Source of the DNA: Isorropodon fossajaponicum endosymbiont JTNG4
Lineage (GTDB): Bacteria; Pseudomonadota; Gammaproteobacteria; PS1; Pseudothioglobaceae
DNA: 32,000 nt
Direction: 5' to 3'
NCBI RefSeq assembly: GCF_016592615.1
Contig: NZ_AP013043.1
Location: 690,001 to 722,000 of the forward strand
Made by a program: the position numbers and the translations under genes
In this document: positions 1-32,000 of the stretch, piece by piece
Numbering within the stretch: position 1 is the first letter of the stretch
Layout of the letters: each line of letters opens with the position of its first letter
The notes under the pieces: generated by a model
What the model saw: the letters and a program-made list of their open reading frames with translations, nothing else
What the model was told of the DNA's origin: nothing
Databases searched by the model: none

Positions 1-1
1 C

Positions 2-310
2 ATGCTAGAAAGCATTGATTACTACCCCAAAAAAAGCAAGAAAAAGCTTAAATTAAAATGGTGGATACCACTTCTTTTGGCTTTTATTGCAGGTATTTTT
101 TGGTATTTAAATCAAAAAGACAATACTAAAAAAGTAAAAGAAGCCCCTATTTTGATTGTCATTAGCAAGGGTGAAAAAGAACAAAAAGAGATTGTGAGTA
201 CCGTTATAATTGATAATCATCCACTGCTTGATTCTGATTCTAATAAAAACATTATTAACCCAAAAGCACTAGATGAAGCAATCCATAACTACACCAATAA
301 GCATCAATGA
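2..310 (+). CDS. C-terminal part of a small membrane-anchored protein; the 5' end lies outside the window. It occupies the rodZ position upstream of ispG.
   Basis: The frame is open from the window edge. It has one hydrophobic helix ([17 protein letters not shown]). Its TGA stop overlaps the ispG ATG (ATGA). No domain is recognisable, and the rodZ idea rests on gene position only. Confidence 0.35.
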
Positions 311-1395
311 AGCCAATACATACAATTCAAAGAAGAAAATCTAGGCAAATATTTGTTGGTGATGTTGCAATCGGTGGTGATGCACCCATTTCAGTACAAA
401 GTATGACCAATACTGAAACGACTAATGTCAAGGCAACAGTTGCACAAATACAAGCCATTCAAAATGCAGGCGCTGATTTAGTACGTGTTTCTGTGCCGAC
501 AATGGATGCAGCAGAAGCTTTTAAAGCCATAAAGAAACAAGTCAATATTCCACTGATTACCGATATTCATTTTGATTACAAAATTGCACTAAAGGTGGCA
601 GAATATGGCGCCGATTGTCTGCGTATCAACCCAGGCAATATTGGGCGAGAAGACAGAATAAGAGAAGTAGTGGCGTCAGCTATAGATCATAATATTCCAA
701 TTCGTATTGGTGTGAATGCAGGTTCTTTGGAAAAGGATTTACAAAAAAAATACACCGAATCAACACCTGAAGCAATGGTTGAATCTGCCTTTAGGCATAT
801 TGATATTTTAGATAAATTAAATTTTGATAATTTTAAGATTTCACTTAAGGCCAGTGAGATTTTTATGACTGTATTTGCTTATCAACAACTAGCCTCTCAA
901 ATTGATAATCCTCTACATTTAGGCATTACTGAGGCAGGCTCGCTGCGTTCTGGCACAGTTAAGTCTTCGATTGGTTTGGGTTTGTTATTATCAGAAGGTA
1001 TTGGCGATACAATTAGAGTTTCTTTAGCCTCTGATCCAGTTGATGAAGTGCGTGTTGGTTTTGATATTTTAAAATCTTTAAATTTACGCCAAAAAGGCGT
1101 TAATTTAATTGCTTGTCCGTCGTGTTCTAGGCAGAAGTTTGATGTGATTAAAGTAGTTAATGAGTTGGAATCTCGCCTTGAAGATATTACCGAACCAATT
1201 GATGTAGCGGTGATTGGTTGTGTGGTTAATGGACCTGGTGAAGCAAAAGCAGTGTCAGTTGGCCTAACAGGTGGTGAACCTAATCTTTTGTATCTTGATG
1301 GTAAAACCCATTCTAAAATAACCAATGAAAACTTAGTAGATGAGCTTGAAGCTCAAGTGCGAAATCAATTAAAAAATAAAACTCAAATAGCCTAA
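307..1395 (+). CDS. ispG: 4-hydroxy-3-methylbut-2-en-1-yl diphosphate synthase (GcpE/IspG, MEP pathway)
   Basis: The 362-aa ORF carries typical IspG blocks: IxVGxVxIGGxAPIxVQSMTNT, LRINPGNIG, and the C-terminal Fe-S cysteines in IACPSCSR...GCVVNGPGE. Confidence 0.95.
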
Positions 1396-1396
1396 A

Positions 1397-1417
1397 GAAG
1401 TTACCAATAACTTTTTT
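1397..1417 (+). terminator. Weak candidate intrinsic terminator after ispG
   Basis: The hairpin GAAGTTA-CCAA-TAACTT(T) is followed by a T-run. The stem is short and AT-rich. Confidence 0.3.
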
Positions 1418-1511
1418 GTATACCGTGGCATGCTAATAAGCGCTTCAAAGACCCTGTAAACCAGATTGTGTAAACCCTCATATTTTATAATCCCCGAAAA
1501 GGAGAAAAAAC

Positions 1512-1935
1512 ATGAGTAACACAATACCAAGAAACAAAAAAAAGCAACTTAACAACACAGGCATCAACCAGAAAAAGCTCCGTGCTTTTGCTGATGAACT
1601 TGCCAAAGACATCCACACCCAAGATGATTTAGCAGATCTAGCTGCTTCACTGGTTAAAATGACCATTGAAGCAGCATTAGGTGCTGAGATGGAACATCAT
1701 CTTGGTTATCCAAAATATGGGCAAAATAGCAGCGAGCTTAATACAGACAGCAATGCTCGTAATGGCTATTACCCTAAAACCGTCAAAGGCAATCATGGTG
1801 AAGTTGAACTTGCTATCCCAAGAGACCGCAGAGGTAGCTTTGAACCTTTAATTATTGAAAAAGGTCAAACGCCGATTGGGTGCTTTTGATAGTCAGATAT
1901 TAAGCCTATATGCCAAAGGCATAGGTACCCGTGAT
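1512..1935 (+). pseudogene. IS256-family (Mutator-type) transposase, N-terminal fragment, frameshifted and cut by the IS3 insertion
   Basis: The ORF 1512-1889 contains ...IEAALGAEMEHHLGY...NGYYPKTVKGNHGEVELAIPRDRRGSFEPLIIEKGQT, a typical IS256 transposase N-terminus. The next conserved block (FDSQILSLYAKGIGTRD) continues in another frame and stops exactly at the IS3 left end at 1936. Confidence 0.8.
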
Positions 1936-2000
1936 TGCAATAGTCTAATTTTATTGGACACAAAGATAGCCTTATAATACAAACCATAAGGAGGTCAGTA

Positions 2001-2351
2001 ATGACACAATATAAATCAAGAAAACAACGAGTGACTTTTACCGTTGAACATTCTGTTCAATACCCCCTTGAGGGGGGAACACTAGATTATGCCAAACTCA
2101 TGGTGCATGAGAATTACACCAATAAAAAAATCATGATAATATCAGGAGCTTGCTCCTCAGCAGTTAGCAGATGGAGAAAACAATACCTAGCAGAGCTTGG
2201 TGGACAAACACCAGAGTCAGGCAAAGCGCTGACTTCTGAACAACAAACAATACAACTGCTTGAGAAACAACTTTGGCGCGCACAAAGGGACAATGAAATC
2301 TTAAAAAAGGCAACAGCCTTGTTCGCTGTGGACAATCACCAAGTGATATGA
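2001..2351 (+). CDS. IS3-family transposase OrfA (HTH), intact in this copy
   Basis: The 116-aa ORF has the helix-turn-helix/leucine-zipper-like sequence ...SGACSSAVSRWRKQY...QLLEKQLWRAQRDNEILKKA. A GGAGG Shine-Dalgarno lies upstream of the ATG. Confidence 0.85.
   Translation: MTQYKSRKQRVTFTVEHSVQYPLEGGTLDYAKLMVHENYTNKKIMIISGACSSAVSRWRKQYLAELGGQTPESGKALTSEQQTIQLLEKQLWRAQRDNEILKKATALFAVDNHQVI
2303..2309 (+). promoter_or_regulatory. Candidate -1 programmed ribosomal frameshift heptamer A_AAA_AAG (orfA to orfB frame)
   Basis: The orfA codons are tt(A AAA AAG). The -1 frame stays open from here through ...NKACQQYNTKEL and into the orfB frame. Confidence 0.6.
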
Positions 2352-2476
2352 TTATCAAGATAAACAAGGCTTGCCAACAATACAATACTAAAGAATTATG
2401 AGCATTACTCAAACTTCCTCGCAGTAGTTATTACTATCAAGTCAAAGATAAGCGAGTAAACAACAACACCAATGCT

Positions 2477-3205
2477 ATGATTAAATTAATCAAACAAACT
2501 GCTATTGAAGTTGGATACACCTATGGCAAACGCAGAATGCGGGTAGTTTTGAATAACCAAGGTTATAACATTGGTATTTACCAAACCGCAACGCTAATGA
2601 AAAAAGCCAATGTAGTTGCCATACGCCCAAGAAAGCGTCATTATTACCCTAATACTAGATTGATGTTTAAAAAGGCAAAAAACCTATTAAATCGTGTGTT
2701 TGAGCAGCAATCAATTAATACGCATTGGGTTGGTGATATTACCTATATCAAAACCTATCAAGGTGGGAGTTATTTAGCCAGTGTGTTGGATTTAGGCTCA
2801 AGACAAGTTGTTGGTTGGGCATTGTCAAAACAGCCTAATGCTCAGTTGGCAAAGGATGCGCTTAGTAATGCTGTGTCTAGACACCAGCCCAATACAAATA
2901 AACACATGTTCCACTCTGATCAAGGGACTCAATACTCTTCTAAAGTTTTTATTGATTATTGCAACAAGAACAACATTACTCAAAGCATGAGCAGGCGAGG
3001 TAATTGTTGGGATAATGCGGTCATGGAGCGTTTCTTTAGAAGTCTGAAGACTGAGAGATTAAATTATCAAAGTTTTGCAAATCATAGTGAAGTCGTGCAA
3101 AATGTAGAGGGTTATATCTACTTGTATAATTACAAAAGGATTCATTCAGCGATTGGGTATTTAACACCTGCTCAAAAGATGGCTGAATTGAAAAAAGCGG
3201 CTTGA
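2477..3205 (+). CDS. IS3-family transposase OrfB (DDE/rve integrase core). The OrfAB fusion frame is interrupted by an upstream in-frame TGA.
   Basis: The 242 aa run from an internal ATG and include HWVGDITYI...HSDQGTQYSS...GNCWDNAVMERFFRSLKTE. The same frame is open upstream (ALLKLPRSSYYYQ...) back to a TGA at 2399-2401. Confidence 0.85.
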   Translation: MIKLIKQTAIEVGYTYGKRRMRVVLNNQGYNIGIYQTATLMKKANVVAIRPRKRHYYPNTRLMFKKAKNLLNRVFEQQSINTHWVGDITYIKTYQGGSYLASVLDLGSRQVVGWALSKQPNAQLAKDALSNAVSRHQPNTNKHMFHSDQGTQYSSKVFIDYCNKNNITQSMSRRGNCWDNAVMERFFRSLKTERLNYQSFANHSEVVQNVEGYIYLYNYKRIHSAIGYLTPAQKMAELKKAA

Positions 3206-3234
3206 AATGTGTCCAAGTAGGTTAGAGCATTGCA

Positions 3235-3394
3235 CACTCACCGAAACCCTACATTTCCCTAAATCATGCCTTCATTGTGAAGATCCGCCACTGAATCAAA
3301 CGTTCTAATGATTGAATAACTCGTCTTGCTGGCATGGACAAGTCCACATCAATATTCAAGCCTTCCCGATTGTAATCATCGACAAAAATCTAAT
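3235..3394 (-). pseudogene. Fragment of a second IS3-family transposase OrfB (same type as the remnant at 17095-17760)
   Basis: The minus-strand translation is (I)R..FVDDYNREGLNIDVDLSMPARRVIQSLERLIQWR. It overlaps and continues the OrfB sequence that breaks off at ...HIRTFNVVDY (17760). Confidence 0.65.
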
Positions 3395-4129
3395 ACCCAG
3401 CGCTGTTGTTACTGCTAAATAAATAAGCCCTGACATGCCAGCCAAATAAGGCAACAAACTAACCAACAACAACAACACTGTGTATAACAAAATCTGTGTT
3501 CTGGTATAGGCCAGTCCGTGTGTGACTGGCAACATTGGCACGTCGACTTTTTTATACTCCTCAACCCGATGAATGGCCAATGCCCAAAAGTGTGGTGGCG
3601 TCCAGATAAAAACAATTAAAAACAACAAACAAGCATACTCAATACCTTGAATGCCAGACACTGCTGTCCAACCTAGCACTGGAGGTGCTGCACCTGCTGC
3701 ACCGCCGATAACAATATTTTGTGGTGTTGCGCGTTTAAGATACAAGGTATAAATGATGGCGTAGCCAATCAGTGAAACGAACGTAAGCACCATAGTAATA
3801 GTATTAACAAACAATTGTAAAACGCCAAGACCAACAAGCCCCAAAAATACACCCCATACTAATGCTTGGTTTCGGCTTACTTTCCCTTGTGGCAAAGGGC
3901 GCTTGTTAGTACGAGACATTTGAGCGTCAATCTGTTCATCAACCACATGATTAAACACTGAAGCTGAAGCGGCTGCCATACTAATGCCAATTGAAGCACT
4001 CAGCACCAACAACCCGTTAGGTAAATACGGCGCAGGTACAGCTAAAAACATGCCCACCACTGCTGTTAGCAATATCAGTGCCACTACTTTAAGTTTACAC
4101 AAAGCTAGTAAGTCACTGATTGAAGGCAT
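3356..4129 (-). CDS. ctaB: Protoheme IX farnesyltransferase (heme O synthase), with its 3' end replaced by IS-derived sequence
   Basis: UbiA-family motifs are present (NHVVDEQIDAQMSRTNKRPLP, YTLYLKR, GGAAGAAPPVLGW, WTPPHFWALA). The likely start is the ATG at 4129, preceded by GGAG; the ORF track extends to a TTG at 4150. The last 12 codons (IRFLSMITIGKA*) read out of the IS remnant, and about 30-45 C-terminal residues are missing relative to E. coli CyoE (from memory). Confidence 0.8.
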   Translation of the reverse strand: MPSISDLLALCKLKVVALILLTAVVGMFLAVPAPYLPNGLLVLSASIGISMAAASASVFNHVVDEQIDAQMSRTNKRPLPQGKVSRNQALVWGVFLGLVGLGVLQLFVNTITMVLTFVSLIGYAIIYTLYLKRATPQNIVIGGAAGAAPPVLGWTAVSGIQGIEYACLLFLIVFIWTPPHFWALAIHRVEEYKKVDVPMLPVTHGLAYTRTQILLYTVLLLLVSLLPYLAGMSGLIYLAVTTALGIRFLSMITIGKA

Positions 4130-4142
4130 TGTCATCTCCTGT

Positions 4143-4673
4143 TTAGCCAATGCGTGAATATTTAAATAAGCGTTTTAAATCTTTAATAACACGCTTAATC
4201 TCTAAATTTTTAGAATTGTAACGCAACATCACATTGCCAAGCGGGTCAATCAAAAATAAACTATTTTCTGGAAACTGATTCAGTTGTCGATTAAGCGCTT
4301 TACTAGCATGTCCAACTAATACATCTGCTTGTTGCGCTTTGGCTTTGTTTGTTATTAACAGCAAATTTTGAATACGGCGCATGTCTTCATTCATCAAAAT
4401 ACGAACAGTCTTCATATCTTGCAATGCCTTTATACAAGTATTACCACATTGCTTAGTTGTGTAGGTCAATGTCCACAAACCTTGCAAGCTACTTTGGGTG
4501 TCAATAAAAGTAATGTCTTGTTTTGTAGTGGTAATGATAGGGTTAACAAACTCACCATAATTAACCGTATGCTGAGTAAAAGAAGCAGGACTTAAGTAAA
4601 AGAAAGCCGTTCCAAAAGCAATTGGCAATACAAAGGATGCCAACAATATCCACAATTCTTTCTTAGAGTCCAT
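4143..4673 (-). CDS. Membrane-anchored thioredoxin-fold protein, SCO1/SenC-like (cytochrome oxidase biogenesis context)
   Basis: There is an N-terminal TM helix. The sequence LQGLWTLTYTTKQCGNTCIKALQDM matches the GxWxLxY...CxxxC pattern, followed later by LFLIDPLGNVMLRY. The gene lies directly upstream of, and overlaps, ctaB. The Cu-ligand His is not obvious. Confidence 0.45.
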   Translation of the reverse strand: MDSKKELWILLASFVLPIAFGTAFFYLSPASFTQHTVNYGEFVNPIITTTKQDITFIDTQSSLQGLWTLTYTTKQCGNTCIKALQDMKTVRILMNEDMRRIQNLLLITNKAKAQQADVLVGHASKALNRQLNQFPENSLFLIDPLGNVMLRYNSKNLEIKRVIKDLKRLFKYSRIG

Positions 4674-4741
4674 AAAAATCTTATGCTTATAAAGCGCCTA
4701 ATAATACACTTAAAAACACCAAGAAATTAAAAAACCAAGTA

Positions 4742-5521
4742 TTATAGTCTGACTTCTATGCCGTTTTCTTGCATGGCTTGTTTGGCTTGTTGTATCGTAT
4801 AGTCACCAAAATGAAAAATACTAGCTGCCAGCACTGCATCAGCACCACCTTGTAACACACCTTCAGACAAATGCTCTAAATTACCCACACCACCAGAGGC
4901 AATCACAGGCACATCCACCGCATCAGAAACTGCCTTAGTGAGTAACAAATCAAAGCCTGTCTTAACGCCATCACAATCCATTGAGGTAAGCAGCACCTCA
5001 CCAGCACCATTATCACCTTGAGTCATGTTAACTGCCCACTCAATAGCGTCAATACCCGTTGGTTTGCGTCCGCCGTGAGTAAAAATTTCCCATTTCAATG
5101 GGCTCTCGGTCACTCTTTTAGCATCAATTGCAATCACAATACATTGCGAGCCAAATTCTTCACTTAACTGGTTAATTAGATTAGGATTAAAAATGGCAGC
5201 AGAATTAACAGCAACTTTATCCGCGCCTGCATTTAACATCGCGCGCACATCAGCCGACTTACGAATGCCGCCACCCACAGTCAGTGGAATAAATACTTGT
5301 TCAGCAATTGCCTCCACCATATGTACCATAGTGTCCCTACCCTCAATTGATGCAGTAATGTCTAAAAAAGTAATCTCATCAGCGCCCTCAAGATCATAAC
5401 GCTTAGCCGCCTCAACTGGGTCGCCTGCATCCTTGATATCAACAAACTTAGTGCCTTTAACCACACGACCATCACGCACATCAAGACAAGGAATGATTCT
5501 TTTTGCTAAACTCATAAGCAT
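4742..5521 (-). CDS. hisF: Imidazole glycerol phosphate synthase, cyclase subunit
   Basis: (ML)[21 protein letters not shown]...LDITAS...GGGIR...ASGGVG matches HisF along its full length. The start is placed at an internal Met; the ORF track begins 7 codons earlier. Confidence 0.93.
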
Positions 5522-5602
5522 GAATTTTACCGCACACACCAACTCTATATTAACTGTGTTTACTGATTGCTTGCAATGCTATGGGTATAATCCGACTTTG
5601 TT

Positions 5603-6319
5603 ATGGGTACGCTTAAACACATCGCAATTATCATGGACGGCAATGGTCGTTGGGCATCAAAACGCTCTTTACCCCGCATTCTGGGACACCAACAAGGGAT
5701 TAAAGCGGTGTGTGGTGTTGTTAAAGCTTGTGCAATACGCGGTATTAAAACACTGACCTTGTTTGCTTTTAGTAGCGAGAATAAAAACCGTTCGACTGAA
5801 GAAGTCTTTTTGTTATTTAAACTATTTCTTGGTGTGCTTAAACAAGGGGTTAAAAAACTCAATGAGCACAATATCAAACTAAAAATAATTGGGGATATGT
5901 CTTTATTTCCTGCCAAAATCCAACAAACAGCACTTGATGCACAGGCACTACTCGCTAGCAATACTGGTCTAACGCTAGTGATTGCAGCCAATTATGGTGG
6001 TCAATGGGACATTGCTCAAGCAGCAGCCAAGATCGCACAAGCAGCTATTGCTGGCAACATAAAAGCCAATAATATTAATGTGGATAGCTTCTCACAATAT
6101 CTGTCATTAGCCAATGAGCCAACTGTTGATTTGTTAATTCGTACTAGTGGTGAACTTAGGATTAGTAATTTTTTACTGTGGGATATTGCTTATAGTGAGT
6201 TTTATTTCACAGAAACACTGTGGCCAGATTTTAGCGAGTCTGAATTAAACAAAGCCATCACCAACTTTAATAATTGTAATCGGCGTTTTGGCACAAGACT
6301 TAAAGAAAAACCATGCTAA
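5603..6319 (+). CDS. uppS: Di-trans,poly-cis-undecaprenyl diphosphate synthase
   Basis: HIAIIMDGNGRWA, FAFSSENKNRSTEEV and IRTSGELRISNFLLWDIAYSEFYF are canonical UppS motifs. Confidence 0.93.
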   Translation: MGTLKHIAIIMDGNGRWASKRSLPRILGHQQGIKAVCGVVKACAIRGIKTLTLFAFSSENKNRSTEEVFLLFKLFLGVLKQGVKKLNEHNIKLKIIGDMSLFPAKIQQTALDAQALLASNTGLTLVIAANYGGQWDIAQAAAKIAQAAIAGNIKANNINVDSFSQYLSLANEPTVDLLIRTSGELRISNFLLWDIAYSEFYFTETLWPDFSESELNKAITNFNNCNRRFGTRLKEKPC

Positions 6320-7113
6320 GACAAAGAATCATCACCGCGCTCATTTTGGCACCATTATTTATTTGGGCAATATTCGCCATGCCCAGTCATTACTTCGCAC
6401 AATTACTTTTGGTTTTTGTTGCACTTGGTGCATGGGAATTCTCACGTTTAATTAAATTTAAGCACTTAGTTGCTAGACTGTTATTGATGGTTGGTATTGT
6501 TGCCTGCGCACTCATCATTCAGAACAATGCCCAAATTATTGCGTTTGTGCTTTACTTGTCCATTTTATGGTGGATGGTTAATGTATATTGGGTACTAAGT
6601 TATCCCAATAAAACCAATCTGTGGTTTAATCCACTTATTGTTCGTATCATAAGTGGCGTATTGTTATTAGTGCCTATGTGGGTTGCATTAATTACTTTAC
6701 AACAACAATACGGCGCTGATTATTTCTTACTACTCATGCTGATTATTTGGGGTGCTGATTCTGGTGCTTATTTTACTGGCAAGGCAATTGGCAAAAGAAA
6801 ATTAGCACCAAAAGTAAGCCCAGGAAAATCAATCGAGGGTGTGATTGGTGGCATTGGCGCTGCCTTAATAGTGATGGTTGTGTTTTTACAATATCAAAAT
6901 ATAGCGACCAATCAATATTTGAGTTATTTACTATTAGCCATTGTTGTCGCTAGCGTATCAGTATTGGGCGATTTGCTTGAAAGCTTATTTAAACGCACCT
7001 CAAACATTAAAGACAGTGGACAAATTCTGCCTGGACATGGTGGCATTCTAGACCGAATTGATTCTCTCACAGCAGCAGCACCATTCTTTCTACTAGGGCT
7101 TGGCTTAATATGA
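6313..7113 (+). CDS. cdsA: Phosphatidate cytidylyltransferase
   Basis: The protein is polytopic and carries the CdsA signature SxLGDLLESLFKRTSNIKDSGQILPGHGGILDRIDS. It follows the uppS-cdsA-dxr order seen in Pseudomonas-type genomes. Confidence 0.9.
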   Translation: MLRQRIITALILAPLFIWAIFAMPSHYFAQLLLVFVALGAWEFSRLIKFKHLVARLLLMVGIVACALIIQNNAQIIAFVLYLSILWWMVNVYWVLSYPNKTNLWFNPLIVRIISGVLLLVPMWVALITLQQQYGADYFLLLMLIIWGADSGAYFTGKAIGKRKLAPKVSPGKSIEGVIGGIGAALIVMVVFLQYQNIATNQYLSYLLLAIVVASVSVLGDLLESLFKRTSNIKDSGQILPGHGGILDRIDSLTAAAPFFLLGLGLI

Positions 7114-7670
7114 AAAATATAACCCTGCTCGGTGCGACTGGCTCTATCGGTAAAAGCACTTTGTCGGTAGTAGATTTACACCCTGATCAATTTAACATTT
7201 TTGCTCTAAGTGCCAATACCAACTGGCAACAAATGCTTGAGTTGTGTAACAAATACCAGCCCAATTATGCAGTCATGGTAGACGAGCAGTCTGCTGAAAA
7301 ATTATCAAATGCCATCACCACTGACACCCAAGTACTTAGTGGCACTCAAGCGCTAGATAAGGTTGCTGCCCATCAAGACACCGACTTTGTTATGGCTGCT
7401 ATTGTAGGCGCTGCTGGCATGTCCTCAGCCCTTTGTGCCACCAAAGCAGGCAAGCGCATTATGCTTGCAAATAAAGAATCACTGGTATTGGCAGGTGATA
7501 TTTTTATGCAGGCAGTGGCAGAATTTAATGCCGAACTGATTCCTGTTGATTCAGAGCACAGCGCAATTTTCCAGTGCCTACAAAGTGGCAGATCAGGCTT
7601 AAACAAAATCCAGTTAACTGCCAGTGGTGGCCCGTTTTTGTTTGTGCCATTCAAAATAAACAGGTATTAG
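7110..7670 (+). pseudogene. dxr: 1-deoxy-D-xylulose 5-phosphate reductoisomerase, 3'-truncated (N-terminal ~176 codons only)
   Basis: MKNITLLGATGSIGKSTL...LANKESLV...PVDSEHSAIFQCL...LTASGGPF matches Dxr. Homology then ends near 7637, 10 unrelated codons follow, and the ORF stops. Full-length Dxr is about 390-400 aa. Confidence 0.85.
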
Positions 7671-7710
7671 ATGTTATCATCAATGTTTTGTATTGAGTAT
7701 TTCTCATTAT

Positions 7711-7824
7711 ATTTATTTAGTTCCATTCGTTTAAAAGGGTGATGCTATATTTTTAAAAACCATATTTCTAAGCAGAAAACAAAAAAAATATTATTTAACA
7801 CAAAAGGGTAAGCATGAAAAATAA
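7711..7824 (+). pseudogene. Possible C-terminal remnant of a small type II toxin gene
   Basis: The frame reads IYLVPFV*KGDAIFLKTIFLSRKQKKYYLTQKGKHEK* with one in-frame TAA at 7732-7734. Its end overlaps the ATG of the antitoxin-like ORF, as in toxin-first TA operons. The family match is by memory only. Confidence 0.3.
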
Positions 7825-8085
7825 AGAAATTTATTCCACTGAAGAATTAGAAATATTTGCAGCAGTGGAATCAGGTAATTACACAGCTATGCCTACAGAA
7901 GAGTTGGAAAAAAGCTTATGCTAAAGTCGCTAAAAATACGATTGATAAAATGACTAAAAAGAAAGGCTATCATTTGAAATTAATAGAACATGACGTGGAG
8001 AATATTAAGATTTTGGCTTTGCAGAAAGGTCTACCTTATCAAACCCATCATTCACCAAGTAGCAACCAAACAAATTAAAGTTTAG
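7814..8085 (+). pseudogene. RHH/CopG-type antitoxin-like gene with two frameshifts
   Basis: MKNKEIYSTEELEIFAAVESGNYTAMPTEELEK is followed by a shift in an A-run, then AYAKVAKNTIDKMTKKKGYHLKLIEHDVENIKILALQKGLPYQT, another shift, then IIHQVATKQIKV*. This resembles antitoxins of the form ...ESGxxxxV...AKNTxxK..IsIRLxxxDLxxIKxKAxxxGIPYQTLIxS. Confidence 0.55.
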
Positions 8086-8128
8086 AAGGAGTTTTCTAGA
8101 TTTCTTTATTTAATAAGTGTGATAAATA

Positions 8129-8863
8129 ATGGATTTTTCAATAACTGAACTCATTTTGGTGGGTTTGATTTTTATGTGGGCAGGGTTTGTGCGCACGGGG
8201 CTTGGGTTTGGTGGGGCTGCACTTGGGTTGCCGCTGATGTTGCTGGTGGGTGCGTCACCTGTTTATTGGTTGCCTATAATTGGGCTGCATTTGTTGTTTT
8301 TCTCTTCATTGACTTTGTTTAAGTCTATTAGGCAAGTGGATTGGTGTTATCTTAGGCGATCACTCTTATGGATTATTCCGCCGACTTTGGTTGGGGTATT
8401 CGGGCTGTTGTCATTACCTGATAAGGTGATGATTGTGTTTGTGTATTCAATCACGATTTTTTATTCAATTATTTGGATTTTTAACCAAAAGATTACCTCG
8501 CACCAACCGTGGGTGGACAAATTATTACTCATATTGGGTGGCTATGTGGCAGGCACTTCGCTCACTGGCGCACCTTTGATTGTGACTGTGTATATGCGCC
8601 ATGTGGCGAAGGAATATCTGCGTAATACTTTGTTTGTATTGTGGTTTATTTTGGTGGGTATTAAGATGAGCACTTTTGTGGCATTTGGCGTGATGATTGA
8701 TTGGCAATTGTCTTTGAGCTTAATTCCTATTGCAGTAATTGGACATGTTATCGGGCTTAAATTGCACCAAAGAATTATAGAGAATGACGATTTATTTAAA
8801 CGCTGGGTGGGTGGTGCGTTATTGTTGGTTAGTTCGTTTGGTGTTTTAAAGGTTGTTATGTAG
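8129..8863 (+). CDS. TSUP-family (TauE/SafE-like) anion/sulfite exporter
   Basis: The 244-aa polytopic protein contains GFVRTGLGFGGAALGLPLML and a second-half repeat. Length and topology are typical of the family. Confidence 0.75.
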   Translation: MDFSITELILVGLIFMWAGFVRTGLGFGGAALGLPLMLLVGASPVYWLPIIGLHLLFFSSLTLFKSIRQVDWCYLRRSLLWIIPPTLVGVFGLLSLPDKVMIVFVYSITIFYSIIWIFNQKITSHQPWVDKLLLILGGYVAGTSLTGAPLIVTVYMRHVAKEYLRNTLFVLWFILVGIKMSTFVAFGVMIDWQLSLSLIPIAVIGHVIGLKLHQRIIENDDLFKRWVGGALLLVSSFGVLKVVM

Positions 8864-8892
8864 TATTGGTAATTTTTAGTCTTGGTTGTGGG

Positions 8893-9308
8893 CTAGCCAT
8901 CTAAAGTATTAGCCATGATTGGAATCTCGCTAGTTTGTTTCATTTTTTCAAGTACAAAATTAGACGTTACTTTAAGAAACGAAACTTTACCAATCAGCTT
9001 TTTATAAAACAAATCATAGCTTTCAATATCCTTAATAATGACCTTTAATAGATAATCAATCGTGCCACTCATGCGGTGGCATTCTACAATTTCTGGCATT
9101 CTTTCAACAACTCTGGAGAACAAGGCTAGTTTTTTTGGTCGTGGTTTTCCATGGTAACAAACACAAAAGCCGTTGTGTTCAGATGCGCTTTTTTAGGATC
9201 AAGTATTGCGACAGTTTTTTGAATAAATCCATTAGATATGTCCTGAATGGTTAAATCTGCATTTTTTTGTAATAAATCTAAAATAGCGCTGTCTAGTTTA
9301 TCCAAAAT
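8893..9308 (-). pseudogene. Lrp/AsnC-family transcriptional regulator, frameshifted with an internal deletion in the HTH
   Basis: The C-terminal RAM domain lies in ORF 8893-9123 (PEIVECHRMSGTIDYLLKVIIKDIESYDLFY). The N-terminal part lies in another frame at 9124-9308 (LDKLDSAILDLLQKNADLTIQDISNG|FIQKTVAILDPKKAHLNTTAFVFVTMENHDQKN*). About 20 residues of the HTH are missing, and the frameshift is at a homopolymer near 9125-9135. Confidence 0.75.
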
Positions 9309-9317
9309 ATTTTTCTA

Positions 9318-9365
9318 TAAATTATATATTTATTAGAATAAATATTCTAATAAATATATAATTTA
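9318..9365. repeat. 48-bp AT-only palindrome (23-bp perfect arms, 2-nt spacer)
   Basis: TAAATTATATATTTATTAGAATA aa TATTCTAATAAATATATAATTTA was read directly. It lies just upstream of the Lrp-like pseudogene start. Confidence 0.85.
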
Positions 9366-9446
9366 GTTAGTATTTTACTAAATATACCTATTTTTATAGA
9401 TTTTTTTATATAAAGTACTGTCTTAACTTAATAAGACGTAAACAAT

Positions 9447-10165
9447 ATGTACCAATATGACACTAACGATGCCCAGTTTTAGACCAAAGAGTGGGGTAAT
9501 TTTCAAAGTAAGTGAGTAGATATTTAGAAGATGAACTTGATGATGACCAGTTTAGAAGCCTTCGTTTAAGAAATGGTTTATATCAAGAGTTGCATGCTTA
9601 CATGTTGCGTGTTGTCATTCCTTATGGCACATTAAATGTTAAGCAACTTCAACAGTTGGTCTATATTGCTGATAAATATGATAAAGGCTATGGTCATTTC
9701 ACCACCAGACAAAATATTCAGTTTAACTGGATACAATTAACTCAGATGGGTGAAATATTGAAAGATTTGGCCAAGGCTAATTTACATGCAATACAAACCA
9801 GTGGTAAGGTTGTGCGTAATATCACCGCTGATCCTTTATCTGGTATTAGGGTGGATGAAGTTGCAGATGCGCGTCCTTATTGTGAGCTTATTAGGCAGTG
9901 GTTTACTTTGCATTCAGAGTTTTCATGGCTACCAGGGAAATTTAAAATTGCCATTAATGGTGCTAAGTTAGATGAGATTGGTTTGGAGTTTCATGATTTA
10001 GGATTGCAATTAACACTGAATGACAAAAATCAATTAGGCTTTAGTGTTTATGTGGGTGGTGGCTTAGGGGCGGCACCTATGTTGGTGGCAAAAATAAAAT
10101 CGTTTGTTGCAGAGCAAGATATTTTGAGTAAGAGAAAGTTTATAAAAAAACGAATATTTTCTTAA
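9447..10165 (+). pseudogene. Sulfite/nitrite reductase hemoprotein (CysI-like), N-terminal ~230 codons with a frameshift, two in-frame TAA stops and a 3' truncation
   Basis: MYQYDTNDAQ(shift)VLDQRVG*FSK*VSRYLEDELDDDQFRSLRLRNGLYQELHAYMLRVVIPYG...GHFTTRQNIQFNW...HAIQTSGKVVRNIT...KFKIAINGA...VYVGGGLGAAP. Homology ends near 10125, and the siroheme/4Fe-4S half is absent. Confidence 0.75.
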
Positions 10166-10204
10166 TTTGTCTCGTATAACAAACAAATATACTGACATAA
10201 TATC

Positions 10205-10447
10205 TATGATTCTTTCTTGCTTATTCCAACAAAAAAATTAGCCGTTGTTTTTACGGTCTTTATTATCTTACTAGGATTGTCATCATTGCAATCAATTCAA
10301 AGAGATAAATTTCCCAATGTTGATTTGGAGAAGATGACAATTAATACCGCTTATCCTGGTGCTTCTCCTGAAGATGTTGAACTTAATGTCACCAATAAAA
10401 TTGAAGAAGAATTAAAGGGTATTATAGGTATAAAAAAATACGTCTAA
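10205..10447 (+). pseudogene. RND (AcrB/CzcA-type) efflux transporter, N-terminal ~80-codon fragment
   Basis: ...KKLAVVFTVFIILLGLSSLQSIQRDKFPNVDLEKMTINTAYPGASPEDVELNVTNKIEEELKGIIGIKKY is the typical first TM segment and start of the periplasmic loop. The rest of the ~1000-aa protein is absent, and the IS3 copy B end lies at 10498. Confidence 0.7.
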
Positions 10448-10526
10448 TGCGTTGACTAGCGTAGCTTGGGAACTGTTTACCCCACTGGTATTCAAACTGC
10501 AATGCTCTAACCTACTTGGACACATT

Positions 10527-11255
10527 TCAAGCCGCTTTTTTCAATTCAGCCATCTTTTGAGCAGGTGTTAAATACCCAATCGCTGAATGAATCCTTTTGT
10601 AATTATACAAGTAGATATAACCCTCTACATTTTGCACGACTTCACTATGATTTGCAAAACTTTGATAATTTAATCTCTCAGTCTTCAGACTTCTAAAGAA
10701 ACGCTCCATGACCGCATTATCCCAACAATTACCTCGCCTGCTCATGCTTTGAGTAATGTTGTTCTTGTTGCAATAATCAATAAAAACTTTAGAAGAGTAT
10801 TGAGTCCCTTGATCAGAGTGGAACATGTGTTTATTTGTATTGGGCTGGTGTCTAGACACAGCATTACTAAGCGCATCCTTTGCCAACTGAGCATTAGGCT
10901 GTTTTGACAATGCCCAACCAACAACTTGTCTTGAGCCTAAATCCAACACACTGGCTAAATAACTCCCACCTTGATAGGTTTTGATATAGGTAATATCACC
11001 AACCCAATGCGTATTAATTGATTGCTGCTCAAACACACGATTTAATAGGTTTTTTGCCTTTTTAAACATCAATCTAGTATTAGGGTAATAATGACGCTTT
11101 CTTGGGCGTATGGCAACTACATTGGCTTTTTTCATTAGCGTTGCAGTTTGGTAAATACCAATGTTATAACCTTGGTTATTCAAAACTACTCGCATTCTGC
11201 GTTTGCCATAGGTGTATCCAACTTCAATAGCAGTTTGTTTGATTAATTTAATCAT
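10527..11255 (-). CDS. IS3-family transposase OrfB (identical protein to 2477-3205)
   Basis: The ORF-track translation is identical to copy A OrfB (242 aa). Confidence 0.85.
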   Translation of the reverse strand: MIKLIKQTAIEVGYTYGKRRMRVVLNNQGYNIGIYQTATLMKKANVVAIRPRKRHYYPNTRLMFKKAKNLLNRVFEQQSINTHWVGDITYIKTYQGGSYLASVLDLGSRQVVGWALSKQPNAQLAKDALSNAVSRHQPNTNKHMFHSDQGTQYSSKVFIDYCNKNNITQSMSRRGNCWDNAVMERFFRSLKTERLNYQSFANHSEVVQNVEGYIYLYNYKRIHSAIGYLTPAQKMAELKKAA

Positions 11256-11380
11256 AGCGTTGGTGTTGTTGTTTACTCGCTTATCTTTGACTTGATAGTA
11301 ATAACTACTGCGAGGAAGTTTGAGTAATGCTCATAATTCTTTAGTATTGTATTGTTGGCAAGCCTTGTTTATCTTGATAA

Positions 11381-11732
11381 TCATATCACTTGGTGATTGT
11401 CCACAGCGAACAAGGCTGTTGCCTTTTTTAAGATTTCATTGTCCCTTTGTGCGCGCCAAAGTTGTTTCTCAAGCAGTTGTATTGTTTGTTGTTCAGAAGT
11501 CAGCGCTTTGCCTGACTCTGGTGTTTGTCCACCAAGCTCTGCTAGGTATTGTTTTCTCCATCTGCTAACTGCTGAGGAGCAAGCTCCTGATATTATCATG
11601 ATTTTTTTTATTGGTGTAATTCTCATGCACCATGAGTTTGGCATAATCTAGTGTTCCCCCCTCAAGGGGGTATTGAACAGAATGTTCAACGGTAAAAGTC
11701 ACTCGTTGTTTTCTTGATTTATATTGTGTCAT
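11381..11732 (-). pseudogene. IS3-family OrfA, frameshifted in this copy
   Basis: A T8 run at 11602-11609 (A8 on the coding strand) replaces the A7 of copy A (2124-2130). This separates the first ~38 codons (ATG at 11732) from the rest (ORF 11381-11644). Confidence 0.8.
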
Positions 11733-11797
11733 TACTGACCTCCTTATGGTTTGTATTATAAGGCTATCTTTGTGTCCAATAAAATTAGACTATTGCA

Positions 11798-11972
11798 CCG
11801 GTAACTTTATCACAATAACCGCACAATTCATGACCATTGGCTAGTTTGATTTTTTTATTATCTAGAATGATGCCATCCTTTTTCAGTTCTGCCAGCGTTC
11901 TTGAAAAGGACTCTGGTTTCATGCCTAAATAAGCAGCAGTTAAGGATTTTGAATAAGGCAATTCAAATGTGT
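11798..11972 (-). pseudogene. Crp/Fnr-family regulator, C-terminal HTH fragment (~58 codons), truncated at both ends
   Basis: The minus-strand translation is ...TFELPYSKSLTAAYLGMKPESFSRTLAELKKDGIILDNKKIKLANGHELCGYCDKVT. This matches the FxLxMsRxDIAxYLGlxxETxSRxLxxL pattern. It abuts IS3 copy B on one side and the hemN fragment on the other. Confidence 0.65.
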
Positions 11973-11973
11973 T

Positions 11974-12868
11974 GTTAATTTTGCTGATGATGGCGAATAC
12001 TCTATTGAGGTTGACCCTAGAGGAGTTGGTAAAGACACAATTAAGGCATTAGCACGAGCCAGATTTAATCGCATTAGTTTAGGTGTGCAAGATTTTAATG
12101 TTGATGTTCAGAAAGCGGTTAATCGCATTCAGAGCTTTGAACAAACCAAAGCAGTGATGGATTTATCTAGGTCGCACAGGTTTGAGTCCATCAGTATTGA
12201 TTTGATTTATGGGCTGCCTAAGCAATTTGAAACAACGCTTAATCAAGTTGCGCAGTTGCGTCCTGAGCGTATTTCATTATTTAACTATGCTCATTTGCCA
12301 GAACTATTTAAACCACAACATCGTATTGATGTTTTGATGTTGCCATCGGCTGATGAAAAGCTGGCCATTTTTAAATATTCGATGGATTTTTTATTAAGCC
12401 AAAGCTATGTGTATATTGGCATGGACCATTTTTCTTTGCTAGAAGACCCGCTGGCAATTGCACAAAGCAAGGGGCAACCGTATCGAAATTTCCAAGGTTA
12501 TTCTACTCATGCACAGTGTGATATTATTGGCTTGGGGCTTAGTGCAATTGGGCAAGTGGGTGGGAGTTTTTCTCAGAATAAAAAAACAAGGTCAAATTAT
12601 TAATCAAGATGATAAGATTAGGCGTTTGGTGATTATGGATTTGATTTTTAATTTTGAGTTAAGTTTTACCAAAATCGAACAAACTTTTAATATTGTATTT
12701 GCAGATAGCTTGTCTGAGTTGAATGAAATGGCTGAGGATGGCTTGCTTGAAATAACAAACCGTTCAATTAAGGTAATGGACAAAGGTCAATTATTGATTC
12801 GTAACATTTGCATGGTGTTTGATGCATATCTTGCTTTGAGCAAAACTCAGTTTTCAAAAACTATCTAA
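11974..12868 (+). pseudogene. hemN: Oxygen-independent coproporphyrinogen III oxidase, 5'-truncated, with an internal deletion and frameshift
   Basis: NFADDGEYSIEVDPR...FNRISLGVQDFNVDVQKAVNRIQ...IDLIYGLPKQ...FNYAHLP...RNFQGYS matches HemN from about residue 130 onward. The radical-SAM CxxxCxxC N-terminus is absent. The frame changes in an A-run near 12585-12600, where about 20 codons are also missing. The C-terminus (KGQLLIRNICMVFDAYL) lies in ORF 12458-12868. Confidence 0.8.
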
Positions 12869-13442
12869 GTACGTCAAATTCTGGCGCAAGGTTTAGCTCA
12901 AAAGCGCTTGTTTTAATGTTTGGATTGATGGCAACTGAATTAAAAGTAACTAAAATTGTTTGATCCAGTTCATTATTAAGCGTAATGGCTTGTAGTGTGT
13001 TATCTTTAAAACCAAAACTCAATTGGTTGGCTTGCTGAGTGCTGTACCAATTAATCTTATCTTTTGTATGTATATATTGTGGCGTATGGCTGATATTGCT
13101 AGGTCGATTAATAAGCCAATATAGTGGCGTTTGTGTTAAGTCAGTTGTTTGCATTAAACTGGCTTGTTCTAATTCAATATCAACCAGCCACAACTCAGTA
13201 TTATTTAACAGTAGTATTTGCTCATTTGGTATTAGCGTATGCCAAATGAGTTGTTGTGGACGTTTAAATAATAAAGTACCAGAAGAGTTGGCTAACAGTG
13301 TGCCTGTATTGTTATAGGTGCTTTGTGTAAAGTTGGCACTTAAACGTTCAAATGAGTTAAAAAAATTAGAAAACTCATGGTTACTATTAGCAAAGCTAAA
13401 ACTAGAAAATATAAGTATTAGAGTGCTTAAAAACTTAGTCAT
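12861..13442 (-). CDS. lolA: Outer-membrane lipoprotein carrier protein
   Basis: The 193-aa ORF has a signal peptide and LolA-like blocks (FxQ...G.LxFKRPxQLxW). It sits immediately downstream of ftsK and overlaps it, the conserved ftsK-lolA arrangement. Confidence 0.85.
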   Translation of the reverse strand: MTKFLSTLILIFSSFSFANSNHEFSNFFNSFERLSANFTQSTYNNTGTLLANSSGTLLFKRPQQLIWHTLIPNEQILLLNNTELWLVDIELEQASLMQTTDLTQTPLYWLINRPSNISHTPQYIHTKDKINWYSTQQANQLSFGFKDNTLQAITLNNELDQTILVTFNSVAINPNIKTSAFELNLAPEFDVLR

Positions 13443-15720
13443 TAGTATTAATGGGTTCAGGTGCTAACACTTGGCGATTACCAGCGCTGTTCATACTACT
13501 TACTACGCCACTGGCTTCCATGTCTTCAATAATACGTGCTGCGCGGTTATAGCCAATACGCATGCGACGTTGTAGGCTAGAGATTGAAGCGCGACGTGAT
13601 GAGGTTACAATTTGCACGGCTTCATCATACAAGGCATCAAGTTCACCTGAGGCGTTTGAAGTGCTGTTTGAATCTTGTGAATCATCTGACTCACTATGGG
13701 TATTAAGAATGCCGTCTAGGTAGTTGGTTTCGGAGTTTTCTTTTAAGAAATTAACCACGCGCTCAATCTCTCCATCATCAACAAAAGCACCATGCACACG
13801 AGTAAGATGTGACATGCCTGGTGTCATATAGAGCATATCGCCCATACCGAGTAATTGTTCAGCGCCACCTTGGTCAAGAATGGTGCGCGAATCAACTTTT
13901 GAAGAAACTTTAAAAGCAATACGTGTGGGTATGTTAGATTTAATCAGACCAGTAATGACATCCACACTTGGGCGCTGCGTGGCAATGATAATGTGAATGC
14001 CTGCAGCTCGAGCTTTTTGTGCTAAGCGCACAATGAGCGCCTCAACACGTTTAGCTTTGGCACGGTCCTCTTGGGCGAGTGCACCAAGCATATCGGCGTA
14101 TTCATCAATCACCAGCATAATCAGTGGTAGTGCTTCTAACTCAGGCGCTGTTTCATCTTCATCGGCAGTATTTGGATTAAATGACGGGTCAAGCAGGGGC
14201 TCGCCTTTGTCCTTAGATTTTTTGAGTTTCTCATTAAAGCCTTCAATATTACGTACGCCAAACTTGGCTAATAATGAATAACGACGCTCCATTTCATTAA
14301 CACACCACCACAAGGCAGAAGTAGCCTGGTTCATATCTGTTACAACAGGTGTAAGCAAGTGTGGAATATCAGCATAACAGGCCAGTTCAACAATCTTAGG
14401 GTCAATCATAATAATGCGCACTTCTTCTGGCTTGGCTTTGAAAAGCACACTTAAAATCATGGCATTTAGCCCGACTGATTTACCCATGCCAGTTGCACCA
14501 GCAACAAGCAAGTGCGGCATTTTTGCTAGATTGGCAATAATGGGAATACCATTAATATCTTTACCCAAGCCCATGGTTAAGGCGGAGCTAGATTTGATAA
14601 AATTTTCAGAAGCAAGGATTTCTTTAAGGCTAATCATTTCACGCTGTGCATTCGGAATTTCCAAGCCAATAACAGGCTTGCCAGGGATAACATCAACAAT
14701 ACGCACACCCTCAACCAACAGAGCGCGAGCTAAGTCTTTGTTAAGATTCATAATCTGACTGACCTTAACACCAGGCGCAAGTGATATTTCAAATTGAGTA
14801 ACCACAGGACCAGGAGTAACCGTAGTAACTGACACATCAAAGCCAAAATCTTTAAGCTTGATTTCAACTTGGCGTGACATGTCTTCCAACGCTTGTTTAG
14901 AATAACCTGTGGTATGTTCAGTTGGCTCATCAAGCAAATCTAGGCTTGGCAAGCCAGTAATAGTTGTTGTGTTGAATAGATTAGAAGAGGCGGCTTTTTT
15001 AATGTTCTTATTTGACCCTTCCTTGCCTTTTTTTATTTTAGTAAGCACGCTGGGTTTGGCATTTGATTGTTTGGAGGTGGTAGAAATCTTTATAGCCCTT
15101 TTGGTTTTGGACCGCGTTCTCATGTCACGCATTTTTGTAAAAAGACGATTCAGCATGCCGCCAGTAGAAGAGAGAATATTAATCCATGAAGTACTACTGG
15201 CAATGCTAAGACTAATCATCATAATGCCGAGATAAATAATGAGTGCTGCAGAGCCAAATAAAACACCAAAATAACGATGCATGGTAATACCAATATAGCC
15301 ACCAGAAACGCCTGTATCTGCGAAATTTTGAGTTAAAAATGCTGCACTAAAAGCAATCAATGCGATAAGTGCAATAAAACGAAGGGTAGCTACTGAGTAT
15401 TTTGGCCTTTCTTGATTAACATGTTTGTGGATATTCCAGCCTAGCCACATTAATGAAATCGGTATTAAATAGGCGCTATAACCTAAAATAGATAAAGAAA
15501 TATCACTTAAATAAGCACCAAACACACCTGCAAGATTAGCAACTGGTGCAATCAGAGCAACATCACCCGACCAAGGATTTTCGTTAGTAGAGTGGGTTAA
15601 TAAGGCGGATAAAAAAATAAAACCCACGGTACTCAGAAAAATAAACAGTATTTCACTGGTTATTTTGGTACGAGGTTTTTGTGGGTATCTTTTTGTGCTT
15701 ATTTTGTTATTCTTTTTCAA
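13435..15720 (-). CDS. ftsK: DNA translocase FtsK
   Basis: The 761-aa ORF has an N-terminal 4-TM domain and a linker. The motor domain carries Walker A (LVAGATGMGKS), the Walker B region (MLVIDEYADM) and the C-terminal gamma winged helix (SISSLQRRMRIGYNRAARIIE). Confidence 0.95.
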   Translation of the reverse strand: MKKNNKISTKRYPQKPRTKITSEILFIFLSTVGFIFLSALLTHSTNENPWSGDVALIAPVANLAGVFGAYLSDISLSILGYSAYLIPISLMWLGWNIHKHVNQERPKYSVATLRFIALIALIAFSAAFLTQNFADTGVSGGYIGITMHRYFGVLFGSAALIIYLGIMMISLSIASSTSWINILSSTGGMLNRLFTKMRDMRTRSKTKRAIKISTTSKQSNAKPSVLTKIKKGKEGSNKNIKKAASSNLFNTTTITGLPSLDLLDEPTEHTTGYSKQALEDMSRQVEIKLKDFGFDVSVTTVTPGPVVTQFEISLAPGVKVSQIMNLNKDLARALLVEGVRIVDVIPGKPVIGLEIPNAQREMISLKEILASENFIKSSSALTMGLGKDINGIPIIANLAKMPHLLVAGATGMGKSVGLNAMILSVLFKAKPEEVRIIMIDPKIVELACYADIPHLLTPVVTDMNQATSALWWCVNEMERRYSLLAKFGVRNIEGFNEKLKKSKDKGEPLLDPSFNPNTADEDETAPELEALPLIMLVIDEYADMLGALAQEDRAKAKRVEALIVRLAQKARAAGIHIIIATQRPSVDVITGLIKSNIPTRIAFKVSSKVDSRTILDQGGAEQLLGMGDMLYMTPGMSHLTRVHGAFVDDGEIERVVNFLKENSETNYLDGILNTHSESDDSQDSNSTSNASGELDALYDEAVQIVTSSRRASISSLQRRMRIGYNRAARIIEDMEASGVVSSMNSAGNRQVLAPEPINTND

Positions 15721-15759
15721 GGTGGTTTATAATGTTTCGAATGTATCCACAAAGTATAA

Positions 15760-16713
<954 letters not shown>

Positions 16714-16765
16714 ACTTTTTTTAAAGGTATAATTCTCATTTTTTGTCCAATAAAAAGGGCATAAA

Positions 16766-16841
16766 GGCCACATAGCTCAGTTGGTAGAGCAAGGGACTGA
16801 AAATCCCTGTGTCCCTAGTTCAATTCTAGGTGTGGCCACCA
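16766..16841 (+). tRNA. tRNA-Phe (anticodon GAA), CCA encoded
   Basis: A hand-folded cloverleaf gives acceptor GGCCACA/TGTGGCC, D arm GCTC-AGTTGGTA-GAGC, anticodon arm AGGGA-CTGAAAA-TCCCT, variable loop GTGTC, T arm CCTAG-TTCAATT-CTAGG, and discriminator A plus CCA. Confidence 0.93.
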
Positions 16842-16851
16842 TATTTAATTA

Positions 16852-16874
16852 AGCGCACTTAGGTGCGTTTTTTG
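16852..16874 (+). terminator. Intrinsic terminator after tRNA-Phe
   Basis: The hairpin AGCGCAC-TTAG-GTGCGTT runs into a T-run. Confidence 0.5.
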
Positions 16875-17016
16875 TTAAAGTCAGTAGCCATTATTTTATT
16901 GTTTATGCAACTTAAAGGCATTGGTCGTTATGCGCAAGACACAAGCTTAAAAAGTAGCAGGCAATGATGTTTAGTATACTTGCTAATAAATATTATAGTT
17001 TTATTATATAATAAGT

Positions 17017-17044
17017 TTGCAATATTATTATTTAATGATATAAT
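17017..17044 (+). promoter_or_regulatory. Candidate sigma70 promoter with extended -10
   Basis: TTGCAA (17017-17022), a 16-nt spacer, then TGaTATAAT (17036-17044). It sits in an AT-rich spacer, so chance occurrence is plausible. Confidence 0.3.
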
Positions 17045-17132
17045 ACTCACATGTTGCCACTACCCCAAGAATTACCCTCTCCTCAAGAGATGAGGTGGCA
17101 ACATACTCAAACAAAACCAATCAGGCATATCT

Positions 17133-17333
17133 GTGGCTGATCTATGCCGTGAATACGCAATGTCTCAAGCCACATTTTACAAATGGAGATCTAAATACGG
17201 TGATACAGATTTTGTCTCTATGGTTAAACGCTTAAAAGAGCTAGAATCAGAAAATGCTCAATTCAAGCGTATGTATGCTGAGAGTGAGTTGAAACTGCAA
17301 ATTACAAAGGATGCCTTAGCAAAAAAGTTCTAA
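17133..17333 (+). pseudogene. IS3-family OrfA remnant (N-terminus missing)
   Basis: (ILKQNQSGIS)VADLCREYAMSQATFYKWRSKYG...RLKELESENAQFKRMYAE. An in-frame stop lies about 14 codons upstream and there is no proper start. Confidence 0.75.
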
Positions 17334-17348
17334 AGCCATCCCAGTGGC

Positions 17349-17760
17349 GTGAGGATGGCTTTAAACATCAATGAACAAAATAAGAACACAAGTATCAAAC
17401 TTATTTACGAAGTTTGTAGCATTAGTAAAAGCACTTATTATTATCAACCAAAACTCAGTGATGACAATGCTTTAATTGCCGATTGTCTACTGCGCTTAAC
17501 CGCAACGCACAAGCGTTGGGGTTTTAAACTGTGCTATTTATATCTACGTAATGTTAAAGACTACAAATTTAACCATAAACGAGTGTATCGCATTTACCAA
17601 GAACTGGAGCTCAATCTAAGAATCAAGCCAAGAAGAAGAATCAAAAGAGATAAACCCGAAGCACTGAGTGTGCCAACAACTATTAACCAAACTTGGTCAA
17701 TGGATTTTATGTCAGACTCACTCACTGATGGCAGGCACATTAGAACTTTTAATGTTGTCG
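17349..17760 (+). pseudogene. IS3-family OrfB remnant (N-terminal third only, no DDE core)
   Basis: ...CSISKSTYYYQPK...HKRWGFKLCYLYLRN...FNHKRVYRIYQELELNLRIKPRRR...NQTWSMDFMSDSLTDGRHIRTFNVVDY. Similarity then ends at a C7 run (17764-17770). Confidence 0.75.
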
Positions 17761-17761
17761 A

Positions 17762-18135
17762 TTACCCCCCCGCACCTCAGTTGGCTAAAAAAGGCGACCC
17801 ATGGTCAAAGGTTAAGACTTGCGTTACTGGCAATAGTGTTAATGAATGCGTGTGTAAAGATGATGTACAGACGGTCTGTAATATGCCAACCATGTAGGTA
17901 ACCGTTTCTTTCCGTGATGCAATTAAATTATCCTTTGCCAAAGTTTCTCAGGTTAAAAATAGTGCATTTGCTAATTCAGGTGCTGATTTTTCACCATGTT
18001 TGGTGCGTAAACATGGTGGAAAGCTTCCATTCCAGTTGAGTTCAGTAAACAGTACGCATTGGCAATATTATATTGAAAACAATATTTACTATAAAAAATT
18101 CACTGTTAGTTTAGAGACGAAGCTTGATTTCTGAA
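17762..18135 (+). other. Unassigned coding-like sequence in the same frame as the 18138 ORF, interrupted by TAG (17895-17897) and ending at TGA (18133-18135)
   Basis: The translation is PPAPQLAKKGDPWSKVKTCVTGNSVNECVCKDDVQTVCNMPTM*VTVSFRDAIKLSFAKVSQVKNSAFANSGADFSPCLVRKHGGKLPFQLSSVNSTHWQYYIENNIYYKKFTVSLETKLDF*. I recognise no family. Confidence 0.25.
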
Positions 18136-18137
18136 AA

Positions 18138-18464
18138 ATGGGTCATGTTATCAAAGGTGTCAAACCTTCTTCAGTGCATAAACCTGAATTATCCCTGAAA
18201 TCAACACCTGCAGAAGGAAGTTATCTGGTTGAGATTGCAACTAAGGATAAGGCAGACTTTGCAGGTTGGTTAGCTGGAGACATTGTTTCTGCAGTAGCAG
18301 GTTGTGCTGCTGGATTTGCAATTGCAGTAGTTGCAGAACAGGACCCAGTGCTCTGGTGTCATGGTTTCTCAGACCTAACAGAAGCGGTTGAAACAGCTTT
18401 CCAAGGCTTGGATAAGAAGCCGGCTATGCTGTTTGAAGCAGATGGGAATGTAACCTTTATTTAG
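18138..18464 (+). CDS. Hypothetical protein (108 aa), no recognisable family
   Basis: The ATG ORF is MGHVIKGVKPSS...GWLAGDIVSAVAGCAAGFAIAVVAEQDPVLWCHGFSDLTEAVETAFQGL.... It has no convincing Shine-Dalgarno and is in frame with the preceding 370 nt. Confidence 0.35.
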   Translation: MGHVIKGVKPSSVHKPELSLKSTPAEGSYLVEIATKDKADFAGWLAGDIVSAVAGCAAGFAIAVVAEQDPVLWCHGFSDLTEAVETAFQGLDKKPAMLFEADGNVTFI

Positions 18465-18549
18465 ATATGGTATGTGTTTATGTAAAAATTCGATAAATAA
18501 TAAATTTGATATAAGACAAAAAAAGTGGCATAAGACTTAAAAATGAAAT

Positions 18550-19881
18550 TTAGCGTAGAGTTACTAGCTCCTCAGCACTACTGGGGTGTATAGCGATTGT
18601 GTCGTCAAACTGCTTCTTAGTCGCCCCCATTTTGATGGCTACTGCAAATCCTTGCAATATTTCATCAGCACCGTGTCCCATGATATGACAGCCGACGACT
18701 TTTTCATCATCACCTGCACATACTAATTTAAGTGCTGTGGTGGTTTTGTGGTTAAGTAAAGCATCTGCCATTGGGGTAAAACTTGAAGTGTAAATTTTGA
18801 CTTTATCAAATTTTTTATTGGCCTCAATCTCCGTGAGTCCAATAGTGCCAATCGGTGGGTGTGAGAAAACCACAGTGGAAATATTACTGTAATCTAAATG
18901 CCTATCGGTCATATTGTTATATAGCCTATCAGATAATCTTCTACCCGCTGCAATCGCTACAGGTGTGAGCGGTGTTCTGCCTGTGGCATCGCCGAGTGCA
19001 AAAATATTATCTACATTGGTCACTTGAAACTTATCTGTTGGAATAAATCCGCGTTGGTCGCATTCAACACCTGCATTTTCCAAACCAAGATGTTGCGTCA
19101 TTGGGTCCCTACCAACCGCCCAAATGATTTGGTCAAAACCACTAAACTCACCATGATTAGTAAATATCGTTTTATCGGCTGAAACTTTATCAATCGCAGT
19201 GCCATGATGAAGGGTAATACCGTGAGCGGTATAGTCTTTATCCAAGGCTTCTTGAATCATGGTATCAAAACCACGCAATAAGGTATCAGCTCTGCCGAAA
19301 ATCTCAACTTTACTGCCCAGTGCATTCAAAACACCTGCAAGTTCCACGCCAATATAACCGCCGCCAATAACCGCTACTTTTTTGGGTAATGTTTCTAATT
19401 TAAAAAAACCATCTGAGGTGATACCATACTGTGCACCTTCAATATTCGGAATAGATGGCTCGCCACCGGGTGATAATACAATATGGTTTGCTGTGTAAGT
19501 TTTACCATTCACAGATACCATATTTTTATCGACTAATTTGCCAAAGCCATGAATATAATCAATACCTAATTTCTCTAAATAGCCGTCATACCAGTTGGTA
19601 ATACCTTTGATATAGTTATCGCGACCTTGTTTGAGTTTTTTCCATGAGAAGTTTTTAACCTCAATATCAAAACCAAAGCCTTGTGCATTGTTAATCTGTG
19701 TGGCAGTATTGGCGGCAAACCACATCACTTTTTTAGGTACGCAACCCACATTCACACAAGTGCCACCAATGGTTTTTACCTCAATGACTAAGCATTTTTT
19801 GCCGTATTCACTGGCGCGTTCAACGGCTGAAAGTCCACCAGAGCCTGCACCAATTGCAATCATATCATAATGTTTTATCAT
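18550..19881 (-). CDS. gor: Glutathione-disulfide reductase
   Basis: [14 protein letters not shown], the redox-active [13 protein letters not shown], the second dinucleotide fold [13 protein letters not shown], and the C-terminal [12 protein letters not shown] are present. The start is set at the ATG preceded by GGAGA; the ORF track extends 4 codons to a TTG. Confidence 0.93.
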
Positions 19882-19890
19882 TTTTTTCTC

Positions 19891-19919
19891 CAATAAATAA
19901 AAAGGGGCTCACGCCCCTT
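19891..19919 (-). terminator. Intrinsic terminator downstream of the EncFtn-like gene
   Basis: The minus strand reads AAGGGGC-GTGA-GCCCCTT followed by TTTATTTATT. Confidence 0.6.
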
Positions 19920-19938
19920 AACCTCTAACTTGTTGGGT

Positions 19939-20223
19939 TTAGTGTGTAAACGGTTTGTCAGTAAAAAGATAGTCTTTGAGCTCTTTGTCAAAAACCTTAT
20001 CCTTGCGTCTAATCCACTCTAACACCATTGCCGCGTGTTCTTTTTCTTCATCACGATTATGTGCCAAAATCGCTGATAATTCGCTGTCTTGACACGCATC
20101 AATGCGCTGATGATACCAATCAATTGCCTCTAATTCCTCCATCAAAGACACAATCGCCTTGTGCATGTCCTTGGTTTCTTGTGTTAAATTTTCTTCTGCT
20201 TCGTGGTAGCCTTTATTTGCCAT
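19939..20223 (-). CDS. Encapsulated-ferritin (EncFtn) family ferritin-like protein, lacking a C-terminal targeting extension
   Basis: HKAIVSLMEELEAIDWYHQRIDACQDSELSAILAHNRDEEKEHAAMVLEWIRRKD...YLFTDKP matches my memory of R. rubrum EncFtn (HRAIVSVMEELEAVDWYDQRVDASTDPELTAILAHNRDEEKEHAAMTLEWLRRND...YLFTEGP). The ORF ends 4 codons later. Confidence 0.85.
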   Translation of the reverse strand: MANKGYHEAEENLTQETKDMHKAIVSLMEELEAIDWYHQRIDACQDSELSAILAHNRDEEKEHAAMVLEWIRRKDKVFDKELKDYLFTDKPFTH

Positions 20224-20232
20224 GATTTTTTC

Positions 20233-21655
20233 TTATAAATTCTTCATTATAATTTTAATTCTATGTGCATAATCACTATCTGCCTTATTAAATTGTTCAA
20301 GCATTTTTTGTTGCACTCCTGTTATTGCTTACGATAGACCTTCAGCAATTGTAGTAGCGAGTTGACTTTTTTGTGACTCATTCATCAATCTAAATAAATC
20401 ACCTGCTTGCTGGTAATAATCCTGCGTTTCTACAGTATCAAAGCGATTTATCCAAGCATTTTCTTCAACAGGAATTGGTGGTTCTGCAAGTGTTGATTTT
20501 GGCACTGGTGCGCCATCGTTAATTTGACTATTGGGATAAAAGCTAACTTTATTGGTTTGAATTTGAGCACCACCTGCTGGACAAATTCCTGCCATTTTTC
20601 CATCCCGCTGATAATGATTAACAGGGTATTTCGCTGCATTGACAGGAATTTGGTTGGCATTGACACCCACACGGTAACGATGTGTATCTGGATAGGTCAA
20701 TAATCTTGCTTGTAACATTTTATCAGGTGATGCGCCAATTCCTGGTATTAAGTTGCCAGGGAAAAAGCAAGCTTGCTCAGTTTCGGCAAAATAATTTTCA
20801 ACATTACGATTTAATTCTAGTTACCCTACTTCTATCAATGGAAAATCAGCATGTGGCCAAGCTTTGGTTAAATCAAATGGATTGATATGATAATTTTTCA
20901 CTTCATTCTCGCTCATTATTTGCACTTTAGCTGTCCAACTAGGGTAATTGCCTTTATCAATCGCATTGATTAAATCTTCTTGCGCACCGAATGGACATGC
21001 TTTTGCTGCTTCAGCATTGGTTAGATTTTTAATACCTTGATTGGTTTTGAAATGCCATTTAAACCAAACTCGCTCGCCTTTATCGTTCCAAAAACTAAAG
21101 GTATGAGAACTAAAGCCATGTATATTTTGATAACTAGCAGGAATACCCCTATCTGACATTAAAATGGTTATTTGGTGTAATGATTGAGGGTGGTTTGCCC
21201 AAAATTCATACATTGCTACTGGGTCTGGCATGTTGGTGCGTGGGTTTTTCTTTTGTGAATGGATAAAGTCAGGGAAGTTAATACCATCTCTTAAAAAGAA
21301 AACAGGCGTATTGTTGCCCACCATATCGTAGATGCCTTCGTTTGTATAAAATTTTAAAGCAAACCCTCTAGGGTCTCTAGCATAATCACTGGAGTCTTGT
21401 CCACCACCCACGGTGGAAAAGTGTGCAAATACTTCTGTTTTTTGTCCAATTTTTTGTAAAAAATTGGCAATGGTTTTATCTTTTAAAGATTTTGTAACCG
21501 TAAATGTGTCATAAGCACCTGTACCTCTAGCATGCACCACCCGCTCTGGAATGCGCTCACGATTAAAATGTGCTAACTTTTCAAAAACATAATGATTATC
21601 AAAAGTCAAAGCACCTCTCTCACCTACAGTGATACTGTTGTCACCATCCACTATC
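20233..21655 (-). pseudogene. katA: Monofunctional heme catalase (small-subunit type) with two in-frame TAA stops and a missing 5' end
   Basis: FNRERIPERVVHARGTGAY, DPRGFALKFYT, NTPVFFLRD and RLLTYPDTHRYRVG are catalase blocks. In-frame TAA stops sit at 20821-20823 (...PLIEVG*LELNRNVENYFAE) and 20329-20331 (...IAEGLS*AITGVQQKMLEQFNKADSDY...*). The only possible start is a TTG inside the prx 3' end. Confidence 0.85.
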
Positions 21656-22087
21656 TGGCTCAATAAACATTTTTTCAATCACACCATTTTTAACTAACAT
21701 GACGTAGCGCCACGACCTATCACCAAATCCCAAGGTGGTTTTACTGACCAGCATGCCCATCATATTTGTAAATTCACCATTGCCATCAGGCATTATGGTG
21801 ATATTTTCGGCTTCTTGGTCTTTTTTCCATTCGTTCATTACAAAGGTGTCATTGACTGAAATACAAATAATTTCATCAACACCATTATCTTTAAAAACAG
21901 GGGCTAATTCATTAAACCGTGGTAAGTGAGAAGATGAACAAGTGGGTATGTAAGCGCCTGGCAATGCAAAAACAATCACGATTTTATTGTTAAAAATATT
22001 GTGCGTATTGACATCTTGCCACTGATGATTGTTTTGGATTTTAAAAGTCATTGACGGGATATTTTTCCCAGTTCTATTTACCAACAT
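21641..22087 (-). CDS. Prx5-type peroxiredoxin (AhpC/TSA family), probably 3'-truncated
   Basis: It is nearly colinear with the Prx domain of the Haemophilus Prx-Grx hybrid as I remember it ([22 protein letters not shown]...[10 protein letters not shown]...PDGNGEFT...[21 protein letters not shown]). Here the motif reads [15 protein letters not shown], and the ORF ends at FIEPDSGW*. Confidence 0.8.
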
Positions 22088-22152
22088 AGGCTGTTCTTTG
22101 ATTAAAAAGTTACCATCTTACGTAACATTAATCATTAAGTAAAACGAATAAT

Positions 22153-22171
22153 ATTGATTATAATAATCGAT
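22153..22171. promoter_or_regulatory. Candidate LysR/OxyR-type operator (imperfect dyad) in the prx / oxyR-like divergent region
   Basis: ATTGATTAT-a-ATAATCGAT has 8 of 9 positions symmetrical and lies 20 nt upstream of the regulator ATG. The AT-rich background lowers its significance. Confidence 0.3.
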
Positions 22172-22190
22172 AAAAACGATTATTAATATA

Positions 22191-23057
22191 ATGACGCCTT
22201 CTATTAAGAACTTAAACTATTTATTAGCACTTAAACAATATTTGCATTTTTCAAAAGCAGCAAAGGCGTGCTTTGTTAGCCAATCCACTTTAAGTGCAGG
22301 CATTAATAAACTAGAACAGGATTTAAATATTAAGTTGGTTGAGAGGGATAGCAAGTCTGTTTTATTTACCCCATTGGGGAAAAAAGTTGTGAAATACAGT
22401 GAAAAAGTTATATTTTCAATGCAAGATTTGGTTGCTGTTGCTAATTTAAATTTTTTTGAATCAACCATTACGATTGGTGTAATTCCAACTATTTCAGCTT
22501 ATTTATTGCCAAAATTTGTCTCTAAAATCAAAGAAAAATATCCCAAACTTAAGATTGTAGTTATTGAAGATGCCAGTCAAAATCTTTTGTTAAAAGTTGA
22601 ACAATTAAAATTAGATTTTGCAATCTTTGCCTTTCCTTTTGAAGAAAAAACAAATATTATCCAAGTCACTATTTTTAAAGATGATTTGGTTTTGGTTAAA
22701 CACAAAAACACTCAAAATAATGATTTATTGTTATTGGAGCAGAGGCACTGTTTAAGAAGCCATATTTTAGATAATAGTAATATTGATAAAACCAAAGTAT
22801 CACAATATGCTTGTGCCAGTTTAGAAACTTTAGTAACCATGGTCAATATGGAAATTGGCGTGAGTTTTTTACCAAAAATTGCCATAGATAGTGGTATTTT
22901 AGATAAATATCCAGCACTGGTTGTTGATAAAAAACAAAAAAAATTATCTCGTCATATAGGTATTATTTATCGTAAAAACAACCCAAATCAAGAAAATATT
23001 TTAGCATTAAGTTTATTTTTACAATCAAATTCTAAAGATATTTATCAAGATGTTTAA
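22191..23057 (+). CDS. LysR-family transcriptional regulator, OxyR-like
   Basis: The N-terminal HTH LNYLLALKQYLHFSKAAKACFVSQSTLSAGINKLEQDLNIKLVERDSKSVLFTPLG parallels E. coli OxyR (LEYLVALAEHRHFRRAADSCHVSQPTLSGQIRKLEDELGVMLLERTSRKVLFTQAG). It also has HCLR...SLETL and is divergent from a peroxiredoxin. Confidence 0.75.
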   Translation: MTPSIKNLNYLLALKQYLHFSKAAKACFVSQSTLSAGINKLEQDLNIKLVERDSKSVLFTPLGKKVVKYSEKVIFSMQDLVAVANLNFFESTITIGVIPTISAYLLPKFVSKIKEKYPKLKIVVIEDASQNLLLKVEQLKLDFAIFAFPFEEKTNIIQVTIFKDDLVLVKHKNTQNNDLLLLEQRHCLRSHILDNSNIDKTKVSQYACASLETLVTMVNMEIGVSFLPKIAIDSGILDKYPALVVDKKQKKLSRHIGIIYRKNNPNQENILALSLFLQSNSKDIYQDV

Positions 23058-23580
23058 TGTAGTCTTTTTCAATCCAATTGGTATCACCTGCAATCATATT
23101 ATCTGCATGAAAAGTCGGGACTTGGTTGCGAATGCTTAAATAATGGTTAGTCATTATTAGTGGTTGTAATAAGTCATCAATATGCGGAGCATTTTTTAGT
23201 ACAAAGCCTTTACCCAAATCACTACTTTTCATACTAGAAGTAGTTACAATCATAAATTTATCAGCTGGAACTTGACCGCCTTCGCCATATTCATCTGTGA
23301 TAATAAATGTTTTTTAATATAAAAGAACTTCACTCAGCCATTTGATCATAGGTGTTGGCATATTAAACCACATAATTGGCGTAATATAAATAATCCAATC
23401 TGCCCACAAAAGCTTATCAACTTCTCTATCTACATTTCAAGTGTCTTTAGTTACATCTGAAACTTTAACTTTATGGCCTTTTTTGCTAAGATGGTTATCA
23501 GTTAAATAACTTAAAAAACCATTTAGTTGCCTTTTGGCATCAAAAATTGAATAGCCTGCTGTTACTAGTAATATTTTCAT
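23032..23580 (-). pseudogene. mdaB: MdaB-like flavodoxin-fold NAD(P)H:quinone oxidoreductase with two in-frame stops
   Basis: A single 183-codon frame runs from the ATG at 23580. It reads MKILLVTAGYSIFDAKRQLNGF...DT*NVDREVDKLLWADWIIYITPIMWFNMPTPMIKWLSEVLLY*KTF..YGEGGQVPADKFMIVTTS...PTFHADNMI.... The stops are TGA at 23437-23439 and TAA at 23314-23316. It parallels E. coli MdaB (VQNFLWADVVIWQMPGWWMGAPWTVKKYIDDV...YGSGGLVQGKKYML...PTFIANDVI). Confidence 0.75.
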
Positions 23581-23595
23581 TTTCTCTCCTATAAA

Positions 23596-23855
23596 TTAGA
23601 TAATAAAATCAATTTCAACCGTTATATTTTTTGGATCTTTTAAAAATACTTGTTTGGTATTTGAAGCAGGTATTAAATTTTCATTAAAGTCAATTTTTAG
23701 TTTGTTGATATGTTTGATGAAAATTAACCTTAACACCGTCAATAATAGCGTCTTGATCTAAAAAACTAAAGCTGAATATGCCCAATGCTTTAGGATTGGC
23801 AACCAATTTTGCAACAATAAGATTGTCATTTTCTCCTGCTTCAATATAGGCACCA
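23596..23855 (-). pseudogene. VOC (glyoxalase/bleomycin-resistance/dioxygenase) family gene, 3' part, separated from its 5' part by the IS30 element
   Basis: ...GAYIEAGENDNLIVAKLVANPKALGIFSFSFLDQDAIIDGVKVNF... is followed by a frameshift near 23690, then KIDFNENLIPASNTKQVFLKDPKNITVEIDFII*. Confidence 0.5.
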
Positions 23856-24944
23856 CTTGAATTCAACTTGCAAATGCAACACATTCCATGGGGAATGTGG
23901 CTATGAACAACTACCAACACCTAAGCCCTGAAGAACGGGCATTCATTATGATTGAGTACAACCAAGGAAGGTCTATCCGTTATATCAGCTATTTACTCAA
24001 TCGTTCACCCTCAACCATATCTAGAGAGATAAAACGTAATCTATCTAATACAATAAACAATTATTGTGCCACCACTGCAGCCAAACGTTATCAAGACAAG
24101 CGTCAACTCTGTATAAAGCCACAAAAACTAACACCAGACACTTTAATTGTATAATCAAATCAAAGAGTGGCTGGTTCACAAACAATGGTCACCTGAACAA
24201 ATATCTGGTGCATTAAAGCACTACTATCCAAGTCAAAAAGATATGCAAATTAGTCATGAAACAATTTACGGATACATTTACACTCTCCCCAAAGGTGAGC
24301 TTAAAAAAACTCATGATTCATTCATTACGACGAAGTAAATCTAAACGAGGCGTACGAGGTTCAAAGAGTGGCAGCTACAGTACTATAAAGCCAAAAGAGG
24401 ATCAACTTATTTGCCACCGACCCAAAGACATTAATGAAAGAATGATTGCAGGACATTGGGAAGGTGATTTAATTACAGGCTCTCAAAACAAACCTTGTGT
24501 CGGCACCTTGGTTGAAAGAAAAACTGGTTATTTAATACTGAATAAAATGAAAAGTAAGTCAGCTTTTGATGTACGTCAAGGGTTTGAACAAAAAATGAAA
24601 GCGATACCTGAATTCTTACGCCTGTCTATGACCTATGACAGAGGCTCTGAAATGGCACAACACTCTATCTTATCTGATAATTTAAAGATTGATGTTTACT
24701 TTGCTGATCCACATGCACCATGGCAAAAAGGGGGTCTAATGAGAATACTAACGGTTTAATCCGTCAATACTTGCCAAAGGGAGTAGATTTATCTCCTTGT
24801 AGCCAGAAAGATTTGGATGAAATTGCTTGGTTGCTCAACACTAGACCTAGAAAAAGATTTGACTTTAAAACACCACAGGATATGATGCATAGAGTTTTAA
24901 CTGAAAAATACTAACTAGTGTTGCATTTGCAAGTTGAATTCAAG
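23856..24944 (+). mobile_element. IS30-family insertion sequence (1089 bp) with perfect 27-bp terminal inverted repeats and a decayed transposase
   Basis: The left end is CTTGAATTCAACTTGCAAATGCAACAC (23856-23882). The right end is GTGTTGCATTTGCAAGTTGAATTCAAG (24918-24944). Confidence 0.85.
23888..24914 (+). pseudogene. IS30-family transposase split over four frames by three frameshifts
   Basis: The ORFs 23888-24154, 24147-24338, 24256-24759 and 24720-24914 together give YQHLSPEERAFI...RSPSTISREIKRN...WSPEQISG...HETIY.YIY...HWEGDLI...TYDRGSEM...ADPHAPWQKG / SNENTNGLIRQYLPKG...LNTRPRKRF. Confidence 0.85.
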
Positions 24945-25145
24945 AAGTAAGTCATTACTATTATTAGTTTTTAGTGAGAACTCGTTAAACTTAGCCTCTT
25001 GCTTGTTCTTTGGTGAATATAGCCAATAACCTGGAAAGGCAAAGGGAGGTTTAAAGCCTTTTTAAGACCAATAACTTCTGTAAAAAACAGCAATAGTATT
25101 AATATTTTCACATTTTAGAGCGATGTGGTTAAACCTTATATTCAT
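24945..25145 (-). pseudogene. VOC family gene, 5' part (frameshifted)
   Basis: MNIRFNHIALKCENINTIAVFY is followed by a shift, then EVIGLK.., another shift, then GFKPPFAFPGYWLY.... This is the typical VOC N-terminal beta-alpha-beta module. Confidence 0.5.
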
Positions 25146-25208
25146 TTTTTGCTCTCTATTTCTAATAATAAAACCATGTTAGAATTAAAGTATATTATTG
25201 CCAAATAG

Positions 25209-25452
25209 GCACATAATTGGTATATAGTATCATTTAATATACTAAAGGAGATTAAGCCAAATATTACACAAAGAATACTTACCAAGCAATTAAGAGAACT
25301 TGAAAGTGATGGCTTAATTCATCGAAAAGTATACAAAGTGGTATCACCTAAAGTCGAGTATAGTCTTACCGGAACAGGGTGAATCACTTAAGGACGCTAT
25401 TTTTTCGTTAGAAAAATGGGGTAAGAATTACCAAAAACAAAAAAAGCTATAA
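25209..25452 (+). pseudogene. HxlR-family transcriptional regulator remnant (N-terminus deleted, 1-nt insertion near the 3' end)
   Basis: ..[50 protein letters not shown] is followed by an extra G near 25378, then [23 protein letters not shown]. It is divergent from the VOC-mdaB pseudogenes. Confidence 0.6.
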
Positions 25453-26540
25453 CCCAGCTTTTAAACTCGCTTCAATAAATTGATCTAAATTACCATCTAA
25501 AACATCGCCCGTATTGGTGCTTCAACACCGGTGCGTAAATCTTTAATCCTTGATTGGTCAAGCACATAGGATCGAATTTGGTGTCCCCAGCCGATGTCAG
25601 ATTTGGTGTCTTCTAGGCTTTGTTTTTCAGCATTACGTTTTTGCATTTCTAACTCATAAAGCCTGGATTTTAATTGTTTCATGGCCTGGTCTTTGTTGGC
25701 ATGTTGTGAGCGACCATTTTGGCATTGCACAACGGTATTGGTGGGTAGGTGGGTGATGCGTACGGCTGATTCGGTTTTATTGACGTGCTGGCCACCGGCA
25801 CCACTGGCGCGATAAGTGTCAATACGTAAGTCTGATGGGTTGATGTCAATGTCAATATCATCATCCACTTCGGGGGAGATAAACACAGAGCAAAATGAAG
25901 TATGGCGTTTGCCATTGGCATTAAAAGGGGATTTTCTAACCAAGCGATGGATGCCAATTTCTGTGCGTAACCAGCCAAATGCGTATTCACCATCAAAGTG
26001 AATAGTTGCAGATTTAATGCCAGCCACTTCTCCTGCTGAAGCTTCCATAAGTTTAACTTTAAAATTGTGTTTTTCACCCCAGCGTAAGTACATACGTAGC
26101 ACCATTTCTGCCCAATCTTGGGCTTCTGTGCCACCTGAGCCAGATTGGATGTCTAAATAAGCAGAGTTGGCATCTAAATCACCACTAAACATACGCTCAA
26201 ATTCAAGTTTTTCAATAGCAGATTGGGTGGTGTTTAAATCATCAATGACACCACTTGCTGTATCTTCATCATTTTCTGTTTGAGCCATGTTTAACAACTC
26301 TTGTGCATCTTCTAAAACAGCATTCACTTGCTCAAAGGTTTGGCAAATTGATGTTAGTTTTGATTTTTCTTGTCCCAAGGCTTGTGCTTGGTCAGGGTTT
26401 GCCCAGATGTTTGGGTTCTCCATTTCCAATAAAACCTCTTCTAGGCGAGCTTGTTTTTCTTCTAAACTAATGTGTGTTGATAGAGCAATTGTGCGTTGCT
26501 TTAAATCTTGGATTTTTTGATAAGTTGGCGAGAGTTCCAT
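25447..26540 (-). CDS. prfB: Peptide chain release factor 2. It lacks the N-terminal programmed frameshift site and has an apparent 1-nt deletion near the 3' end.
   Basis: It is colinear with E. coli RF2 ([55 protein letters not shown]). The ORF 25497-26540 ends ...[12 protein letters not shown]. The conserved tail [22 protein letters not shown] lies in another frame down to 25447. Confidence 0.92.
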
Positions 26541-26552
26541 AGCGTTATTTTA

Positions 26553-26581
26553 GGTAAAAAAAAAGCCCAAAATGGGGCTTT
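26553..26581 (-). terminator. Intrinsic terminator downstream of rpsO
   Basis: The minus strand reads AAAGCCC-CATTTT-GGGCTTT followed by a T9 run. Confidence 0.6.
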
Positions 26582-26598
26582 TATAAAAATGATTTAAC

Positions 26599-26859
26599 TT
26601 ATTTTCTAAGCCCTAGACGAGTAATCAAGTCTGAATAGGCGGTTGTATTAGTGCCTTTAAGATAGGTTAGTAATTTTTTGCGCTGAGAGACTAAATGTAG
26701 AAGACCTCTTCTTGAGTGGTGGTCTTTTTTATGAGTTTTAAAATGCTCAGTTAGGTGTTTGATGCGAGCTGTTAATAAGGCAACTTGTACATTGGTTGAA
26801 CCAGTATCACCAGTTTTGCTCTGATATTCTTTAATAATTGCTTGGGTATCAATCGACAT
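26599..26859 (-). CDS. rpsO: 30S ribosomal protein S15
   Basis: The 86-aa ORF contains [51 protein letters not shown]. Confidence 0.95.
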
Positions 26860-26929
26860 AATAAATCTATAATCAAAAATAATAAAAAGGATGAATTATA
26901 CGCTAATTGCTTTATTGTTCTTAAAAAAG

Positions 26930-27826
26930 TTAATAAAAAGATGGCTCATTATTTGGTCTAGTTTTAAAGCGTCTGTGAATCCATAAATATTGTTCTGGTG
27001 CTTTTAAAATTTGCTGTTGTAATATTTGGTTGGTTAGTCGTGTATTTTGTTGGGACTTGTCATTAGGATAATCTACCAAAGCAGGAGAAAATTCTAGTGT
27101 GTAAGTTGTGTGTTGACGGGTAAAGGACAAGGGGATAACGACCGTATTATCAATGCGAGCTAGTTTTTCTGTGGCTTTTATGGTGGCAGTTTGTATGTTA
27201 AAAAAAGGTGAAAACGTGCTGATTTTTGCACCTAAATCTTGGTCGTGTGTGTACCAAATAGGTAGGCCTGATTTTAGGGTTCGGATTAAGGTTCTGGTGT
27301 CTTTCGCTTTAATCATAAAACTGCCATATTGGGTGAATATTTTTTGCATTTGATTATCAAATAAGGCGTTATTTTGTGGGCGATAAACATCAGCAAAATC
27401 AAAGTTTTGTAGTAGCATTCTACCAGCAAGCATCATGGTTGTAAAATGCCCAACAAGTAAAATGATGTTTTGTTGCTTGTCTAAGGCACTTTGTAAAATC
27501 TCAGCACCTTCAATATGGTAGTGTTGCTTGAGTTTTTTGTCGCTTAAATAAAAGCAATTTGCTATTTCAAACAGCCCAATGCCTAGCGCTTCAAAATGTT
27601 GTTTAACTAAACGAGTTACTTGGACTTTATTTTTATTAGGAAAGCATTTAGAGATATTCACAAAAGCAATTTTTCTAAATCCACTTAATAGTGGATATAG
27701 TATATTGCCGATTGTTTTACCCGTCATTAACTGGGTTTTAAGCGGTAATTTAGAGCCTAGTTTCATCAAGCCCATTAAAGCCCAAGTGGGTATAAATTTA
27801 GGATGATAGAACTTTGTTTTTGTCAT
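26930..27826 (-). CDS. lpxL: Lipid A biosynthesis (Kdo)2-lipid IVA acyltransferase (LpxL/HtrB family)
   Basis: The 298-aa ORF contains FxPKF..TW, the acyltransferase motif LLVGHFTTMMLAG, and PEQYLWIHRRFKTRP at the C-terminus. Confidence 0.85.
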   Translation of the reverse strand: MTKTKFYHPKFIPTWALMGLMKLGSKLPLKTQLMTGKTIGNILYPLLSGFRKIAFVNISKCFPNKNKVQVTRLVKQHFEALGIGLFEIANCFYLSDKKLKQHYHIEGAEILQSALDKQQNIILLVGHFTTMMLAGRMLLQNFDFADVYRPQNNALFDNQMQKIFTQYGSFMIKAKDTRTLIRTLKSGLPIWYTHDQDLGAKISTFSPFFNIQTATIKATEKLARIDNTVVIPLSFTRQHTTYTLEFSPALVDYPNDKSQQNTRLTNQILQQQILKAPEQYLWIHRRFKTRPNNEPSFY

Positions 27827-27867
27827 TAAAATATAATTTTAAATATCTTAAATATTGATTACAGAAA

Positions 27868-29652
27868 ATGCCGTTCGTTAATACAGATTTTAAAGATGAT
27901 TTGCCTAATCGTGTAGATATTGTTGACATAATTAATCGGCGCGTGCCACTTAAAAAGGCAGGCAAAGATTACAAAGCATGTTGTCCATTTCATCATGAAA
28001 AAACCCCATCGTTTAGCGTTTCAGCTGAAAAGCAAATGTATAAATGCTTTGGTTGTGACGAGGGTGGCGGTGTGATTAACTTTGTTATGAAGTTTGATAA
28101 CCTAGGCTTGGTTGAGGCGATAGAGACCATTGCTGGTGAATCAGGCATCAGCGTGGTATATGATGAAAATGCCAAACCTGTAGATTTAAGATTAGCTCGC
28201 TATCGAGACTTAATGCAGCGAGTGGGACAGTTCTATATTCAGCAATTAAAACAATCTCCTGCGAAAGACAAAGCGGTTAATTATGCTAAAAACAGAGGCA
28301 TTAGTGGCGAAATTGCCAAGCGTTTTGAGCTGGGTTTTGCACCACCTAGTAGTAATTTGCTATCTGAATTTGAACAAAGTGAGCAAAATATTGCTGATTT
28401 AAAAGCAATGGGGTTGCTAGGTGATGATCAATACCGCTCAGGACAATATTACGATTTTTTTAAAGATCGTCTTATGTTCCCCATTCATAATGCTAAAGGT
28501 AATATTATTGCTTTTGGTGGTCGGGCGTTTGATAACAATGCCAAGGCAAAATATTTAAATTCACCTGAAACGCCTATTTTTTCAAAATCAAAAGAGCTTT
28601 ATGGCTTGTATCATGCGCGTAAATATTCACGCTCGATTGATTATATACTGGTGGTAGAAGGCTATATGGATGTGGTTGCCCTTCATCAGGCAGGCATATC
28701 ACAGGTGGTTGCTGCTTTGGGTACAGCAACTACGATAGAACATTTAAATATTTTATCGCGCACAACAAGCACCATTATTTTTTGTTTTGATGGTGATAAG
28801 GCAGGAAAAAAAGCCGCTTGGCGGGCGTTAAATATCACTTTGTCAGTGATTAAGGCTGGCATGATTGTTAAATTTTTATTTTTGCCAGATGGTGAAGACC
28901 CAGACACTTTGGTTAAAAAAGAATCAAGCAAAGTGTTTGTAAAGCGTATTGAAAATGCACAGTCCCTGAGTCAATTTTTATTTAACCATATTAAGGCAGA
29001 GGTAGATTTTTGTACAATTGAAGGCAAAACCTTATTTTTAGAAAAAGTATCAACATTACTAGGAAAAATAAACTATGAAACTTACCAACAGCAGTTGTTA
29101 GAAGGGCTGGCAAATGAGGTTAATCAAAGTGTTGAACAGGTTAAATCTATATTAGAGCGACAAGATACACTCGCTCAAACCAATACATTTGATATACCGC
29201 AAAATTATGAAGAGCCGCCTATGCCTGATTTCTATGATGGTGATGATAATTATCAAGCATTAATACCAGCACCTACTAAAAGTAGTAATTCATTAATTGA
29301 TCAAATGATTGGCTTGTTGCTGAATCATCCTTCTATGGTTGATGAAACAGTAGAACTCAGGGTAAGAAAAATTAATGATGCAGATGTGTTGCAAGAGTTG
29401 ACTAATTCGGCCTTATTGCAAGAAGATATTACTTTGGAATATATGATAAAACCATTCCCTCAGAAAAAACAACAATTGCTTGATTTATACAATAAGAAAA
29501 AAGTATTAAAAAATTACGACTATAAAGGTGAGTTTTTGGATGCTTTGTTAAAAATTGAAGAAAAACAAAAAGAGAAAAATGCTTTATTAATCACAAATGA
29601 AGCAGAATATACAAAAAGCTTACAGGCAAGAAAAGGTCAACTTAAAAGTTAG
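27868..29652 (+). CDS. dnaG: DNA primase
   Basis: The zinc ribbon is CCPFHHEKTPSFSVSAEKQMYKCFGCDEGG. The RNA polymerase core has KYLNSPETPIFSKSKELYG, and the TOPRIM domain has VVEGYMDVVAL...DGDKAGKKAAWRA. Confidence 0.95.
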   Translation: MPFVNTDFKDDLPNRVDIVDIINRRVPLKKAGKDYKACCPFHHEKTPSFSVSAEKQMYKCFGCDEGGGVINFVMKFDNLGLVEAIETIAGESGISVVYDENAKPVDLRLARYRDLMQRVGQFYIQQLKQSPAKDKAVNYAKNRGISGEIAKRFELGFAPPSSNLLSEFEQSEQNIADLKAMGLLGDDQYRSGQYYDFFKDRLMFPIHNAKGNIIAFGGRAFDNNAKAKYLNSPETPIFSKSKELYGLYHARKYSRSIDYILVVEGYMDVVALHQAGISQVVAALGTATTIEHLNILSRTTSTIIFCFDGDKAGKKAAWRALNITLSVIKAGMIVKFLFLPDGEDPDTLVKKESSKVFVKRIENAQSLSQFLFNHIKAEVDFCTIEGKTLFLEKVSTLLGKINYETYQQQLLEGLANEVNQSVEQVKSILERQDTLAQTNTFDIPQNYEEPPMPDFYDGDDNYQALIPAPTKSSNSLIDQMIGLLLNHPSMVDETVELRVRKINDADVLQELTNSALLQEDITLEYMIKPFPQKKQQLLDLYNKKKVLKNYDYKGEFLDALLKIEEKQKEKNALLITNEAEYTKSLQARKGQLKS

Positions 29653-31532
29653 TTTTCCATGCTTAATTTGATTGAGGCGTCATTGCTTAAAATATGTCCC
29701 ATTGCCTCTTTAAATACCATTGCTGCCGAGTTCGACCCTTCACATTTGCTGCGAAGATTAGGATTCCAAGAGGTGTAACATTTTTTAGGATAATCAAGCC
29801 TCACTGCCATAATATATTTAGGTTTTTTAACAGGTACAAAGCCGGTAAAGAAAGTACGCTTAGCGCCTTTTTTATTATACGAGCCATTAACCACCATCTC
29901 CGCTGTTCCTGTTTTGCCAGCCACATTGTAGCCCTTGATTTGCGCTCGATATCCCGATCCTTGATTTGAGGTGACTGCGCTTAATAACCGGGCAATTTTT
30001 ATAATAGATTGCTTGTTAAATACTTGGATTGTGTCCTCATAAGTACTGGTGTTTTTAACCAGTTTTAATGGCGGTATTGCCCCTTCATTGGCAAATACCA
30101 AATAAGCCCTGGCTAATTGTGCCAGATTAGTCTCCATTGGGCCATGACCAAATGATAAGGTGCGCTTATCACTTAATGCCCATGAGCTAAAGTGTCTCAA
30201 TGAGCCAGAATTTTCAATGCTTGGTATAAGGCCTAGTTGATGGCCAAATCCTAGCTTGTTCCAAGTGTTGTACATGGCTTCTGGCTTAAGCCTTTCGGAG
30301 ACATTAACAGTGCCAAGATTATGAGATTTTTGCAATATTTTTTTAATCGTCATTTGCTTATATTTGCCATCTGGTTTGATATGCCCAATGCGTTTTGAAA
30401 CATCAATTAGTTCATCTTCAGTGGCTGTTATTTGGTTTTTATCTAATGCCAAAAGCATGGTGAATGGTTTCATGGTTGAGCCTGGTTCTACTTTATCAGA
30501 CAGTACTCTATTGCGATAATGTTCAGCATTGTAAGTGCTATTATCATTTGGATTGTCAGCAGGGTAGTTCACCATGGCCAGTACTTCGCCATTTGGTGCA
30601 AGAATAATAGCTGAGCCTGAATCTGCTTCATGCTTTCGAACTGATTTTTTAATGGTTTCGTAAGCATGATACTGAATATCGGCATCAATGGTTAGTACTA
30701 TATTCTGCCCTTGTTGTCGTTGGGTGATTGTTTTGGAATTGAAATATGCCTCATTAATATTGACTTTAAAATTAGTTAGTGATTGACCATCATGCCCAGC
30801 AAGACTGTTTTCAAATTCTCCTTCAATGCCAGAAGTGCCTTTTTTATTGGCATTAACTCGACCTAGTAGTGGTGCTAGCGAGGCAGATTTTGGATAGTAT
30901 CTTTTTGTATCTTGTTGTAATGCCACACCAGCAATTCTTGCTTTTTTGCATTGCTTAATAAGGGCGTAGGTTGTTTTTGTCTTCTGTAGGTTTAAGGTGT
31001 TTAAGGTGCGCTCAATGAAGCTTAATTTATTAGCCATCTTTTTGCGTGTACAGACTGAAATTCTCATTAATTTTAATTGCTTTAATTTGTTAATAATAGG
31101 GTCAGTGAGTGTGATATTTTTTTTAATAATTAAATATCTTGAGCCAATTTTTCGTTTTGATGCGAGCAACTTACTAAGCGTTTGGACTTTCATATCTAGC
31201 ACACGTGCCAATTTGGGAATAAATTCAACCTGAATCAGTGTTGGGTCTAAATTAAGGCGTTTTAACAGCAAATTGCTGGCAAGAATATGTCCATTCCTAT
31301 CTAGGATATCGCCTCGTTGGGCGATTTTTGTCTCTAAACTAGTGGCTTGATGATAAGCCCTGTCTTGTATTGATAAACCTATGACATTAGATTGTGATAT
31401 GGAAGTGGTTTGATAAGAAAAAATACCAAAAAGAAATACAAAAAAATACTTAACCGCACCTTGTCTGCGCCAATAATTTTGCACCCGTCCGGGTATCAAT
31501 ACTTTTGAGATGGTTGATATTTTTCCATTCAT
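29649..31532 (-). CDS. ftsI: Peptidoglycan D,D-transpeptidase FtsI (PBP3)
   Basis: It has an N-terminal anchor, SxxK (GSTMKPF), SxN (KSHNLG) and KTG (GKTGTA). It lies immediately downstream of ftsL with an ATGA overlap. Confidence 0.9.
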   Translation of the reverse strand: MNGKISTISKVLIPGRVQNYWRRQGAVKYFFVFLFGIFSYQTTSISQSNVIGLSIQDRAYHQATSLETKIAQRGDILDRNGHILASNLLLKRLNLDPTLIQVEFIPKLARVLDMKVQTLSKLLASKRKIGSRYLIIKKNITLTDPIINKLKQLKLMRISVCTRKKMANKLSFIERTLNTLNLQKTKTTYALIKQCKKARIAGVALQQDTKRYYPKSASLAPLLGRVNANKKGTSGIEGEFENSLAGHDGQSLTNFKVNINEAYFNSKTITQRQQGQNIVLTIDADIQYHAYETIKKSVRKHEADSGSAIILAPNGEVLAMVNYPADNPNDNSTYNAEHYRNRVLSDKVEPGSTMKPFTMLLALDKNQITATEDELIDVSKRIGHIKPDGKYKQMTIKKILQKSHNLGTVNVSERLKPEAMYNTWNKLGFGHQLGLIPSIENSGSLRHFSSWALSDKRTLSFGHGPMETNLAQLARAYLVFANEGAIPPLKLVKNTSTYEDTIQVFNKQSIIKIARLLSAVTSNQGSGYRAQIKGYNVAGKTGTAEMVVNGSYNKKGAKRTFFTGFVPVKKPKYIMAVRLDYPKKCYTSWNPNLRSKCEGSNSAAMVFKEAMGHILSNDASIKLSMEN

Positions 31533-31801
31533 AATAACAATTCTCTTTGTCTTTTAGGTGCTTGCATTTTTAATATTTTTAGAGCTTTGGCTTTAATTTC
31601 ACTACCACTGATTGCCTGTGATTGTTTGATTAATAATTGCTTGTGTAGAGCGACTAATTGGTGATTTTGCGTTTCTATACGTTTTGACTGAGTATACAAG
31701 AGATACATTTGATGATGCCAAGAGATGGTTAGAATACTCAACACAACCACACCCAGTATTAGCGCAATATTAAGCTTGGTTTTGTTGATATTTAAACGCA
31801 T
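31529..31801 (-). CDS. ftsL: Cell division protein FtsL
   Basis: It is a small bitopic protein (MRLNINKTKLNIALILGVVVLSILTISWHH... followed by a coiled coil) between rsmH and ftsI. The start is set at the internal Met; the ORF track extends to 31876, inside rsmH. Confidence 0.75.
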   Translation of the reverse strand: MRLNINKTKLNIALILGVVVLSILTISWHHQMYLLYTQSKRIETQNHQLVALHKQLLIKQSQAISGSEIKAKALKILKMQAPKRQRELLL

Positions 31802-31802
31802 T

Positions 31803-32000
31803 TTAATTTTTGCTTGCCACTCGTAAAATTGCACTACGAGCACGTTTGTTGCTACTAATTTCTGCCTTATTAGCAAAGTGCTTGCCTAAATCTTTCAGGC
31901 AAGTTTTTTCAATTTTATAGTCAATAATAGGCAAGCCTTTTGGCAGGGGTTTTTGTCGTGAATTTTTTTGAATAAAACGTTTAACAATACGATCTTCAAT
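31803..32000 (-). CDS. rsmH: 16S rRNA (cytosine1402-N4)-methyltransferase, C-terminal part (5' end outside the window)
   Basis: The minus-strand translation IEDRIVKRFIQKNSRQKPLPKGLPII...NKRARSAILRVASKN* matches the RsmH C-terminus (LEDRIVK...N.RARSA.LR.AEK). Confidence 0.85.
   Translation of the reverse strand: MEDRIVKRFIQKNSRQKPLPKGLPIIDYKIEKTCLKDLGKHFANKAEISSNKRARSAILRVASKN

Follow-up and report, generated by a model that had tools for sequence, protein, structure and literature searches.

The stretch of DNA analysed here, called the window throughout, comprises 32,000 nucleotides from the Isorropodon fossajaponicum endosymbiont JTNG4, the thioautotrophic symbiont of a vesicomyid clam and a member of the SUP05/Thioglobaceae clade. 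This source explains why the window is AT-rich, carries copies of insertion sequences (IS) and has so many broken genes. At 19939..20223, on the reverse strand, lies a gene for a short ferritin-like protein (s-FLP) of the encapsulated ferritin (EncFtn) type, surrounded by a block of oxidative-stress genes in varying states of preservation. The template for neighbour decay was the intact locus L082 of a Bathymodiolus-type SUP05 symbiont, compared by tblastn. The features of the block and its surroundings, in window coordinates, are:

18550..19881, minus strand: gor, glutathione-disulfide reductase, intact, 443 aa, ATG at 19881 (NF004776: 625.8 bits, cutoff 480)
19892..19919, minus strand: intrinsic-terminator-like hairpin AAGGGGCGTGAGCCCCTT (GGGGC-loop-GCCCC) with a T-run, in the interval between s-FLP and gor
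19939..20223, minus strand: s-FLP, short EncFtn-like ferritin-like protein, intact coding sequence including the stop codon, ATG start, 94 aa (open reading frame and profile matches)
20224..20232, minus strand: spacer of 9 nt from the ancestral catalase stop (20233-20235) to the s-FLP ATG
20233..21678, minus strand: catalase pseudogene, in-frame stops at codons 286 and 450 (frame from 21678)
21641..22087, minus strand: truncated peroxiredoxin, Prx domain only (Pfam, and tblastn against L082)
22088..22190, no strand assigned: regulatory region between the divergent genes, containing a promoter-like site and a LysR-type box of repeated ATCG/ATTCG-TTTT (ATCG-N7-CGAT)
22191..23057, plus strand: LysR-family regulator, OxyR-like, intact (HTH_1 and LysR_substrate domains, 87% identity to the L082 orthologue)
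23032..23580, minus strand: Flavodoxin_2 (NAD(P)H-quinone-reductase-like) pseudogene of the ancestral block, two in-frame stops
25233-25440, plus strand: HxlR, frameshifted; intact in L082, as is Flavodoxin_2

In the window, s-FLP, gor and the regulator are intact while the catalase, the peroxiredoxin-glutaredoxin hybrid (Prx-Grx) and the flavodoxin-like gene are inactivated. The s-FLP is 95% identical to that of L082, and residues 1-443 of Gor are covered by tblastn at 85% identity to L082 Gor. The catalase pseudogene is collinear with its L082 counterpart in one frame, having lost the start and the first ~5 codons, and the prx gene has suffered deletion of the glutaredoxin domain, which makes up residues ~156-252 of the intact hybrid in relatives. 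An initial annotation of this DNA had placed s-FLP 10 nt behind catalase; the order holds, but the spacer measures 9 nt. It had also found s-FLP free of lesions, which is right for the open reading frame but missed the Shine-Dalgarno sequence (within 20224-20240), weakened to AAGAA where five relatives have AGGAG/AGGAT. The terminator that it assigned to the gene is indeed there, as a terminator-like hairpin and T-run followed by gor. This hairpin, which with its T-run reads from 19919 to 19902, is kept in L082, L085 and L081 with changes in the loop only, and is absent from the free-living SUP05 locus L001.

The block is divergently oriented from the LysR-family gene, again as annotated, and the regulator is OxyR-like in the sense that its best NCBIfam match is OxyR (NF008361) at 166.7 bits, under the equivalog cutoff of 329. 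An HCLR motif in the regulator, seen by eye, presumably matches the Cys199 region of E. coli OxyR, and a cysteine is missing at the position we take to match E. coli C208. About 70 bp of the divergent region are conserved in L082, L090 and L001, also where catalase rather than prx comes first.

Mobile elements are frequent around the block. It is flanked on one side by a degraded IS3-like element (17133-17897) and on the other by an IS30-like transposase broken up into several reading frames (23888-24914). Elsewhere in the window, two inverted IS3-family copies of ~1.3 kb with rve and HTH_21 ORFs (1936-3234 and 10498-11797) are 100% identical, which indicates very recent IS activity in the symbiont genome, and the pair encloses a 7.3-kb housekeeping segment, an inversion substrate or composite-transposon-like arrangement. 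The entry 7110-7670/9512-10165 within this segment comprises a dxr ORF of 186 aa, with the N-terminal domain and the start of the C-terminal domain, and an ORF of 217 aa for a NIR_SIR sulfite/nitrite reductase; both are probably truncated or broken.

The family assignment of the 94-aa product is secure. Pfam EncFtn-like (PF22277) matches residues 6-89 with 144.1 bits against a cutoff of 27 (E 1.1e-42), and no other Pfam family matches at E<=0.01, so that the profile check agrees with the family named in the initial annotation. The protein also scores above the cutoff of the NCBIfam model TIGR04535, "encapsulin-associated ferritin-like protein", with 128.4 bits where 125 are required; the alignment spans model positions 1-88 of 114 and leaves out the C-terminal linker and targeting part. 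The closest structure in the Protein Data Bank (PDB) is 3K6C (NE0167 of Nitrosomonas europaea, 95 aa), matched over its full length with E 1.4e-42 and 71% identity, followed by Rhodospirillum rubrum EncFtn (PDB 5DA5, E 2.8e-33), to whose ~90-residue core the s-FLP is 62% identical. The protein does not match the four-helix-bundle profiles of classical ferritin, bacterioferritin or Dps, and in the PDB search a bacterioferritin chain (9iig) reached only E 0.41.

According to He et al. (2016; PMC5012862), Glu32, Glu62, His65 and Tyr39 make up the ferroxidase centre of R. rubrum EncFtn, and Glu31/Glu34 form an entry site. These correspond to E30, E60, H63 and Y37, and to E29/E32, of the s-FLP, and the full R. 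rubrum set E31/E32/E34/W38/Y39/H57/E61/E62/E64/H65 is present as E29/E30/E32/W36/Y37/H55/E59/E60/E62/H63, bearing out the claim that the Glu/His ligands are kept. The ferroxidase and entry/exit ligands are invariant across an alignment of 84 s-FLPs. The window copy departs from the >=90% family consensus at four positions only (E4K, R18K, R22K, N38H); the changes, K/R, N/H and E/K, are conservative, and catalytic and interface-invariant residues are intact. The 3K6C entry contains 10 chains, the protein being reported as a decamer (PMC11202242), and from the 71% identity we infer that the s-FLP likewise assembles into an annular decamer of two-helix subunits. Three further elements, Cys44, the C-terminal His94 and the N-terminal GYHE motif (residues 5-8), are invariant in the 84 s-FLPs and absent from R. 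rubrum EncFtn, which has Ser at position 44 (s-FLP numbering).

The initial annotation is accurate in nearly all that it observed, and right as to the identity and setting of the gene. It went on to suggest that a shell-less EncFtn recruited as a peroxide-stress ferroxidase would be an under-described use of the family, which overstates the novelty. A 2024 review divides encapsulin-related ferritin-like proteins into four classes, one of which is the short class, s-FLP, with 3K6C as type structure (PMC11202242). With 94 aa, a C-terminus ending LFTDKPFTH, no long disordered extension and 3K6C as closest structure, the window gene is, judged by its sequence, an ordinary member of this already named and very widespread class. 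More than 8000 clusters occur among the matches listed, at least 594 stretches were confirmed in GTDB species-representative genomes, and identity across classes of Proteobacteria is 74-90% among the matches listed. Compared with NE0167, the window protein is one residue shorter (94 against 95 aa) with the same ligand set and, as in NE0167, no linker or targeting peptide; it shares Cys44 and the terminal His and reads LFTDKPFTH where the class consensus is LFTD(E/N)KPIAHE. The two do not differ structurally; position 36 is Leu in NE0167 and Trp in the window copy and most s-FLPs. What is new relative to NE0167 is the context, namely the catalase/prx-grx/gor operon with its OxyR-like regulator in the SUP05 clade, and retention in reduced symbiont genomes. 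The first EncFtn structure was solved by molecular replacement with 3K6C as the model, though 3K6C is itself unpublished; the review gives no function for s-FLPs (PMC11202242), and our literature search found no functional study of any s-FLP.

The C-terminus sets s-FLPs apart from the targeting-peptide class (FLP-TP), represented by R. rubrum Rru_A0973 (5DA5) and H. ochraceum EncFtn (5N5F). The core ligands are common to both (E32/E62/H65/Y39, entry E31/E34 and the outer site H57/E61/E64 in R. rubrum numbering). In R. rubrum, however, the protein continues for ~40-45 residues beyond the core as a disordered linker and then a SLGIGSLK targeting peptide, whereas the window s-FLP has no linker, no SLGIGSLK, nothing resembling the targeting consensus L/F-x-V/I-x-x-L/I after a disordered stretch, and no downstream encapsulin gene. 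Its last residues are YLFTDKPFTH, of which YLFTDKPFT aligns to R. rubrum YLFTEGPIT, residues 87-95. Since these residues belong to the ordered core and precede the linker and targeting peptide of R. rubrum, the segment is no substitute for a targeting peptide, and the earlier reading of a protein that ends at its core is sustained.

We considered that the gene might be a truncated version of a longer cargo protein and rejected this. All 80 orthologues from other species, drawn from loci in GTDB species-representative genomes, stop 0-8 residues past KPIAH, so being short is normal throughout a large clade. Where database entries run to 112-159 aa, the C-terminus is still that of the short s-FLPs and the extra length is due to over-called upstream starts. 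Long orthologues of the kind that would have pointed to a truncation were thus not seen among the 80.

A search for an encapsulin shell gave a uniformly negative result. The phmmer query was the Thermotoga maritima encapsulin sequence, validated by a full-length match to 3DKT; it recovers every Family-1 shell in the PDB (T=1, T=3, T=4) at E<=3e-7. In six-frame translation of the window and 89 related loci, which carry up to 10 kb of flank on either side of s-FLP and total 1.44 Mb with the window, the query gave zero matches to a Family-1 encapsulin at E<=10. Pfam assigned the larger ORFs of the window to housekeeping genes (ispG, ubiA, hisF, uppS, cdsA, a dxr fragment, lolA, ftsK, trxB, prfB, lpxL, dnaG and a PBP) and IS transposases only, with no HK97-like ORF among them, in line with the original statement that the window holds no ORF for a shell of that fold. 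Linocin_M18 (PF04454) is not among the 25 commonest of the 136 neighbour families at the 80 loci.

These results bear on whether the s-FLP could still be encapsulin cargo, directed by its short LFTDKPIAH(E) tail, in an unconventional way, to a shell whose gene lies elsewhere in the genome. The review lists LFTD(E/N)KPIAHE as a "putative TP" and leaves encapsulation of s-FLPs, initially classed as non-encapsulated, possible; it also notes that fusion-FLPs are tethered by 8 residues only (PMC11202242); the score above the cutoff of the "encapsulin-associated" model TIGR04535 would fit this too. Cargo genes of Family-1 encapsulins, however, usually stand directly upstream of the shell gene (10.1101/085266), and not one of the 90 sequences examined has a Family-1 shell within 10 kb. 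The tail corresponds to the end of the ordered R. rubrum core, whose loading needs the ~45-residue linker and SLGIGSLK besides. The JTNG4 genome is reduced (1.45 Mb), no papers connecting encapsulins with SUP05 or Bathymodiolus symbionts were found in the literature, and, as weak evidence, the entries listed of the Andreas & Giessen encapsulin table include none from Thioglobus, SUP05 or an endosymbiont. Taken together, we regard loading into a distant shell as very improbable. Many homologues are named "encapsulin-associated ferritin-like protein" by NCBI and UniRef because TIGR04535 just passes its cutoff, and for s-FLPs this name is probably misleading.

The context of the gene was surveyed at two scales, as the initial annotation had proposed for co-occurrence with prx, kat, gor and oxyR. 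The association it envisaged is conserved in the SUP05 clade but dissolves among other species. Within the SUP05/Thioglobaceae clade, the catalase-s-FLP pair recurs with a spacer of 4-10 nt (L082-L086, L089, L090, L091, L092), usually with gor downstream and a LysR regulator divergent upstream, while Prx-Grx is variable. Some strains of the B. thermophilus symbiont (L087/L088) have no catalase, and there the prx-grx stop overlaps the s-FLP start. The s-FLP is identical across B. thermophilus symbiont strains, and L089 has a 486-aa catalase between prx-grx and s-FLP. In the symbiont of Abyssogena phaseoliformis (L081), all that is left of catalase and the regulator is a Catalase-rel piece of 70 aa and part of the LysR HTH, with s-FLP and gor still open reading frames. 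The L081 s-FLP (6001-6282, 93 aa) has lost His7, which is invariant in the other s-FLPs, and has a Y85C substitution, changes that may represent early decay.

Outside this clade, adjacency to catalase was found at 0 of 80 loci, to peroxiredoxin (Redoxin) at 2, to an OxyR-like gene at 2 and to a Gor-like gene at 5, and the 139 immediate neighbours of s-FLP at these loci fall into 136 different Pfam families. A family-wide association with prx, catalase, gor and oxyR is therefore rejected. Such heterogeneity outside the SUP05 clade indicates that the peroxide operon is a lineage-specific recruitment and not a trait of the family, whose general function, with neighbours so unrelated, need not be peroxide defence. 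Among the 80 loci, the neighbour seen most often is DUF3501, at 7 loci, followed by a CCG-domain Fe-S oxidoreductase at 6. At 6-7 of the 80 loci (L004, L010, L042, L043, L046 and others), s-FLP lies between a CCG-domain Fe-S oxidoreductase of ~455 aa and DUF3501, all on one strand; the hosts are mostly sulfur oxidisers, e.g. Ca. Thiodiazotropha and Chromatiaceae, and this forms a second recurrent context, one that has nothing to do with catalase.

Substitution rates were compared for signs that the JTNG4 gene is still under selection. Against L082, the dN/dS of s-FLP is 0.05, and the catalase and Flavodoxin_2 pseudogenes themselves give 0.11-0.13 (catalase 0.11). Low ratios in genes that are plainly dead mean that the inactivations are recent and that the pairwise ratio does not discriminate, and we do not take dN/dS to prove that selection continues. 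Retention is best supported by a qualitative observation: in two lineages that are eroding independently, those of the window and of L081, the s-FLP open reading frame has outlasted its neighbours.

The same observations can be read less favourably, with the JTNG4 s-FLP as a leftover from an operon in decay, without function or hardly expressed, and intact by chance because it measures only 285 nt. Its neighbours are pseudogenes, its Shine-Dalgarno sequence is degraded, and the ~1.4 kb of catalase pseudogene upstream, interrupted by two stops, could exert polarity on s-FLP; four substitutions fall at positions at least 90% conserved, 94 codons make a small target, and the sister copy in L081 shows the loss of His7 and the Y85C change. 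Between the two clam symbionts, dN/dS is 0.20 for s-FLP against 0.09 for gor, but the s-FLP value comes from tiny numbers, 8 non-synonymous and 8 synonymous changes. No catalytic or interface-invariant residue is altered, however, the four changes are conservative, and the promoter/operator and terminator are conserved. The L081 reading frame has, moreover, outlived the near-complete deletion of catalase, prx and regulator. Present-day expression of s-FLP in JTNG4 is uncertain, and we consider chance survival unlikely, though clearly less so than loading into a distant shell.

Biochemistry of the fold favours iron oxidation as the activity. EncFtn isolated from its shell is an active ferroxidase that does not store iron, and its Fe(III) product precipitates in vitro (PMC5012862). 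Without linker, targeting peptide or adjacent shell, the s-FLP would not serve a shell-based iron store in the known way. It is possible to imagine that the protein is not primarily a ferroxidase and acts instead as a rubrerythrin-like H2O2 peroxidase, as an iron donor or chaperone for the haem catalase, or as a redox sensor through Cys44/His94. Such roles would make sense of Cys44, His94 and GYHE, invariant in s-FLPs and absent from R. rubrum EncFtn, of the tight coupling to catalase in the SUP05 clade, with its 4-10 nt spacers, of the extreme conservation across proteobacterial classes among the matches listed, and of the CCG-domain Fe-S oxidoreductase and DUF3501 neighbours at 6-7 loci of sulfur oxidisers, which suggest a redox partnership. 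Yet every ligand of the EncFtn ferroxidase and entry/exit sites is invariant, ferroxidase is the sole activity shown for the fold (PMC5012862), and s-FLP persists where catalase has been lost, which rules it out as an accessory dedicated to catalase. A primary role other than ferroxidase thus appears rather improbable. Cys44 and His94 could still endow s-FLPs with a property that shell-bound EncFtns lack, e.g. redox gating or Fe(III) hand-off.

For the JTNG4 locus we favour a shell-independent, cytosolic decameric ferroxidase, expressed from an OxyR-type promoter together with catalase and peroxiredoxin, that lowers Fe(II) under peroxide stress; we judge this slightly more apt to hold than to fail. 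By homology, the s-FLP would form an annular decamer of two-helix subunits with di-iron ferroxidase centres (E30, E60, H63, Y37) at the dimer interfaces, and would be free in the cytosol rather than within an encapsulin. In the SUP05 clade it would be co-transcribed with catalase, and often Prx-Grx, from the conserved promoter/operator divergent from the OxyR-like LysR gene, the transcript presumably terminating at the hairpin ahead of gor. During peroxide stress it may oxidise labile Fe(II) and so forestall Fenton chemistry, taking a Dps-like place, and in JTNG4 the reading frame is intact while catalase and Prx-Grx are inactivated. What counts against this reading is that the context is clade-specific, that the LysR protein scores under the OxyR cutoff and that the Shine-Dalgarno sequence is weakened.

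The comparison with Dps is a functional one. Dps is a ferritin-superfamily ferroxidase that in E. coli belongs to the OxyR regulon, which also covers catalase, peroxiredoxin, glutaredoxin and gor functions. The parallel is a ferroxidase under a peroxide-sensing LysR regulator, with an anti-Fenton role proposed for s-FLP; there is no family-level homology, and Dps is a closed 12-mer cage where the s-FLP is predicted to be an open decameric ring. Unlike for Dps, we know of neither a storage cavity nor DNA binding for the s-FLP ring. The main gap in the anti-Fenton explanation is the Fe(III) sink: isolated EncFtn cannot keep Fe(III) soluble, and a shell-less s-FLP would thus need a partner or sink for its product.

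These considerations matter beyond one symbiont, since the class is abundant and extremely conserved, with thousands of 95-aa s-FLPs carrying the "encapsulin-associated" annotation. The broader proposal, that s-FLPs are an encapsulin-independent branch of EncFtn proteins working as Dps-like cytosolic anti-Fenton rings, wired into an OxyR-type operon in SUP05 and kept after loss of catalase and Prx-Grx, is a tentative one, to which we give somewhat less than an even chance. The modestly new elements are the clade-level peroxide-operon context and the persistence of the gene in reduced genomes, which offer a useful lead on s-FLP function. The link in the SUP05 clade to catalase, peroxiredoxin, gor and an OxyR-like regulator yields a concrete hypothesis, that of a cytosolic anti-Fenton ferroxidase, and the survival of s-FLP in eroding symbiont genomes points in the same direction.
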